Origin: an uncultured Acidobacteriota bacterium
GTDB taxonomy: Bacteria > Acidobacteriota > Vicinamibacteria > Fen-336
DNA length: 64,000 bases
Assembly: GCA_963720545.1 (NCBI GenBank)
Contig: OY970399.1
Coordinates: 2,112,001 to 2,176,000, forward strand
Direction: 5' to 3'
The notes under the pieces: generated by a model
The model's input: the letters and a program-made list of their open reading frames with translations, nothing else
Told to the model about the DNA's origin: nothing
The model's database searches: none
Translations under genes and position numbers: made by a program
Shown: positions 1 through 64,000 of the stretch, one piece after another
Layout: the number at the start of each line of letters is the position of its first letter
Position numbering within the stretch: the stretch's first letter is position 1

Positions 1-2319
1 GCCGCTCTTGCGCGCCGCCGCCAGCGTGTCGTCGATGAAGCCGCGCACCTGCGGGTAGCGGTCGAAGTAGGCGCCGATGAAGCGCTCGGCTTCCTTTTGC
101 GGCACGCCGATGTCCTTCGCCAGCGTGAAGGCGGTCTTGCCGTAGAGGAGCGCGTAGTTGACCATCTTCGAGATGCGGCGCTGCTCGGCGGCCGGCATGG
201 TCGAGAACGGACCGAACACCTCGCGCGAGGTGCGGTCGTGGACGTCCTCGTCACGGTGGAAGGTGTCGATGAGGGTCTCGTCCTGCGAGAGGTGTGCCAG
301 CACCCGCAGCTCGATCTGGCTGTAGTCGGCCGAGAGCAGCACGTGGCCGGGCTCGGCGACGAACGCCTCGCGGATGCGCTTGCCCTCGGCGGTGCGGATC
401 GGCACGTTCTGCAGGTTCGGGTCGCTCATCGACAGGCGGCCGGTGGCGGCGACCGTCTGGTTGAAGGTCGCGTGAATGCGGCCGGTCGCCTTGTCCACCA
501 GCAGCGGCAGCGCATCGACATAGGTGGACTTCAGCTTCTGCACCTGGCGGTAGTCGAGGATCTTGCGCGGCAGCTCGTGGCTCAGCGCCAGCTCCTCGAG
601 CACGTCTTCCGCGGTGGACGCGGCGCGCGTCTTGGCGGTCTTCTTCGCCGAGCGCAGGCCGAGGCGGTCGAACAGGATCTCGCGCAGCTGGATGGGCGAG
701 TTGATGTTGAACTCGCCCTTGGCAAGCGAATAGATGTCGCGCGTCAGCACCACCAGCTGGCTGTCCATGTCGCGGCTCATGGCCGCAAGGTGCGCGACGT
801 CCACCTTGACGCCGCACGCTTCCATGCGGCACAGAATCTGCGCCAGCGGCAGTTCCATGTTGCGGTAGACGTCGCCGAGGCCCTCCGCGTCGATGCGCGG
901 CGTGAGCACGTTCGCGAGCCGGTCGATGACCGCGGCCGCCTCGCCGGCGGCACGCGCGGCGTGCGAAGCCTCGGCGCCCTCGGGAAGCACGAGATTGTCG
1001 ATGTTGGCCGGACGCTCGCCGAGATACTCGGCGGCCAGGTCGCCGAGGCCCTGCGCACGGCGGCCGGGGGCGAGAAGATAGGCGGCGATCTGCACGTCCA
1101 CCGCGACGCCGCGCAGGCTGATGCCGCGCCGCGACAACGCCAGTGTGTCGGATTTGCTGTTGAAGCAGCGCTTGGCGATCGCCTCCTCGGCGAGAGCCGG
1201 ACCGAGGGCCGAGAGCACCGCCTCCTCCTCGAGGCCCTCGCCGAGCAGCGAATGGTCGCGAAACGGCACGTAGGCGGGCGTCCTGTCCGCGGCCTGCGCC
1301 GCCACACCGCGCAGCTTCATGCGCGAGGCGGACGCCTGGTCGCCGAGGAGAGCGAGTGTCAGCGCGGGTGCCGCGCGCAACTCCGCGGCGAGCGCGTCGA
1401 GCGCGGCGCTGTCCGAGACGAGCCGCGCGTCGACCGCCTTCACCAGGTGTTCGGGTGCGAATTCCTTCGCGAGCACCATGAACTCGAGCTCGGTGAAGAG
1501 GCTGTGCGCCAGTTCCTTGTCGGGTTCGACGCGGCGCATCAGCTCGGCGTTGAAGCTGACCGGCGCGTCGACTCGCAGCGTCACCAGTTCCTTCGAGAGG
1601 AGCGCCATGTCGCGATGCTGCTCCAGGCCCTCGCGGTAGGCCTTGCGCTTCACCGCCGCGGCGTTCTCGAGCACCGCCTCGAGGCTGCCGAACTCCTTGA
1701 TGAGGTCGCGAGCGCCCTTCTCGCCGATGCCGGGAATGCCGGGGACGTTGTCGACCGCGTCGCCCACGAGTGCCAGCACGTCCACCACGCGCGCCGGCGG
1801 GACGCCGAACTTCTCTTCCACCACCGTCTGGTCGTAGAGGGTCGCGCCGACGCCGTCGCGGCCGGGGTTCAGCACCCGAATGTCGTCGTCCACCAGCTGC
1901 AGCAGGTCCTTGTCGCCGGTGACGATCACGACCGCGAAGCCCGCGCGCACCGCCTGGCGCGCCAGTGTCGCGATGACGTCGTCGGCCTCGAACCCGGGCA
2001 GGTCGATGATCGGGATGCGAAACGCCTCGCAGACGCGGCGCACGTACGGCACCTGCACCGCGAGGTCGTCGTCCATGCGCCGGCGGTTCGCCTTGTAGTC
2101 CGCGTACTGCTCGTGGCGGAAAGTGCGCCCGGCAACGTCGAAACTGATGGCGACGTACTCCGGGTTCTCGTCGCTGAGCAGCTTGCGCAGCATGGTGGTG
2201 AAGCCGTAGGTCGCGTTGGTCGGCAGGCCGCGGCTCGTCGCCAATCCGCGGATCGCGAAGTAGGCGCGATGGAACTGGGCGCTGCCGTCAATAAGATGGA
2301 CCTTGGCTGGCGCGGGCAT
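1..2319 (-). CDS. polA: DNA polymerase I (3' end outside window)
   Basis: Manual minus-strand translation from ATG 2319 gives MPAPAKVHLIDGSAQFHRAYFAIRGL...YKANRRRM (5'-3' exonuclease), ...TGRLSMSDPNLQNVP, ADYSQIELRVLAHLS and SKMVNYALLYG (polymerase motifs). Absent from the ORF track because the stop lies outside the window. Confidence 0.97.
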   Translation of the reverse strand, partial: MPAPAKVHLIDGSAQFHRAYFAIRGLATSRGLPTNATYGFTTMLRKLLSDENPEYVAISFDVAGRTFRHEQYADYKANRRRMDDDLAVQVPYVRRVCEAFRIPIIDLPGFEADDVIATLARQAVRAGFAVVIVTGDKDLLQLVDDDIRVLNPGRDGVGATLYDQTVVEEKFGVPPARVVDVLALVGDAVDNVPGIPGIGEKGARDLIKEFGSLEAVLENAAAVKRKAYREGLEQHRDMALLSKELVTLRVDAPVSFNAELMRRVEPDKELAHSLFTELEFMVLAKEFAPEHLVKAVDARLVSDSAALDALAAELRAAPALTLALLGDQASASRMKLRGVAAQAADRTPAYVPFRDHSLLGEGLEEEAVLSALGPALAEEAIAKRCFNSKSDTLALSRRGISLRGVAVDVQIAAYLLAPGRRAQGLGDLAAEYLGERPANIDNLVLPEGAEASHAARAAGEAAAVIDRLANVLTPRIDAEGLGDVYRNMELPLAQILCRMEACGVKVDVAHLAAMSRDMDSQLVVLTRDIYSLAKGEFNINSPIQLREILFDRLGLRSAKKTAKTRAASTAEDVLEELALSHELPRKILDYRQVQKLKSTYVDALPLLVDKATGRIHATFNQTVAATGRLSMSDPNLQNVPIRTAEGKRIREAFVAEPGHVLLSADYSQIELRVLAHLSQDETLIDTFHRDEDVHDRTSREVFGPFSTMPAAEQRRISKMVNYALLYGKTAFTLAKDIGVPQKEAERFIGAYFDRYPQVRGFIDDTLAAARKSG

Positions 2320-2354
2320 TTGCGGGGACCTTGATCTTATAATCCACGGCGCCC

Positions 2355-3077
2355 ATGAGGGTTCTTGCCGCGGCCTCCCTGTTCCTCCTCCTAGCCCTGC
2401 GCGGCTGCACCACCTACGAGTTCGACCACGAGTTCTGGCTGCGCGTGGACGGCACCGGCGACGTCAGCGTCACCGGCCGCCCGGAGCTGTGGGCCGAGTT
2501 CAAGGGACTGCGCTCGCCGGTCGCGGACACCGGGGCGATGGGCGAGGAAGCGCGGCGCTTGTTCGAGTCGGCCGGCCTCGAAGTGCGCCGCGTGACCGTG
2601 ACGCGCCGCGGCGGCCATCCCTACATCTTCCTCAGCGCGCGCTTCCAGGACGTCAACAAGCTGAGCGGTTCGCCCGCCTTCCCCGACATTCTGGGGCTCG
2701 GCATGGCGCGCGAACCCGGCAAGCTGCGGGTCTACGGCAAGTGGCTGCGCCCCGGCGCCGCGTCGGCATCCGCCGCGCCCGCGGCCGCTGCAGCGAACGT
2801 CGCCGGACTGGTGGCGGTGCGCGTGCACTTGCCGGCGAAGGTTTTCGAGCATCGCAACGCGGTCGACGGCCTCGAGCGCGGCAACATCGTCTCGTGGCGC
2901 GAGACGGTTGCCGAGAGCCTGCAGGGACAACCACTCGAATTCGGCTTCCTCATCGGCGATCGCAGCATCCTGCTGTCGACGGTGGGCTTGTTTGCCGGCG
3001 CGATCATCCTGGGCCTGGGCCTTCTCGGCCTGGCGCTCTACATGACGGCGCGGCGAGGGCGGAAGAAAACCGGCTGA
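2355..3077 (+). CDS. Putative lipoprotein with C-terminal TM anchor (LppM/DUF3153-like architecture)
   Basis: Signal peptide with lipobox-like LALRGC, C-terminal hydrophobic helix and basic tail; TATAAT at 2338-2343. Confidence 0.7.
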   Translation: MRVLAAASLFLLLALRGCTTYEFDHEFWLRVDGTGDVSVTGRPELWAEFKGLRSPVADTGAMGEEARRLFESAGLEVRRVTVTRRGGHPYIFLSARFQDVNKLSGSPAFPDILGLGMAREPGKLRVYGKWLRPGAASASAAPAAAAANVAGLVAVRVHLPAKVFEHRNAVDGLERGNIVSWRETVAESLQGQPLEFGFLIGDRSILLSTVGLFAGAIILGLGLLGLALYMTARRGRKKTG

Positions 3078-3092
3078 TATGATTGGAAATAA

Positions 3093-4580
<1,488 letters not shown>

Positions 4581-4596
4581 AAGAGGGAAGGCCCCG

Positions 4597-5352
4597 CTGA
4601 GCGCGGAGATCGGTCCATTCGCCGCGAGCCTGCTGCTCGGCGCCGCGGCGGCCGCCGCCAACCTGTTCGGCGGCTACGTGGTCACGCGCCGCAAGCACTG
4701 GAACGAGATTTTCCTCAAGTATTTCATCGGCCTCGGCGCCGGCTTCATGCTGGCGGCGGTGTTCCTGCGGCTCCTGCCCGAGAGCATGGCGCTGTCGCCG
4801 CATGCCCCGGCGCTGATGCTCGGCGGCTACTTCCTGGTGCACTTCTTCGAGCACACGATCGCACCGCACTTCCACTTCGGCGAGGAGACACACGGCGAGC
4901 TGATGCTGAACCCCGCGGTCGCGTGGTCGGCGCTCACCGGCCTCACCATCCACACCTTCTTCGACGGCGTCTCGATCGCCTCGGGGTTCCTGGTCTCGAT
5001 GTCGCTCGGGGTGCTGATCTTCGTGGCGGTCGCGCTGCACAAGATTCCCGAGGGCTTCACGGTCGCCTCGATTGCCCTGGCTTCGGGCCGCGGCAATCGC
5101 GGCGCCTGGACCGCCACCTGGGTGCTGGCGAGCGCCACCCTGCTGGGCGTCCTGGTGATGCACTATTTCGCCGCGGCCGTCAGCTATGCGCTGCCGCTCT
5201 CCACCGGGGTCACGTTGTACGTGGCGGCGAGCGACCTCATCCCCGAGGTGAACGAGGAGCGGGGCCTGCGCATGGCGGCGGTGGTGTTCGTCGGCGTCGC
5301 CTTGTTCGCGGTGTCGTCGCTGCTGCTCTCTGCCCTGGGCGCCTCCGCCTGA
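4597..5352 (+). CDS. ZIP family divalent metal transporter (start uncertain: CTG 4597 or GTG 4678)
   Basis: HTFFDG and LHKIPEG ZIP motifs, His-rich loop PHFHFGEETH, YVAASDLIPE; first TM helix is encoded upstream of GTG 4678. Confidence 0.88.
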   Translation: MSAEIGPFAASLLLGAAAAAANLFGGYVVTRRKHWNEIFLKYFIGLGAGFMLAAVFLRLLPESMALSPHAPALMLGGYFLVHFFEHTIAPHFHFGEETHGELMLNPAVAWSALTGLTIHTFFDGVSIASGFLVSMSLGVLIFVAVALHKIPEGFTVASIALASGRGNRGAWTATWVLASATLLGVLVMHYFAAAVSYALPLSTGVTLYVAASDLIPEVNEERGLRMAAVVFVGVALFAVSSLLLSALGASA

Positions 5353-5441
5353 CTTCTTGCGCCCTTCCAGCAGATGTTGTAGCTTTTCCACTTCGCAGCG
5401 ATAACTTCCTTTCGATTCAATCTCTTTCGGGAGTAAGACCG

Positions 5442-6467
5442 ATGAAGCACCGTGTCTCCTTGACGGGTCTCTCCTTCCTGATCGTTGCTGCCATCGGCTT
5501 CGCGGGCTGCTCCAGCATCCAGGCGCGCCAGGCCTTGAAGGATGGCAACAAGCTCTACAAGGAAGAAAACTTCCGGAAGGCCATCGAGAAATACGACCGC
5601 GCCCTCGAGCTGGAGCCGGCGAACGCCCCGGCGGCGTTCTACCGCGCGAGCTCCTACCAGGCGCTCTACCGGCCCGGCCGCACCGACATTCCCGACAACA
5701 AGTCGCGCCTCGATACGGCCATCGAGGGCTACAAGAGCGTCGTCAATTCCGCCGGCACCACCGAGGACGACAAGCAGGTGAAGGCCAACGCGCTGGCGGC
5801 GCTCACCGGCATCTACGCCGAGGACCCGTACCGCAACTACGACAGCGCCGTGGAGTACGCGAACCAGCTGGTGTCGCAAAACCCCAACGATGCCAAGTTC
5901 CTGCTGGCGATGGCCAACCTCTACGAGCGTTTCGAGCGCACCGCCGAGGCGGAATCGGTCTACAAGAAGATCCGCGAGCTGTATCCGAACGACGCCGCGC
6001 TCTGCTCGCACGTCGCCGGCTTCTACAACAAGCCGCTTTGGTCCGACCCGTCCGGGCGCAACGCCGACGGCAAGACCTCGCGCTTCGAGGACGCCATCAC
6101 CACCCTGAAGGCCTGCGCCGAGCTGGCACCGCAGGATCCGGGCGGCTTCCACAAGGTGGCGGTCTTCTACTGGGACAAGGCCTACCGCGACGCCTCGCTC
6201 GACCCCAAGCAGCGCGACGCCTACGCGGTCGCCGGCCTCGAGTACGCCGACAAGGCGCTGTCCCTCAAGCCCGACTACTTCGAGGCGGTGGTGTTCAAGA
6301 ACCTGCTCTACCGCGTGCGCGCCTCGGCCACCACCGACCCCCGTCAGCGCACGGGCTATCTCGACGAGGCCGAGAAGTACCAGAAGCTCGGCATCGAGCT
6401 GAAGAAGCAGCAGCAGGAAGCCGCCGCCCAGCAGGCGGCGCTGAAACCGGCCTCGCCCGCTTCTTAA
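5442..6467 (+). CDS. TPR-repeat lipoprotein
   Basis: ATG 5442 after GGGAG SD; signal peptide ending FAGC; several TPR-like repeats (GNKLYKEENFRKAIEKYDRALELEP, ADKALSLKPDYFEA). Confidence 0.85.
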   Translation: MKHRVSLTGLSFLIVAAIGFAGCSSIQARQALKDGNKLYKEENFRKAIEKYDRALELEPANAPAAFYRASSYQALYRPGRTDIPDNKSRLDTAIEGYKSVVNSAGTTEDDKQVKANALAALTGIYAEDPYRNYDSAVEYANQLVSQNPNDAKFLLAMANLYERFERTAEAESVYKKIRELYPNDAALCSHVAGFYNKPLWSDPSGRNADGKTSRFEDAITTLKACAELAPQDPGGFHKVAVFYWDKAYRDASLDPKQRDAYAVAGLEYADKALSLKPDYFEAVVFKNLLYRVRASATTDPRQRTGYLDEAEKYQKLGIELKKQQQEAAAQQAALKPASPAS

Positions 6468-6471
6468 CGTC

Positions 6472-6500
6472 ATGGCACGGGCGAAGCCCGTGCCATTTCC
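6472..6500 (+). terminator. Hairpin terminator after TPR gene
   Basis: Perfect 11-bp stem ATGGCACGGGC-GAA-GCCCGTGCCAT just after the stop, followed by a pyrimidine-rich tail. Confidence 0.7.
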
Positions 6501-6634
6501 GTTGCCGATCTGCTTTTAGACGCTTCCCTGTTGTCGTTGCCGTTGTTTGCGGCCGTTGCCGTTCCCCAGGCGGTAGTCCGTTGCCGTTTGTCCTGCCGTT
6601 CCCCAGGCGGTAGCCCGTTTGTCGATCTGCTGTT
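6499..6634. repeat. Intergenic repeat cluster (left arm)
   Basis: 20-bp direct repeat TGCCGTTCCCCAGGCGGTAG at 6557-6576 and 6594-6613, multiple CCGTTG units; reverse complement of motifs at 7139-7258. Confidence 0.85.
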
Positions 6635-6646
6635 CTCCCATTCGAC
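6620..6646 (+). promoter_or_regulatory. Putative ECF42-type sigma factor promoter
   Basis: TGTCGA (6620-6625), 17 nt, CGAC (6643-6646) directly upstream of a DGPF/YCII gene; fits the ECF42 consensus TGTCGA...CGA/TC. Confidence 0.6.
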
Positions 6647-6665
6647 GGGTCCATGAGGGGGAACG

Positions 6666-7070
6666 ATGCGCTACATGATCATGGTCAAGGGCAGCGCCGA
6701 CTCCGAGGCCTGCAAGATGCCCGAGCAGGCGCTCGTGGACGCCATGGTGGCCTACCACGAGGAGCTGGCGAGGGCCGGGGTGCTGCTCGACGGCTCGGGC
6801 CTGCAGCCGTCCTCCAGGGGCGCGAGGATCCGCTATGCGGGCGCCCGCCGCACGGTCATAGACGGCCCATTCGCCGAGGCCAAGGAGCTGGTGGCCGGCT
6901 ACACCCTCATCCAGGTGAAGTCGCATGAGGAAGCCATGGAATGGGCCATGCGCTTCCCCAACCCCATGGGCGAGAACGCGGATGCCGAGATCGAGATCCG
7001 GCCGTTGAACGACGTGGAAGACGTGGTGCAGGGCGAAGACGCCGAGCGGTTCAGGAAGCTCGGACTGTGA
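6666..7070 (+). CDS. YCII-related (DGPF domain) protein
   Basis: MRYMIMVK start; GVLLDGSGLQPS and VIDGPFAEAKELVAGY signature; EIEIRP. Confidence 0.92.
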   Translation: MRYMIMVKGSADSEACKMPEQALVDAMVAYHEELARAGVLLDGSGLQPSSRGARIRYAGARRTVIDGPFAEAKELVAGYTLIQVKSHEEAMEWAMRFPNPMGENADAEIEIRPLNDVEDVVQGEDAERFRKLGL

Positions 7071-7166
7071 GGCCCAATCGTTGCCCCGAGGAGCTCAACG
7101 CGGGCCTGCGACCAGGGATCCACTGTGTCCGGACACAGTAACAGCAGATCGGGAACGGACGCGGAC

Positions 7167-7309
7167 GCAAGCGCCCGGGGAACGGACTAACGGAAATCGA
7201 CGGATTGGATGGGGACGGGAGCCAATCCGTCGATGATGAGCAAGCGCCTGGGGAACGGACTCACGGAAATCGACGGATTGGACGCGAACGACCGCCAATC
7301 CGTCGATGA
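7167..7309. repeat. Two tandem 73-bp units, each with a 13-bp perfect hairpin
   Basis: Units start at 7167 and 7240: GCAAGCGCCYGGGGAACGGACTMACGGAA-ATCGACGGATTGG-(13 nt variable)-CCAATCCGTCGAT-GA; lies between convergent YCII and exbD stops. Confidence 0.9.
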
Positions 7310-7795
7310 CTACTGCGAAGGCGGCTGGTTGGCGGCGGCGGCGGCGGCGTTGGCCTCGTCGTTGATGATGCCGATGCGCTCGACGCCCGCGCCCTTGGCC
7401 GAGTCCATCGCGTCCACCACGGTGCCGTACTTCACCTTGCCGTCGGCGCGCACGAACATGGTCTTGTCGGACTTGGTCTGGAAGATGTCGCGCAGCCGGC
7501 CCTCGAGCTCTTCCCTGGTCACCGGCGCCTTGTTGACGCTCAGGTTGCTGCTCGCGTCGATGTCGAGCACCACCGTCTGGTTGTTGTTCGGTGGCGGCGG
7601 CGTGGTGTCCTTGTTGTCGGCGGGCAGTGCGATGTCGAGCCCGCGCGGCGACAGCGGGGTCACCAGCATGAAGATGATGAGCAGCACCAGCATGACGTCG
7701 ATGAGCGGCGTGATGTTGATGTCCGACTTGGCGGCGCCGGCCGAGACCTTGCCGCCTTCGTGGGCGTGGACGGCCTTTTCTTTCTTGTGGGCCAT
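7310..7795 (-). CDS. exbD: ExbD/TolR family protein
   Basis: SDINITPLIDVMLVLLIIFMLVTP; FVRADGKVKYGTVVDAMD. Confidence 0.93.
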   Translation of the reverse strand: MAHKKEKAVHAHEGGKVSAGAAKSDINITPLIDVMLVLLIIFMLVTPLSPRGLDIALPADNKDTTPPPPNNNQTVVLDIDASSNLSVNKAPVTREELEGRLRDIFQTKSDKTMFVRADGKVKYGTVVDAMDSAKGAGVERIGIINDEANAAAAAANQPPSQ

Positions 7796-7798
7796 CGC

Positions 7799-8236
7799 TT
7801 AACCCTGGACCTTCTTGTCGGTGATGAGGGCGATGTCTTCGACGCCGGCCTTGTGCAGCAGGTCCATGACCTTCAGCACCTCCACGTAGTCGAGGTTGAC
7901 GTCGCACTTCAACTGCACGGTCTTCTGGTCCTCGGTCGCCTCTTCGAGGCGTGACTTGATCTGCTCGGCCAGCTCGGTCTCGGGGTTGGGGACGACCTTG
8001 CCGCCCAGGTACACCGTGTGGTTGGCGTCGTTTCGGACCGTGACCTGGATCGTCTTCTGCTCTTCCTTCTTCTCCTTCGTGTTGGCAGCCACGGGGAGCT
8101 TCACGTCGACACCCTTCTGCAGCAGGGGCGTGATGACCATGAAGATGATGAGCAGCACGATCATGATGTCCGCCATCGGTGTGACGTTGATGTCGGCGAT
8201 CGCGCCGCTCTTGTTGTCGCCAACGGCCATGGACAT
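7799..8236 (-). CDS. exbD: ExbD/TolR family protein (second paralog)
   Basis: ADINVTPMADIMIVLLIIFMVITP; VDVKLP. Confidence 0.93.
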   Translation of the reverse strand: MSMAVGDNKSGAIADINVTPMADIMIVLLIIFMVITPLLQKGVDVKLPVAANTKEKKEEQKTIQVTVRNDANHTVYLGGKVVPNPETELAEQIKSRLEEATEDQKTVQLKCDVNLDYVEVLKVMDLLHKAGVEDIALITDKKVQG

Positions 8237-8334
8237 GGCAGTTACCTCTTCCTAGTCTTCTCTTGCCGCCCCGCCTTTTTGCGGGGTCCCCCAGGAGGAA
8301 CGAGGGAGCCCGCGCACGGGAGCGGCCGCTGCTG

Positions 8335-9018
8335 TTAGGCCGTCTTCTTGATGAAGTAGTCGAGCAGCTCGGAGCTGGAGTTATCCATCTCGATGCCGAA
8401 GCTCTCGACCTTGCCGGTCAGGTAGTTGTACGCCCAGACCGCGGGCACCGCCACGAACAGGCCGAATGCGGTGGTGATGAGCGCCTCGGCGATACCGGCC
8501 GAGATGGCGGCGATGCCGCCCGAACCGGTGAGCGCCATGCCCTGGAAGGCGTTGATGATGCCGAAGGTGGTGCCGAACAGGCCGACGAACGGCGCCGTCG
8601 AGCCGACGGTGGCGAGGCCGGAGAGGCCGCGCTTGAGGTCGGCGATGTTGACCGCGGTGGCGCGCTGGATGGCACGCTTGGCGGCGTCGACCGCGCTGTC
8701 CTTGTCGCGGCTCGCTTCACCGGACTCCGACTGGTACTGCCATTCCTGCAGGCCCGAGAGCAGCACCTTGGCGAGGTGCGACTGCTTCACGCCGGCGCCG
8801 CGCGACGCGTCGACCGCTTCCTTGATCTTGCCGGCCTTCAGCAGGCGGGCGACCTCGGGGGCGTACTTGCGCGACTGGGCGGTCGCCGCGCGGAACGTCC
8901 ACCAGCGCTCGAACATGACTGCGATGGAATAGATGGACATGATCAGGAGCGTAAAGACAACGCCCTTTGCGACCCACCCCATGCTGATCCACATCTCCGA
9001 AATACTGAAGTGACCCAT
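8335..9018 (-). CDS. exbB: MotA/TolQ/ExbB proton channel
   Basis: LATVGSTAPFVGLFGT; GIAEALITTAFGLFVAVPAV. Confidence 0.94.
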   Translation of the reverse strand: MGHFSISEMWISMGWVAKGVVFTLLIMSIYSIAVMFERWWTFRAATAQSRKYAPEVARLLKAGKIKEAVDASRGAGVKQSHLAKVLLSGLQEWQYQSESGEASRDKDSAVDAAKRAIQRATAVNIADLKRGLSGLATVGSTAPFVGLFGTTFGIINAFQGMALTGSGGIAAISAGIAEALITTAFGLFVAVPAVWAYNYLTGKVESFGIEMDNSSSELLDYFIKKTA

Positions 9019-9069
9019 GCGTCCTCCTGGTCTTGTCCGTCCGTGATGAGGCTAGCTTATAAGCGTTCG

Positions 9070-9804
9070 TTAGTTGAGCTTGAAGTTCACGGTGACCGTC
9101 ATGATGACGGGAACCGGAACACCGTTCAAAAGCGTCGGCGAATACGTCCACTGCATCACCGCGTCGTGCGCCGCCTGGTCGAGGAGCGGGATGCCGCGCA
9201 GGTTCTTGCAGGTGGTGACCGTGCCCTTGGGGCTGATCACGCACTCCATGATCACGACGCCCTGCACCCGCGCCTGGCGGGCGATGTCCGGATAGACCGG
9301 CTGGGTGCGCTTGATGATCTTGGGTTCCTTGATCTGGCCGCCGACGCGGATCGGCTCCGTGACCTGCGCCGGCGCTTCGGGAAGGCCGCCGACCACACCG
9401 CCGACGACGCCGCCGGCGACGCCGCCCTCGACACCGCCCGCAACGCCGCCCTCGACGCCGAGGTCCATGCTCGCCTCGGGCTTGACCTCGGTGGGCGTCT
9501 CGACCGGCGCTACGAACTTGGGCACCTCGGTCGGCACCGGCCTCTGCTGCACCACCGGGGCCTTGGGGGCCGGCGGCGGAGGCGGAGGAGGCGGAGGCGG
9601 AGCGGCCGCGGGCTCGACGAAGAACGCCTTCACGACCGAGGTCGGGTCCGGCAGCTGTTCCTTGCTGAAGATGGGAACCACCACCAGCAGGATGAGTGCG
9701 ATCGCGTGCAGCGCCAGCGAGATGGGGAGGATGCGGCTCTGCTTGGTCTTGTGGCCGCGGACGTCCGAATCGATCAGATCTTCGAAAAGCCTTTGCTGCT
9801 GCAT
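9070..9804 (-). CDS. tonB: Energy transducer TonB
   Basis: N-terminal TM with SLALH, poly-Pro linker, GGVEGGVAGGVVGG repeats, C-terminal YPDIARQARVQGVV...QWTYSP. Confidence 0.93.
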   Translation of the reverse strand: MQQQRLFEDLIDSDVRGHKTKQSRILPISLALHAIALILLVVVPIFSKEQLPDPTSVVKAFFVEPAAAPPPPPPPPPPAPKAPVVQQRPVPTEVPKFVAPVETPTEVKPEASMDLGVEGGVAGGVEGGVAGGVVGGVVGGLPEAPAQVTEPIRVGGQIKEPKIIKRTQPVYPDIARQARVQGVVIMECVISPKGTVTTCKNLRGIPLLDQAAHDAVMQWTYSPTLLNGVPVPVIMTVTVNFKLN

Positions 9805-9862
9805 GTTACCTGCCTCGCTTTCCGCGGAGCGCTACGCTTTCCTCGCTGTCACGAAGGCTGGG

Positions 9863-9892
9863 ATTGTAATCCCCGGTTTTTCAAGGTGTCAA
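9863..9892 (-). promoter_or_regulatory. sigma70 promoter of tonB-exbB-exbD-exbD
   Basis: Minus strand TTGACA, 18 nt, TACAAT upstream of tonB ATG 9804. Confidence 0.7.
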
Positions 9893-9953
9893 GACCGGGA
9901 GCGCTTCCATCTCAAAGACACCGTTGGACTTCAACGGGTTCCGAAAAGGTTCC

Positions 9954-10742
9954 CTAGAAAACGCGGAAGGTGACGTTCGCGTTGGCGACGGTCTTGACCG
10001 GCCTGCCGTTCTTGATCGCCGGCGAGAAGATCCATTCCTTGACGCACGAGATCGCCTGGGCGTCGAGCGCCGGAATGGAGCGCAAGACGCGCGCCGCCAC
10101 CACGCGGCCGTCGGCGTCGATCGTGAGCTGCACCAGCACCACGCCCTCGATCTTCTTGACGAAGGCTTCCTGCGAGAAGCGCGGCTGGGTCTGCTTCAGT
10201 ATTTTGGGCGGCCGGTCGAAGTCCATCACCGGGCCGTCGCCGGTGCAGCCGACGCAGCCGTTGGGGTCGCCGCCGACGATGCCGCCCACCTGGCCCGCGT
10301 CGATACCGCCTTCGAGCCCCTGGATGTTGCCGAGGTTGCTGCCGGTCTCGCTGCCGAACTGGTCGGCGGCCGCGACCCGCTCTTCCTTCACCACTTCCTT
10401 CGGCGTTTCCTTCGGCGCCACGAACTCGGGCTTCACCTCGGGCTCTTTCGGCTTCTCGACCGGCTTCTCCGCGACCTTCTTCGGCGCCTCCTCCTTCTTG
10501 CCGAACTCCGAGCCCTTGAGCATCGAGATGGCGGCGGCCGGCGGCGGGTTGAAGATGAGGATGCGCAACGGGTCGGTGGTGTCGGGCAGCTCCTCGTGGG
10601 AGAGAAGTGGAATGATCACCAGTGCCGTCACCGCGATGGTGTGGATGGCCACCGAGCCGATGAACTTCCGCCGGTCGTGCGGCGGCTTGGCGCTGCCCGA
10701 AAGCGGCAGGTCGGTGAACAGCGGCTCTTCGGTGCGGCTCAT
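9954..10742 (-). CDS. tonB: Energy transducer TonB (second paralog)
   Basis: TM SVAIH, PK-rich linker, TonB C-terminal domain (IEGVVLVQLTIDADGRV...WIFSPAIKNG). Confidence 0.9.
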   Translation of the reverse strand: MSRTEEPLFTDLPLSGSAKPPHDRRKFIGSVAIHTIAVTALVIIPLLSHEELPDTTDPLRILIFNPPPAAAISMLKGSEFGKKEEAPKKVAEKPVEKPKEPEVKPEFVAPKETPKEVVKEERVAAADQFGSETGSNLGNIQGLEGGIDAGQVGGIVGGDPNGCVGCTGDGPVMDFDRPPKILKQTQPRFSQEAFVKKIEGVVLVQLTIDADGRVVAARVLRSIPALDAQAISCVKEWIFSPAIKNGRPVKTVANANVTFRVF

Positions 10743-10812
10743 TGTTTCGATGATACTCCGGGCCTAGTGGGCCGGAAGCGGGCTGGGCGCCGCCACGTTT
10801 TTTTGCGCCCGG

Positions 10813-11724
10813 TCAGGCCTTCTGCTTGTCCTGCCGGCTCTGCCACCAGGCGACCAGGGGCGTCGCGACGTACAGGGAAGAGTAGGTTCCCAGCACGATG
10901 CCGACCAGCATGGTGAAGGCGAAACCCCGCATCACGCTGCCGCCGAAGAGGTAGAGGCCGAGGACCACGAGGAAGGTGGTGCCGGCGGTGATGATGGTGC
11001 GCGACAGCGTCTGGTTGAGCGCGTCGTTCAGGATCTTGGGGAAGCTGTCCTTGCGGTGCTGCTTCATGTTCTCCCGCACCCGGTCGAACACCACGATGGT
11101 GTCGTTGACGCTGTAGCCGACGAGCGTCAGCAGCGCGGCGATGACGTTCAGGGTGATTTCGTAGCCGGTCAGCACCAGCACGCCCATCGTCAGCAGCACG
11201 TCGTGGAACACGCCGACGGTGGCGGCGGTGCCCCACTGCGCGCCCTTGAAGCGCACCGCGATATAGATGAGCTGCGCCGCGAGCCCCAGCACCGTCAGCG
11301 TCACCGCGGTGCGGCGCAGCTCGCCGCCCACCACCGGGCCGACGATCTCGCTCGAAGACTCGATCACCGGGTTTTGTGGGTAGGTGCGAGACAGCGCCGC
11401 CAGCACGTTCTGCGCGGGGCCGGTGATCTCGTTGTCGGCGCCGGCCTGCGCGAGGCGGATGAGCACCTGGTTCTTGGCGGGGTCGTCGTAGGTCTGCAGG
11501 ACCGCCTCGGGATCGACGCCCTTCACGGCATTGCGGATCTCGTCGATCGAGGGCGACGACTGGAAACGCGCGATCAGCTGCGTGCCGCCGGAGAATTCGA
11601 CGCCGTACCTGAGGCCGCGCGTCGCCATCAGGCCGATCGCGAGCGCCAGCGCGACCGCGCTGACGGTCAGCCAGAAGCGCGTCTTGCCGATGAAGTCGAA
11701 ATTCGGATTCTTGAGGAGTTCCAT
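10813..11724 (-). CDS. secF: Protein translocase subunit SecF
   Basis: GVEFSGGT; GYSVNDTIVVFDRVREN; QTLSRT; GTYSS. Confidence 0.97.
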   Translation of the reverse strand: MELLKNPNFDFIGKTRFWLTVSAVALALAIGLMATRGLRYGVEFSGGTQLIARFQSSPSIDEIRNAVKGVDPEAVLQTYDDPAKNQVLIRLAQAGADNEITGPAQNVLAALSRTYPQNPVIESSSEIVGPVVGGELRRTAVTLTVLGLAAQLIYIAVRFKGAQWGTAATVGVFHDVLLTMGVLVLTGYEITLNVIAALLTLVGYSVNDTIVVFDRVRENMKQHRKDSFPKILNDALNQTLSRTIITAGTTFLVVLGLYLFGGSVMRGFAFTMLVGIVLGTYSSLYVATPLVAWWQSRQDKQKA

Positions 11725-11739
11725 TATTGGCGACGTTCC

Positions 11740-13386
11740 CTAGATGCTCAGCGTGCTGCCCTGGCGCTGGCCCTGGGTCCAGTCGAACAGGAACTTGCTG
11801 ATGAAGTACGAAGCGAACACGTTGGCGACGAGACCCATGACGAGCGTGACGGCGAAGCCCTTGATGGGGCCGGTGCCGAACTGGAAGAGGAATGCGGCCG
11901 CGATCAGCGCGGTGATGTGGGTGTCGATGATCGTCAGCCAGACGCGCTCGAAGCCGTTGGCGATCGCCGCCTTCACGGTCTTGCCGTTGCGCAGCTCCTC
12001 GCGGATGCGCTCGAAGATCAGCACGTTGGTGTCGACGCCGACGCCGATCGTCAGGATGACGCCGGCGATGCCCGGCAGCGTCAGCGTGGCTCCGGTGTAG
12101 GCCATGACGCCCAGCAGGATGAGGATGTTGGCGGTCAGCGCGACGATCGCGTTCAGTCCCGCGAGCCGGTAGTAGACGAGCATGAACACCGCGAGGAACG
12201 CCATGCCGGCGAGCGAGGCGATGATGCCCGAGCGGATCGAGTCGCGCCCGAGCGACGCGCCGACGTTCAGCTGCTGCAGGTACTTGAGCGTCGCCGGCAG
12301 CGCGCCGGCGCGCAGCACCTTGGCGAGCTCGTCGGCTTCCTGGGTGGAGAAGCTGCCCTGGATGATGCCGTCGGCGCCGATGCGCGAGTTGATGGAGGGC
12401 GCGCTCGAGACCGTGCCGTCGAGGATGATGGCGAGCTGCTTGCCGATGTTGGCGCCGGTGGCGCGGCCGAACTTGTCGGCGCCGGCCGGGTTGAGGGTGA
12501 AGCCGACGGCCGGGCGGTTCTGCTGGTCCACCGTGACGCGTGCGCCGCGCAGGTCGCGGCCGGTGACCACCGCCTCGCGCTGCACCATATAGAAGATGGG
12601 TTCGCCGGCCGACACGCCCTGACCCTGCACCACCTCCATGTTGTCGGGGATGCGGCCCTGGTGCGCCGCCAGCAGCGCCTCGCGGGTGGGCGCAGAATCG
12701 GCCACCATCTTGAGCGTCAGCTGCGCGGTCGTCTTGATGATGCGCTTGGCGGCCTCGATGTCGTTGACGCCCGGCAGCTGCACCAGGATCTGGTCGCCGC
12801 CCTGACCGTGGCGGGCGATCACCGGCTCGGCCACGCCCAGCTGGTTGATGCGCCGCTCCAGCGTCTTGATCGCCTCGTCGACCGTCTGCTCCTTGACGCG
12901 GCGCACCTCGGCGTCGGTGAGCGCCACCTCGAAGCGTCCCTCGGACGGCTCGCGGATCTCCCAGCCGGTGCGGAAGTAGTCGCGCAGGATGTCGCGCGCG
13001 TCCTTGACGCGCACCGGATCGACGCCCTCGATGCGGAAGCGGGTCGGGTCGACGCGCTCCACGGTCGCGACCGTGATGCCGCGGTCGCCGATGCGGTTGC
13101 GCGAGTTCTGCACCGCGTCGTCGATGGTCGCGTTCAGGGCGTCGTCCGTCACCACCCGCAGCACCAGGTGGATGCCGCCGCGCAGGTCGAGGCCGAGATG
13201 CAGCTTGCCCGGCACGCCGTCCCTTTCATAAGGAGGCCAGAACGCGACAAAGCTCGCGATCAGGATCGCGGCATAGCAGATGGCGCGCACCCGCAGCTCG
13301 GGGCGCATGAACGCATAGGCGAGTCCGGCGACCGCGGCGGTCAGGACCAGCCACAGCACGATTGGGTTCTGGAGCGCGACAGGCAT
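11740..13386 (-). CDS. secD: Protein translocase subunit SecD
   Basis: LHLGLDLRGG; LRAGALPA; LTLPGIAG; DTNVLIFERIREE; GPIKGFAVTL. Confidence 0.97.
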   Translation of the reverse strand: MPVALQNPIVLWLVLTAAVAGLAYAFMRPELRVRAICYAAILIASFVAFWPPYERDGVPGKLHLGLDLRGGIHLVLRVVTDDALNATIDDAVQNSRNRIGDRGITVATVERVDPTRFRIEGVDPVRVKDARDILRDYFRTGWEIREPSEGRFEVALTDAEVRRVKEQTVDEAIKTLERRINQLGVAEPVIARHGQGGDQILVQLPGVNDIEAAKRIIKTTAQLTLKMVADSAPTREALLAAHQGRIPDNMEVVQGQGVSAGEPIFYMVQREAVVTGRDLRGARVTVDQQNRPAVGFTLNPAGADKFGRATGANIGKQLAIILDGTVSSAPSINSRIGADGIIQGSFSTQEADELAKVLRAGALPATLKYLQQLNVGASLGRDSIRSGIIASLAGMAFLAVFMLVYYRLAGLNAIVALTANILILLGVMAYTGATLTLPGIAGVILTIGVGVDTNVLIFERIREELRNGKTVKAAIANGFERVWLTIIDTHITALIAAAFLFQFGTGPIKGFAVTLVMGLVANVFASYFISKFLFDWTQGQRQGSTLSI

Positions 13387-13391
13387 GGCGC

Positions 13392-13661
13392 TTACTTCTC
13401 TCCTTGGGGGCCCAGAAGCTGGGCGACGGCGGTCTTCAGGATGCGCACCCTGGTCTTTTCGTCGAGGCGCACGTCGAGCGAATCGTCGTGGATCGCGGCC
13501 ACGGTTGCGTAGATGCCAGGGTTCATGATGATGCGGTCGCCGGGCTTCAGCGCCTTCACCGTCTCTTCGAGCTTCTTCTGCCGGTTGCGCATCGGCATGA
13601 TGAGCACGAAGTAGATGATGGCGAACATGCCGAGCGGCAGCAGGAGTTGTGGATCGAACAT
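13392..13661 (-). CDS. yajC: Preprotein translocase subunit YajC
   Basis: IYFVLIMPMRNRQKK...LKPGDRII; located between tgt and secD. Confidence 0.95.
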   Translation of the reverse strand: MFDPQLLLPLGMFAIIYFVLIMPMRNRQKKLEETVKALKPGDRIIMNPGIYATVAAIHDDSLDVRLDEKTRVRILKTAVAQLLGPQGEK

Positions 13662-13712
13662 CGTTTCGCCTGTACCTTCGTTAACCGCAGCGTGATGGGT
13701 TTTGGCGGCTTG

Positions 13713-14834
13713 TCAGTCGTTCTCGTCCGCCGCGCGGGCCGCCAGAGACTCCAGGCTTTTTTCCCTGAACTGCCTGAATTGACCCAGCCGGATACTTTGC
13801 CCGATGGCCCTCAGGGTGTCAAGGTAATGGGCCAGGTTGTGGATGGTCATGAGGATCGCGGCGCCCATCTCTCCGGCCATGTGCAGGTGGCGCAGGTAGG
13901 CGCGGCTCGCGGTGCGGCAGGTGAGGCAGGCGCAGCGCGCGTCGGGCGGCCGCGGGTCGTCGCGGTAGCGCGCGTTGCGAATCGAGATGCGCCCCGCCGA
14001 GGTGAACAGCTGGCCGTTGCGGCCGTTGCGCGTCGGCAGCACGCAGTCGAACATGTCGACGCCGCGCGCGACCGCGTCGAAGATGTCCTGCGGCGTGCCG
14101 ACGCCCATCAGGTAGCGGGGCCGCTCCTCGGGCAGCAGCGGGTCGAGGAGCGACAGCACGCGGCGCATGTCCTCCTTCGGCTCGCCCACCGACAAGCCGC
14201 CGATCGCATGGCCTGAAAAGCCGATGCCGCTCACCTGGCGGGCGCTGCGCTCGCGCAGGTCGTCGTGCACTCCGCCCTGCACGATGCCGAACAGCCACTG
14301 GTCCGGGCGCGTGTGCGCACGCGCCGAGCGCTCCGCCCAGCGTGCGGTGCGCTCGGTGGCCGACGCCACCTCCGCGCGCTCCGCCGGATACGGCGGGCAT
14401 TCGTCGAACGCCATGACGATGTCGGCGCCGAGCTGCATCTGCACGTCCATCGAGCTCTCGGGCGAGAGATGGTGGCGCGAGCCGTCGAGGTGGCTCTGGA
14501 ACCAGACGCCGGCGTCGTCGAGGGTGCGCAGTTCACGCAGGCTCATCACCTGGTAGCCGCCGCTGTCGGTGAGGAACGGCTTGCGCCACGGCGTGAAGCC
14601 GTGCAACCCACCCAGGCTGGCGACGAGCGGCGCACCCGGGCGCAGCATCAGGTGATAGGTGTTCGCGAGGATCACCTGAGCGCCGAGTTCGTGAAGGTCG
14701 CGGTGCGTTACGGCCTTCACGGCAGCGGCGGTGCCGACCGGCATGAACACCGGCGTCTCGATGTCGCCGTGCGGCGTTTTCAGGATGCCGGCGCGCGCGC
14801 GGCCGTCCCGGGCGAGCACCTCGAAGGAGAACAT
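13713..14834 (-). CDS. tgt: tRNA-guanine transglycosylase
   Basis: Start MFSFEVLARDG (ATG 14834); ETPVFMPVGT, LTDSGGYQV, GIVQGG, DMFDCVLPTRNGRNG, CACLTC zinc site. Confidence 0.97.
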   Translation of the reverse strand: MFSFEVLARDGRARAGILKTPHGDIETPVFMPVGTAAAVKAVTHRDLHELGAQVILANTYHLMLRPGAPLVASLGGLHGFTPWRKPFLTDSGGYQVMSLRELRTLDDAGVWFQSHLDGSRHHLSPESSMDVQMQLGADIVMAFDECPPYPAERAEVASATERTARWAERSARAHTRPDQWLFGIVQGGVHDDLRERSARQVSGIGFSGHAIGGLSVGEPKEDMRRVLSLLDPLLPEERPRYLMGVGTPQDIFDAVARGVDMFDCVLPTRNGRNGQLFTSAGRISIRNARYRDDPRPPDARCACLTCRTASRAYLRHLHMAGEMGAAILMTIHNLAHYLDTLRAIGQSIRLGQFRQFREKSLESLAARAADEND

Positions 14835-15063
14835 CGGTGGGTGCCGGATTTTAGCCGCTCGCCCGGGCGCCACTATCAAACGTTGTATACAAGGCATTTG
14901 TCCGCGCGGCATTCGCGGCGTCCGGCGCCTGCCGCGCAGCCGCTGCGCGCCTGGCCGCGCCGATATCGATTTCAACCAGCATCCATGCGGTCCGGCGCGG
15001 ATCCAGCGCTTTTCTTCCACAGCCTAAGTTGTGTGCGCTCTTTCACCTCGGGCGGAGCGGACG

Positions 15064-15103
15064 CAAAAAAAGGCTTGACAGGGTATGGGGCGCTCCCTAC
15101 CCT
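15064..15103 (+). promoter_or_regulatory. Strong sigma70 promoter with A-tract UP element
   Basis: A-tract, TTGACA 15075-15080, 17-nt spacer, TACCCT 15098-15103. Confidence 0.75.
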
Positions 15104-15198
15104 ACCGCTAGTATGCCAAGAGCGCAGTCACCCGATAGGTTGTTTCGGTCGGATTGTGCGGCGCCCTTGAGTTCGCGTCCGAAAGGGGGGATCTAACA

Positions 15199-15252
15199 AT
15201 GGCGGCGAAGAAGAAGGCGGCGAAGAAGAAGGCCACGAAGAAGAAGAAGTAG
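15199..15252 (+). CDS. 17-aa Lys/Ala-rich micropeptide MAAKKKAAKKKATKKKK
   Basis: ATG 15199 to TAG 15252; SD AAAGGGGGGAT 6 nt upstream; downstream of the promoter; duplicated at 15389. Confidence 0.75.
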   Translation: MAAKKKAAKKKATKKKK

Positions 15253-15388
15253 TCGTCTTTGAAGAGGCGGCGGGCTTGCCTTCAAGCCGCACCCTGGGTT
15301 AGCCCGCAGCCCGATCTTCACCGATGGCTTTGATGCCGCAGCCGTTGAGATCTTTCGTTTTTCGGATCCGAGAGGGGTGATGAAACCA

Positions 15389-15442
15389 ATGGCAGCCAAG
15401 AAGAAGGCCGCAAAGAAGAAGGCCACGAAGAAGAAGCGCTAG
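15389..15442 (+). CDS. 17-aa Lys/Ala-rich micropeptide MAAKKKAAKKKATKKKR
   Basis: ATG 15389 to TAG 15442; SD GAGGGGTGAT upstream; differs from copy 1 by synonymous Ala codon changes plus K17R. Confidence 0.75.
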   Translation: MAAKKKAAKKKATKKKR

Positions 15443-15464
15443 TTGGCTTCAGAAACGTGAGTAC

Positions 15465-15502
15465 AGGGGGTGGGGACGTTTCTCTCGCCCCCTCATTTTT
15501 TT
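15465..15502 (+). terminator. Rho-independent terminator
   Basis: AGGGGGTGGGG...TCTCGCCCCCT stem followed by CATTTTTTT, between micropeptide 2 and the convergent HAD gene. Confidence 0.8.
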
Positions 15503-15508
15503 GCCGGC

Positions 15509-16345
15509 CTAGGCCGGCTGCAGGACGTAGCGCTCGACGGCGACGGCGACCCCGTCGTCGTCACTCCCCGGCAGCACCTCGAAGCCGGCGGCCAGCAGGC
15601 CCTTTTCGGCGGTTCCCATGACGAGCCCGCGGCCCGCCGCCTGCAGCATCTCGAGGTCGTTCCAGTTGTCGCCGATCGCGAGCACCTGCTCGCGCCGCAC
15701 ACCGTGGCGCGCGCACAGCGACAGCAGCGCCTCGCCCTTCGACACCCCGGGGCGCAGCACGTCGATGAACGCGCAGCCGAGGTGTGGGTACACGGTGCGC
15801 GTCGCGAACACCTCGTCGCCGAGCGCCGCGCCGATGCGTGGAAACAAGTCGGCCATCGGCAGCAGCGCGCCGCCGAACATCACCTGCACCGGATCGCCCG
15901 GATAGTCGCGCGTCAGGTCGGAAACCACGCGCACCCCGTCGCGCGAATGACCAAGGTAGCGCGCCAGCGATTCGTGCACGCTGCGCGCACCCTCGACGTA
16001 GAGGAGACCTTCGCCGCGTGCGCCCCAGTGCACCACCGGGTCGGCATCGAGGCGCCGTCCCAGCTCGATGACCCGTGCCGCGGTCGCGCGCGGCAGCGCT
16101 CGGCAGAGGATGACGGCGCCGTCTTCCACCACCAGCGCGCCGTTGTGGAGGATGAGCGGCACGTCGAGGCCGAGGGCGTCCGCCACCTGCCGCGCCGAGG
16201 GATGGCGCCGGCCGGTGACGAGGGCGATGCGCACGCCGCGGCGCGCGGCCGCGTGCAGTGCGGCGCGCGTCCTGGGCGTGATGGTCTTGGCCGTCGTGAG
16301 CAGCGTGCCGTCGATGTCGAGCGCCACCAGCGCGACCGGGTCCAT
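15509..16345 (-). CDS. Cof-type HAD-IIB hydrolase
   Basis: ALDIDGTLL, VTGRR, HNGALV, VSKGEAL, AIGDNWNDLEML; ATG 16345. Confidence 0.93.
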   Translation of the reverse strand: MDPVALVALDIDGTLLTTAKTITPRTRAALHAAARRGVRIALVTGRRHPSARQVADALGLDVPLILHNGALVVEDGAVILCRALPRATAARVIELGRRLDADPVVHWGARGEGLLYVEGARSVHESLARYLGHSRDGVRVVSDLTRDYPGDPVQVMFGGALLPMADLFPRIGAALGDEVFATRTVYPHLGCAFIDVLRPGVSKGEALLSLCARHGVRREQVLAIGDNWNDLEMLQAAGRGLVMGTAEKGLLAAGFEVLPGSDDDGVAVAVERYVLQPA

Positions 16346-16370
16346 GCTGTCTTTCCTGTGCCGGCGCCGG

Positions 16371-18419
16371 TCAGCGGCCGTCGACGATGTCGATGCGCTC
16401 GATGACGTCGCCGGGCTCGATGCGGTCGACGACGTCCATGCCCTGCGCGACGAAGCCGAAGAGGGCGTAGGCGCCATCGAGGTGCGGCGTCGGCACGTGC
16501 GTGATGAAGAACTGGCTGCCGCCCGTGTCCTTGCCCGAGAGCGCCATGCCCACCGAGCCGCGGCGATAGGCGCGCGGGCTGAGCTCGCAGCGCAGCATGG
16601 TGCCGGCACCCGGGCTGCCGTTGCCGTCGCCGCGCGGACAGCCGCCCTGGATGACGAAGCCCGGCACCACGCGGTGCAAGGTCAGGCCGTCGTAGAAGCC
16701 GCGGCGCGCCAGTGCCATGAAGGACGCGCTGGTGAGCGGTGCGTCCACCACGTCGAGGCGGATCTCGATGGTGCCGCGGCGGGTGCGCACATAGGCGCGC
16801 GGCGTGAAGAGCGGCGCATCGCTGCGCTGCTCGTAGATGCCGAGCGCCTGGCGGTAGTCGAGGAACGGGCGCGTGACGTTCTCGGGGCCGAGGTCGATGG
16901 GCTCGTCGTCGCCGCGCGCGTGCAGCGCGGCGAGCGCGCGCGCACGCACCACGCGCAGCGGATCGGTGCGCGCGATGTCCTTGATCGCGGCCAGCGCCGC
17001 CGCGTCGTCCTGCGCCGCCAGCGCCTTGATCAGCGCGAAACGCGCGTCGGGATCGGCGTCCTGGAGCGAAGCCTTGTAAGCCGCGTCCAGTGCTTCCGTC
17101 TGGCCCTGCGCCTTCAGCTCTGCGAGCCCCTCGGCGGCCGCGGCGCGCACCGCGAAGTCGGGATCGGCAAGCCGCGACAGGAGTGCCGGCAAGGCCCCTG
17201 CGCCACGCGCGGTGCGCAGCGCCTCGAGCACCGCCGGGATGACGCGCGGCTCCTCGTCGCGCAGCATGCGGTCGAGGATCTCGGACGAGGCGCGGTCGGA
17301 GGCGATGCCGAGGGCCGCCGCGATCTGTGCCCGCACCCAGAACACGGGTTCGGGGTCGAGCCCCGACAACACCAGCGAGAACGCCTCGCCGTCGGTGCGC
17401 GCGAGCGCCGGGAATGCCGCGGAACGGATCCACGGGTCGGCATTGGCGAGATACGGAAAGACCGCGCCTTGCACCGACTTGTCGCCCGGAAGCGCCGCGA
17501 TGGCGCGCAGCGCCTCGTACTTCACCACCGGATTCTCCGACTCGAGAGCGCGCACGGCAGGCGCCACCGCCGCGGCGGCTCCGCTCAGGCCAAGGCCGCG
17601 CAGCGCGGCAACCGCGACGTTCGCGTCGGCGGCGCGCGTCAACTCCGCCAGGCGGGGGACGTCAGCCGGATCCTTGAGTGCCCCGAGGCCGCGCGCCGCG
17701 AACGCCCGGCACAACGGATCGCTCGAGCCGAGCGCCGTTCGCAGGACGGGCGCCAGCTCGGGCTTCTCGATGCGCATCGCAGTCCAGGCGGCGGCCCACC
17801 AGTCGAAGCGCGGCGCGCCGCTCGCCGCATCGATGAGCGCCGTGGCCGCGGCCGGCCCGTCCTTGAGGCGCGCCAGCGCATAGAGCATCAGCTGCGCCGC
17901 ACCCCACTCCGCGTCGGCGGGCGAGCCGTCGTCATCGGCGCCGCCGCGCACCACGATCGGCAGCGGCCGCGAGCCGGTGCTCGCCACCAGCGCCGCGGCG
18001 ATGGCCGCGGCATCGCCTGCATCGCCCAGGCGCCCAAGCGCCTCGGCGGCGCGCCCGCGCACCAGCGCATCCTGCCCGGTGGCGCCAAGCGCCGTGCGCA
18101 GCGCCGGCGCCGCCGCGGGATCGGCGACGAGCCCGAGGGCAAACGCGGCGGTGCGGCGGACCTCGGTGTCGGGATCGCCGAGCAGCTTGGCGAGCGCACC
18201 CGTGATCTCGTGCTCACCAATGCGGCCGGCGGCGAGCGCCGCGCGGCGGCGCACCGAGCGGTCGGGATCGGCGAGCAGCGCCGCAAGCGTGACGCTGCCT
18301 TCGCCGAGCGAGCGGCGATCCTCGAGGACGGCCACGCGCGCGAGCCGCGTCGAACGCGGTGCCAGGGGCGCTTGTGCCTTGGCGGCGAGCAGCAGCGCTA
18401 ACGCGAAGCCGGGCGTCAA
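16371..18419 (-). CDS. HEAT-repeat protein with C-terminal cyclophilin-type peptidyl-prolyl isomerase
   Basis: Signal peptide; repeated DPDxxVRRxAAxALG HEAT units; FYDGLTLHRVVPGFVIQGGCPRGDG, GKDTGGSQFFITH, HLDGAYALFG. Confidence 0.92.
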   Translation of the reverse strand: MTPGFALALLLAAKAQAPLAPRSTRLARVAVLEDRRSLGEGSVTLAALLADPDRSVRRRAALAAGRIGEHEITGALAKLLGDPDTEVRRTAAFALGLVADPAAAPALRTALGATGQDALVRGRAAEALGRLGDAGDAAAIAAALVASTGSRPLPIVVRGGADDDGSPADAEWGAAQLMLYALARLKDGPAAATALIDAASGAPRFDWWAAAWTAMRIEKPELAPVLRTALGSSDPLCRAFAARGLGALKDPADVPRLAELTRAADANVAVAALRGLGLSGAAAAVAPAVRALESENPVVKYEALRAIAALPGDKSVQGAVFPYLANADPWIRSAAFPALARTDGEAFSLVLSGLDPEPVFWVRAQIAAALGIASDRASSEILDRMLRDEEPRVIPAVLEALRTARGAGALPALLSRLADPDFAVRAAAAEGLAELKAQGQTEALDAAYKASLQDADPDARFALIKALAAQDDAAALAAIKDIARTDPLRVVRARALAALHARGDDEPIDLGPENVTRPFLDYRQALGIYEQRSDAPLFTPRAYVRTRRGTIEIRLDVVDAPLTSASFMALARRGFYDGLTLHRVVPGFVIQGGCPRGDGNGSPGAGTMLRCELSPRAYRRGSVGMALSGKDTGGSQFFITHVPTPHLDGAYALFGFVAQGMDVVDRIEPGDVIERIDIVDGR

Positions 18420-18998
18420 CTAGTTGGCGGAGCCTCCGAGCGCGCCGCGCGCCGCGGTGATCGCCTTCTTCGTGTCGCTCTCCACGAGCTCGGGGATGTC
18501 CTGGTGCTTCATGCTCGGGCCGGCGTTGCCGGCGGAGCCGCTCGGCGACATCGAGGAGGTCTCGCCCTTGCCGCCGCCCACCGACAGGGTGCCCTCGGGC
18601 AGCGTCTTGCCGAAGCTGCCTTCGGCCACCTTCCATTGCAGCAGGAACCACTGCGCGTACGGCAGCGGCAGCAGCACCAGCTTCTTGTTCTTGCCGTCCT
18701 TCATTTCGAGGACGAAGCCCGCTTCGCGGCCGTTGTCCTTGACGGTCTTGACCGACTCGAACTTGCCCTCGATCCTGAGCTTGCAGCCGTGCTCGCCCGG
18801 CGCGCCGATCCAGGTGATCGTCTTCTTGTTGCGGTCGAGGGTGAGCGTGCCGCCGTCCGGACCGCCCTTTTCCTCGTGTGCCAGCAGCATCTGCAACACG
18901 CCGTTCTCGTCGCTCAGCCATTCGTCCGCACGCACCAAGGGCGCGGCAGCCGACAGCGAGAACAGCAGGAATACCGGTGCGGCAAGGCGTGTCTTCAT
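18420..18998 (-). CDS. Exported hypothetical protein
   Basis: Signal peptide (MKTR...AAAPLVRA), GAGGGGG SD, abuts the HEAT-PPIase gene. Confidence 0.7.
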   Translation of the reverse strand: MKTRLAAPVFLLFSLSAAAPLVRADEWLSDENGVLQMLLAHEEKGGPDGGTLTLDRNKKTITWIGAPGEHGCKLRIEGKFESVKTVKDNGREAGFVLEMKDGKNKKLVLLPLPYAQWFLLQWKVAEGSFGKTLPEGTLSVGGGKGETSSMSPSGSAGNAGPSMKHQDIPELVESDTKKAITAARGALGGSAN

Positions 18999-19055
18999 GA
19001 GCGTTGGTCCCCCCTCGGAAGGTGGCGCCCTTCATTGTCCCACTAGAATCAAGCC

Positions 19056-20132
19056 ATGAAAGTCGGAATCATCGGCCTCCCGCTGGTCGGGAAGAGCACT
19101 CTTTTCAGCCTGCTGACGCAGGCGCCGCCGGCGCCGCCGGGCGGCAAGCCCGAGGCCAGGATTGGCATCGCGAAGGTGCCGGACGCACGGCTCGACCGCC
19201 TCGTCGCCATGTTCAAGCCGAAGAAGAGGACCCCGGCGACCGTCGAGTACGTGGACGTGCCGGGCGTCTCCAAAGGCGAAGGCGCGACGCTCGTCGACCT
19301 GCCGGCGCTGCGCGGCGTCGACGCCTTCGTGCACGTGGTGCGCGCCTTCGAGTCGGATGTGGTGCCGCATTCGGAGTCGACGATCGACGCGCTGCGCGAC
19401 GCGAAGATGATCGAGGAGGAGCTGATCCTCGCCGACCTGCTCGCGGTGGACGCGCGGCTCGCGCGCCTCGAGCAGAGCATCAAGAAGCTGAACCGCGCCG
19501 AGGACGTCGCCGAGCGCGCGCTGTTCGCGAAACTGAAACAGGTGCTCGAGAGCGAGCAGCCGCTGCGCGCCGCAGAATTCAGCGACGACGAGCGGAAGAG
19601 GCTGCGCAACTACTCGTTCGTCTCGGAGAAGCCGGTGATCCTGGCGGTCAACCTGGGCGAGGAGCAGATCCGCGAGGCGCAGGCACTCGTCGCGAAGTCG
19701 GGCCTTGCCGCCTTTGCCGCGCGGCCGCGCTACGCGCTGTGCCCGGTGTCGGCGCCGATCGAGGGCGAAATGGCGTCGCTCTCCGCCGAGGATGCCGCGG
19801 CCTTTCGCGCCGACCTCGGCCTCGCCGAGCCCGGCCTCGACCGCGTCATCGCAACTTCCTACCAGGTGCTCGGACTCATTTCGTTCCTCACCGCCGGCGA
19901 CGACGAATGCCGCGCCTGGACCATCCGCCGCGGCACCCGTGCGCAGCAGGCGGCGGGCGAGATCCATTCCGACATCGAGCGCGGCTTCATCCGCGCCGAA
20001 GTGGTGCCGTTCGAGGACCTCATCAAAGCCGGATCGTTCGCCGCCTGCCGCGAGAACGCGACGCTGCGCCTGGAAGGCAAGGAGTACGTGATCCAGGACG
20101 GCGAGGTGGTGCACTACCGGTTCAACGTGTGA
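19056..20132 (+). CDS. ychF: Ribosome-binding ATPase YchF
   Basis: GIIGLPLVGKSTLF, HVVRAF, AAGEIHSDIERGFIRAEV, LEGKEYVIQDG...FNV. Confidence 0.96.
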   Translation: MKVGIIGLPLVGKSTLFSLLTQAPPAPPGGKPEARIGIAKVPDARLDRLVAMFKPKKRTPATVEYVDVPGVSKGEGATLVDLPALRGVDAFVHVVRAFESDVVPHSESTIDALRDAKMIEEELILADLLAVDARLARLEQSIKKLNRAEDVAERALFAKLKQVLESEQPLRAAEFSDDERKRLRNYSFVSEKPVILAVNLGEEQIREAQALVAKSGLAAFAARPRYALCPVSAPIEGEMASLSAEDAAAFRADLGLAEPGLDRVIATSYQVLGLISFLTAGDDECRAWTIRRGTRAQQAAGEIHSDIERGFIRAEVVPFEDLIKAGSFAACRENATLRLEGKEYVIQDGEVVHYRFNV

Positions 20133-21082
20133 GCGCCTGCCCGCAATGCGGGCGACCGGTGGCGCTGCAGCGCGCCACCTGCCTCTACTGCGGGGCGCCG
20201 CTTGGCGATGCGGCACGGGCGCCCGCCCCGGTGGCGATGCCGCCGCTGGATGCGGCCTCCGCCGCTGGCACCGTTGCCACACCGCCGCCGGGTCCCGCGC
20301 GCGGCATCGTGCTGCTTGATTTCACCCGCGCCGGGATGGGCACGGCGCCGGCCGCGGTCGGCGCGGCACTCGGACTGACACTTCTGGAAGCCGAGCTGCT
20401 GGTGCGGCGCCAGGGGTTGCTCGTGCACCGCATCCTCGCAGAGCCGGCGGCCGAAGCCGAAGCGGCGCGGCTGGGCGCGGCCGGGCTGCGCGCCGAAGTG
20501 ATCGACGAACGGCAGGTGCTGCCGGCGCTTCAGCCGCAGTTGGCACGCGGCGGCGAGTTGCGCGGCGCAGCGCTCGTCCTCGACCTCGGCATCGGCATCG
20601 AGCAGGGCCTCGGCAGCGCGGCGCTCACGGCCGGCGATCTCGAGCTGGTGGTGCGCGGCCCGATCGCGCGCGAGTACACCGCGGTCGCGGTGCGGCGCCG
20701 CGTGCGCACGGCAACGCTCGAGCCCGGCTACCGCTTCCACCTCCACCGGCGCGGCGGGGCGTCATTGATCCCGATCGAGATCGATCCGGCCACCTTCGTC
20801 TTTCCACGCAGCGACCGGCCGTGGTCGTCGCTGCTGACGCTCGGCGGCTGGATCGCGGCTCTCGGGCTTGCAAGCGGCCGCGACGACGACTCGTTCCGCC
20901 GCGAGACTCCGGCTCTCGGCCTCGAGGAGCCGGCGCGCACCGACCTCGGCGCGCTGCTGCGCACCTCTGGCACCGCCGCGCGCCGCGACGACAACGGCCC
21001 GGCCGTCATGGACAACCTGCGCCAGTTCCGCTGGCATTCGGGCCTGCGCGCCGCCCTGGCGCGCGCACGCGCAACTCGCTAA
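20129..21082 (+). CDS. Hypothetical protein with N-terminal zinc ribbon
   Basis: GTGA overlap with ychF stop; CPQCG...CLYCG. Confidence 0.7.
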   Translation: MSACPQCGRPVALQRATCLYCGAPLGDAARAPAPVAMPPLDAASAAGTVATPPPGPARGIVLLDFTRAGMGTAPAAVGAALGLTLLEAELLVRRQGLLVHRILAEPAAEAEAARLGAAGLRAEVIDERQVLPALQPQLARGGELRGAALVLDLGIGIEQGLGSAALTAGDLELVVRGPIAREYTAVAVRRRVRTATLEPGYRFHLHRRGGASLIPIEIDPATFVFPRSDRPWSSLLTLGGWIAALGLASGRDDDSFRRETPALGLEEPARTDLGALLRTSGTAARRDDNGPAVMDNLRQFRWHSGLRAALARARATR

Positions 21083-21119
21083 CGAGCAAAAAGCACCCCG
21101 TGTTACCGTTCCGGCCAAG

Positions 21120-22091
21120 GTGAAACTCATCGTCCAGATACCGGCGCTGAACGAGGAGGGCACCCTGCCCGCAACCCTTGCGGCGATCCCGCGGCAGATT
21201 CCCGGCATCGACGTGGTCGAGGTGCTGGTGATCGACGACGGCTCGTCCGACCGCACCACCGCGGTCGCGCGCGAGCATGGCGCCGACCACATCGTCCGCT
21301 TCCGCCGCCGCCGCGGGCTGGCGCACGGCTTCATGGCGGGCCTCGACGCGGCGCTGCGGCTCGGCGCCGACGTCATCGTCAACACCGACGCCGACCACCA
21401 GTACCCGGGCAAGGAAATCCCGCGGCTCATCGGCCCGATCCTGAACGGCGAGGCCGACCTGGTCGTGGGCGACCGCCGCGTCTCGGAAGTGGCGCATTTC
21501 TCGTGGGGCAAGCGCCGCCTGCAGGGCTTCGGCTCGTGGGTGGTGCGCAAGGTTTCGGGCACCGAACTGCCCGACACCACCAGCGGCTTCCGCGCTTTCA
21601 CCCGCGAGGCGGCGCTGCGCATCAACATCGTCAGCGAGTTCACCTACACGCTCGAGTCGATCATCCAGGCCGGCAAGAAGCGCCTCGCGGTCGCGCACCT
21701 GCCGATCGAGTCGCAGGAGACGCGGCCGTCGCGGCTCTTCGGTTCGACCTGGGAGTACGTGAAGCGCAGCGGCGCCACCATCGTGCGCATCTACGCGATG
21801 TACGAGCCGTTCAAGGTGTTCATGATCCTCGGCTCGCTGCTGCTCGGCGCCGGCGTGCTGCTCGGCCTGCGCTACGCGTGGTTCTGGTGGCTCGGCGACA
21901 TCCGCGGCCACCTGCAGTCGGCGATCCTCTCGGTGCTGCTGCTGATCCTCGGCTTCCAGACGCTGCTCTGGGGGCTGATGGCGGACCTCGTCGCCAGCAA
22001 CCGCAAGCTGCTCGAGGACCTGCTCTACCGCACGCGGCTCGCCGAGGCCGGCGGGCTGCGCGGCGGCGAGGCGGGGCCGGGACGTGGCTGA
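21120..22091 (+). CDS. GT2 glycosyltransferase (polyprenol-phosphate sugar synthase-like, 2 C-terminal TMs)
   Basis: VKLIVQIPALNEE, VIDDGSSD, NTDADHQY, DTTSGFRAF. Confidence 0.9.
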   Translation: MKLIVQIPALNEEGTLPATLAAIPRQIPGIDVVEVLVIDDGSSDRTTAVAREHGADHIVRFRRRRGLAHGFMAGLDAALRLGADVIVNTDADHQYPGKEIPRLIGPILNGEADLVVGDRRVSEVAHFSWGKRRLQGFGSWVVRKVSGTELPDTTSGFRAFTREAALRINIVSEFTYTLESIIQAGKKRLAVAHLPIESQETRPSRLFGSTWEYVKRSGATIVRIYAMYEPFKVFMILGSLLLGAGVLLGLRYAWFWWLGDIRGHLQSAILSVLLLILGFQTLLWGLMADLVASNRKLLEDLLYRTRLAEAGGLRGGEAGPGRG

Positions 22092-22935
22092 GGCGGCGGA
22101 GGTCTCGGTCGTCATTCCAGCTTTCGGCGAAGAGGCGGCAGTGGGCGCGGTGATCGAACGGCTGCGCGCCGCCTTCGCCTTCCGCGAGATCCTGGTGATC
22201 GACGACGCCTCGCCCGACGCGACCGCGGAGCGCGCCGCGGCCGCCGGCGCCACCGTCCTCCGCCATCCGTACAACAAGGGCAACGGCGCCGCGGTCAAGA
22301 CCGGCATCCGTGCGGCGCAGGCGCCGTACGTGCTGCTGATGGACGCCGACGGCCAGCACGACCCCTCGGACGTCGCGAAGCTGCTCGAACCACTCGGCGA
22401 ATACGACCTCGTGATCGGCGCGCGCGCCGCGGCCGACCAGTCGCTGCTTCGCTCCCTCGGCAACCGGGTCTTCAACACGCTCGCCACCTGGCTCACCGGC
22501 CGGCGCATCCCCGACCTCACGTCGGGATTTCGCGCGGCGCGCCGCGAACGCCTCATGGAGGTGATCCACCTCCTCCCCAACCGCTTCTCCTACCCGACCA
22601 CCACCTGCCTGTCGTTCCTGAAGGCCGGCCACAACGTCACCTTCGTGCCGGTGGCGGCGCGCGCGCGCGTCGGCGCGAGCAAGATCCGGCCGTTGCGCGA
22701 CGGCGTCAAGTTCCTGCTCATCATCTTCAGGATCGTCACGCTCTACAGCCCGCTGCGCATCTTCGCGCCGCTCGCCTGCGCGTCGTTCCTGCTCGGCGGC
22801 GTTTATGGCGTGTGGAACGTGGTGCAGCACGGCAAGATCCCGATGGGCTCGGCGCTCCTCATCCAGCTCGCGGTCGTGGTCTTCCTCTTCGGCCTCATCT
22901 CGGAACAGATCGCCGCGGGCCAGGACCGGCGGTGA
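22084..22935 (+). CDS. GT2 glycosyltransferase (DPM/DPG synthase-like, 2 C-terminal TMs)
   Basis: SVVIPAF, VIDDAS, NKGNGAA, MDADGQH, DLTSGFRA. Confidence 0.9.
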   Translation: MAEAAEVSVVIPAFGEEAAVGAVIERLRAAFAFREILVIDDASPDATAERAAAAGATVLRHPYNKGNGAAVKTGIRAAQAPYVLLMDADGQHDPSDVAKLLEPLGEYDLVIGARAAADQSLLRSLGNRVFNTLATWLTGRRIPDLTSGFRAARRERLMEVIHLLPNRFSYPTTTCLSFLKAGHNVTFVPVAARARVGASKIRPLRDGVKFLLIIFRIVTLYSPLRIFAPLACASFLLGGVYGVWNVVQHGKIPMGSALLIQLAVVVFLFGLISEQIAAGQDRR

Positions 22936-25454
22936 CCCGCCGTTTCCGGCTGCGGGACGGCCACATCATCACCCTGCTCGCCTTGCTGCCGGCGATTGCG
23001 CTCTCGCCCTTCTGGCTCGCGGGCCGCCTGCTCGGGCCGGGCGACGGTGCCGCGCTGCACTTTCCGCTGCGCGCCGCCGTCTGGGACGCGTATCGCCACT
23101 TCGACCTGCCGTCGTGGAACGCCGGCATCTTCTTCGGCACGCCGCTGCTCGCCGCGTACCGGCCCGGCGCCTTCTATCCGCTGATGCCGCTGCTGGCACC
23201 GTTCTATCCGTTCGACGCCTTCCAGGCGCTGGTCTTGTTGTCGCTCGGCGCCGCGGCGGTGCTCACCTTCCTCTACCTGCGGCGCCTCGGCGCGCACACC
23301 GTCGGCGCCTACGTCGCAGCACTGGCGTTTGCACTCGGCCCCTACCTCATCGGCCACCTCAGCGACACGGCCACCCTGGTTGCGGCGCCGACGCTGCCAC
23401 TGCTGCTGCTCGCGGCGGAGTCGCACATGAACAAGGCGCGGCCAGGGCGCGCGGTGGGCCTGGCCGCCGCAGTCGCGCTGCTGCTCCTCGCCGGTTCGCC
23501 CGAAGCCGCGCGCGCCGGGCTCGCACTCGTCGCCGGCCGCGTGCTCCTCGGCCATGTGCTGCGCGGGCCGCGCACGCCGCCCGTCTGGATGAGCGCCGTG
23601 GCGCTTGCCGGCGGCTTGTGCCTCGCGGCGCCGCAGCTGCTGCCGGCGCTCGCCACCGCATCGCAGTCGGGGCTGCGCACCACGGGCCTTGCGAATCCGC
23701 CTGGGGAAGACCTGCCCGGACTCTCCGGACTGGTGCTGCGCTACGTCTCGCACAGCCCGGCGCCGGCGCTGGCCCTGGCCGCGGTGCCGCTGGTCTTCAC
23801 GCAGCTGCCGTTTCGCGCACTGGCGGTGGCGCTCGCGGTCTGCCTCGGGCTGCAGTGGGGGCGCGGGCCGCTGTCGGCGCCGGGAGCCCTGCCTCTCGTC
23901 TTCGACCTGGCGCTCGCGGTGCTCGCCGGGCTCTCGATGTCGGCCGCCTGGCGCTCGCGCCACCTGCGCCTCGGCCGCCGGCTGCGCGCGCATTTCCTGG
24001 TGGCGGCGATGGCGTCGGCGGCGGCGCTCTCGTTCGCGGCGATGTTCGGCGGGCCGCTGCCGCAGACGCTCGCGGGCGCCGTCGGCGTCCTCGCCGTCGC
24101 GTTCATCCTGTGGTTCCTGCTGGCCGAGAACCGCGACCCGGTGATCGCTGGAGTGTTCCTGCTGCCGCTCACGGTTTCCTTCCTGCTGCAGCCGCACGCC
24201 CGCCAGGTCGCGGGGGCGGCACCGCTGCGCACGGAGCTGATGAACGGCACCACCACCCGCGCCGCGGTGGACGGCGCCATGGGCGCGCGCGTCGGCGAGC
24301 CGATCCTGGCGCTCGCCTTCCAGTGGCCCGGCGACGCGGCAATCGACCTCGGCTACGCCAATTTCGGCGCGCTCACCGGGCGGCGCAGCGTCAACGGCTA
24401 CGACCCGATGGTGGCGGAGCGCATCCGCCAGGCGTTCGACGGCATGGGCGCCGGCGGCGGGCTTCACCCCGATTTCCTCGCGGCCGATCCGGCGCGCCTC
24501 GGCTTCCTCGGCGTGCGCTGGGTGGAGGTGCCCGGCGCGATGCTGCGCCCCGGTGGCCCGGGCGGCGGGCCGCACGGCGAACCGCAGCCGCTCGACGTGC
24601 CGCTCGGCGACGCGCCGCGCGACTTCGCATTGCCCTTCACCGCGGCGACGGCGGTGGCGGTGGAAGCGGTGCTCGCGAACCCGGCCGCCTTCCGGCCCGC
24701 GGACGTGATCGCTCACCTGGACGCGCGGCTCGCCAGCGGCCGCGCGTTTCGCCTCAACCTCAGCGCCGCGCAGCCGGCGGCGCAGCTTTTGCTGCCCGGC
24801 CGCTACAACGTGGTCGGCGTGCGGGTCACGCGCGCCGCACCGCAGGCGCAGCTGACGATCCGCGCGCTGGGCCTCGACGATACCGTCACCCGCAAGCGCA
24901 CGCCGGTCTCGCCCGCATCCGCCTTCACCAGCGACACGGGGCTGTTTCGCAGCGCGCTCCAGACCTCGGCGGTGAGCCTCTACGAAGTGCGCTCCTGCCA
25001 GGGCCCGCGGGTGGTGGCACGCACCCGCCGCCTCGAGTCGGATGCGGCAGTGCTCGCCGCCCTGCGCGAACTCACGGCGCACGGCATCGACGTCGACGAC
25101 GAGGCGCTGGTGACCGCCGCCGATGCCGACGGCGAGGATCCCGCCGGCGGCCGCACGTCGCATGCTGCGGTGAGCCGCGATGCCGGCAGCCGCATCGACT
25201 TGTTCGCGGAAGGGCCGGGCACGCTGGTGCTGCCGCTCGCCTTCGACGCCGGCTGGCACGCGACCGTGGACGACGACTTCCGCCGCCTGTTCCGCGTCAA
25301 CCATTTCCAGTCGGCGTTGCGGCTCGGCGCCGGCACCCACCGCATCGCGCTGCGCTACCGCCCGCGCGGGCTCGGCGCGGCGCTGCCGCTGGCACTTCTT
25401 GCGGCGCTCGGCCTCGCGGCCTGGGCCGGCGCGAAAAGTACAATGAGCGCGTGA
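22932..25454 (+). CDS. YfhO-like polytopic membrane protein (putative GT-C)
   Basis: LPSWNAGIFFGTPLLA...FYP N-terminal motif, many TMs, SVNGYDP, C-terminal GWHATVD...VNHFQSALRLGAGTHRIALRYRP. Confidence 0.8.
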   Translation: MTRRFRLRDGHIITLLALLPAIALSPFWLAGRLLGPGDGAALHFPLRAAVWDAYRHFDLPSWNAGIFFGTPLLAAYRPGAFYPLMPLLAPFYPFDAFQALVLLSLGAAAVLTFLYLRRLGAHTVGAYVAALAFALGPYLIGHLSDTATLVAAPTLPLLLLAAESHMNKARPGRAVGLAAAVALLLLAGSPEAARAGLALVAGRVLLGHVLRGPRTPPVWMSAVALAGGLCLAAPQLLPALATASQSGLRTTGLANPPGEDLPGLSGLVLRYVSHSPAPALALAAVPLVFTQLPFRALAVALAVCLGLQWGRGPLSAPGALPLVFDLALAVLAGLSMSAAWRSRHLRLGRRLRAHFLVAAMASAAALSFAAMFGGPLPQTLAGAVGVLAVAFILWFLLAENRDPVIAGVFLLPLTVSFLLQPHARQVAGAAPLRTELMNGTTTRAAVDGAMGARVGEPILALAFQWPGDAAIDLGYANFGALTGRRSVNGYDPMVAERIRQAFDGMGAGGGLHPDFLAADPARLGFLGVRWVEVPGAMLRPGGPGGGPHGEPQPLDVPLGDAPRDFALPFTAATAVAVEAVLANPAAFRPADVIAHLDARLASGRAFRLNLSAAQPAAQLLLPGRYNVVGVRVTRAAPQAQLTIRALGLDDTVTRKRTPVSPASAFTSDTGLFRSALQTSAVSLYEVRSCQGPRVVARTRRLESDAAVLAALRELTAHGIDVDDEALVTAADADGEDPAGGRTSHAAVSRDAGSRIDLFAEGPGTLVLPLAFDAGWHATVDDDFRRLFRVNHFQSALRLGAGTHRIALRYRPRGLGAALPLALLAALGLAAWAGAKSTMSA

Positions 25455-26155
25455 GCGTGCGCAGCCTGTCGGTATTCTTCCCGGCCTACAACGACGCCGG
25501 CACCATCGCGAGCCTCGCTCTGGTCGCGCACATGGCGGCGCGCGAGCTGACCCCCGACTACGAGGTGATAGTCATCGACGACGGCAGCCCCGACCACACC
25601 GGCGCGGTGCTCGACGAGATGGCGCTGCATTTCCCCTGGCTCAAGGTGGTCCACCACGGCGCCAACCGCGGCTACGGCGGCGCGCTGCGCTCCGGCTTCG
25701 AGCACGCTTCGAAGGAGCTGGTCTTCTACACCGACGGTGACGCGCAGTACGATCCGCGCGAGATCGCGGTGCTGTGGCGCGCGCTGCGCGACGACGTCGA
25801 CTTCGTCAACGGCTACAAGATCGGCCGCTCCGATCCGCTGCACCGCGTCGTCATCGGCCGGCTCTACCACTGGTTCGTGAAGCTGATGTTCGGCCTGCGC
25901 ATGCGGGACGTCGACTGCGACTTCCGTCTGATGCGCCGCAGCATCTTCGCCAAGGTGCGGCTGACACGCTCCTCCGGCGTGATCTGCGTCGAGCTCATGA
26001 AGAAGGTGCAGGACGGCGGCTTCCGCATCGCCGAGGTGCCGGTGCACCACTACCACCGCAGCTACGGCCGTTCGCAGTTCTTCAACTTCCCGCGCGTGTT
26101 TCGCACCCTCCTCGACCTCGCGAAGCTGTGGGTCGAGCTGGTGGTGCGCAGGTGA
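25451..26155 (+). CDS. GT2 glycosyltransferase (DPM synthase-like)
   Basis: LSVFFPAYND, VIDDGSPD, NRGYGGALRSG, YTDGDAQYD, DVDCDFRL. Confidence 0.9.
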   Translation: MSVRSLSVFFPAYNDAGTIASLALVAHMAARELTPDYEVIVIDDGSPDHTGAVLDEMALHFPWLKVVHHGANRGYGGALRSGFEHASKELVFYTDGDAQYDPREIAVLWRALRDDVDFVNGYKIGRSDPLHRVVIGRLYHWFVKLMFGLRMRDVDCDFRLMRRSIFAKVRLTRSSGVICVELMKKVQDGGFRIAEVPVHHYHRSYGRSQFFNFPRVFRTLLDLAKLWVELVVRR

Positions 26156-27144
26156 GCGGCCACCGCGACGCCTACCGCGGCAAGACGGCGCTGGTCACCG
26201 GCGGCCTCGGCTTCATCGGCTCCAACCTGTGTCGCACGCTCGCCGACCTCGGCGCCGACGTGCTCGCGGTCGACAGCCTGCTTCCCGACTACGGCGGCAA
26301 CCTCTTCAACCTCGACGGCTACGAGGGCCGGGTGCGGGTCAACTACGCCGACGTCCGCGGCCACGCGATGGAGCACCTGGTGCGCGGCGCCGACTACCTC
26401 TTCAACCTGGCGGGCCAGGTGAGCCACATCGACTCGATGACCGACCCGTTCACCGACCTCGAGATCAACTGCCGCAGCCAGCTGTGGATCCTCGAGGCGG
26501 TACGCAAGCAGAACCCCGAGGTGAAGATCGTCTACGCGGGCACGCGCCAGGTGTACGGCAAGCCGCAGCACCTGCCGGTCAGCGAGGCGCATCCCCTGAA
26601 CCCGACCGACGTCAACGGCATCAACAAGATCTCGGGCGAGCTCTACCATCTCGTCTACCACTCGGTGTACGGCCTGCGGGCGTGCTCGCTGCGGCTCACC
26701 AACACCTACGGCCCGCGCCAGCTCATCCGCCATCCGCGCCAGGGCTTCATCGGCTGGTTCTTCCGCAAGGCGGTGCTCGGCGAGACCATCGAGCTCTTCG
26801 GCGACGGCACCCAGGTGCGCGACTTCGACTACGTGGACGACGTGGTGGACGCGTTCCTGCGCGCCGGCGCCGCGGACGCCGCCGACGGCCAGGTCTTCAA
26901 CCTGGGCGGCGGCGCCACCAGTTCGCTGGGCGCGCTCGCCAACCTGCTCGTGGAACTCGCCGGGCGCGGCCAGGTCGAGCTGCGGCCGTTCCCGGAAGAC
27001 CGCAAGCGCATCGACATCGGCGACTTCACCTCGGATGCCGGGAAGATCAAGGGCATGCTGGGGTGGGAGTCGCAGACGCCGCTGCGCAGCGGCGTCGAGA
27101 CGACGCTGCGCTACTACCTGGCCCACAAGGAGCGCTACTTGTGA
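26152..27144 (+). CDS. NAD-dependent epimerase/dehydratase
   Basis: LVTGGLGFIGSNL, NLAGQVSH, RLTNTYGPRQ, FGDGTQVRDF. Confidence 0.92.
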   Translation: MSGHRDAYRGKTALVTGGLGFIGSNLCRTLADLGADVLAVDSLLPDYGGNLFNLDGYEGRVRVNYADVRGHAMEHLVRGADYLFNLAGQVSHIDSMTDPFTDLEINCRSQLWILEAVRKQNPEVKIVYAGTRQVYGKPQHLPVSEAHPLNPTDVNGINKISGELYHLVYHSVYGLRACSLRLTNTYGPRQLIRHPRQGFIGWFFRKAVLGETIELFGDGTQVRDFDYVDDVVDAFLRAGAADAADGQVFNLGGGATSSLGALANLLVELAGRGQVELRPFPEDRKRIDIGDFTSDAGKIKGMLGWESQTPLRSGVETTLRYYLAHKERYL

Positions 27145-28259
27145 GCGGCACCTTCGCCATTCCGTTCGTCGACCTGCACCCGCAGGTGGCGTCGCTGCGG
27201 CCAGCGATCGACGCCGCGATCGCACGCGTGCTCGATTCGGGCTGGTTCATCCTCGGCCCCGAGGTTGCGGCTTTCGAGAAGGAGCTGGCGGCGGCGCTCG
27301 GCGCCAGCCACGCGGTAGCGGTGGCAAACGGCACCGACGCGATCCAGCTGGCGCTCGAGGCGAAGGGCATCGGGCCGGGCGACGAGGTCATCACCTCGAC
27401 ACTGACCGCCGCCTTCACCGGCCTCGCGATCCTGCGCACCGGTGCCACGCCGGTGTTCGCCGACGTCGACGCGGCGACCCTCAACCTCGACACCGGGTCG
27501 GTCGCCGATCGCATCACCGCCGCAACCAAGGCCCTGGTACCGGTGCACCTTTACGGCCATCCCGTGGAGCTCGACCCGGTGCTCTCGCTCGTGGCGCAGT
27601 ACGGTCTGGTCGTGGTCGAGGATGCGTGCCAGGCGCACGGCGCCCGCTACGAGGGCCAAACCGTCGGCACCATCGCGAGCCTCGGCGCCTTGTCCTTCTA
27701 TCCGACCAAGAACCTCGGCGCGTTCGGCGACGGCGGCGCGGTGCTGGCCGCCGATGCGGACGACGCGGCGCGGCTGCGACAACTGCGAAATGGCGGACAG
27801 AAAGACCGCTACAGCCACGACCTTTCCGGCATCAACAGCCGCCTCGACGAGATGCAGGCGGCGATCCTGCGCGCCAAGCTCGGACACCTCGACGCCTGGA
27901 ACGAACGGCGGCGGCAGCTGGCGGCGCTCTACAACGAGGAGCTGCGCGGCGCTTCGGTGGTGCTGCAACACGAGCAGCCATACGCGCGCGCCGTGAACCA
28001 TCTCTACGTCATCCGGCACAAGCGCCGCGACGCTCTGGTGACGGCGCTCGCCGCCGAAGGCATCCAGGCGCTCATCCACTATCCGGTCCCGCTGCACCTG
28101 CAAGGCGCTTTCCGCCACCTTGGCGGCAAGCCTGGCGACAGCCCGGTGGCTGAGCAAGCCTGCGGCGAGATCCTGTCGCTGCCGCTCTATCCGGAGCTTG
28201 GCGACGCGCAGGTACGCCAGGTCGCGGCCGCGGTCAAACGCCTGGCCGAACGGGTGTGA
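27141..28259 (+). CDS. DegT/DnrJ/EryC1/StrS sugar aminotransferase
   Basis: VANGTDAI, PVHLYG, EDACQAHGA, SFYPTKNLGAFGDGG, NSRLDEMQAA. Confidence 0.95.
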   Translation: MSGTFAIPFVDLHPQVASLRPAIDAAIARVLDSGWFILGPEVAAFEKELAAALGASHAVAVANGTDAIQLALEAKGIGPGDEVITSTLTAAFTGLAILRTGATPVFADVDAATLNLDTGSVADRITAATKALVPVHLYGHPVELDPVLSLVAQYGLVVVEDACQAHGARYEGQTVGTIASLGALSFYPTKNLGAFGDGGAVLAADADDAARLRQLRNGGQKDRYSHDLSGINSRLDEMQAAILRAKLGHLDAWNERRRQLAALYNEELRGASVVLQHEQPYARAVNHLYVIRHKRRDALVTALAAEGIQALIHYPVPLHLQGAFRHLGGKPGDSPVAEQACGEILSLPLYPELGDAQVRQVAAAVKRLAERV

Positions 28260-30862
28260 ACCTCGTCGACCCGGCCGCCGCGATCCTCGCCGCGCTGGTC
28301 CTGTTCCTCGCTCCCGGCATCCTGTTCCTCGCCTGGCTCGAGCCCGCCGACAAGGCGGACATGGAACCGTGCGAACGCCTGTTCCTCGCCGCCGCCGCCG
28401 GCGCCTGCGCCGCGGCGTGGAGCGCGCTGCTGTTCGCGGAGCTAGGGATTTTTTCGCTGCCGCGCTGCGCGGCTGCCGTCGGCGCCGCCTGCCTTGCCGG
28501 CGCCTTGCTGGCAAGGCGCCTGCTCAGTTCGCCGTGGCGTGGGGCGCGCGCGTCGCGCGTGTCGGCGCTCGCGATAGCGCTGCTGGCGCTCGCCTTCGGC
28601 CTGCAGGCGCGGCCGTCGGAATACCTTTTCGGCGGCCGCGATCCCGGCACCTACATCGCCGCGATGGGCCAGATAGCGAGGACCGGCGCCATCGCGTACG
28701 TGGACCCGGTGGTGCTCGCCATCCCCGCGCAGGACCGCAGCCTCTTCTTCCGCGGCCCCGGCAGCGGGGAGTTCTCGTCGGCGCGCTTCATGGGGTTTCC
28801 GCTGCAGAGCCCGGAGACGGCGCGGGTCTTTCCGGAGTTCTTCCACCTGTTCCCGGCGTTCGGCGCTTATCTCTTCCAGGCGATGGGGGTGCGCGGCGCG
28901 CTCGCGACCCCGGCGGTCTTCGGCATCCTCGGCACGCTCGCGTTCTTCTTCGCGCTGCGGCGCATCTTCGACGCCGCGGTGGCGGCGCTCGCCACCGCGC
29001 TGCTCGCTCTCTCCGTCATCGAGGTGTGGTTCGCGCGCTACCCGGTGTCGGAAACGCTGTCGCAGTTCCTGATCTTCCTCGGCCTCTTGTGCGTGGCGCG
29101 CTGGGAAGAGCGGGGCGCGGCGCCGTTCGGCTTCCTCGCCGGTGCCTCGCTCGGCCTGTCGCTGCTGGTGCGCATCGACAGCGTCCTGATCGTGCTGCCG
29201 CTCGCCTTGTACGTCGTGATCCGCAAGGCGCACCGCGACCTCGACGGGCGCACCAGCCTCTCGCTGCTGCTGCCGTTCGCGGCGCTGGCGCTGCACGCAG
29301 CCCTTCACGGCATGCTGTTCTCGCGCAAGTACGTCCTCAACATCGCCTCGCGCCCCTACTGGCAGCTGCCGCTCTTCGTGTGGTTGGTGCTCGGAGCCCT
29401 GGGCGCCGCTGGCGCGTGGGCGGCGTTTCGTTTCGGCCCGCAGCTGGTGCGCCTTCTCGAAGAGCATGGCCGCGCGCTGCGCCGCACGGCGAGCGTGGTG
29501 TTCGGCGTACTCGCGCTGTACGCCTATGCGGTCCGGCCGCAGTTGTCCGCGTGGGCGCTGGCCGACGGCAACCCGTGGCCGCAACCGATCACGATGCTGC
29601 CGCCGCTGGCGCTTTGGTTCCTCGGCGGCCTCGGCTTCCACCGCCTCGCGGCGCACGACGCGCAGTCTTTCTACCGGCTCGGCTGGTTCCTCTCGCCGCT
29701 GGTGCTGGCGCTCGCCACCTGCGGGCTGCTGCTGCTCTGTCACCGCTTCGCCAGGCGGCAGCTGCTGTTCACGCTGCTCTCGGTGTCTTTTGCGCTCTTC
29801 TACTTCTACAAGATGCGCATCTGGAACGACTACTACTTCGCGCTGCGGCGCTTCGTGCCGGTGATCGCACCGGCGGCGTGCGCCTTCGCGGCCTACGCGC
29901 TCCTGAGCCTCTACCGCGAGCGCCGCCACTGGCGCATCCCGGCGGCGGTGCTCGCCGCGCTGTCGCTGTGGCTGGTGGGCCGGGAGATGGCGCCGATCGC
30001 GCGCTTCGTGGACTGGCGCAACTCGGTGCGCTTCACCGACGAGGTCGCGCGGCGCTTTTCGAAGGACGACGTCGTGGTGTTCGAGCAGCGTGCCAGCATC
30101 CACCTGCTGTCGCTGCCGCTCTGGGCGATCCACGGCATGAACGTCCTCGAGCTGGCGCGCTTCAACCCGGATCCTGCGCAGCTCGACCACCTGATCGCGG
30201 CGTGGCGCGGCGGCTCCACCTACCGCAACATCTACTTCGTGAAGACCTATCGCACCAGCCTCTGCGGCGTGTTCCTGCAGGATGCCGGCACCTATTCCTT
30301 CGGCACGCTCGAGTGGGAGCGCGCCGAGGGGCGCAAGCCGCAAAAGGCCGAGCCGCGCGCGTTGCGCTTCACCGTGCAGCGGGTGGTGGCGCCGGGCGAG
30401 CTCAACGTGCCCGCCCTCGACAGCATCGACATCGGCGGCTCCGACGATTTCCAGGTGTCGGGCTTCTTCAACAAGGAGCTGGCCGAGGGCAGCCGCTCCT
30501 ACCGCTGGACCGGCGCCTGCGCCACCGTGTACGCGCCGGGGATGCGCGCCGGCGGCACGGTCACGATCACCGCCACCGGCGACAAGCGGCCGCCGGCGCG
30601 CGCGGCGCGGGTTTACGTGTCGGTGGGCGGCAAGCCGCTCGGCGACTTCGCTGCCGCCCCCGGCTGGGGCGAGCACAGCTTCACCGTGCCACAGGATCTC
30701 GGCGCGGGCGCGCCGCTCCTGCGGCTCGACGTGCGCGACCCGCGCGGACGCGACGGCACCTTCCGTCCCGAGAACGTGCTCGCGGGTTCGCAGGACGATC
30801 GCGACCTCGGCATCGCCGTGGACCGCATCCGCTTCACGGCTGCTACCATCGGCCAAAAATGA
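28256..30862 (+). CDS. GT-C-like (ArnT/PMT-type) membrane glycosyltransferase with C-terminal soluble domain
   Basis: GGRDPGTY loop, WFARYPVSE, RID, LRRFVPV; many TMs; C-terminal YRWT...DDRDLGIAVDRI. Confidence 0.75.
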   Translation: MNLVDPAAAILAALVLFLAPGILFLAWLEPADKADMEPCERLFLAAAAGACAAAWSALLFAELGIFSLPRCAAAVGAACLAGALLARRLLSSPWRGARASRVSALAIALLALAFGLQARPSEYLFGGRDPGTYIAAMGQIARTGAIAYVDPVVLAIPAQDRSLFFRGPGSGEFSSARFMGFPLQSPETARVFPEFFHLFPAFGAYLFQAMGVRGALATPAVFGILGTLAFFFALRRIFDAAVAALATALLALSVIEVWFARYPVSETLSQFLIFLGLLCVARWEERGAAPFGFLAGASLGLSLLVRIDSVLIVLPLALYVVIRKAHRDLDGRTSLSLLLPFAALALHAALHGMLFSRKYVLNIASRPYWQLPLFVWLVLGALGAAGAWAAFRFGPQLVRLLEEHGRALRRTASVVFGVLALYAYAVRPQLSAWALADGNPWPQPITMLPPLALWFLGGLGFHRLAAHDAQSFYRLGWFLSPLVLALATCGLLLLCHRFARRQLLFTLLSVSFALFYFYKMRIWNDYYFALRRFVPVIAPAACAFAAYALLSLYRERRHWRIPAAVLAALSLWLVGREMAPIARFVDWRNSVRFTDEVARRFSKDDVVVFEQRASIHLLSLPLWAIHGMNVLELARFNPDPAQLDHLIAAWRGGSTYRNIYFVKTYRTSLCGVFLQDAGTYSFGTLEWERAEGRKPQKAEPRALRFTVQRVVAPGELNVPALDSIDIGGSDDFQVSGFFNKELAEGSRSYRWTGACATVYAPGMRAGGTVTITATGDKRPPARAARVYVSVGGKPLGDFAAAPGWGEHSFTVPQDLGAGAPLLRLDVRDPRGRDGTFRPENVLAGSQDDRDLGIAVDRIRFTAATIGQK

Positions 30863-32073
30863 AGGTGCTGATGGTGACGTCGTCCTATCCGAAATTCCGC
30901 GGCGACGTCACCGCGCCGTTCATCGAGAGCATCGCGCTCGGTGCGGTGGCGCGCGGCCATGCGGTGGACATGGTGCTGCCGTTCCACCCCGACCTGCGGC
31001 GCGAGGCCGACGACCCGGTGCGCTTCTTCCCCTACAAGTACGCGCCGACCCGCGGCCTCAACATCTGGGGCTACGCGCAGAGCCTCGAAGCCGACGTAAA
31101 GCTGAAGAAGAGCGTCTACCTGCTGGCGCCGGTGGTGGCGCGGGCGCTGCGCAAGACGGTCGGCGCGCGACTGAGCGCAGAACGCTACGACGTGGTGCAC
31201 CACCACTGGGTCATCCCGAACGCCGGGCTCGTCGCCGACCTGGTCGAAGCGCGCGGCGTGCCGCAGATCGTGAGCCTGCACGGCAGCGACGTTGCGATCG
31301 CCGAGCGCTTCGCGCCGGCGCGCGCGCTCGCGAAGTCGGCGCTGCGCAGCGCCGGTGCCATAACCGGCTGCAGTGGCGACCTGACGCGCCGCGCCATCGC
31401 CCTCGGCGCGCCCGCCAACCGCAGCCGCACCATTCCATACGGCGTCGACACCGAGGCGTTCTCGCCCGAGCGCGGCGCCGCGGCCGCGTGGAAGGAACGT
31501 TTGCGGCTGCCCCGCGCCACGTTGCTGGTGCTGGCCGTCGGCCGCCTGGTCGAGAAGAAAGGCTTCCGCCACCTCGTCGATGCCGCCGCGCGCACCCGCG
31601 GCATCTACGTCGCGATCGCCGGCGACGGCGACCTGCGCGGAGCATTGCAGCGCCAGATCGACGCGACCGGAGCGCCGGTGAAACTGCTCGGCGCGCTGCA
31701 GCGCGAAACCCTCGCCGGGGCGATGGCGAGCGCCGACGTCGTGGCGGTGCCATCGGTCGTCGATCGCTCCGGCAATGTGGACGGCCTGCCGAACACGCTG
31801 CTCGAGGCCCTGGCCTGCGGACGCGCCGTGATCGCGTCGCGGGTCGCGGGCATCCCCGACACCGTGGACGACGGCCGCACCGCCCTCCTGGTCGAGCCGG
31901 GCGATCCACTGGCGCTTTCCGTGGCGCTCGCCCGGCTGCGCGACCATCCCGAGGAACGCCGCGTGCTTGGCTCCGCCGCACGCTCGCTCGCCACGTCGAA
32001 GCTGACCTGGCCGGCGGCGGCCCTCGCCTTCGAGGAGTGCTATGCCTTCGCGCAAGCGTTACACGCCGGCTAG
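30859..32073 (+). CDS. GT4 glycosyltransferase
   Basis: MKVLMVTSSYP, HHHWVIP, VGRLVEKKG, DGLPNTLLEALACG. Confidence 0.92.
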   Translation: MKVLMVTSSYPKFRGDVTAPFIESIALGAVARGHAVDMVLPFHPDLRREADDPVRFFPYKYAPTRGLNIWGYAQSLEADVKLKKSVYLLAPVVARALRKTVGARLSAERYDVVHHHWVIPNAGLVADLVEARGVPQIVSLHGSDVAIAERFAPARALAKSALRSAGAITGCSGDLTRRAIALGAPANRSRTIPYGVDTEAFSPERGAAAAWKERLRLPRATLLVLAVGRLVEKKGFRHLVDAAARTRGIYVAIAGDGDLRGALQRQIDATGAPVKLLGALQRETLAGAMASADVVAVPSVVDRSGNVDGLPNTLLEALACGRAVIASRVAGIPDTVDDGRTALLVEPGDPLALSVALARLRDHPEERRVLGSAARSLATSKLTWPAAALAFEECYAFAQALHAG

Positions 32074-33265
32074 GGGCGCGCAGAACCGCATCGTCGATCC
32101 GCTCGAGCGCGCCGCGGTGTGGGCTGCCGGCCTGCCGCTGCGCGCCGCTGCGCTCGCGGCACCCCGACCCGAACCGCTCCCCTTCGCGCCCGCCGCGCTG
32201 CGCGAGGTGCTGGTGCTGCGGCTCGACCGCATCGGTGACGTCACCATGACGCTGCCGGCGCTTTCCGACCTGCGCGCAGCCCTGCCCGGCGCGCGCATCC
32301 GCCTCGCCGTCGGCGAGTGGAGCGCCGAGATCGCGCGGCGCGCGCCGGTGGACGAGCTGCTGCTGTGGAACGCGCCGTGGGTCGGGCGTGGCGGCGAACG
32401 CACCCTCTCGTGGCGGCAGACCGTGATGCGCGCCAGGGCACTGCGCGGCAGCGTCGACCTCGCCCTCGACTTGTCCTGCGATCCGCGCGCCAACTACCTG
32501 CTGCGCGCCACCGGTGCGCCGCGCCGCGTCGGCTACGCCAACAGCGGTTTCGGCTCTGCGCTCACCCACATCCTGCCGCTCGACGAAACCGTCTCGTGGG
32601 CCGAGGAATCGCGGCGCGCGGTCGCCGCCATCACCGGCAAGGCGGGCAGCGGCGCCTGGCCGCCGCTCGCGTCGCAGGAAGAAATGGCGGCGGCGCGCGC
32701 GCGCCTCGCCGCGGCGGGCTTGGTACCTGGAAAGCCGATCGTCGCCTTGCACCCGAGCGGCGGGCGTTCGATCAAGCAGTGGGCGCTCGACAACTGGAGT
32801 GCCGTCGCGCGGCGGCTCGCGCAGGAGCACGGCGCGCGGTTCGTCCTCACCGGTTCGTCGGGCGACACCGGCCTCACGGCGCCCCTCGCCGCGGCGCTCG
32901 GCGCGGCTGCATGGGACGCCGCCGGCACCCTCACGCTCGCCGAGACTTTGGCGGTGCTGGCGGTCGTGGATCTGGTGCTCTCTCCCGACACCGGCCCGAT
33001 GCACCTCGCCTGTGCGCTCGACACGCCGTCGGTGAGCGTTTTCGGGCCATCCGACCCGCGCCGCTACTTCGCGGGCGGCAGCGGCGCCGCGGGCACGCGC
33101 CATGTTGTCGTCAGCGCTGCGTTGTGGTGCGCGCCGTGCAACCAGATCCGCCGGCCGCCGGCCGAGTGTCTTGCGCCACCGCAGCCGGAGTGCCTGCAGC
33201 TGGTGAGTGTCGACGCCGTCTACAATGCGGCTTCCCGCCTGCTGGCGCCGGCGGCTTTTCCTTAA
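32042..33265 (+). CDS. GT9 (heptosyltransferase-like) glycosyltransferase
   Basis: LRLDRIGDV, HPSG...KQW, PDTGPMHLA, VFGPSDP, CAPC. Confidence 0.9.
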   Translation: MPSRKRYTPARGAQNRIVDPLERAAVWAAGLPLRAAALAAPRPEPLPFAPAALREVLVLRLDRIGDVTMTLPALSDLRAALPGARIRLAVGEWSAEIARRAPVDELLLWNAPWVGRGGERTLSWRQTVMRARALRGSVDLALDLSCDPRANYLLRATGAPRRVGYANSGFGSALTHILPLDETVSWAEESRRAVAAITGKAGSGAWPPLASQEEMAAARARLAAAGLVPGKPIVALHPSGGRSIKQWALDNWSAVARRLAQEHGARFVLTGSSGDTGLTAPLAAALGAAAWDAAGTLTLAETLAVLAVVDLVLSPDTGPMHLACALDTPSVSVFGPSDPRRYFAGGSGAAGTRHVVVSAALWCAPCNQIRRPPAECLAPPQPECLQLVSVDAVYNAASRLLAPAAFP

Positions 33266-33274
33266 GACCAGGCC

Positions 33275-35200
33275 GTGACCACACTGATCTTCGTCAGGGA
33301 CGTGCTGCCAGCGCCTGCCGCGGGAACGCGCATCGCTGTCCTCGACCCGTCCCTTGCCGTAGAGGCGCGCGGCGACGCGTTTTCGGTCCCCGAGAGCCTG
33401 CTGCAGGACGCCGATGCCATCGAGGAAGCGGCCGAAGCGTGGACCAAGGACTTCGGCCGGCGCGCGCAGGTCGACGGCGCGCCGCTCAAGGGCCTGCTGC
33501 GCGTCAAGGGCGTGCCGCTCTGGTATTTCGCCGAGCTCTACCTGCACCACTCGACGGACGCGACGCGCCACGTGCGCGTTCTGGAACTGTTCGCGCGCAC
33601 GCTGGAGCGCGAGCGGCCGGACGAAGTGCGCGCCGCCGGGCTTGCGGGCGACGAGGCCCTGCTGCTGCAGCGGCTCTGTGAGGCGCAGCGCATCGCCTTC
33701 AAGGGAGCGCTGCCACCGCGCGTGCCGCGGCCTGCGAAGGCAGCGCGCGCGAGCCGCTGGAACAACGCCAAGACGACGCTGTCGGCGTGGAAGCACGCCG
33801 CCGCCGGCGGCATCCCGGCACGCAGCGCGGCGCCCGGCCGCCGGCCGGTGTTGTTCCTCTCGCACGCCGCTTTCTGGCAGAGCGACGATCCCGCGAACCC
33901 GGGCACCGCCAGCGAGCACTACTTCGGCCCGCTCATTCCCGCGCTGCGTGCCGATCCGCAGCTCGAGTGCGTGGTGGTCGCGGTCGGGCCGCAGGAAGCG
34001 CACCGCAAGCGCGGGCTGCGCCACCGCCTGGGCGACTGGATCCGCCCCAATCGCGCCCGGGCCGACTACGTGCCGGTGAACCGTTTCACCACGCGGCGCG
34101 TGGCGCGCGCCACTGCACGAGCGAGTCGCGAGATCCGCCACGCCTGGCGGCGGCTGCGCAAGGATCCGTCGCTGCACGAGGCCTTCAGCCACCGCGAGGT
34201 GCGCTTTTCGGACCTGTGCGCCGAGGACCTCGCCGCGACCATGCTGCTGCAGCTGCCGTGGGCGGTGCGCTCGATGGAGGAGACGGCGGAGATCCTCGAA
34301 TGGGCGAAGCCCGCGGCGCTCGTGCTGTACGCCGAGTCGAGCGGCTGGGGCCGCGCGGCGCTCGCGGCGGCGCGCGCCGCGGCGGTGCAAAGCGTCGCAA
34401 TCCAGCACGGCATCCTCTACCCGCACTACTTTTCCTACCGGCACGAGGCGGACGAAGCCGAGTGCCCCATCCCCGACGTCACCGCAGTGTTCGGCGAGGA
34501 AGCGAAGCGCCTGCTGGTGACGATGGGCCGTTATCCGCCGGAGCGCCTGGTGGTGACCGGCAGCCCGAAGTTCGACGCGCTCCTGGAACGCGCGCGCCGC
34601 CTCAAGGCGACCCTCATCCGCGAGCGCTTCGGCATCGACGACGGCGACGCGCTGCTGACGGTGGCAAGCCGCTTCCGCCCGATCCGCGACACCCACCAGG
34701 CGCTCGGCTCGGCCTTCGCGCGGCTGGTGCGCGCGGTCGAGTCGATGCAGGGCGTGGCGGCGCTCGTGAAGCCGCACCCCGCCGAACCCGACGAGCCCTA
34801 CGAGACGGTGCTGAAGCAGCTGGGCGCGCGCCACGTGGACGTCGTCACCGCCAGGGAAAATCTCGGCGAGCTGCTGGTCGCGAGCGATGCGCTGGTGACG
34901 GTCGAATCGCTGGCGGCGATCGAGGCGCTGGTGGTGCGCCGGCCCGTCATCGTCCTCAACATGCCGACCAACCTGCGCGCGCTGGTGCAATCGGGCGCGG
35001 CCCTGGGGGTGAACGCGGGCGAGGACCCGAGGCCGGCGCTCGAGAAGGTGCTGTTCGATTCCGACACCCGCGCGCACCTCGACATCGCCCGCCGGCGCTA
35101 CCTCGAAGAGGTGGCTTGCGGGGTGGACGGCAAGGCCACGGAGAGGCTCCTGGAGCTGATCCGCAAGACGGCTATAAGCCCTTCCGTGATACCGTCTTAG
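33275..35200 (+). CDS. GT-B fold protein, putative nonulosonate transferase (CDP-glycerol transferase / capsule synthesis-like C-terminus)
   Basis: IQHG, VTGSPKFD, VKPHPAE, ESLAAIEAL motifs; directly upstream of neuB. Confidence 0.6.
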   Translation: MTTLIFVRDVLPAPAAGTRIAVLDPSLAVEARGDAFSVPESLLQDADAIEEAAEAWTKDFGRRAQVDGAPLKGLLRVKGVPLWYFAELYLHHSTDATRHVRVLELFARTLERERPDEVRAAGLAGDEALLLQRLCEAQRIAFKGALPPRVPRPAKAARASRWNNAKTTLSAWKHAAAGGIPARSAAPGRRPVLFLSHAAFWQSDDPANPGTASEHYFGPLIPALRADPQLECVVVAVGPQEAHRKRGLRHRLGDWIRPNRARADYVPVNRFTTRRVARATARASREIRHAWRRLRKDPSLHEAFSHREVRFSDLCAEDLAATMLLQLPWAVRSMEETAEILEWAKPAALVLYAESSGWGRAALAAARAAAVQSVAIQHGILYPHYFSYRHEADEAECPIPDVTAVFGEEAKRLLVTMGRYPPERLVVTGSPKFDALLERARRLKATLIRERFGIDDGDALLTVASRFRPIRDTHQALGSAFARLVRAVESMQGVAALVKPHPAEPDEPYETVLKQLGARHVDVVTARENLGELLVASDALVTVESLAAIEALVVRRPVIVLNMPTNLRALVQSGAALGVNAGEDPRPALEKVLFDSDTRAHLDIARRRYLEEVACGVDGKATERLLELIRKTAISPSVIPS

Positions 35201-35201
35201 G

Positions 35202-36239
35202 GTGATTCCGACCCCCACTGTCGCGGTCGGCGCGAGGCGCCTTGGCGAGGGCCAGCCGTGCTTCGTGCTCGCCGAAGTCGCCTCGGCTCACGGCGGCTCG
35301 GTCGACGCCGCCCTGAAGATGCTGGACGCCGCATTCAAGATGGGCGCCGACGGCATCAAGTTCCAGGTGTTCCGCTCGGACGACCTCGTGATCCATCGCC
35401 ATCCGGGCCGCAAGGACTTCGACACCATCGAACTGGCAGCGAAGGAATGGAAGAAGGTGCTGCGCCAGGCGAAGGCCTCCGGGCTGACCCTGTTCGTCGA
35501 GGCGTTCGACAAGCCGTCGTTGCTGCTGGCAGCCGAAGAAGGCGCCGAGGCCTACAAGATCCACACCACCGACATGGAGAACCCCGACTTCATCCGCGCG
35601 GTCGGCGAAGCCGGCCAGCCGGTGTTCTTCGCCACGGGCGGCGTGGCCGAAGAGGTGGTGCGCGAGGCGCTGGCGCTCGCCGGTGCCGTGCCCGGCGGGC
35701 TGCTGCATGGCTTCCAGACGTTTCCGACGCCGATCGAGGAGATCCGCTACCGCGAGCTCGCCGCGATGCGCGAGCGCTACCGCGTGCCGGTCGGCTTCCT
35801 CGACCACACCGATGGCGGCAGCGCCTTCGCGCTGGTGGCGCCGGCGCTCGCGGTTTCCTACGGAGCGGACCTCGTCGAGAAGCACTTCACGCTCGACCGC
35901 TCGGAGAAGGGCTTCGACTACCAGTCGTCGTTGAACCCCGAGGATTTCTACCGCATGGTCGAGCTGCTGCGCCAGGCCGAACGCGCGCGCGGCGACGACC
36001 AGCCGGCCGGCGGCAGCGAAGACGCGCGCCGCTACCACCGCATGATGGCGCGCTTCGTGGTGGCGAAGGGCCTGATCCCGCGGGGCAAGGTGCTGACCGG
36101 CGAGATGCTCGCCTTCAAGCGCACCGACGTGCGCTTCGAGCCCGGCTTCGCGCCGCGCGAGTCCGACCGCATCATCGGCCGCCGCGCCACGCGGCCCATC
36201 CAGGCCGACGAGACGATCCTCGAGGAAATGCTCGAATGA
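35202..36239 (+). CDS. N-acetylneuraminate synthase family protein (divergent NeuB/SpsE)
   Basis: GADGIKFQ, DHT, VEKHFTLDR, C-terminal SAF/antifreeze-like domain. Confidence 0.88.
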   Translation: MIPTPTVAVGARRLGEGQPCFVLAEVASAHGGSVDAALKMLDAAFKMGADGIKFQVFRSDDLVIHRHPGRKDFDTIELAAKEWKKVLRQAKASGLTLFVEAFDKPSLLLAAEEGAEAYKIHTTDMENPDFIRAVGEAGQPVFFATGGVAEEVVREALALAGAVPGGLLHGFQTFPTPIEEIRYRELAAMRERYRVPVGFLDHTDGGSAFALVAPALAVSYGADLVEKHFTLDRSEKGFDYQSSLNPEDFYRMVELLRQAERARGDDQPAGGSEDARRYHRMMARFVVAKGLIPRGKVLTGEMLAFKRTDVRFEPGFAPRESDRIIGRRATRPIQADETILEEMLE

Positions 36240-37045
36240 GCAGCACCTTCGGCTTCGACGAGCCGCGGGTCGTGGCGATCGTCACCGCGCGCATGGCGAG
36301 CGCGCGCTTCCCGGGCAAGGCGCTCGTGGACCTCGGCGGGCGGCCGCTGCTCGAAGTGCTGCTGACGCGCATCGCGTCCCTGCCCTGTCTCGACAGCGTG
36401 GCGCTCGCCACCTCGACGAACGCCGAGAACACCGTGCTCGTGGACATCGCGCGCCGCCTCGGCGTGCCGGCATTCCAGGGCGACGAGGACGACGTGCTGC
36501 GCCGCACCATCGACTGCGCGCACCACATGCGCGCCGACCACGTGGTGCGGGTGACGGGCGACAACCCGTTGACCGACCTCGGCACTGTCGACCAGCTGGT
36601 GGCGATGCACCTGCGCAGCGGCTCGGAATACACCTACGTGCCCGGCCCGGCGCTGCTCATGGGCATCCTGCCGGAGGTCATCGCCACCTCGGCGCTCGAG
36701 CGCTCGTGGGAGCGCGGCGACGCGCGCCACCGCTCGGAACTCGTCACGCTCTACATCAAGGAGCATCCCGCCGAATTCCGCATCCGCACCGCCGAGCTGG
36801 CGCCGGAACTCAACAAGCCGCACCTGCGGCTCACCGTGGACGAGGCCGCGGACGTCAGCCTGATGCAGGAGGTGTTCCGGCGGCTTGCGGCTCCCGGCAA
36901 GCACCTCGAGACCCGCGACGCCGTGGCGCTGCTGGAGGCGGACAAGGAGCTCGCGAAGACCAACATCGCGCTGCGCCACAAGTCGGCGAACCTGCGCTCG
37001 GTGAGCCTCGACGAGCAGGTGGTTTCCCCGGGCCGGAAGGGCTAG
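36236..37045 (+). CDS. SpsF-like cytidylyltransferase
   Basis: AIVTARMASARFPGKAL, GDEDDVL, VRVTGDNPL, RLTVDE. Confidence 0.88.
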   Translation: MSSTFGFDEPRVVAIVTARMASARFPGKALVDLGGRPLLEVLLTRIASLPCLDSVALATSTNAENTVLVDIARRLGVPAFQGDEDDVLRRTIDCAHHMRADHVVRVTGDNPLTDLGTVDQLVAMHLRSGSEYTYVPGPALLMGILPEVIATSALERSWERGDARHRSELVTLYIKEHPAEFRIRTAELAPELNKPHLRLTVDEAADVSLMQEVFRRLAAPGKHLETRDAVALLEADKELAKTNIALRHKSANLRSVSLDEQVVSPGRKG

Positions 37046-37054
37046 GGCGCTTCG

Positions 37055-38107
37055 GTGCAGCGCAGGTTCGAGGTCGCGGGGCGCAGGGTCGGCCAGGGCG
37101 AGCCTTGCTATGTGGTCGCCGAGGCCGGCGTCAACCACAACTGCGACGTGGCGCTCGGCAGGCAGCTCATCGAGACGGCGCATGCCGCGGGCGCCGACGC
37201 CATCAAGTTCCAGAGCTACACCGCGTCGAAGATCGCGACCCGCGTCGCCCCGCGCTACTGGGTGGAGCCGGACGACCCGCAGGGCACGCAGTGGGACACG
37301 TTCGACAAGCTCGACAAACTCTCCGACGCGGATTTCGCCGCGCTGCTGGCGCACGCGCGCGCCACCGGCATCGTCGCCTTCTCGGCGCCTTTCGACGACG
37401 ACGCCGTCGATCGTCTCGCGGCGCTGGAGGTACCAGCGTTCAAGATCGCCTCCGCCGACCTGACAGCGCACCCGCTCATCGAGCGCGCCGCGCGCGTGGG
37501 CCGTCCCATGATCCTCTCGACCGGCACCAGCACGCTCGCCGAAGTGGAGGAGGCGCTCGAGGTGTGCCGCCGCGCCGGCAACGAACGCGTGCTGCTGCTG
37601 CACTGCACGCTGCGCTATCCGTGCCCGCCCGAAGGCATCAACCTGCGCATGATGGAGCACCTGATGCGCGCCTTTCCCGAGGTGCCGGTGGGGCTCTCCG
37701 ACCACTCGCTTGGCATCAGCGTGCCGCAGGCGGCAGTGGCGCTCGGCGCCTGCATGGTGGAAAAGCACTACACCGTGGACAAGAAGCTGCCCGGCTCGCC
37801 CGACCACCACTTGTCGGTGGACCCGCCCGAACTGCGCGCCATGGTGGACGGCATCCGCACGGTCGAGAAGGCGCTCGGCAAGAGCGTCAAGGGGCTCGAA
37901 CCGCTCGAGCAGGAAGCGTTCCTCTACGCGCGCCGCAGCGTCACCAGCGCGGTCGCGATCGCGAAGGGCGCCACCATCACGCGCGCCATGCTCACCTACA
38001 AGCGGCCCGGCACCGGCATCAGCCCGCGCTTCTTCGACCTGGTCGCGGGCCGCACGGCGCGCGTCGACATCCCGGAAGACACCACCCTCACCTGGGACAT
38101 GGTGTGA
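37055..38107 (+). CDS. neuB: N-acetylneuraminate synthase family protein (NeuB)
   Basis: AEAGVNHN, ADAIKFQ, FKIASAD, ILSTG, LLHCTLRYP, GLSDHS, EKHYT, ARRS. Confidence 0.92.
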   Translation: MQRRFEVAGRRVGQGEPCYVVAEAGVNHNCDVALGRQLIETAHAAGADAIKFQSYTASKIATRVAPRYWVEPDDPQGTQWDTFDKLDKLSDADFAALLAHARATGIVAFSAPFDDDAVDRLAALEVPAFKIASADLTAHPLIERAARVGRPMILSTGTSTLAEVEEALEVCRRAGNERVLLLHCTLRYPCPPEGINLRMMEHLMRAFPEVPVGLSDHSLGISVPQAAVALGACMVEKHYTVDKKLPGSPDHHLSVDPPELRAMVDGIRTVEKALGKSVKGLEPLEQEAFLYARRSVTSAVAIAKGATITRAMLTYKRPGTGISPRFFDLVAGRTARVDIPEDTTLTWDMV

Positions 38108-39798
38108 GCGGCGGCGCCCGGGTGCTGGCGCTGGTCCCCGCTCGCGGCGGCAGCGATCCGGTGCCGTTCCTCAACATCAAGCGCCTCGGCGACGCGCCGC
38201 TGCTGGCGCACACGCTGCGCGCCGCCCGCGGCGCGAGCCTCGTCGACCAGGTGGTGGTCTCGACCGACGACGAGTCGATTGCCGACATCGCCCGCAGCCA
38301 CGGTGCGCTGGTGCCGTTCCTGCGGCCGAAGGAGCTGGCCGGCAACATCCCGAGCCTGCGCCCGGTCATCGAGCACGCGGTGGCGGCGCTCGAGCAGCAG
38401 GGCGAGCGCTACGACGTGATCGTGGTGTTGCAGGCGACCACGCCGTTTCGCACCGCGGCCACGATCGACGCCGCCATCACCCGGCTCTTGGCGAGCGACG
38501 GGCAGTTCGACAGCGTGGTGTCGGTGAGCGAGGACCGCACCCTCAAATGGCGGGCCGCGGACGGCCTGCTGCGGCCGCTGTTCGAGCGCGAGGGCCGCCG
38601 CGACCAGCAGGAGCCGATCTACCGTGAGAACGGCGCGGTGGTGGCACTGCGCCGCGGGGTGCTGCGCGGCGCGAGCCGCTTCGGCGAGCGCGTCGCCTAC
38701 CTGGTGCTCGACAAGCGCGAGAGCTTCACCGTGCACGACCTCGAGGACTTCTGGATGGCGGAGCGGCTGCTGCGCCATCCGCGCATCCTGTTCCGCGTCG
38801 ACGGCGGCGGTGACATGGGCATGGGCCACGTGTACCGCTCGCTGGCGGTCGCCGACGCGCTGCGCGCGACTTCGCGGGCCGAGGTGGCGTTCCTGATGCA
38901 GGCCGAGCCGGCCGAGGGGCTCGCTGTGGTTTCGGCCGCGGGCTACGACGTGCGGCTGGTGGAGAAGCGCCGCGACCGCTGGCTCGACGCCATCGGCGAC
39001 TTCGCCCCCGACGTGCTGGTCAACGACCTGCCGCGCCTCGACGACGACTACCTGGCGGCGCTCTCGCACATCGGCGCCACCACCGTGAACCTGGTGGACA
39101 CGCTCGACGACCTGGAGAAGACCGAGGCCTACGCGCAGCTCATCGTCTCGGTGATGCACGAGGAGCGCGAGACGCCAGAAGGCTTCTACGGCGGGCCGGC
39201 GTTCGCGATCCTGCGCTCGCACTTCCAGGGCCGCGCCAAGGAAGTGCGCGAGCGGCCGCGGCTGGTGCTGCTGAGCTTCGGCGGCAGCGACCCGCAGGGC
39301 TACACGGTGAAGGCGGCGCGCGCGCTGCAGGGGCTGCCGCAGGACGTCGAGGTGATCGCCGTGGCCGGGCCGGCCTTCTCGCATCACGCCGCGTTCGCGG
39401 CGGCCGCGGCGGCGTTCGTGCGCCCGGTGCGGCTCCTCGACTCGCTCGGCGCGCACATCGCCGACCTGATGCAGCAGGCCGACCTGGTGGTGGCTTCGGG
39501 CGGCATGACCGTCTACGAACTGGCGGCGCTCGGGACGCCGAGCCTGGTCCTCGCTCAGAATACGCGCGAGGACAAGCGCATGACGGAGTTCGCACGCCAC
39601 GGGACGGTTTCCTATCTCGGCCTCGGCACCGAAGTGGGCGAAGCGACGATCGCACGCAGCGTGGCGGAGCTGCTCGATAATCTCGAGGAGCGCCGTGCCA
39701 TGAGCCGGCGGGGACAAGCCCTGGTCGATGGTCTCGGCGCCAGCCGCGCAGCGGAGCTGGTGCTGAACCACGGCGGCCGCGGCAAGGCCGAGAGTTAA
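38104..39798 (+). CDS. Fusion: acylneuraminate cytidylyltransferase-like (NeuA) plus PseG/SpsG UDP-sugar hydrolase
   Basis: N-half PARGGS, VVSTDD, VPFLRP, LQATTPFR, ENGAV; C-half RVDGGGDMGMGHVYRSL, FGGSDP, GGMTVYELAALG. Confidence 0.88.
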   Translation: MSGGARVLALVPARGGSDPVPFLNIKRLGDAPLLAHTLRAARGASLVDQVVVSTDDESIADIARSHGALVPFLRPKELAGNIPSLRPVIEHAVAALEQQGERYDVIVVLQATTPFRTAATIDAAITRLLASDGQFDSVVSVSEDRTLKWRAADGLLRPLFEREGRRDQQEPIYRENGAVVALRRGVLRGASRFGERVAYLVLDKRESFTVHDLEDFWMAERLLRHPRILFRVDGGGDMGMGHVYRSLAVADALRATSRAEVAFLMQAEPAEGLAVVSAAGYDVRLVEKRRDRWLDAIGDFAPDVLVNDLPRLDDDYLAALSHIGATTVNLVDTLDDLEKTEAYAQLIVSVMHEERETPEGFYGGPAFAILRSHFQGRAKEVRERPRLVLLSFGGSDPQGYTVKAARALQGLPQDVEVIAVAGPAFSHHAAFAAAAAAFVRPVRLLDSLGAHIADLMQQADLVVASGGMTVYELAALGTPSLVLAQNTREDKRMTEFARHGTVSYLGLGTEVGEATIARSVAELLDNLEERRAMSRRGQALVDGLGASRAAELVLNHGGRGKAES

Positions 39799-39826
39799 AG
39801 CGAAGCGAAGGAAGCGAGAGAATCGA

Positions 39827-40858
39827 ATGGAAGAGCGACGCCGCGCGCCGGCAATCCCGCAGCTGCACTGGAGCGGAACCAAGAAGGCCCTGATCACCGG
39901 CGGTGCCGGCTTCATCGGCAGCCACCTGGCCGAGGTGCTGCTCGCCCGGGGCGACACCGTCTACGTGGTCGACGACCTCTCGACCGGCTCGGTGGACAAC
40001 ATCGAGCACCTCAAGGGTGACCGCCGCTTCCACTACGTGATCGACACGGTCACCAACGAGAGCGCGCTCGCCGAGCTCATCGACCGCGTCGACGTCGTCT
40101 ATCACCTGGCGGCCGCGGTCGGCGTGAAGCTGATCGTCGAGAGCCCGGTCAACACCATCGAGACCAACGTGCACGGCACCGAGATGGTGCTGAAGATCGC
40201 CAACAAGAAGAAGAAGAAGGTGCTGATCGCGTCCACGTCCGAGGTGTACGGCAAGAGCACCGCGGTGCCGTTCAACGAGGAAGCCGACCTGGTGATGGGC
40301 GCCACCACCAAGGGCCGCTGGAGCTACGCCTGCAGCAAGGCGATCGACGAATTCCTGGCGCTCGCGTACTGGAAGGAAAAGAAGCTGCCGGTGGTGGTGT
40401 TCCGCCTGTTCAACACCGTCGGCCCGCGCCAGACCGGGCGCTACGGCATGGTGGTGCCCAACTTCGTGCGCCAGGCCCTCCTCGGCCAGCCGCTCACCAT
40501 CTTCGGCGACGGCACGCAGAGCCGCTGCTTCACCTACGTGGCCGACGTCGTCAACGTGCTGATGAAGCTCGCCGACCACCCCGACGCGGTGGGCCAGGTG
40601 TTCAACATCGGCAACGACAAGGAAGAGATCTCGATCCTCGACCTCGCGAAGCGCGTCAAGGCGCGCACCAACTCGCCGAGCGCCCTGGTGCAGGTGCCCT
40701 ACGACCAGGCGTACGAGGCGGGCTTCGAGGACATGCAGCGGCGGGTTCCCGACCTCACCCGCATCCGCAACCTGGTGGGCTACGAGCCAAGCATCCACCT
40801 CGACGAGATCATCGACAACGTCGCGGGCTACTTCATGTCGGAGAAAGGGCGGCTCTGA
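39827..40858 (+). CDS. NAD-dependent sugar epimerase/dehydratase/decarboxylase
   Basis: ITGGAGFIGSHL, ASTSEVYGK, WSYACSK, RLFNTVGPRQ. Confidence 0.93.
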   Translation: MEERRRAPAIPQLHWSGTKKALITGGAGFIGSHLAEVLLARGDTVYVVDDLSTGSVDNIEHLKGDRRFHYVIDTVTNESALAELIDRVDVVYHLAAAVGVKLIVESPVNTIETNVHGTEMVLKIANKKKKKVLIASTSEVYGKSTAVPFNEEADLVMGATTKGRWSYACSKAIDEFLALAYWKEKKLPVVVFRLFNTVGPRQTGRYGMVVPNFVRQALLGQPLTIFGDGTQSRCFTYVADVVNVLMKLADHPDAVGQVFNIGNDKEEISILDLAKRVKARTNSPSALVQVPYDQAYEAGFEDMQRRVPDLTRIRNLVGYEPSIHLDEIIDNVAGYFMSEKGRL

Positions 40859-40905
40859 GCGAGCCTTCTCCAGGGGACGCCGGAGCCACCGCCGCGGCCC
40901 CTTCG

Positions 40906-42354
40906 GTGCGCGGCCTGGTCGCGCGCCTCTTCTCGCACTCGGCGATCTACGGGCTCGCCGACGTCTTCACCAACATCACCAACATCCTGCTGGCGCCGAT
41001 CCTCACGGCGTTCATCACGCCCGCGGACTATGGCATCTGGGCCATCCTCAACCTGTTCTCGGCATGCGCCAAGATCTTCTTCCGCCTGCGCCTCGACGAC
41101 GCTTTCCTGCGCACTCACTACGAGCAGCGCACCGCGGCCGAGCGCCACCGCCACGCCGGCACGCTGTGGATCTTCTCGGCCGTGGTCGGCACGCTGCTGT
41201 TCGCGGCGGTGGTGCTGTGCGCCGGGCCGCTGACCGCCCTCCTCTTCAGCGCGCCGCATCCGGCGAAGCACTTCCTGATCCTCTCGGCCACCGACGTGTG
41301 GCTGTCGATCTTCGGCTTCATCCCGCAGGGCCTGCTGCGCATCCAGGACAAGCCGCGGACCTTCACCGCCTTCACCATGCTGCGCCACGCGGTCACGATC
41401 GGCTGCAAGCTGGTGCTCGCCGTGCGCGGCTTCGGCGTCGCGGCGCTCCTGTGGGCCGACATCGCCGGCACGCTGGTGTTCACCGCCGTGCTGCTGCCGA
41501 CGCTGCTGCGCAACATTGCCTTCGCGTTCGACTTCGCGATGCTGCGCAACGCGCTGCGCTTCGCGCTGCCCAAGGTGCCGCACGCGCTCCTCATCCAGGT
41601 GCAGAACCTCATCGACCGCCCGCTCCTCGACCGCTTCGTCTCGCTCGCCGACGTCGGCGTCTACAGCTTTTCCTACAGCCTCGGCGCGGGCGTGAAGTTC
41701 GGCAGCTCGGCGTTCGAGCCGGCCTGGGGACCGTTCGTCTATTCGCAGCTGGGAAAGCCCGACGCCGCGAGGACCCAGGCGCGGATCATCACCTACGCGT
41801 TCGCCGGGTTTCTGGTGATGGCACTGCTGGTGTCGGTGTTCGCACGCGAGGCGCTGCAGGTGCTCGCGTTCAAGCGGCCCGAGCTGTGGGCCGGGGCTGC
41901 GATCGTCCCGGTGGTGGCGCTCGCCTACTTGCTGCACGGCGTGTTCCTCCTGACCTCGATCGGCCTCGGCATCGAGAAGAAGACCTCGGTCTATCCGCTC
42001 ATCGCGCTGGTCGCCGGTGTCCTCAACGTCGCCGCCAACCTCGCGCTCATTCCGCGCTACGGGATCATGGGCGCGGCGTGGGCCACGGTGATCTCGTACG
42101 CCACGATGGCGGCGCTCGGCGCGTGGCTGTCGGCGCGCGTCTACCCGCTGCCCCTCGAGATCGCGCGGCTGCTACGCTTGAGCGTGGCCGCCGCAGCCTG
42201 TTTCACCTTGTCGCGCCTGGCACCCGCGCCCTTCTGGAGCGCCGTCGCATGGAAGGCGGCGTGCTGCGCGGCGTTCCCGCTGCTGGCTGCGGCTCTTGGC
42301 TTCCTGCGCGACTCGGAGCGCGCGCAACTGCGCGCCTGGCTCTCCCGGCGGTGA
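40906..42354 (+). CDS. Wzx-type oligosaccharide flippase
   Basis: SAIYGL...PILTAFITPADYG, DVGVYS, NLALIPRYGIMGAAWAT; many TMs. Confidence 0.88.
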   Translation: MRGLVARLFSHSAIYGLADVFTNITNILLAPILTAFITPADYGIWAILNLFSACAKIFFRLRLDDAFLRTHYEQRTAAERHRHAGTLWIFSAVVGTLLFAAVVLCAGPLTALLFSAPHPAKHFLILSATDVWLSIFGFIPQGLLRIQDKPRTFTAFTMLRHAVTIGCKLVLAVRGFGVAALLWADIAGTLVFTAVLLPTLLRNIAFAFDFAMLRNALRFALPKVPHALLIQVQNLIDRPLLDRFVSLADVGVYSFSYSLGAGVKFGSSAFEPAWGPFVYSQLGKPDAARTQARIITYAFAGFLVMALLVSVFAREALQVLAFKRPELWAGAAIVPVVALAYLLHGVFLLTSIGLGIEKKTSVYPLIALVAGVLNVAANLALIPRYGIMGAAWATVISYATMAALGAWLSARVYPLPLEIARLLRLSVAAAACFTLSRLAPAPFWSAVAWKAACCAAFPLLAAALGFLRDSERAQLRAWLSRR

Positions 42355-44015
42355 GCGACCGCGGCGACGACAGCATCGCAACGGCGTTCACCGACTTCGA
42401 CCTCGTCGGCAAGCCGCTCCTCAACAAGGGCACCGCCTTCACCGAGGAGGAGCGCGACGTCTTCAAGCTGCACGGCCTGCTGCCGCCGCAGGTGGGCACG
42501 CTCGACGAGCAGATCTCGCGGCGCCTCAAGGCGATCCGCCGCCTGCCCACCGACTTCGACCGCTACGCGCTGCTGCGCGACCTGCAGGACACGAACGAAA
42601 CGCTGTTCCACGCGCTCTTGTCGCGGCACATCGTCGAGATGCTGCCGGTGGTCTACACGCCGACCGTGGGCGAAGGCTGCCAGCGCTTCAGCGAGATCTG
42701 GCGCAAGCCGCGCGGCTTGTTCCTCAGCTATCCCAACAAGGACCGCATCGCGCGCATCCTCGCCAACCCGCGCTTCGACGACGTGCGCATCATCGTGGTG
42801 AGCGACGGCGAGCGCATCCTCGGCCTCGGCGACCAGGGCGCCGGCGGCATGGGCATTCCGATCGGCAAGCTGTCGCTCTACACCGCCTGCGCCGGCATCC
42901 ATCCGTCGAAGACGCTGCCGATCCTGCTCGACGTCGGCACCGACAACGAGGCGCGCCTCGCCGACCCCATCTACATCGGCTGGCGGCACGAGCGGGTGCG
43001 CGGCGCGCAATACGACGAGTTCATCGAGGCCTTCGTCGACGCGGTGGTGGCGCGCTGGCCGAACATCCTGCTGCAGTGGGAAGACTTCGCCGGCGCCAAC
43101 GCCGGCCGCCTGCTCGAGCGCTACCGCGACCGGCTGTGCACGTTCAACGACGACGTGCAGGGCACCGCCGCGGTCGCCGCCGGCACGCTGATGGCCGCCA
43201 TCAACCTCACCGGCGTGCCGCTGCGCGAGCAGCGCATCGCCTTGCTGGGCGCGGGCTCCGCCGGCTGCGGCATCGCCTCGCTGCTGCTGCAGGCGATGGT
43301 CGACGAGGGCTCGACCCTGGCCGATGCGCGCGCGCGCTTCTTCGCGATCGACAAGCCGGGCCTGCTGCAGGAAGGCATGCCGGGACTGCACCCGGCGCAG
43401 GTGCCGTTCGTGCAGCCGCCTGCGCGGGTCGCCTCGTGGACGCTGCAAGAGCCCGGCCGCATCGGCCTCGTCGACGTCATGCAGAACGCCCGGCCCACCA
43501 CCCTCATCGGCGTCACCGGCCAGGCCGGCGCCTTCACCGAGGAAGCCGTCCGCACGATGGCGAGCCACGTCGAGCGCCCGGTGATCTTTCCGCTCTCGAA
43601 CCCGACCTCGCGCAGCGAGGCGAACCCGAAGGACCTGCTCGAATGGACCGCCGGCCGCGCGCTGATCGGCACCGGCAGCCCGTTTCCAGGCGTGACGCAG
43701 ACGAACAACTCGTACATCTTCCCGGGCGTCGGCCTCGGGGTGCTGGCCGCCGAGGCGACGCGCGTCACCGACACGATGTTCATGGCCGCGGCGAAGGCGC
43801 TCGCGGGGCTCTCGCCGGCGGCGCAGGGCGAAGGCACGGCGCTCCTGCCGCCGGTCGACCAACTGCGTTCGGTGGCGGTGGCGATCGCATCGGTGGTGGC
43901 GCGCCAGGCGCAGCAGGACGGCGTCGCGCCCAGGCGCGACACGGCGGCGCTGCACCGGCGCATCCGCGAAGAGGTTTGGGAGCCGGTCTACCGCCGCTAC
44001 CGCCTCGTGCCCTGA
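42351..44015 (+). CDS. maeA: NAD-dependent malic enzyme
   Basis: PLLNKGTAFT, VYTPTVG, DGERILGLGD, FNDDVQGT, GAGSAG, PLSNPT, NNSYIFPG. Confidence 0.95.
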   Translation: MSDRGDDSIATAFTDFDLVGKPLLNKGTAFTEEERDVFKLHGLLPPQVGTLDEQISRRLKAIRRLPTDFDRYALLRDLQDTNETLFHALLSRHIVEMLPVVYTPTVGEGCQRFSEIWRKPRGLFLSYPNKDRIARILANPRFDDVRIIVVSDGERILGLGDQGAGGMGIPIGKLSLYTACAGIHPSKTLPILLDVGTDNEARLADPIYIGWRHERVRGAQYDEFIEAFVDAVVARWPNILLQWEDFAGANAGRLLERYRDRLCTFNDDVQGTAAVAAGTLMAAINLTGVPLREQRIALLGAGSAGCGIASLLLQAMVDEGSTLADARARFFAIDKPGLLQEGMPGLHPAQVPFVQPPARVASWTLQEPGRIGLVDVMQNARPTTLIGVTGQAGAFTEEAVRTMASHVERPVIFPLSNPTSRSEANPKDLLEWTAGRALIGTGSPFPGVTQTNNSYIFPGVGLGVLAAEATRVTDTMFMAAAKALAGLSPAAQGEGTALLPPVDQLRSVAVAIASVVARQAQQDGVAPRRDTAALHRRIREEVWEPVYRRYRLVP

Positions 44016-44080
44016 ACGCCGCTCGCAAGCCGCAAGCGCTTGCGGCATAGTGATGAAAACCGGATGACCCAGGAGGCTTC

Positions 44081-44596
44081 ATGAAGCTTTTACTGTCGCT
44101 CGCAGCAGTTCTCGCATTCGCCGGCGCGGCCGCCGCGGCCCCGCCCACCAAGGCGATCGCCGTCCTCACACCGACCAAGGACAGCACCGTGAAGGGAACC
44201 TTGACCTTCAGCACGTCGGGCGGCGGCGTCGCGGTCTCGGGTGAGATCAGCGGCCTCAAGCCCGGCACGCACGGGTTTCACGTCCATGAGTTCGGCGACT
44301 GTTCGGCGCCCGATGGCGCTTCCGCCGGCGGCCACTGGAACCCTCTGAACCAGCCGCACGCGGCACCCGCGGAGGAGCATCGCCATGTCGGCGACCTCGG
44401 CAACATCGAGGCCGGTGCGGACGGCGTCGCCAAGATCGCGGTGACCGACTCGAAGCTGTCGCTCAGCGGCGAGTCGTCGATCCTCGGCCGCGGAGTCATC
44501 GTGCACACGAACGCAGACGACCTCAAGACCCAGCCGACCGGCAACGCGGGCGGACGTCTCGCCTGCGGCGTCATCGGCGCGGCAAAGTCCGAGTAA
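44081..44596 (+). CDS. sodC: Cu/Zn superoxide dismutase (exported)
   Basis: Signal peptide; HGFHVHE, SAGGHWNP, HVGDLGN, GNAGGRLACG. Confidence 0.96.
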   Translation: MKLLLSLAAVLAFAGAAAAAPPTKAIAVLTPTKDSTVKGTLTFSTSGGGVAVSGEISGLKPGTHGFHVHEFGDCSAPDGASAGGHWNPLNQPHAAPAEEHRHVGDLGNIEAGADGVAKIAVTDSKLSLSGESSILGRGVIVHTNADDLKTQPTGNAGGRLACGVIGAAKSE

Positions 44597-44677
44597 ATCA
44601 CGCATGGGCCGATCGCTGGTGGCCGCGGGCGCAATCCTCGCGCCCCTGGCCGTCGGCCTGTCTGCCTACTATTCATC

Positions 44678-45172
44678 ATGACCACGACCGGCCTTGCGAA
44701 GGAACTGGAGAACGAGGCGCGCACCACGCGGCCGCACCTGGCGCGACTCCCGGACGACAAGTTTGCCTGGCAGCCGCACCCCAAGTCGGCACGCGCCGGG
44801 GGGCTCGCGTCGCACATCGTGCAGTGCATCGCGTGGACGCCGCGCATCCTGTCCGGCGACGCCTTCGACTTCGATCCGAAGACATTCCAACGCCGCACCG
44901 CTGAAAACAGCGCGGACCTGCTGGCGTTCTTCGACGCGACGGTCGAAGAGGCGCTCGCTGCACTCGCCGCCGCCGACGACGCGGCGCTCGATGCGAGGTG
45001 GTCCTTCAGCATCCAGGGCGCGGTGCGCTTCACCAAGCGGCGGCGCTACGCGGTGCGCGACATGAGCCTCAGCCACCTCATCCATCACCGCGGCCAGTTC
45101 TCGGTCTACCTGCGCCTGCTCGACATCGCGGTGCCGAGCTCCTACGGTCCTACGGCCGACGAGAGTATCTAG
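44678..45172 (+). CDS. DinB family protein
   Basis: WQPHPKS...LASH; HLIHHRGQFSVYLRLLDIAVPSSYGP. Confidence 0.9.
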   Translation: MTTTGLAKELENEARTTRPHLARLPDDKFAWQPHPKSARAGGLASHIVQCIAWTPRILSGDAFDFDPKTFQRRTAENSADLLAFFDATVEEALAALAAADDAALDARWSFSIQGAVRFTKRRRYAVRDMSLSHLIHHRGQFSVYLRLLDIAVPSSYGPTADESI

Positions 45173-45182
45173 AGCGTCTTCA

Positions 45183-47036
45183 TCAACGGCCGACGGCGAC
45201 GAAGCGTTCGCCGAATGCGGCCACCGCGGAAGCGATGCCGCGCATCAGCAGCAGCGCCAGGGCCGCGCAGGCGATGACGCGCGCGCTCCTGCCCTCGTCC
45301 CACAGGTGCGCGAGCGCGGCGGCGGCGGCGACCGCCACCGCGCCGGCGAGGAGTTCCACATCCTTGACGTCGCGGAACACGCCGGGCACGACATAGCGCA
45401 GCGCCAGAAGCGTCAGTCCCGCGGCGAACAGCGCGATGAGCACGCGCAGCGCTCCCTGGGGCGCTTGCCGCAGGCCCAGCACGCCGAGCACGCTGAGCGC
45501 CGGCAGCACCACACCGTAGAAGATGAAGAGCCGACCCCACGGCGAGCCTTCGGCCGTAGCCGCGCCGGCTGCCGGCAGGACGTCGCGCAGGAACACCGGC
45601 ACGAAGCGGAAATAGAGGATCGCGATCACGGCGAACGCGGCGGCTGCCTGCACCGCAAGCAAACGCGCCGCCTTTTCGCGCTGGCCCGAGAGTGTCAGGG
45701 CGGCGCCGAGCATCAGCAGGAAGAAGGACACAGTGAAGAGCGATCCGGTGTACGCCGCCTGCACCAGGAACAGCGCCGCCAGCAGCGCGCCGCGCGCCGG
45801 GTGCTCGCGGCCGCACCAGCGCACCAGGAACACGGCGAGCAGTAGCTCGAGCGCCTGCGCGAAGAGCGCTGGATAGAGCGCCAGCGACAGCCGCGAAGAA
45901 ACGACCGGCATCGTGAAGAACAGCAGCATCGCGCCGAAGCGCGCGTGCTTCACGGTGCCGAGGAGTGCCGACAACGCGAACACCGCGAGCAGGCCGGCGC
46001 CAAGCGATGCGGCCGCCAGCGCCTTGACCGCCGCGACCGAACCGATGAGCGGCCGCAGCGGCAGCGCCAGCAGGTGAAAGACCGGCGAGTACGGAAACGC
46101 CACCGTCTTGTCGCCAACCGTGCGGGTCCAGGCCTTGAATCGCAGCTGGTAGGGCGCGGGATCGATGGCCGTATGCGGCGCGCGCGCGATGGCGTCCACG
46201 AAACGCGCGTGCGTGTCCACGTCCGGGTAGTAGAAGCCGGGCTGGAACAAGACGGTACAGCAGGCGAGGCATGCGGCAAGCGCCCACGGCCGCGCAGCGC
46301 GGGCGTCGATGCCGAGCCGCCGCAGCCCGGCCGCGGCGGCGGCGATGACGAGCGTGCAGAAGAGCGCCGGCACCGCCGACTCGCCAACTGCAACGAGGCC
46401 GCCAAAGCGGTCGCAGAGAACCGCGGCCGGGCCGAAGAGCGCGACGCTCGCTGCCGCAACCACGCCGCCGTGCGCACCGAAAAGCGCCGCAGCGAGTAGC
46501 GGGACGCCGAGGAAAAAGAGCGCCCACTGCGCGAAGAGGTGCGCGCGAGGCAACGCCGCGCTGATGCCGTCAACCTCCATCCAGTCGAGCGCCGTGCCGA
46601 GCTTCTCGCCTTCTTCCGGCTGCACGCGCAGCAGCAGGCTGAACGGCCCGCGCAGCGCGGTGAGCGGCACCGTCGCCTGCGTCCAACCGCCCGGCAGGCT
46701 GTCGAACCGCGCGAGTACCTGGCCGTGCGCCCAGACGCTGGTGGTGACCGGCGTTTCGATAAAACGCGCGACCCGCATCCGCGCCGTCGGCGAGCCGCGT
46801 AATATGCGCAGGGGCAGCTCGATGCGTGAGCCGTCCCGGGTCCAGTGAAACATGGTCGCGCCTGCGCCCGCAGCGCCGTCGCGCTCCCAACCCGACCTGA
46901 ACCCGCGGGCGAAGTTGTCGTCGCCGGCGCCGAAGTTGACGAACATCGGAGCGGGCTTCTGCAACACGGCGAGGCTGAGGGCGAAACCGATCGCGCCCAA
47001 TGCCAGTGGCCTCAGCAAGCGGTTAGAGGACGCCAT
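45183..47036 (-). CDS. Polytopic membrane protein, putative GT-C, with N-terminal soluble domain
   Basis: ATG 47036 (MASSNRLL); YPDVDTH acidic loop, FPYSPVFH, many TMs. Confidence 0.65.
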   Translation of the reverse strand: MASSNRLLRPLALGAIGFALSLAVLQKPAPMFVNFGAGDDNFARGFRSGWERDGAAGAGATMFHWTRDGSRIELPLRILRGSPTARMRVARFIETPVTTSVWAHGQVLARFDSLPGGWTQATVPLTALRGPFSLLLRVQPEEGEKLGTALDWMEVDGISAALPRAHLFAQWALFFLGVPLLAAALFGAHGGVVAAASVALFGPAAVLCDRFGGLVAVGESAVPALFCTLVIAAAAAGLRRLGIDARAARPWALAACLACCTVLFQPGFYYPDVDTHARFVDAIARAPHTAIDPAPYQLRFKAWTRTVGDKTVAFPYSPVFHLLALPLRPLIGSVAAVKALAAASLGAGLLAVFALSALLGTVKHARFGAMLLFFTMPVVSSRLSLALYPALFAQALELLLAVFLVRWCGREHPARGALLAALFLVQAAYTGSLFTVSFFLLMLGAALTLSGQREKAARLLAVQAAAAFAVIAILYFRFVPVFLRDVLPAAGAATAEGSPWGRLFIFYGVVLPALSVLGVLGLRQAPQGALRVLIALFAAGLTLLALRYVVPGVFRDVKDVELLAGAVAVAAAAALAHLWDEGRSARVIACAALALLLMRGIASAVAAFGERFVAVGR

Positions 47037-47092
47037 TTTCGCCGGTGTGGAATTTACACCGGGGCAAGCGGCGAGCGGAGAGGAGCCCAACC

Positions 47093-47521
47093 ATGACGCT
47101 CGGCCTCATCGACATCGACAAAACCTTCCTGCCGGTGTCGCAAATGCGCCAGATCTCGCGGATCACGACGCTCGACGGCCCGCTCATCACGGGCGAGGTC
47201 GACCTCGAGTCGCATTGGGTCTACGCACAGCACTTCCCCGACGACCCGATCTTCCCGGGCTCGCTGCTCACCGAAGCCGCCGGCCAGCTGGTGGCGCTTT
47301 GGGCCTGGGCGGCGGGCCACCGCGGCCGGCCGCGCCTGGTGAAGATCGAGGCGCAGTTCCGCAGCCCCGTGTGCGACGCCGCCGGGCTCCTCGTCCTGCA
47401 AGGCGAGGTGCGTTGCCGCCGCAACATGTGCTTCGGCGCGGTTTCGGTGCAGGCGGCGAGCGTCGAGGTGGCGACCGTCCGCATCGTGCTCGCCGTGCTC
47501 AGCGACCAGGCCGCGAACTGA
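47093..47521 (+). CDS. FabA/FabZ-like hot-dog dehydratase
   Basis: HFPDDPIFPGSLLTEAAGQ; GAGGAG SD before ATG 47093. Confidence 0.85.
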   Translation: MTLGLIDIDKTFLPVSQMRQISRITTLDGPLITGEVDLESHWVYAQHFPDDPIFPGSLLTEAAGQLVALWAWAAGHRGRPRLVKIEAQFRSPVCDAAGLLVLQGEVRCRRNMCFGAVSVQAASVEVATVRIVLAVLSDQAAN

Positions 47522-47596
47522 GCGCCTGACCAAGCCCTCGCGTTACCGTCCCGCAAGGGGGCGGGTGATAGCATTAAGTCTTTTGTAGACCTATAC

Positions 47597-48649
47597 ATGG
47601 CAGCGGTTGTGGATCGCCGTACCGGGGCGGACGACGAGGAACTGTTCCGCCAGTACGAAGGCGTCTTCGGCCTCAAGCTCACGGAAGGGTCGAAGCGGCG
47701 CTGGCGCTGGCAATACCTCGACAATCCGCGGACATCGGCCGCGGGGCCCGAGATCTGGGTGGCCCGCGAAGGAGACAAGGTTCTGGGGCAGTACGCATCG
47801 ATGCCGGTCGGCCTCTGGTGGGACAACAGGGAGATTCGCTCGTCCTGGGGCATGGACGTGTTCCTGAAGCCCGAGGCGCGCGGCAAGGGTATCGGCGCCG
47901 CGCTGTTCACGAAGTGGAGCGACAGTGTCGACGTCGCGCTCGGCCTCGGCCTGACCGAATCGTCCTACGGCCTCTTCAAGAAGCTGCGCTACGCCGACGT
48001 CGGCCCGGTGCCGTTTTACCAGAAGGTGCTCGACCCCGGCGCGGTGCTCAGGCGGCGCTTCGGTGCTTTTTTCGGCGCCGTCGGCGCGCCGTTCCTCGGG
48101 CTCGCCTTGCGCCTCACGCAGCGCGAGCGGCAATTGGCAGGGACCAGCGCCATCGAGGTGCGCGCTGCCGGAGAGTTTTCGGCGGAGTACGACGCGCTGT
48201 GGGAGCGTGCGCGCGCCTCTTACGCGATGTGCGTGCGGCGCGACGCGGCCTACCTGCAGTGGAAGTTCCGCGAGTGCCCGACGCGCACTTACGAGATCCT
48301 CGAGGCGCGCCGCGCCGGGGAGCTCGCAGGCTACGCGGTGACGCGCGTCGCCGAGCACGACGGGCTGCGCCTCGGCTGGATCCTCGACGTGTTCGCCGCT
48401 GCCCACGACCGTGAGGCCAAGGCGGCGCTCCTGCGCTCGATCCTCGAGCGCTTCGCCGCCGCTTCGGTGGCGCGCGCCCAGGCGTTCTCGATGAACGGCG
48501 CGCTCGCCGACGACCTGCGCGCGCTGGGCTTTCGCGCCGGCCCATCGCCGATGCAGTTCTGCGTGCGCTCGCGGGTCGAGAACGGCACGGTCTTCAGCCG
48601 CGCCGCCGACTGGCACGTGATGTTCGGCGACAGCGACATGGACCGATGA
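47597..48649 (+). CDS. GNAT family acyltransferase
   Basis: WRWQYLDNP, PEARGKGIG acyl-CoA motif, RRDAAYLQWKF. Confidence 0.8.
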   Translation: MAAVVDRRTGADDEELFRQYEGVFGLKLTEGSKRRWRWQYLDNPRTSAAGPEIWVAREGDKVLGQYASMPVGLWWDNREIRSSWGMDVFLKPEARGKGIGAALFTKWSDSVDVALGLGLTESSYGLFKKLRYADVGPVPFYQKVLDPGAVLRRRFGAFFGAVGAPFLGLALRLTQRERQLAGTSAIEVRAAGEFSAEYDALWERARASYAMCVRRDAAYLQWKFRECPTRTYEILEARRAGELAGYAVTRVAEHDGLRLGWILDVFAAAHDREAKAALLRSILERFAAASVARAQAFSMNGALADDLRALGFRAGPSPMQFCVRSRVENGTVFSRAADWHVMFGDSDMDR

Positions 48650-49608
48650 CGGCACCGGCAATCCTGGTCGGCATCGATACCGAGGCCGACGACCAGTGGT
48701 CGGCGCAGGGCCGCGAGGAAAACGCCGTGCGCAATGCCGCGCGCCTGCCGGCGCTGCAGGCGCTCTGCGACTCGTTCGGCGTACGGCCGACCTACCTCGT
48801 CACCTGGGAGATGGCGACCCGGCCCGAGAGCCGGGGCATCCTCAAGGAACTCTCCGCCACCGGTCACTGCGAGATCGGCACGCACCTGCACCCCTGGTCC
48901 TCGCCCCCGTTTCGCGCCGAGGACAGGAAGGACCACACCTATCCTCACAACCTGCCGCCCGAGCTTCTCGAGCGGCAGCTGCGCGAGCTGACCGAGGTGA
49001 TCGCCGAAAACTTCGGCACGCGCCCCACCACCTACCGCGCCGGCCGCAACGGCTTCGACGGCCGCACGCTGCCGATCCTCGAGGCGCTCGGGTACACGGT
49101 AGACACCAGCGTCGATCCGCTGTTCAACGAGAAGCGCAAGCGCGGCATGGTCTTCGACGGCGCGCCGCTCTTTCCCTACTACCCCGACTACGAGGACGTG
49201 CGCCGCGCCGGCAAGGCGCGCATCCTCGAGGTGCCGATCACCTCGGCCACCGCACCCGCGCTGCCCAAGTCGATCGAAGCGGCATACGCGCGCCTCAAGC
49301 CGATTCCGTGGCGCGGCGCCTTCAAGCGCATCGGCCTGCGGCCGGTGTGGCTGCGCCCGTCGTACACGAGCCGCGCCGACCTGCTGGCGTTCGCCACGGC
49401 ACTCTCCCGTCGCCAGGCGCCGTGCTTCAACATCATCTTCCACAGCAGCGAACTGCTGCCCGGCGGCTCGCCCTACACTCCCGACGAAGCGTCGGTGGCG
49501 CGCTTCCTCGCCGACCTCGGCGCGCTGTTCGAGCACCTCACCTCGCGGCTCGGAGCGCAGGGCCGCACCTACGCCGAGTTCGCACGCGCGTACCCGCGGG
49601 CGAGCTGA
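48646..49608 (+). CDS. Polysaccharide deacetylase (CE4, WalW-like)
   Basis: IDTEAD, EIGTHLHPW, YRAGR, FHSSELLPG. Confidence 0.87.
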   Translation: MTAPAILVGIDTEADDQWSAQGREENAVRNAARLPALQALCDSFGVRPTYLVTWEMATRPESRGILKELSATGHCEIGTHLHPWSSPPFRAEDRKDHTYPHNLPPELLERQLRELTEVIAENFGTRPTTYRAGRNGFDGRTLPILEALGYTVDTSVDPLFNEKRKRGMVFDGAPLFPYYPDYEDVRRAGKARILEVPITSATAPALPKSIEAAYARLKPIPWRGAFKRIGLRPVWLRPSYTSRADLLAFATALSRRQAPCFNIIFHSSELLPGGSPYTPDEASVARFLADLGALFEHLTSRLGAQGRTYAEFARAYPRAS

Positions 49609-49622
49609 GCCCGGCGAGCAGC

Positions 49623-50732
49623 ATGCGCATCCTGATGGTGACGCCGCACCTGCCACCGCATCAAGCCGCGAACGCGCTGCTGCCGCACCTCCTGGGCGGC
49701 GAGCTGCGCTCGGCGGGACACGCGGTCAACTTCCTCACCTTCGGCGCGAAGCCGTCCACCGGCGAGATCGCCTACGTGAAGCGGCGCTCGCCGCGCCTGC
49801 GCGCGACGCGCGTGCCGCAGGCGGTCGAAGCTTTCGAGACCTGGCGCAAGGCGCGCGCCTTCATCGACGCGGCCGACGTCGTGCACGTCCACTCCAACAC
49901 CTGGATGAACCAGGTGGCGGCGCGGCTCGCGCGCCGCGCCGGCAAGCGCTACGTGCTGACCCACTACGGCACCGAGATCTGGCACCACGACGGCAAGGAC
50001 CCGCTGTTTCGCCACCTGAACGCCGCTGCGGCGCACGTCGCGTTCTACAGCGCGGCGCTGCTCGAGCGCGGCCGCGAGCTGAACGTGCCGATGCGCGCCG
50101 CCTCCGTCGTCTACCCCCCGGTCGCCGATGTCTTCCGGCCGCCGGATCCTGTGGCCCGAGAGGCCGCGCGGCGTCATTTCCTGCCCGAAGGCGGCACGCT
50201 GCTGGTGAACGTCAAGCGCCTGCACCCGCTCGCCGACCACGAGACGCTGATCGCGGCCATGCCGCGCATCCGCCAGGCGCTGCCCGACGCGGTGCTGCTG
50301 ATCGCCGGTTCCGGCGAGACCGAGCCGGCGCTGCGCGCGCAGGCGGCGCATGCCGGCCTCGACGACTGCGTGCGCTTCCTCGGCCTGGTGCCGAATGACG
50401 AGATCGCGCGGCTGCAGGGCGCCGCCGACCTGTTCGTGCTGTCCTCGGTGCTCGAGGCGACGCCGACGGTGGCGCTCGAGGCGCTGGCCTGCGGCACGCG
50501 CGTCGTTTCCACCGACAACCCCGGCGGCACCGAGCTGCGCGCGATCTTCGGCGACGACGTTGCGGTGGTGCCGCGCCGGCAGAGCGACGCGCTCGCCGAC
50601 GCGGTGGCAACCGCGGTCGCGGCGCGGCGGCGCGCCGCGCCCGGCTCGCTGCGCATCATTGAGGAACGCTTTCGCCTGAGAGGCGTCGCCAGCCGCTACC
50701 TCGAGCTCTACGCCGAGGCGCGCGAAGCGTGA
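49623..50732 (+). CDS. GT4 glycosyltransferase
   Basis: MRILMVTPH, ADLFVLSS, EATPTVALEALACG. Confidence 0.88.
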   Translation: MRILMVTPHLPPHQAANALLPHLLGGELRSAGHAVNFLTFGAKPSTGEIAYVKRRSPRLRATRVPQAVEAFETWRKARAFIDAADVVHVHSNTWMNQVAARLARRAGKRYVLTHYGTEIWHHDGKDPLFRHLNAAAAHVAFYSAALLERGRELNVPMRAASVVYPPVADVFRPPDPVAREAARRHFLPEGGTLLVNVKRLHPLADHETLIAAMPRIRQALPDAVLLIAGSGETEPALRAQAAHAGLDDCVRFLGLVPNDEIARLQGAADLFVLSSVLEATPTVALEALACGTRVVSTDNPGGTELRAIFGDDVAVVPRRQSDALADAVATAVAARRRAAPGSLRIIEERFRLRGVASRYLELYAEAREA

Positions 50733-51571
50733 GGACGATCGACGACGGCGCCATCGCCGCGGCCGCCGCGCGCCGCTTTCGCGGCGAGTACGACTACGCC
50801 CAGTGGGAATACCTGCGCAGCGCCAAGGTGATCCGCGCCCTGGAACGCGCCGGCGTCGCGCTTGCGGGGCGGGTGCTCGATGCCGGCTGCGGCAGCGGCG
50901 GCACCGCTCTTTCGCTCGGCGAGGAGGCCGGCTTCTCCGTGGGCCTCGACCTCGACGCGCGCTTTTCCGGCACCGGCACCCGGCTGCGCAGCGAGCGCGG
51001 CATCGAACGCGCCGCGTTCGTCCAGGGCGACGCGCTGATCCTGCCGTTTCGCGAGCAGTCCTTCGACGTGGTCTTCTCGCACTCGGTCATCGAGCATGTC
51101 GCCTCGGCGGAGGAATACCTCGCCGAGTGCCGCCGCGTGCTGCGCCCCGGCGGCTTGCTCTATCTCTCCACCGCGCCGCACCTGTCGTTCGCCGGCGCGC
51201 ACCTGCCGCGGCTGCGCCTGCCGATCCCCATCCACATCGTGCTCGGCCGCGACCGTGCCTTCCGCACCTTCAAGTGGCTCGCCGCCAAGGCGCCGTGGAC
51301 GCTGCGCGAGCCGAAGGAGGCGAACACCTTCATCGCGCTGGCTGCGCAAGGCGGCGAGAAGCACGACGACCTGCTGCAGCACGTGACGCTGCCGCTCTTC
51401 GACAAGTGGCTTGCCGGTTCGGGCCTGACGCTGCTGCGCGCCGACCGCCACCTCACCGGCTTCTTCCGCGCGCTGCCGGACGCGCTGCGCTCCTTGCTGC
51501 TGCGCACCCGCGGCGTGCAGGACGTGATGGTGGGACAGATCGAGTGCGTCCTGAAGAAGCCGCTGCCATGA
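50729..51571 (+). CDS. Class I SAM-dependent methyltransferase
   Basis: VLDAGCGSG, GDALILPF, VIEHV, RVLRPGG. Confidence 0.9.
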   Translation: MRTIDDGAIAAAAARRFRGEYDYAQWEYLRSAKVIRALERAGVALAGRVLDAGCGSGGTALSLGEEAGFSVGLDLDARFSGTGTRLRSERGIERAAFVQGDALILPFREQSFDVVFSHSVIEHVASAEEYLAECRRVLRPGGLLYLSTAPHLSFAGAHLPRLRLPIPIHIVLGRDRAFRTFKWLAAKAPWTLREPKEANTFIALAAQGGEKHDDLLQHVTLPLFDKWLAGSGLTLLRADRHLTGFFRALPDALRSLLLRTRGVQDVMVGQIECVLKKPLP

Positions 51572-52779
51572 GCATCTCCGTGCTGATGACAGCCGACATC
51601 CGCTTTCCGCTGGAGCGCGCCAACGGCGTGCAGATCGTGAAGACCGCCGCCGCGCTCGCCGACCTCGGCATCGCGACCGAGCTGCTGGTGCGCCACAGCG
51701 ACCCGCGCGCGACCGCGGAGATCCTCGCGCTCTACGGCGTGCCGGCGGCCACGACCCTGCGCGTCACGCGGGTTGCGGTCGGCCACCGCCGCGGCCGCAC
51801 GCTCTGGCCGCGCCTCAGGTTCCTGTGGCAGGCGCTGCGCCGCGCGCGCACGCACCTCCGGACCGGCGGCGTCGTCTACACGCGCGACCTGCAGCTCGCC
51901 GCAGCACTCGTGCGCTGGCGCCAGCAAGGCAAGGGTGCCCTGGTTTACGAGGCGCACGCGGTCGAGGCGCTCATGTACCAGGAGCGCGCGGCGCTCTACG
52001 GCTCCGCGGAGCGGGTCAGCGCGGGCAAGCTGCGCCGGCTGCAGCGGCGCGAGCACGCCGTGTGGCGCGGCGCCGATGCGTTCGTCGCGACCACCAGCGG
52101 CATCGCCGCGGCGTTCGCCGAAGCCTACGGCCAGCGGCCGCGGGTGGCCGTGATCCCGAACGGCGCGGACCTGTCCGCACACGCGGAACCGCCGCCGCTC
52201 GTGGCCGAGCCGCCGCATCGGGTGCTCTATGCCGGACAGCTCTATCCGTGGAAGGGCGTCGACGTGCTGGTGGAGGCGATGGCGTTCGTGCCCGACGCCA
52301 CACTGGTCGTCATCGGCGGCCTCGAAGGTGAGCGCGATCTCGCCCGCATCCGCGCGCTGGTCGAGGCGCGCGGCCTCACCGGGCGCACCGAGCTGCGGCC
52401 CACCATCCCGCAGGCCGAGGTGCAGGCCGAACTGCTGCGCGCGAGCGTCATCGCCGTGCCGTTCCGCCGCACCGCGATGAGCGAGCGGCACACCTCGCCG
52501 CTCAAGGCGTTCGAGGCGATGGCCGCCGGCCGCCCGCTGGTGACCAGCGACCTGCCGTCGAGCAGGGAGTTCCTCGAGCACGAGAAGAACGCGCTGCTGG
52601 TGCCGCCGGACGATCCGCAGGCGCTCGGCGAAGCGATCCGCAGGCTCGTCGAGCACCCGCTGCTGGCGCGCCGCCTCGCGCGCGCCGCCTTCGACGCGGC
52701 GCCTGCCTTCGCCTGGCCGGCGCGGGCGCGCAAGATCCAGTTCCTGCTGCGCGGCCTCGAAGCGGGTACCGAAGGATGA
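51568..52779 (+). CDS. GT4 glycosyltransferase
   Basis: YAGQLYPWKG, TSPLKAFEAMAAGRP. Confidence 0.9.
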   Translation: MSISVLMTADIRFPLERANGVQIVKTAAALADLGIATELLVRHSDPRATAEILALYGVPAATTLRVTRVAVGHRRGRTLWPRLRFLWQALRRARTHLRTGGVVYTRDLQLAAALVRWRQQGKGALVYEAHAVEALMYQERAALYGSAERVSAGKLRRLQRREHAVWRGADAFVATTSGIAAAFAEAYGQRPRVAVIPNGADLSAHAEPPPLVAEPPHRVLYAGQLYPWKGVDVLVEAMAFVPDATLVVIGGLEGERDLARIRALVEARGLTGRTELRPTIPQAEVQAELLRASVIAVPFRRTAMSERHTSPLKAFEAMAAGRPLVTSDLPSSREFLEHEKNALLVPPDDPQALGEAIRRLVEHPLLARRLARAAFDAAPAFAWPARARKIQFLLRGLEAGTEG

Positions 52780-54137
52780 CGCCGCGCAAGCTGCTGGCGC
52801 TCGTGTTCCTGCTGAGCCTGCCGCTCGTGACCACGCGGCTGCGCGGCGCCGACGAGATCGAATACTTCTCCTACCTGCGGTCGATGGCCTTCGACCGCGA
52901 CCTCGAGTTCGGCAACGAGTACGCCCATTTCCACGCGCTCGACCCCGCGGGTCTCGCCGGCTTCAAGGCGACCTTCCTCGACCTGCGCGAGCCGCGCACC
53001 GGCGCCCACATCAACTTCGCGCCGCTCGGTTCGGCGCTGCTGTGGGCGCCTTTCTACGCGCTGGCGCACGCGGGCGTGCTGGTCGCGCGCGCGTTCGGCG
53101 CCGAGGTTCCGGCCGACGGCTTCTCGCGGCCGTACGTGGCCGCCGTCTGCTACGCGTCGGCGTTCTATGCGTTCGCCGGGCTCTTCCTCCTGTTCGAGAC
53201 GCTGCGCCGCCACGGCCACTTCCCGCAGCGCGCGGCGCTGCTCGCGGTCCTCGCCACCTGGGCGGCGAGCCCGCTCCTCTACTACACGACCGTGGCGCCG
53301 GGGTTCGCGCACGCCAATTCGTTCTTCTGCGTGGCGCTCCTCCTCTGCCTGTCGCTGCGCGCATTCTTCATGCGCTCGGCGTCGGTCTTCGACTGGGTGC
53401 TGTGCGGCGCCGCGGCCGGCTTCTGCGCGCTGGTGCGCGAACAGGACGGCCTGTTCCTGGTCCTGCCGCTGCTGCTCCTCGCCCTGATTCTGCGCCGCAG
53501 GGGCGGGCTGGCGCGCGTGGCGGCGGCGGCCGCGGCCATGGTCGCGGCGGCGTTGGTGGTGTTCATTCCGCAGCTCGCGGCCTACCATGCGATCAACGGC
53601 TCGTACGGGCCGTCGCGGCTGGTGGCGCGCAAGATGAGCTTCGGGAGCCCGCACTTTCTCGCCGTGCTCGTCGATCCGGCGCACGGCTTCTTGTGGTGGA
53701 CGCCACTGGCATTGCTCGCGGCCGCGGGGCTCCTGGCGCTCGTCTGGAAGCAGCGCGCCGCCTGGGCGCTGGCGCTCATTGCCGCGTTCTTCGTCCAGGT
53801 CGCAATCAACGGCTCGGTCCTGAGCTGGACGCAGGCGGGCGCGTTCGGCGCGCGCCGCTTCGTCTCCACTTACCCGCTGCTCGCCTTCGGCCTCGCCATG
53901 GCGTTCGCCGAGCTGCTCGCCGGCGGGCGCAGGTTCCTCGCGGCCCTGGTCCTGTCGCTCTTCACCTGGTGGAACATCTCGCTCATGGTCCAGTTCGCGC
54001 TGCGCATCATGGACCGCCAGGGCCTCGCGTGGCCGGCGGTGGCGGTCAACCAGTTCACCGCGGTGCCGCCGCGCCTGGTGCGCACCGCCTGGCTGTTCGT
54101 CACCGATCGCGAGCGGCTGGTGCGCGAGGCACGATGA
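52776..54137 (+). CDS. GT-C-like membrane glycosyltransferase
   Basis: GADEIEYFSYLRSMAFDRDLEFGNE loop, HGFLWWTP, FGARRF; many TMs. Confidence 0.72.
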   Translation: MTPRKLLALVFLLSLPLVTTRLRGADEIEYFSYLRSMAFDRDLEFGNEYAHFHALDPAGLAGFKATFLDLREPRTGAHINFAPLGSALLWAPFYALAHAGVLVARAFGAEVPADGFSRPYVAAVCYASAFYAFAGLFLLFETLRRHGHFPQRAALLAVLATWAASPLLYYTTVAPGFAHANSFFCVALLLCLSLRAFFMRSASVFDWVLCGAAAGFCALVREQDGLFLVLPLLLLALILRRRGGLARVAAAAAAMVAAALVVFIPQLAAYHAINGSYGPSRLVARKMSFGSPHFLAVLVDPAHGFLWWTPLALLAAAGLLALVWKQRAAWALALIAAFFVQVAINGSVLSWTQAGAFGARRFVSTYPLLAFGLAMAFAELLAGGRRFLAALVLSLFTWWNISLMVQFALRIMDRQGLAWPAVAVNQFTAVPPRLVRTAWLFVTDRERLVREAR

Positions 54138-55339
54138 TTTCCGATGCCTTGCTCGCGATCGCCGCGTGTCCTGTGTGCCTCGAACCCGGGGGTTGCGCTG
54201 CCTGCGCTCGGCCGCCAGGCGATCACCAGGAGCATTGCGCTGCCCAGTACGCAGCGCGGGTGCGCTGCGCCTGCGGCGGTCCCGACAAGGTGCGCCTGGC
54301 CCCGGCGGCAGACGGCTCGGCGCGCCTGCACTGCTCCTGCTGCGGCGCCTTCTACCCGCTCGATCACGACGGCGGCTTTGCCGACCTCGCGCCGCGCACC
54401 GAGGTTGGCGCCGGGTCGCTCTACGAAGACCACGAGTTCCACGAACGCCTCGGCGTCACTGACGCGCCGCCGCTGCTGTCGGCGCGCGTGAAGTTCGACA
54501 TGATGGCGAAGATGCTGCGGCTTGGCACGGGCGACGTGGTCGCCGACCTCGGTTCGGGCGCCGGCAAGTTCTCGCTGTTCGCCGCCGCCCACGGCGCGCG
54601 GCCCACCGGCATCGACCTGGCGCCTTACTTCCTCGATCGCGCGGCGCGCACCGTGGACCTGGTGAAGGGCGACCTGCGGCGCCTGCCGTTTCGCAACGCC
54701 ACCTTCCCCAAGGGCTACACGCTCGACGTCCTCGAGCACCTCGAGGAAGACGGCGTCAGCGACATTCTGGTGGAAGCGCGGCGCGCCCTGCGCCGGGACG
54801 GCGCGCTGTTCGTCTACACGCATGCGATGGAATCGTCGCGCATCGCGTCCTTCCAGCGCGGCGTGAACCGGCTGGCACGGCGGCTCGGCGAGGCCGGCCT
54901 CATCGACCACGAGCGCGAGGCGATGCGCAAGAGCGACCACCGCAACGCCATCCGCTCGCACGAGCATTTCGATGCGCTGTGCGCCGCCGCCGGCCTGCGG
55001 GTCAGCGAGCGCCGTTACTACAACGTGTTCTTCAAGGCGGTCATCGAAGACCTGTTCCTGCGCCTCGTCGAGCAGCGGCGGCGCCGCCGCGCCGGCACCG
55101 CGGCCGCGGCCGGGCATGGGCACGGCCATGGTCATGCTGAGACCGGGCACGCCCACGAGTCTGCGCCACAGCCCGCCGCGCGCCTCGCGGGCGGACCGCC
55201 GCCGTCGCCTTTCGTCATGGCTGTGGCGGCGGCGCTCACCTGGCTGATGAAGCTCGACGTGGTTTTCTTCGCACGAGTGCGCACCGGGCCTTTTTTCGCG
55301 CGCCTCGAGCACCTGCCGGACGCGGCCAAGGGGCAGTGA
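54134..55339 (+). CDS. SAM methyltransferase with Cys-rich Trm112-like N-terminus
   Basis: IAACPVC...HCSCCGAFYP; ADLGSGAG; LDVLEH. Confidence 0.8.
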   Translation: MISDALLAIAACPVCLEPGGCAACARPPGDHQEHCAAQYAARVRCACGGPDKVRLAPAADGSARLHCSCCGAFYPLDHDGGFADLAPRTEVGAGSLYEDHEFHERLGVTDAPPLLSARVKFDMMAKMLRLGTGDVVADLGSGAGKFSLFAAAHGARPTGIDLAPYFLDRAARTVDLVKGDLRRLPFRNATFPKGYTLDVLEHLEEDGVSDILVEARRALRRDGALFVYTHAMESSRIASFQRGVNRLARRLGEAGLIDHEREAMRKSDHRNAIRSHEHFDALCAAAGLRVSERRYYNVFFKAVIEDLFLRLVEQRRRRRAGTAAAAGHGHGHGHAETGHAHESAPQPAARLAGGPPPSPFVMAVAAALTWLMKLDVVFFARVRTGPFFARLEHLPDAAKGQ

Positions 55340-56469
55340 GGATTCTGTACGTGGCCACCGACCAGCGCGTCCCCGGCACCACCGGTGGCAGCATCCACGT
55401 GTGGGAGGTGGCACGCGGCCTCGCGGCCCGCGGACACGACATGCACGTGGTCATCGACGCGCAAAGCGCGCCCGAGCCGCTGCGCGGCGTCACCTGGCAC
55501 CGCATCTCGTGGTCGCCGCAGCAGCGCTTCTTCCGCTTTCGCGCGCGCGCCGCCGTGGCCGCGATCGCGCGGCAGGCGCAGCCCGATGCGCTCATCGAGC
55601 GCTACTACAACTTTGGCGGGGAGGGCATCCGCGCTGCGAAAGAGCTCGGGATCCCCTCGGTGCTCGAGGTCAATTCGCCGGTCATCGACCATCCCGGCTC
55701 ACTCAAGGGCCTCGTTGACCGGCTGCTCCTGGTGCGGCCAATGCACCGCTACCGCGAGAGCCTGTGCCGCGATGCCGCCGCTCTCCTCACGCCCATCACC
55801 AGCATCGTGCCCGAGGCTGCGCGCGCCAAGGCGCACATCGTCACGTGGGGCGCCGATGTCGAAGGATTCACGCCGGCGCGACGCTCCGAAGCGCTGCGCG
55901 CGGCGTGGGGCGTGCCGCAAGGCGCAACCGTGGTGCTGTTCATGGGCAGCTTCCGGCCATGGCACGGCGTCTCGGTGTTCGAAGCCGCGGCGGCGAGCCT
56001 GGTGGGCCGCACCGATCTCTTCTTCGTGCTCGCCGGCGGTGAAGCAACGGGTCCGGCACGCGGCTTTCGCGGCCGCCGCCTGGGCAAGGTACCGTACGCA
56101 CAGATGCCGGAGGTGGCGGCGTCGGCCGACATCGGCGCGGCGCCCTACGACACCGCGCGCCTCGCGCAGCTGCGGCTCGGCTTTTACTGGTCGCCGCTCA
56201 AGGTCTTCGAATACATGGCGAGCGGCCTGCCGGTGGTGACGATCGGGCGCACGCCGCTTTCGTCGATCGTGCGCGCGGGACAGGAAGCGCTGTTCTTCGC
56301 GGACGGCGATGCCACCAGCTTCGCGAACGCGGTGGTGCGGCTTGCCGACGACGCCGCGCTGCGGCAGCGGCTGGGACGAAGCGCACGCGAGCGGGTGGTG
56401 GCCCACTATTCCTGGGCCGCGCACTGCGCGCAGGTCGAAGGCGTGCTGCGCCAGGTGGCGCGCGCGTGA
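55336..56469 (+). CDS. GT4 glycosyltransferase
   Basis: LEVNSP, GSFRPWHG, SPLKVFEYMASGLP. Confidence 0.9.
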   Translation: MRILYVATDQRVPGTTGGSIHVWEVARGLAARGHDMHVVIDAQSAPEPLRGVTWHRISWSPQQRFFRFRARAAVAAIARQAQPDALIERYYNFGGEGIRAAKELGIPSVLEVNSPVIDHPGSLKGLVDRLLLVRPMHRYRESLCRDAAALLTPITSIVPEAARAKAHIVTWGADVEGFTPARRSEALRAAWGVPQGATVVLFMGSFRPWHGVSVFEAAAASLVGRTDLFFVLAGGEATGPARGFRGRRLGKVPYAQMPEVAASADIGAAPYDTARLAQLRLGFYWSPLKVFEYMASGLPVVTIGRTPLSSIVRAGQEALFFADGDATSFANAVVRLADDAALRQRLGRSARERVVAHYSWAAHCAQVEGVLRQVARA

Positions 56470-57635
56470 GGATCCTGCTGCCGACCGAGGTGTATCCACC
56501 GCGCGCCGGCGGCGCCGGCTGGTCGACGCGCGCTCTGGCGCTCGCGCTGCAAGGCGCCGGCCACGACGTCACCGTGGTGACCACGAGCCCCGGCCCCGTG
56601 AAGGACGGCACCCTCGACGTCACCCGCCTGCCGGCACCCGGGCGCAAGCGCTTCGCGGTGCCGCGCGTCATCCGCGCCGCGGTCGCGGCGCATGAAGGTG
56701 CCGTGATCCACGCGCAGCATTCGCTGTCGGCGCTCGGCGCCTTGTCGGCGGGCGCGCCACAGCGCGTGGCGGTGACGGTGCGCGATCACTGGCCGGTGTG
56801 CTTCTGGTCCACGCGCATCAGCCGCGGCGCGCTCTGCCCGGAGTGCACGCTCGTCAACATGACGAAGTGCGTCGACGGCCACGTGCCGCTGCCGCGGCCA
56901 CTGTCCCTGGCCGCGATCCCCTACATGCGCACCGACCTCGCCGCCAAGCGACGCGCGTTGCTGCAGGCCGGGGCGGTGCTGGCGGTGAGCGAAGCCATCG
57001 CCTCCGAGCTGCGCGGCCTCGGCCTCGCCATCGAGCGCGTCTTCACCCTGCCCAACATCGTGGACGCCGAGGAGACGGCGCGCATTGCACGCGAGGCGCC
57101 GGCGCTGGAGCTGCCGGAGAAATTCCTGCTGTTCATCGGCAAGCTCGAGGAGAACAAGGGCGTGCGCCTGCTGGTGCCGGCGATCGCCGCCTCGGGGACG
57201 CGTCTGCCCCTGGTGGTGCTCGGCGAGGGCTCGCTGCTCGCGGAGATGAAGTTCGCGGCCGAGGCGCGCGGCGTCGAGCTGGTGTCGCGCGGCTGGACGC
57301 ATCGCGACGACGCGCTGCGCGCGCTCGGCCGGGCCAGCGGCCTGGTGTTCCCGTCGCTGTGGCCGGAGCCGTTGTCGCGGGTGCTGCTCGAAGCGCTGTC
57401 GCTCGGCGTGCCGATCGCCGCGATGGACACCGGCGGCACGCGCGAGATCCTCGAGGACGGCAAGAGCGGCCTGATCGTCCCCGACGCCGCGGGCCTGGCG
57501 CAGGCGGTGGCGCGCATCGTCCTCGACCCACGCCTCGCGCTGCGGCTTGCCGAGGGTGCCCGCGACCGTGCGCGGGCGTTTTCGCCCGAGGTGCTGGTGC
57601 CGCGCTACGAAGACGTGTACCGGCGGCTCGTGTGA
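56466..57635 (+). CDS. GT4 glycosyltransferase
   Basis: GKLEENKG, FPSLWPEPLSRVLLEA. Confidence 0.9.
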   Translation: MRILLPTEVYPPRAGGAGWSTRALALALQGAGHDVTVVTTSPGPVKDGTLDVTRLPAPGRKRFAVPRVIRAAVAAHEGAVIHAQHSLSALGALSAGAPQRVAVTVRDHWPVCFWSTRISRGALCPECTLVNMTKCVDGHVPLPRPLSLAAIPYMRTDLAAKRRALLQAGAVLAVSEAIASELRGLGLAIERVFTLPNIVDAEETARIAREAPALELPEKFLLFIGKLEENKGVRLLVPAIAASGTRLPLVVLGEGSLLAEMKFAAEARGVELVSRGWTHRDDALRALGRASGLVFPSLWPEPLSRVLLEALSLGVPIAAMDTGGTREILEDGKSGLIVPDAAGLAQAVARIVLDPRLALRLAEGARDRARAFSPEVLVPRYEDVYRRLV

Positions 57636-58855
57636 GGGTCGCGCTCTTGTCGCGGGCGGCACATCCGCTGCATCCGCCCGGCGGCCTGGAGCGCGCTGTC
57701 TACGACCTCGCACTTCACCTGCAGCGGCGCGGCGTCGAGACGGTGCTGTTCACGCGCCCGGCGGCCGATGCCGACGCAGACCTCGCGAGCGGCGAATTCC
57801 CCGGCGAGGTGCGAACGACTCCCTACGGCCCGCGGCGCGGCCAGACCCACGGCCGGGTGTTCGACCGCGTCCTCTACTACCCGCGTTTCTCGTGGCGGCT
57901 CGGCCAGGACGTGGCGCAGCAGGTGCGCGACGGGCGCATCGACATCGTCCACGCGCAGGGACTGACGGCGCTCGGCTACGGCCAGCTGCGCGCCGCCGAT
58001 CAATCGCTGCGCGCGCCGCTCATCATGAACCCGCAGGGCATGGAAGAGCACAAGACCGTCGGCCTGAAGCGCCTCGCGCTGACGCGCGTGCGCCGGCTGT
58101 CGCGGCAGGCGGCGGCGCTCTCCGACCGCGTGATTGCCACCGACACGGCGACCCATGCCGAGGTCCTGCGCCTGCTCGACGTTCCGGACGCCAAGGTGAG
58201 CGTCATCGAAAACGCCGTCGACCTCGAGCGGCTGCGCGCCGTGACCCCGGAAGAGCCGAAGGCGCACGCGAACACGCGCTTCCCGTTCCTGCAAGGCTCG
58301 TTTCCGGTGTTGCTCTCGGTCGGGCGGATCGAGGCGTACAAGGGCTTCGCCGACGTGCTCGGCGCGCTGACGCTGCTCGAGAGCCGCAAGGCGCTGCCGG
58401 CCCGCTGGGCGTGGGTGCTGGTCGGCGAGGGCACCTTCCGCGCCGATCTCACGCGGCTGTTCGGCGCGTCGCAGCACGTGCACGCGGTGGGCCGGGTCAG
58501 CGACGCGGACCTGCACGCCTTGTACGAACGCGCCGACGTCTTCGTCCACGCGACGCGCTACGAAGGCTCCTCGCTCGTGACACTCGAGGCCATGGCGCAT
58601 GGCGCGGCGGTGGTGGCGACGCGCGCCGGTGGCATCCCCGACAAGATCGAGGACGGCACGAACGGCCGGCTCAGCGACGTTGGCGACGTCGCGGGCCTGG
58701 CCGCCGCGATCGAGTCGCTCATCCAGGACGCGGCGCTGCGCGCGGCCCTCGGCGAGGCCGCGCGGCGCACCGTGGCGGCGCGCTTTTCCTGGGACCACGC
58801 GATTGGCAAGACGCTGCGGCTCTACGAGAGCCTGCTCTCCCAGGGTCCGAGGTGA
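57632..58855 (+). CDS. GT4 glycosyltransferase
   Basis: GGLER, VGRIEAYKG, YEGSSLVTLEAMAHG. Confidence 0.9.
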   Translation: MRVALLSRAAHPLHPPGGLERAVYDLALHLQRRGVETVLFTRPAADADADLASGEFPGEVRTTPYGPRRGQTHGRVFDRVLYYPRFSWRLGQDVAQQVRDGRIDIVHAQGLTALGYGQLRAADQSLRAPLIMNPQGMEEHKTVGLKRLALTRVRRLSRQAAALSDRVIATDTATHAEVLRLLDVPDAKVSVIENAVDLERLRAVTPEEPKAHANTRFPFLQGSFPVLLSVGRIEAYKGFADVLGALTLLESRKALPARWAWVLVGEGTFRADLTRLFGASQHVHAVGRVSDADLHALYERADVFVHATRYEGSSLVTLEAMAHGAAVVATRAGGIPDKIEDGTNGRLSDVGDVAGLAAAIESLIQDAALRAALGEAARRTVAARFSWDHAIGKTLRLYESLLSQGPR

Positions 58856-60798
58856 GGCTGACGCCGCGCACCGCCGCCGCGGCTGCGTTCGCGGCGGTTG
58901 CCTGCGACCTGCTCGTCGCCATCGTCAGCGGCGGCGCCGGCATCTTCATCCCCGGCGCGATGGGGCGCGCCGGCTTCGCGCTGCGCCTTCTGCTCCTCGG
59001 CGCCCTCGGCGCCAGCTTGTGGTTTCGCTCGCGCGCCACCTTGGTGCTTGGCCTGTGCATGCTGCCATCGCTCTACCAGTTCCAGTACGCCGGCGGGCGC
59101 ATCAACGGCGACGGCATCATGTACTACCCGTACGTGCGCTCGTTGTGGAAAGACTTCGACCTCGACTTCACCAACGAGTACGAACACTACGGCCTGCTCG
59201 AGCGCGGCGACCTGCGGGTGCCGACGAAGACCGGGCTGCGCCGTTCGATCTTTTCGATCGGCCCGGCGCTCGTGTGGTCGCCGTTCTTCCTTGCCGGCGA
59301 GGCGGTCGCGCGGGTGCAGGCCACCGGCGGGGCGCCGGTGGACCTTTCCGGCTATGGCCCGCATCACCGCAACGCGGTCGCGCTGGGCAGCTTCGCGCTC
59401 GGCTTCGCGGCGCTGCTCCTGATCCGCGCAACGCTGCAGCGGCACTTCACGGCCGGCATCGCGCTCGGCACGACGGTGCTCGTGTGGGGCGCCACCTTCC
59501 TGCACTGGTACATGGTGCAGCAGCCGACCATGTCGCACGCGCCCTCGGCATTCGCGGCCAGCCTCGTCATCTTCCTATGGGACCGCGACAAGAGTGAGCG
59601 TTCTGGTGCGCGCTGGCTGTGGCTCGGCCTGGCACTCGGCCTCGCCATGTGCATCCGCTGGCAGAACGGCGTGCTGCTGATCCTGCCTGCCATCGACCTC
59701 GCCTCTGCCGCGTGTCGCAAGCAGCGCTCGTGGCAGGAGCTGTGCGCTGCGAGCGTCCTGCTTGTGGCCGGCGTGCTGGTCGCGGCGTTTCCGCAACTGG
59801 CCGCGTGGCACACGCTCTACGGCGAGTGGCTGCTGCGCAACCCGCCGCACGGGCCCGACTTCCTGCGCCTCACGCATCCTTTCTTCTGGGAGACGCTCTT
59901 TTCCTCGCGGCATGGCTTGTTGTCGTGGACGCCCGTCTTCTGGGCCGGCTACCTCGGCATGGCTCTCCTCTTGGGGCAGCGCAACCGCACCGCGGTGGTC
60001 CTGGCCGTGCCCCTCGTTCTGATGACGTACGTCAATTTCTGCTCCGGCGACTGGTGGGCGGGCGGGTCGTTTTCAAACCGCCGCTTCGACAGCCTGCTGC
60101 CGATCCTCGCCTTCGGCATCGCCGCGGCGGCGGCCTTTGCGGTGCGTGCCATCCGGCGCCGGCCGTCCCTTGCGGCGGCGGCCGTGGCGGTCGCGGCCGT
60201 CGCGTGGAACGGCGCGCTGATGGCGCAGGTGCGGCGCGGGCTGGTGCCGCGCGACGACACCGTCTCTTTCGCGAACCTCGCCGGTGGCTCGGCCGAGGCA
60301 GTCGAAGACGCTGTCGGTTTCCCCACGACCTGGCCCGCGAGCTGGCTGTTCGCCGCGCGGCACGATGTCCCGCCCGGCCAGTTCGACGCGGTCGTAGGCA
60401 AGTACATGTTCTACCGCCAGGGCAACCTCGAGGGCCGCGTCGAGGTGGGCGGCGAGGCGCATCGCGGCCTGCTCGACAGCGGCTTCGCGCGGAGCGAAGC
60501 GCGCGACGGCCGCGCCTGCCGCCGCCTGCTACGCGACGGCCGCATCTTTACACCTCTCGATGTTGCCGAAGGGTTCGACGTGGTGCTGAACGTCCACGCC
60601 GAGGCGGCGGGCAGCCTCGCGGTGGCGGTGAACGGCCAGCCCGCCGGCAGCGCCTTGCTCACGCCGGGCTGGAACTCTCCGGCCGTGGCCGCGCCCGCGA
60701 CGCTGTTTCGCGACGGCGTCAACGAGGTCACGCTCGGCAGCGACGCGCAGCAGGCGTGTGTCGCCTCTCTCGAGCTGCGCCGGGTGCAGCCGCGATGA
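58852..60798 (+). CDS. GT-C-like membrane glycosyltransferase with C-terminal soluble domain
   Basis: GDGIMYYPYVRSLWKDFDLDFTNE, SSRHGLLSWTP, WWAGGSFSNRRFD. Confidence 0.72.
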   Translation: MRLTPRTAAAAAFAAVACDLLVAIVSGGAGIFIPGAMGRAGFALRLLLLGALGASLWFRSRATLVLGLCMLPSLYQFQYAGGRINGDGIMYYPYVRSLWKDFDLDFTNEYEHYGLLERGDLRVPTKTGLRRSIFSIGPALVWSPFFLAGEAVARVQATGGAPVDLSGYGPHHRNAVALGSFALGFAALLLIRATLQRHFTAGIALGTTVLVWGATFLHWYMVQQPTMSHAPSAFAASLVIFLWDRDKSERSGARWLWLGLALGLAMCIRWQNGVLLILPAIDLASAACRKQRSWQELCAASVLLVAGVLVAAFPQLAAWHTLYGEWLLRNPPHGPDFLRLTHPFFWETLFSSRHGLLSWTPVFWAGYLGMALLLGQRNRTAVVLAVPLVLMTYVNFCSGDWWAGGSFSNRRFDSLLPILAFGIAAAAAFAVRAIRRRPSLAAAAVAVAAVAWNGALMAQVRRGLVPRDDTVSFANLAGGSAEAVEDAVGFPTTWPASWLFAARHDVPPGQFDAVVGKYMFYRQGNLEGRVEVGGEAHRGLLDSGFARSEARDGRACRRLLRDGRIFTPLDVAEGFDVVLNVHAEAAGSLAVAVNGQPAGSALLTPGWNSPAVAAPATLFRDGVNEVTLGSDAQQACVASLELRRVQPR

Positions 60799-62117
60799 CG
60801 ATGAAGGCGATCGTGATCGGCGCAGGTCCGGCCGGCCTCAAGGCGGCGAACGTGCTGGCGCGCGGCGGCGCCGCGGTGACGCTGCTCGAGGCCAGCGGCG
60901 TGGTCGGCGGACTCGCGAGCTCCTTCGATGCCGGCGGGGTGCGCGTCGAGCGCTACTACCACTTCATCTGCAAAGGGGACAACGACCTCGTCACGACACT
61001 CGGCGAGCTGTCGTTGTCGCATCTGCTTCGCTGGCGCGACTCGCGCATGGCCTACTTCGTGGACGGCGAGCTCTACCCGTTCCTCACCCCCATCGACCTG
61101 CTGCGCTTCAAGCCGCTCGCGCTGCGCGACCGGTTCCGCGCCGGCCTCGCGCTGCAGCGCGGCCAGCGCATGAAGGAGGCGGAGCTGGCACCGCTCTTCG
61201 CCGTCGACTGGCTGAAGAGCAACTTCGGGGCGGCCGCCTACGACGTCATCTGGGACCCGCTCATGAAGTTCAAGTTTGCCGAGCACGCGCCGCGCATCAG
61301 CGCGGCCTGGATCTGGGCGCGCATGGAGCGCCTGTCGCGCTCGCGCACCTCGCCATGGCGCGAGGAACTCGGCTATGTCGAGGGCGGCAGCCGCGTGGTG
61401 CTCGAAGCGCTCGCCCGCGACCTCGAGGCGCGCGGCGGGCGCATCGTCCTGAATGCCGACGTCGAGGCGATCCTCGGCACCCCCGATGCGGCCGACGGCG
61501 CGCGCGTCAACGGCGAGAACCTCGCGGCCGACGTCGTCGTGTCCACCGTGACCACCTCGCGCTTCCTCAAGATGACGCCGTGGCTCGACGGCCCGTACGT
61601 CGAAGGCGTGCGGCGGATTCCGACGATCGGCATCTTCTGCCTGTTCCTGCGGCTCGCGCGCCGCACCACTCCCTTCTTCTGGGTCAACACCAACGACATC
61701 CGGGTGCCGTTCGCCGGCATGATCGAGTACACGAACCTCAACCCGATGCCGGAGCTGGGCGGCGACCACGTCCTGTACGTGCCGCAATATCTCTCCGCCG
61801 ACGATCCGCGCTACGCGCAGACGGACGAGCAGGTGCTGCGCGCCTACACCGACGCGTTGACGCTCATCGATCCCGCCTTCGACCGGCGCCAGGTGCGCTT
61901 CAGCGCCGTGTTTCGTGACCGCTTCGCGCAGCCCATCTGCCTCACCGACTACCGCACCGCGACGCCTGGCATCGACACACCGGTGCCGAACCTCTACCTC
62001 ACGGACTCCTGCCAGCTGCATCCGCACGACCGCTCGATCAGCGGCGCCCTGGGGCTCGGCCGGCAGGCGGCGGAGCACGCACTGGCGCGCCGCGGCGGAG
62101 CGGGCGCGGCGCCATGA
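60795..62117 (+). CDS. FAD-dependent oxidoreductase (amine oxidase/PPOX-like, glycan-cluster type)
   Basis: VIGAGPAGL, VGGLASS, ERYYHF, LGYVEGG, TPVPNLYL. Confidence 0.87.
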   Translation: MTMKAIVIGAGPAGLKAANVLARGGAAVTLLEASGVVGGLASSFDAGGVRVERYYHFICKGDNDLVTTLGELSLSHLLRWRDSRMAYFVDGELYPFLTPIDLLRFKPLALRDRFRAGLALQRGQRMKEAELAPLFAVDWLKSNFGAAAYDVIWDPLMKFKFAEHAPRISAAWIWARMERLSRSRTSPWREELGYVEGGSRVVLEALARDLEARGGRIVLNADVEAILGTPDAADGARVNGENLAADVVVSTVTTSRFLKMTPWLDGPYVEGVRRIPTIGIFCLFLRLARRTTPFFWVNTNDIRVPFAGMIEYTNLNPMPELGGDHVLYVPQYLSADDPRYAQTDEQVLRAYTDALTLIDPAFDRRQVRFSAVFRDRFAQPICLTDYRTATPGIDTPVPNLYLTDSCQLHPHDRSISGALGLGRQAAEHALARRGGAGAAP

Positions 62118-63883
62118 GGCTCTTCGGCCTGCACGATCGCCTCGGCGTGGCGCTGTTGCTGCTGGTGCTGCTGCCGTCGCTGTGGCTTTCGTGGCACGCA
62201 CCGGTGCCGCGCCTCGATGCCGACGCGGTCGAGTACTACGCGCACCTGCGCTCGCTCTACTTCGATCACGACGTCTCGTTCGCCAACGAGTTCGCGCACT
62301 TCGGCATCGACCAGCGCTGGGACAAGCAGAACCCGACCGTCACCGGCTATCGCCGCACCAACTTCTCGGTGGGACCCGCGCTCTTCTGGATGCCGTTCTA
62401 CGCGGCTGCCGATGGGCTCGCGCGCTGGCGCGGCGACGTCCAGGAAGGCTACTCGCCGCTGCACATCCGCGCGGTGTGCCTGGCGAGCCTCTGGTACGCG
62501 GTCCTGGGCCTGATGCTCACCTTCGGCTGGGCGCGGCAGCTGTTCGATGCGAAGGCGGCGTTCTGGACCGCGCTCATCGTCTTCTACGGGACCGCCGTCG
62601 CCTGGTACGCGATCTACGAGGCCACCGTCAGCCACGCCATCAGCTTCGCCATCGCGGCCGTGTGCCTGCGCCTGTGGTGGGACGGGTGCTTTTCCCTGCC
62701 GCCGGCGCGCGCGGTGCTGCTCGGCATCGCGATCGGCCTCGCCGCCGACGTCCGCTGGCAGAACGCCGTCTTCCTGTTGCTGCCCGCATACACGGTGCTG
62801 TCTGGTACGCGGCGCGCTCCGTTCGCCGCATGCAAAAGTGCCGTCCTGGTGGGCGCCGGCTTCTTCCTCGGCGTCCTGCCGCAACTCATCGTGTTCAAGT
62901 CGATCTTCGGCGCGTACCTGCTTGCCTATCCCGTGCAGGGCACCGACTACCTGCGGCTCTCGCACCCGCGCCTCCTGGAGACGTTCTTCTCCTCCCGCCA
63001 CGGCCTCTTCTTCTGGACGCCGGTCCTCTGGCTGTCGTTTCTCGGCATCGCGGCGCTCGCATGGCGCCGGCGCGGCGCCTGGCTGCCGCTCCTCGCCGTA
63101 CTCGCCTTGATGACCTGGGTGAACGCAGCGTCCGCCGACTGGTGGGCGGGCGGGTCGTTTTCCAATCGCCGCTTCGATTCGGTGATGCCGCTCCTGGCCC
63201 TCGGCCTGGCCGCCTGCCTCGAGCAGCTCGTGCGCTGGGCTGCGGCCCATCCGGCGCGCGTCGTCGCGGCTACGGCGGCGCTTGCCTGCGCCTGGAACCT
63301 GCTCTTCATGGAGAACTACCGGCGCGGCGCGGTGCCACGCGACGACACGGTGTCCTTCGCCGCGGTGACCCGGGCCAACGCCGGCCTCTTCGCCAGCTGG
63401 TTCGGCGCGCCTTCGGCCTGGCCGGCGAACTGGCTGTTCGCCGCGCGCACCGGCCTGCCGAGCGCGAAATACGACGAGATGGTTGGCAAGTACCTGTTCT
63501 TCCGCCAGGAGAGCCTCGGCGGCATCGTCGACCTGGGCGAACCGCGAGCCGATCCGGCTCTCGTCGGCGACGGCTTCCTGGAGCCGCAGCGCGAGAACGG
63601 CGTGTCGTGCCGCTGCGTCGATGGCAGCGCGCGCCTGTTCGCTTCGCTCGACCTGCCCGAGGACTTGCGGGTCGCCATCCACGCCAAAGGCAGCGGCCGC
63701 CTGTTCTTCGCGGCGAATGGCCAGGATGCCGGGTCGGTGCCGCTTGGCGACGCGTTCGCGGCGCAGGAACTGGCACTCGGAGCGGCCGCGCTGCGCCCCC
63801 AGCTCAACGAGTTCACGCTGCGCACCAGCGCCGGCGGCAGCGCGTGCGTCGACAAGCTGGTGTTCACGCGCGTGCGCCGGTGA
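62114..63883 (+). CDS. GT-C-like membrane glycosyltransferase (paralog of 58852-60798)
   Basis: ADAVEYYAHLRSLYFDHDVSFANE, SSRHGLFFWTP, WWAGGSFSNRRFD, VPRDDTVSF, VGKYLF. Confidence 0.72.
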   Translation: MRLFGLHDRLGVALLLLVLLPSLWLSWHAPVPRLDADAVEYYAHLRSLYFDHDVSFANEFAHFGIDQRWDKQNPTVTGYRRTNFSVGPALFWMPFYAAADGLARWRGDVQEGYSPLHIRAVCLASLWYAVLGLMLTFGWARQLFDAKAAFWTALIVFYGTAVAWYAIYEATVSHAISFAIAAVCLRLWWDGCFSLPPARAVLLGIAIGLAADVRWQNAVFLLLPAYTVLSGTRRAPFAACKSAVLVGAGFFLGVLPQLIVFKSIFGAYLLAYPVQGTDYLRLSHPRLLETFFSSRHGLFFWTPVLWLSFLGIAALAWRRRGAWLPLLAVLALMTWVNAASADWWAGGSFSNRRFDSVMPLLALGLAACLEQLVRWAAAHPARVVAATAALACAWNLLFMENYRRGAVPRDDTVSFAAVTRANAGLFASWFGAPSAWPANWLFAARTGLPSAKYDEMVGKYLFFRQESLGGIVDLGEPRADPALVGDGFLEPQRENGVSCRCVDGSARLFASLDLPEDLRVAIHAKGSGRLFFAANGQDAGSVPLGDAFAAQELALGAAALRPQLNEFTLRTSAGGSACVDKLVFTRVRR

Positions 63884-64000
63884 AGAGCGAGGAATACGCG
63901 CGCATGTTCGCCGCCGAGGAGCGCCAGTGGTGGTATGCCGGCATGCGCGAGATCGCGTTCGCGCTGCTGCGCTCGGCGCAATTCGCACCCGACGTGAACG
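63880..64000 (+). CDS. Probable class I SAM methyltransferase, N-terminal fragment (truncated by window)
   Basis: GTGA overlap; MKSEEYARMFAAEERQWWYAGMR, typical N-terminus of glycan-cluster methyltransferases. Confidence 0.6.
   Translation, partial: MKSEEYARMFAAEERQWWYAGMREIAFALLRSAQFAPDVN

What the first reader, a model, noticed from the sequence alone, without database searches (positions are those of the whole stretch)
15064..15502. Stand-alone operon of two tandem 17-aa Lys/Ala micropeptides (MAAKKKAAKKKATKKKK/R)
Seen in sequence: a complete expression unit absent from the ORF track. It comprises an A-tract plus TTGACA-17-TACCCT promoter, a ~90-nt leader, ORF1 (15199-15252), a 136-nt spacer, ORF2 (15389-15442) and a GC hairpin with T7 terminator. 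Both ORFs have strong SD sites. The copies differ by synonymous Ala codons (GCG vs GCA/GCC) and one conservative K-to-R change while their flanks have diverged, which is what selection on the peptide would produce. Ten of 17 residues are basic, in an AAKKK periodicity resembling histone H1 tails and HctA/AlgP-type tails (established knowledge). Inference: an unannotated, highly expressed polycationic peptide acting as a minimal nucleoid/RNA/polyphosphate condenser or a tiny ribosome-associated protein in the manner of bS22/bTHX/eL41. It sits divergent from tgt-yajC-secDF.
Basis: partly seen in the sequence, partly recalled or inferred. Interest (0 to 1): 0.85.

Follow-up and report, generated by a model that had tools for sequence, protein, structure and literature searches.

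The report
Conserved tandem genes for oligolysine micropeptides
Two tiny, never-annotated genes here each encode a 17-residue peptide that is mostly lysine; they are conserved across a whole order of bacteria and found in RNA libraries, and probably make a free-floating "histone-tail-like" polycation whose target is still untested.

Summary
ORF1 (15199-15252) and ORF2 (15389-15442) differ by four synonymous Ala changes and one Lys-to-Arg codon. They are the only strongly Lys-rich short ORFs in this 4.09-Mb, 68.7% GC genome.

The unit is a real gene pair.
- The promoter, leader and ORF1 are found in 59 of 59 genomes of the family. A 14-15 codon form is found in 16 of 18 genomes of a sister family, at the same tgt/HAD locus.
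- The start codon, stop codon and an extended Shine-Dalgarno site are kept.
- Substitutions fall overwhelmingly on third codon positions.
- Contigs from four metatranscriptome runs (three studies) lie on 15110-15445; two of them join the two ORFs.

No Pfam, NCBIfam, Rfam, PDB or literature match was found. Gene callers never record these peptides. Similar 12-35 codon Lys/Ala ORFs occur in many phyla.

Function is inferred only. Length (13-24 aa) and Lys/Ala order drift while charge is kept. This favours a non-specific polycation that binds DNA, RNA or polyphosphate over a ribosomal protein with a fixed site. In two other families the gene sits beside ppk1, ppx, CHAD or pstB-phoU. That link is absent here.

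The parts
15065..15071 (+). A7 tract just upstream of the -35 (UP-element-like)
   Evidence: An A-run of 4-7 precedes the -35 in 20 of 21 family loci. Its function is inferred.
15075..15080 (+). -35 hexamer TTGACA
   Evidence: TTGACA with a 17-nt spacer is present in 21 of 21 family loci: 20 by regex, and L012 by eye in the same output.
15098..15103 (+). -10-like hexamer TACCCT (TAnnnT type)
   Evidence: TACCCT in 15 and TACGCT in 6 of 21 loci, always 6 nt before AGTATG. The consensus scan does not detect it.
15096..15115 (+). Conserved box CCTACCCTACCGCTAGTATG spanning the -10, the discriminator and the first transcribed bases
   Evidence: It is unique in the genome at up to 4 mismatches, apart from one unrelated 4-mismatch hit. 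AGTATG is invariant in 21 of 21 leaders.
15110..15198 (+). 89-nt 5' leader. The putative transcription start is A15110. A predicted hairpin lies at 15122-15159.
   Evidence: The RNA-library contig of run X15 begins at 15110. The hairpin comes from the fold. A hairpin at the same place in relatives has modest covariation support.
15181..15192 (+). Extended Shine-Dalgarno site of ORF1, GAAAGGGGGGAT
   Evidence: Identical in 16 of 21 family loci. AAAGGGGGGAT occurs once in the genome. It is complementary to the 16S 3' end read.
15199..15252 (+). ORF1: 17 codons plus TAG, MAAKKKAAKKKATKKKK (10 Lys)
   Evidence: The ATG is kept in 21 of 21 loci. Summed column entropy for codons 2-10 is 1.51, 0.73 and 5.94 at codon positions 1, 2 and 3.
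15253..15388 (+). 136-nt spacer between the ORFs. It holds an inverted repeat (15266-15276 with 15301-15311) and no T-run.
   Evidence: repeat I3. RNA-library contigs run across the whole spacer (X15 15110-15397, X16 15139-15405, X17 15234-15438, X18 15133-15445); X15 and X18 also carry more than 31 nt of each ORF.
15370..15381 (+). Shine-Dalgarno site of ORF2, GAGAGGGGTGAT
   Evidence: Relatives carry GAGAGGGGGGAT before their second ORF.
15389..15442 (+). ORF2: 17 codons plus TAG, MAAKKKAAKKKATKKKR. The in-frame ATG at 15380 is too close to the SD to be the likely start.
   Evidence: A second ORF is present in 15 of 21 family loci and absent in 6.
15465..15502 (+). Intrinsic terminator: 11-pair hairpin (7 G-C pairs) followed by T7
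   Evidence: Relatives have a terminator in the same position.

Best explanation
The locus is a self-contained micro-operon transcribed from about 15110 to the terminator at about 15500. Two very strong ribosome-binding sites drive synthesis of two almost identical 17-residue peptides. After Met removal each is 16 residues, about 1.76-1.78 kDa, with net charge near +10.

Shown:
- The genes are real and protein-coding.
- They are vertically conserved across an order of bacteria.
- They are present in RNA libraries.

Inferred:
- The peptides act as free, unstructured polycations, like a histone-H1 tail without the rest of the protein.
- They would bind cellular polyanions (chromosomal DNA, RNA or polyphosphate) by charge alone, neutralising and compacting them.
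- The conserved leader hairpin and extended SD would set or feed back on the dose.
For: Coding and selection
- ATG is kept in 21 of 21 family loci, and stops are TAG in 13 and TAA in 8.
- Column entropy summed over codons 2-10 is 1.51, 0.73 and 5.94 for codon positions 1, 2 and 3.
- Length changes are whole codons, giving 13-20 aa for ORF1 and up to 24 aa for ORF2.
- In a 49% GC relative the identical peptide is written with mixed AAA and AAG codons. So the residues are kept, not the codons.

Conservation
- The promoter, leader and ORF1 are found in 59 of 59 family genomes, 25 of 25 genera.
- A 14-15 codon form with the same SD, terminator and HAD neighbour was read at the tgt locus in 3 of 3 genomes of sister family f3. 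A 21-codon form was read there in 1 of 1 genome of f2. No basic short ORF was found upstream of tgt in 1 genome of another family of the class.
- The f3 unit is found in 16 of 18 f3 genomes.
- The tgt and HAD neighbours are kept in many family loci.

Expression signals
- TTGACA, a 17-nt spacer and TAC(C/G)CT are present in 21 of 21 loci.
- The SD is complementary to the canonical 16S 3' end.

RNA
- Contigs from four metatranscriptome runs of three studies lie on 15110-15445. Those of X15 and X18 join ORF1 to ORF2, those of X16 and X17 cross the spacer, and one starts at 15110.

Polycation reading
- 10 of 17 residues are basic, the remainder being Ala, Thr and the initiator Met, and the calculated charge is about +9.8.
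- Among relatives, length and Lys/Ala order drift while composition holds.
- The same N-terminal motif heads Lys/Ala tails fused to what look, by their conserved motifs, like HU-type and SWIB-type proteins in other bacteria (no family scan was run on them).
- AlgP, an H1-like KPAA-repeat protein, binds DNA and associates with polyphosphate granules (PMC9239181, abstract read).
- In families f18 and f85 the gene lies beside ppk1, ppx, CHAD or pstB-phoU.
Against: - No binding or localisation data exist. The function rests on composition and analogy.
- Translation itself is not shown: there is no Ribo-seq or mass-spectrometry evidence.
- The RNA evidence is from assembled contigs. These cannot give level, strand or true ends, and the runs were chosen because they hold this stretch.
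- The consensus promoter scan finds no sigma-70 site, and the -10 is non-consensus.
- In this genome the polyphosphate genes are far away: CHAD at 0.83 Mb and ppk1 at 2.72 Mb, against the locus at 2.13 Mb.
- HU proteins show no Lys-rich tails either here or in five same-class genomes without a pattern match. So there is no 'free tail replaces fused tail' pattern.
- Peptides this short are often degraded quickly.
Confidence: 0.5

Rival explanations
1. The peptides are ultra-small ribosome-associated proteins, in the manner of bTHX, bS22, bL37 or eL41, that fill an rRNA groove.
For: - The expression signals (consensus -35, extended SD, own terminator) are of the kind expected for abundant translation components.
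- Size and charge resemble the tiny basic ribosomal proteins. This resemblance is recalled, not tested.
- Some neighbours deal with RNA: tgt here, a SpoU methylase in L152 and L153, and a PolyA_pol/CCA-type enzyme in L200.
Against: - 0 of 11 family peptides of 20-31 aa match any Pfam or NCBIfam model.
- A 20-aa relative has 0 matches among PDB chains.
- Length varies from 13 to 24 aa and the Lys/Ala order is not fixed. That is unlike proteins with a defined rRNA site.
- ORF2 was lost in 6 of 21 family loci.
- No ribosomal-protein gene was seen among the flanks examined.
- The rRNA promoters of this genome do not share the locus-specific box.
Confidence: 0.15
2. The peptides are specifically polyphosphate-granule counter-ions or organisers that condense or space polyP, as AlgP does in Pseudomonas.
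For: Gene order in other families of the same phylum (Pfam):
- L186 (G331): ppk1, then the short ORF, then a convergent ppx.
- L182, L184 (same place as L163) and L188 (same place as L167): the short ORF, then a convergent CHAD gene. A ppx gene beyond it was scanned and found in L182 and L188.
- L194 (G314): the short ORF, then a pstB-like ABC ATPase, then phoU.
The arrangements differ, but all involve phosphate. AlgP precedent: PMC9239181 (abstract).
Against: - The link is seen only in families f18 and f85, in 4 genera. Other families show unrelated neighbours such as MerR, thiolase, PadR, MqnA-like and T2SSE/sigma factor.
- In those loci the short ORF has its own TTGACA-17-TATATT promoter and terminator. 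The neighbourhood may therefore be inherited synteny.
- In this genome and order the neighbours are tgt and HAD, and ppk1 and CHAD are 0.6-1.3 Mb away.
Confidence: 0.15
3. The functional product is the RNA or the act of translation. The Lys-rich ORFs would be sensors of ribosome or Lys-tRNA supply, or ribosome-loading elements. Alternatively the transcript is a small RNA whose SD-like and anti-SD-like segments titrate ribosomes.
For: - The leader is conserved, with an invariant 5' AGTATG and a hairpin with some covariation: 72% of cells paired against 38-53% when slid, and score 0.224 against 0.132 in shuffles.
- 13 of 23 leaders fold with z below -1.5.
- In relatives the terminator arms resemble the 16S 3' end: TCACCCCC in 14 of 21 loci and GATCACC(C/T)(C/T)CC after ORF1 in 8 of 21.
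Against: - There is no downstream gene on the same strand to regulate. A terminator and then a convergent gene follow.
- The third-position variation pattern shows selection on the amino acids.
- Lys codon choice follows genome GC.
- RNAalifold finds no consensus fold and there is no Rfam match.
- The window's own terminator lacks the 16S-like motif, and its whole-transcript fold is only z -1.92.
Confidence: 0.1

Closest known systems
Bacterial histone-H1-like proteins: Pseudomonas AlgP, chlamydial Hc1/Hc2 (Pfam PF07432, PF07382)
   Same: Lys/Ala(/Pro)-rich, low-complexity and strongly cationic. AlgP binds DNA and polyphosphate granules through its KPAA-repeat tail (PMC9239181, abstract). One pattern hit in the phylum (L178) is a longer protein that matches DUF6496 and, below its cut-off, HC2.
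   Different: Those are proteins of more than 100 residues, often with a folded part. Here the whole product is 17 residues. 0 of 11 family peptides match any Pfam model. Binding was not tested.
Lys/Ala-rich tails fused to HU-type and SWIB-type proteins
   Same: The same N-terminal motif (M-A-x-K-K-K-A-x-K-K) starts long Lys/Ala tails on proteins that look HU-like or SWIB-like by their conserved motifs, found by the same DNA pattern in other phyla (no family scan was run on them).
   Different: Here the 'tail' stands alone with its own promoter, SD and terminator. HU proteins of this genome carry no such tail.
Ultra-small basic ribosomal proteins (bTHX, bS22, bL37; eL41)
   Same: Similar size range and charge, and routinely missed by annotation. 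This is recalled. Papers on bS22 and bL37 were seen only as a search listing.
   Different: No model match and no PDB chain match. Length and sequence are variable. There is no linkage to ribosomal-protein genes.
'Lrp', a short ORF for a lysine-rich peptide in the Bacteroides fragilis cfiA element
   Same: A published mention of an unexplained short Lys-rich ORF in a bacterium (PMC9138018, passages read).
   Different: It lies on a mobile resistance element next to acetyltransferase genes. Its sequence is in supplements that I did not open, and no function is shown. Any relation to this family is unknown.
Earlier notes of this scan on 'polylysine' micro-genes
   Same: 65 notes in at least 63 genomes describe the same kind of gene. 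They include tandem pairs in soil Acidobacteria (e1-3616436, e1-2202457).
   Different: They are unchecked AI notes, not publications. They are used here only as leads.

Membership tests
Bacterial histone-H1-like nucleoid proteins (Hc1/Hc2, AlgP type) | Lys/Ala(/Pro)-rich, low-complexity, strongly cationic sequence | tested here: met
   10 of 17 residues are basic and 5 are Ala. Calculated charge is about +9.8.
Bacterial histone-H1-like nucleoid proteins (Hc1/Hc2, AlgP type) | Match to the Pfam models HC2 or Hc1 | tested here: not met
   0 of 11 peptides (20-31 aa, including the 20-aa extended form of window ORF2) match any Pfam family at E up to 1. The 17-aa forms are too short to scan.
Bacterial histone-H1-like nucleoid proteins (Hc1/Hc2, AlgP type) | Protein of about 100 residues or more built of many repeats | tested here: not met
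   17 codons here and 13-24 in the family.
Bacterial histone-H1-like nucleoid proteins (Hc1/Hc2, AlgP type) | Binds and compacts DNA, or polyphosphate granules | not testable with these tools
   Needs EMSA, microscopy or fractionation.
Ultra-small ribosomal proteins (bTHX, bS22, bL37, bL36) | Match to the curated family models | tested here: not met
   0 of 11 peptides match NCBIfam or Pfam.
Ultra-small ribosomal proteins (bTHX, bS22, bL37, bL36) | Sequence present as a chain in a solved ribosome | tested here: not met
   phmmer of a 20-aa family member against PDB chains gave 0 hits at E up to 10. Low-complexity filtering weakens this test.
Ultra-small ribosomal proteins (bTHX, bS22, bL37, bL36) | Fixed length and conserved residue order | tested here: not met
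   ORF1 is 13, 15, 16, 17 or 20 aa in 21 loci. ORF2 is 13-24 aa and was lost in 6 of 21.
Ultra-small ribosomal proteins (bTHX, bS22, bL37, bL36) | Co-purifies with ribosomes | not testable with these tools
   Needs ribosome preparation plus top-down mass spectrometry or cryo-EM.
Leader peptides of transcription attenuators | Short ORF followed on the same strand by the structural gene it controls | tested here: not met
   A terminator at 15465-15502 is followed by a convergent HAD gene. The same layout holds in relatives.
Described RNA families (Rfam 15) | Covariance-model match to the leader or the transcript | tested here: not met
   Only 4 chance-level matches, E 0.27-2.9, all far below gathering scores.
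Type I toxins and other small membrane peptides | Hydrophobic transmembrane stretch | tested here: not met
   Apart from the initiator Met there is no hydrophobic residue beyond Ala in either peptide.

The most novel reading that the evidence does not exclude
Bacteria of many phyla carry an unrecognised class of genes for ribosomally made oligolysine peptides (12-35 residues). These would serve as genetically encoded, dose-controlled counter-ions, functionally between polyamines and histone tails, that tune condensation of the nucleoid, RNA and polyphosphate. In this order the pair is driven by a locus-specific promoter box and a structured leader that would let the cell set the cation dose. 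In relatives the mRNA's terminators mimic the 16S 3' end and may couple output to free ribosomes.
Probability: 0.3. Interest if true: 0.85.

Novelty: new variant of a known kind. Interest (0 to 1): 0.65.

Why it matters
Gene callers never record peptides this short. 10 of 10 family peptides of 20-31 aa are absent from a 15-billion-protein collection. So a conserved and probably abundant cellular cation is missing from every annotation and proteome of these soil bacteria.

If the peptides coat DNA, RNA or polyphosphate, they would add a missing component to models of bacterial chromatin and polyP condensates. They would also give a very simple, synthesisable reagent to test those models.

The finding also shows that order-wide conservation, codon-position analysis and metatranscriptome contigs can together validate a 17-codon gene.

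Tried and rejected
RNA and structure searches
- Rfam at permissive threshold gave nothing meaningful.
- RNAalifold on the MAFFT leader alignment gave only 2 pairs. The hairpins had to be proposed by eye.
- The whole-transcript fold has z -1.92. Its predicted long-range pairing of SD1 with 15350-15372 is not seen in relatives' sequences, so it was dropped.

Protein and structure look-ups
- PDB phmmer gave 0 hits.
- The exact look-up of 10 peptides found none on record.
- Searches failed on my coordinate or length slips.
- A homologue search with a 47-aa Bacteroidota form scored no hits among 100 candidates.

Literature
- Keyword searches and a peptide-string search (0 papers) found no description.
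- bL38 (listing) is a 5.6-kDa Bacteroidia protein and is unrelated.
- The sORFdb paper does not mention lysine.

RNA contigs
- No contig lay on 14850-15109 or 15446-15650.

Functional leads that failed
- 'Free tail replaces HU tail': HU genes of this genome and of five same-class genomes carry no Lys-rich extension.
- Polyphosphate genes are not near the locus in this genome.
- My regex found no sigma-54 box upstream of the short ORFs that lie next to NtrC-type regulators.
- The rRNA promoters do not share the locus box.

Other
- Earlier scan notes near this place: none.
- Zero pattern matches in most other families of the class do not show absence. The same pattern also missed the f3 form.

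Full report
**The observation**

The region reads exactly as described. An A7 tract (15065-15071) precedes TTGACA (15075-15080). After 17 nt comes TACCCT (15098-15103). An 89-nt leader follows, then GAAAGGGGGGAT (15181-15192) and ORF1 (15199-15252, MAAKKKAAKKKATKKKK). After 136 nt come GAGAGGGGTGAT (15370-15381) and ORF2 (15389-15442, MAAKKKAAKKKATKKKR). An 11-pair hairpin (15465-15493) with a T7 tail ends the unit.

The ORFs differ at seven bases. Four are synonymous third-position Ala changes. Three turn the last AAG into CGC.

In the whole 4.09-Mb genome (68.7% GC), a scan for ORFs of 9-60 codons with at least 35% Lys gave six entries. Four are these two ORFs with their alternative starts. 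The degenerate peptide pattern hits twice and its reversed control never.

The flanks are tgt, yajC, secD and secF (divergent) and a Hydrolase_3 HAD gene (convergent), then a HEAT-cyclophilin gene. The consensus promoter scan reports no sigma-70 site, because TACCCT shares only T1, A2 and T6 with TATAAT.

**Is it a gene?**

A 35-nt degenerate pattern with up to 3 mismatches found the ORF in 24 of 36 other genomes of the same family and in 0 of 24 outside it. Reading the loci showed, in almost every genus, one or two ORFs of 13-24 codons. Each ORF is preceded by GAAAGGGGGGAT or GAGAGGGGGGAT.

For ORF1 in 21 non-redundant loci:
- The ATG is invariant.
- Stops are TAG in 13 and TAA in 8.
- Lengths are 13-20 codons.
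- Column entropy summed over codons 2-10 is 1.51, 0.73 and 5.94 for codon positions 1, 2 and 3.

That is the signature of selection on the amino acids.

A BLAST search with the promoter, leader and ORF1 (window 15065-15260) then hit 59 of 59 family genomes in 25 of 25 genera, mostly over the full length at 70-78% identity. So the pattern misses were only divergence.

At the tgt locus of sister families in the same order I found the same unit:
- 3 of 3 genomes of family f3 carry a 14-15 codon ORF (MAAKKAAKKAAKKKK type). It has the same SD, a TTGACA-17-TACGCT promoter, the same terminator and the same convergent HAD gene.
- 1 of 1 genome of family f2 carries a 21-codon ORF behind the second-type SD.
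- A genome of another family of the class has a ddl-like gene there (judged by eye from the sequence; no Pfam scan was run) and no basic short ORF.

The f3 unit is present in 16 of 18 f3 genomes. The two misses are 88% and 91% complete.

The second ORF is absent in 6 of the 21 family loci (L010, L011, L012, L014, L015, L024). The first is always present. Within a genome the two copies tend to share their N-terminus: MPV/MPV in L007, MPA/MPA in L017 and L019, and identical peptides in L022. This suggests gene conversion between the copies.

**Expression**

Promoter geometry is invariant. TTGACA, a 17-nt spacer, TAC(C/G)CT (TACCCT 15, TACGCT 6), 6 nt and then AGTATG occur in 21 of 21 loci (L012 was read by eye because its A-run is short).

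The box CCTACCCTACCNCTAGTATG is unique in the genome, and the two rRNA promoters look different. The 16S 3' end is canonical, and the SD pairs with it over about 12 positions if one rRNA base bulges.

Twenty public runs hold part of the stretch, six of them RNA libraries. I laid four metatranscriptome runs from three studies. Near-identical contigs lie on:
- 15110-15397 (X15, 1 mismatch)
- 15139-15405 (X16)
- 15234-15438 (X17, 0 mismatches)
- 15133-15445 (X18)

All four run across the spacer, and those of X15 and X18 carry more than 31 nt of each ORF, so they join ORF1 to ORF2. One begins at A15110, which is 7 nt after the -10. These are assembled contigs from runs selected for holding this stretch. 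They show presence in RNA libraries, not level, strand or true ends.

**Leader RNA**

The 21 leaders align with an invariant 5' AGTATG. RNAalifold found no consensus fold.

I proposed two hairpins by eye: alignment columns 11-23 with 30-42, and columns 57-61 with 66-70, the latter just before the SD. In this structure 72% of cells are paired, against 38-53% when partners are slid. The covariation score is 0.224 against 0.132 in shuffles, reached by 0 of 500 shuffles. Single-sequence folds of the first 48 nt give a mean z of -1.67, and 13 of 23 are below -1.5.

The window's own leader fits the consensus poorly. It forms a hairpin at 15122-15159 instead. I regard a 5' hairpin as likely and its role as open.

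**Known families**

Nothing matched.
- Rfam: chance-level hits only.
- Pfam and NCBIfam: 0 of 11 peptides of 20-31 aa.
- PDB chains: 0 hits.
- The 15-billion-protein collection: 10 of 10 peptides absent.
- Homologue search with a 47-aa form: no scoring hit.
- Literature: keyword searches and a search for five peptide strings (0 papers) found no description.

The only published mention of anything similar is an unexplained 'lysine-rich peptide' short ORF in the Bacteroides fragilis cfiA element (PMC9138018, passages).

**Wider distribution**

Of the 123 matches:
- 72 are ORFs of 35 codons or fewer with at least 40% Lys+Arg, and 57 of these have an SD-like motif upstream.
- 5 are short but not basic.
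- 21 are longer ORFs, 36 codons or more.
- 25 run off the locus.

The named records span Terriglobales, Bacteroidota, Planctomycetota, Dormibacterota, Methylomirabilota, Nitrospiraceae, Patescibacteria-type lineages, Alpha- and Gammaproteobacteria and others. Some longer hits are Lys/Ala tails on proteins that look HU-like or SWIB-like by their motifs (no family scan was run on them).

In a 400-genome sample of the window's phylum the exact pattern occurs in 44 of 401 genomes, and the reversed control never. The pattern is too strict to show absence.

Earlier notes of this scan list 65 such 'polylysine' findings in at least 63 genomes, including tandem pairs in soil Acidobacteria. I treat these as leads only.

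**Clues to function**

Composition is kept while length and residue order drift. That fits charge-based binding better than a fixed pocket. In a 49% GC relative the peptide identical to ORF1 is written with mixed AAA and AAG codons behind the same GAAAGGGGGGAT.

Neighbourhoods in other families of the phylum fall into two recurrent settings.
- Downstream of an NtrC-type sigma-54 regulator and next to phosphate genes. Examples are ppk1, short ORF, then convergent ppx in L186; short ORF then convergent CHAD in L182, L184 and L188, with a ppx gene scanned beyond it in L182 and L188; and short ORF, a pstB-like ABC ATPase, then phoU in L194.
- Between a T2SSE ATPase and a sigma-70-family factor (L183, L189, L194), or directly after a T2SSE ATPase where no sigma-factor gene was scanned or found beyond it (L187, L190, L191, L193).

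Each of these short ORFs has its own TTGACA-17-TATATT promoter and terminator. The H1-like protein AlgP associates with polyP granules (PMC9239181, abstract). So polyphosphate is a credible target.

However, the link is confined to two families. In this genome CHAD and ppk1 are far from the locus. HU proteins carry no Lys-rich tails either here or in five same-class genomes without a pattern match. There is therefore no complementarity signal.

**Verdict**

This is a real, order-wide conserved, RNA-supported pair of micro-genes for +10 oligolysine peptides, unannotated and unmatched by any described family.

The most likely role is a free histone-tail-like polycation for DNA, RNA or polyphosphate (confidence 0.5). 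The rivals are a ribosome-bound micro-protein, a polyP-specific organiser, and an RNA- or translation-level device. Each remains open and is separable by fractionation, mass spectrometry and recoding experiments.

Noticed in passing
Family loci L004-L024 (downstream of the ORFs); not in the window: In relatives the terminator arms resemble the 16S rRNA 3' end. TCACCCCC followed by a T-run occurs in the final terminator of 14 of 21 loci. GATCACC(C/T)(C/T)CC occurs in the hairpin after ORF1 in 8 of 21. The 5' arms are SD-like. The window's own terminator lacks the motif.
   Followed up: partly
window 15096-15115: The box CCTAC-CCTAC-CGCTAGTATG overlaps the -10 and the transcription start. It is conserved across genera with non-consensus C's in the -10 (TAC(C/G)CT in 21 of 21 loci), and it is unique in the genome. 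It could be an operator for a specific regulator.
   Followed up: partly
L182, L186, L188, L192, L193, L194, L201: In other families of the phylum a Lys/Ala short ORF lies just downstream of an NtrC-type sigma-54 response regulator, often with ppk1, ppx, CHAD or pstB-phoU beside it. Yet it has its own sigma-70-type promoter.
   Followed up: partly
L183, L187, L189, L190, L191, L193, L194: A second conserved setting places the short ORF directly after a T2SSE-type ATPase gene. A sigma-70-family factor gene follows in L183, L189 and L194.
   Followed up: no
L192, L193, L201; L173-L181 and many loci: Some family peptides end in Cys (KKC, KKCCC, KKKKKC). The 12-16 residue Terriglobales-type peptides nearly always end in His, and 18 of the 72 short ORFs end in H. 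This hints at a functional C-terminus.
   Followed up: no
RNA runs X15-X18 laid on window 15199-15252 and 15389-15442: Many other short RNA-library contigs (90-95% alike) match only the Lys-coding stretch and continue into unrelated flanks. One contig joins two such ORFs 38 nt apart with its own SD (tables 5c, 7, 8). So similar micro-genes of other soil organisms also appear in RNA libraries.
   Followed up: no
L203 (G041) and L205 (G040), tgt gene: The tgt match in two genomes of the sister family carries one in-frame TGA. This could be a sequencing error, a pseudogene or recoding.
   Followed up: no
window 16371-18419 (-); L193 7688-8770; L201 6314-6985: A cyclophilin-type isomerase gene, fused to eight HEAT repeats in the window, lies near the short ORF in three different families. 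It is probably remnant synteny.
   Followed up: no
own genome C1, about 899345 (+) and about 1994116 (-): Longer ORFs (192 and 170 codons stop to stop) contain Lys/Ala/Arg-rich stretches of H1-like composition. They may be conventional H1-like proteins in the same genome.
   Followed up: no
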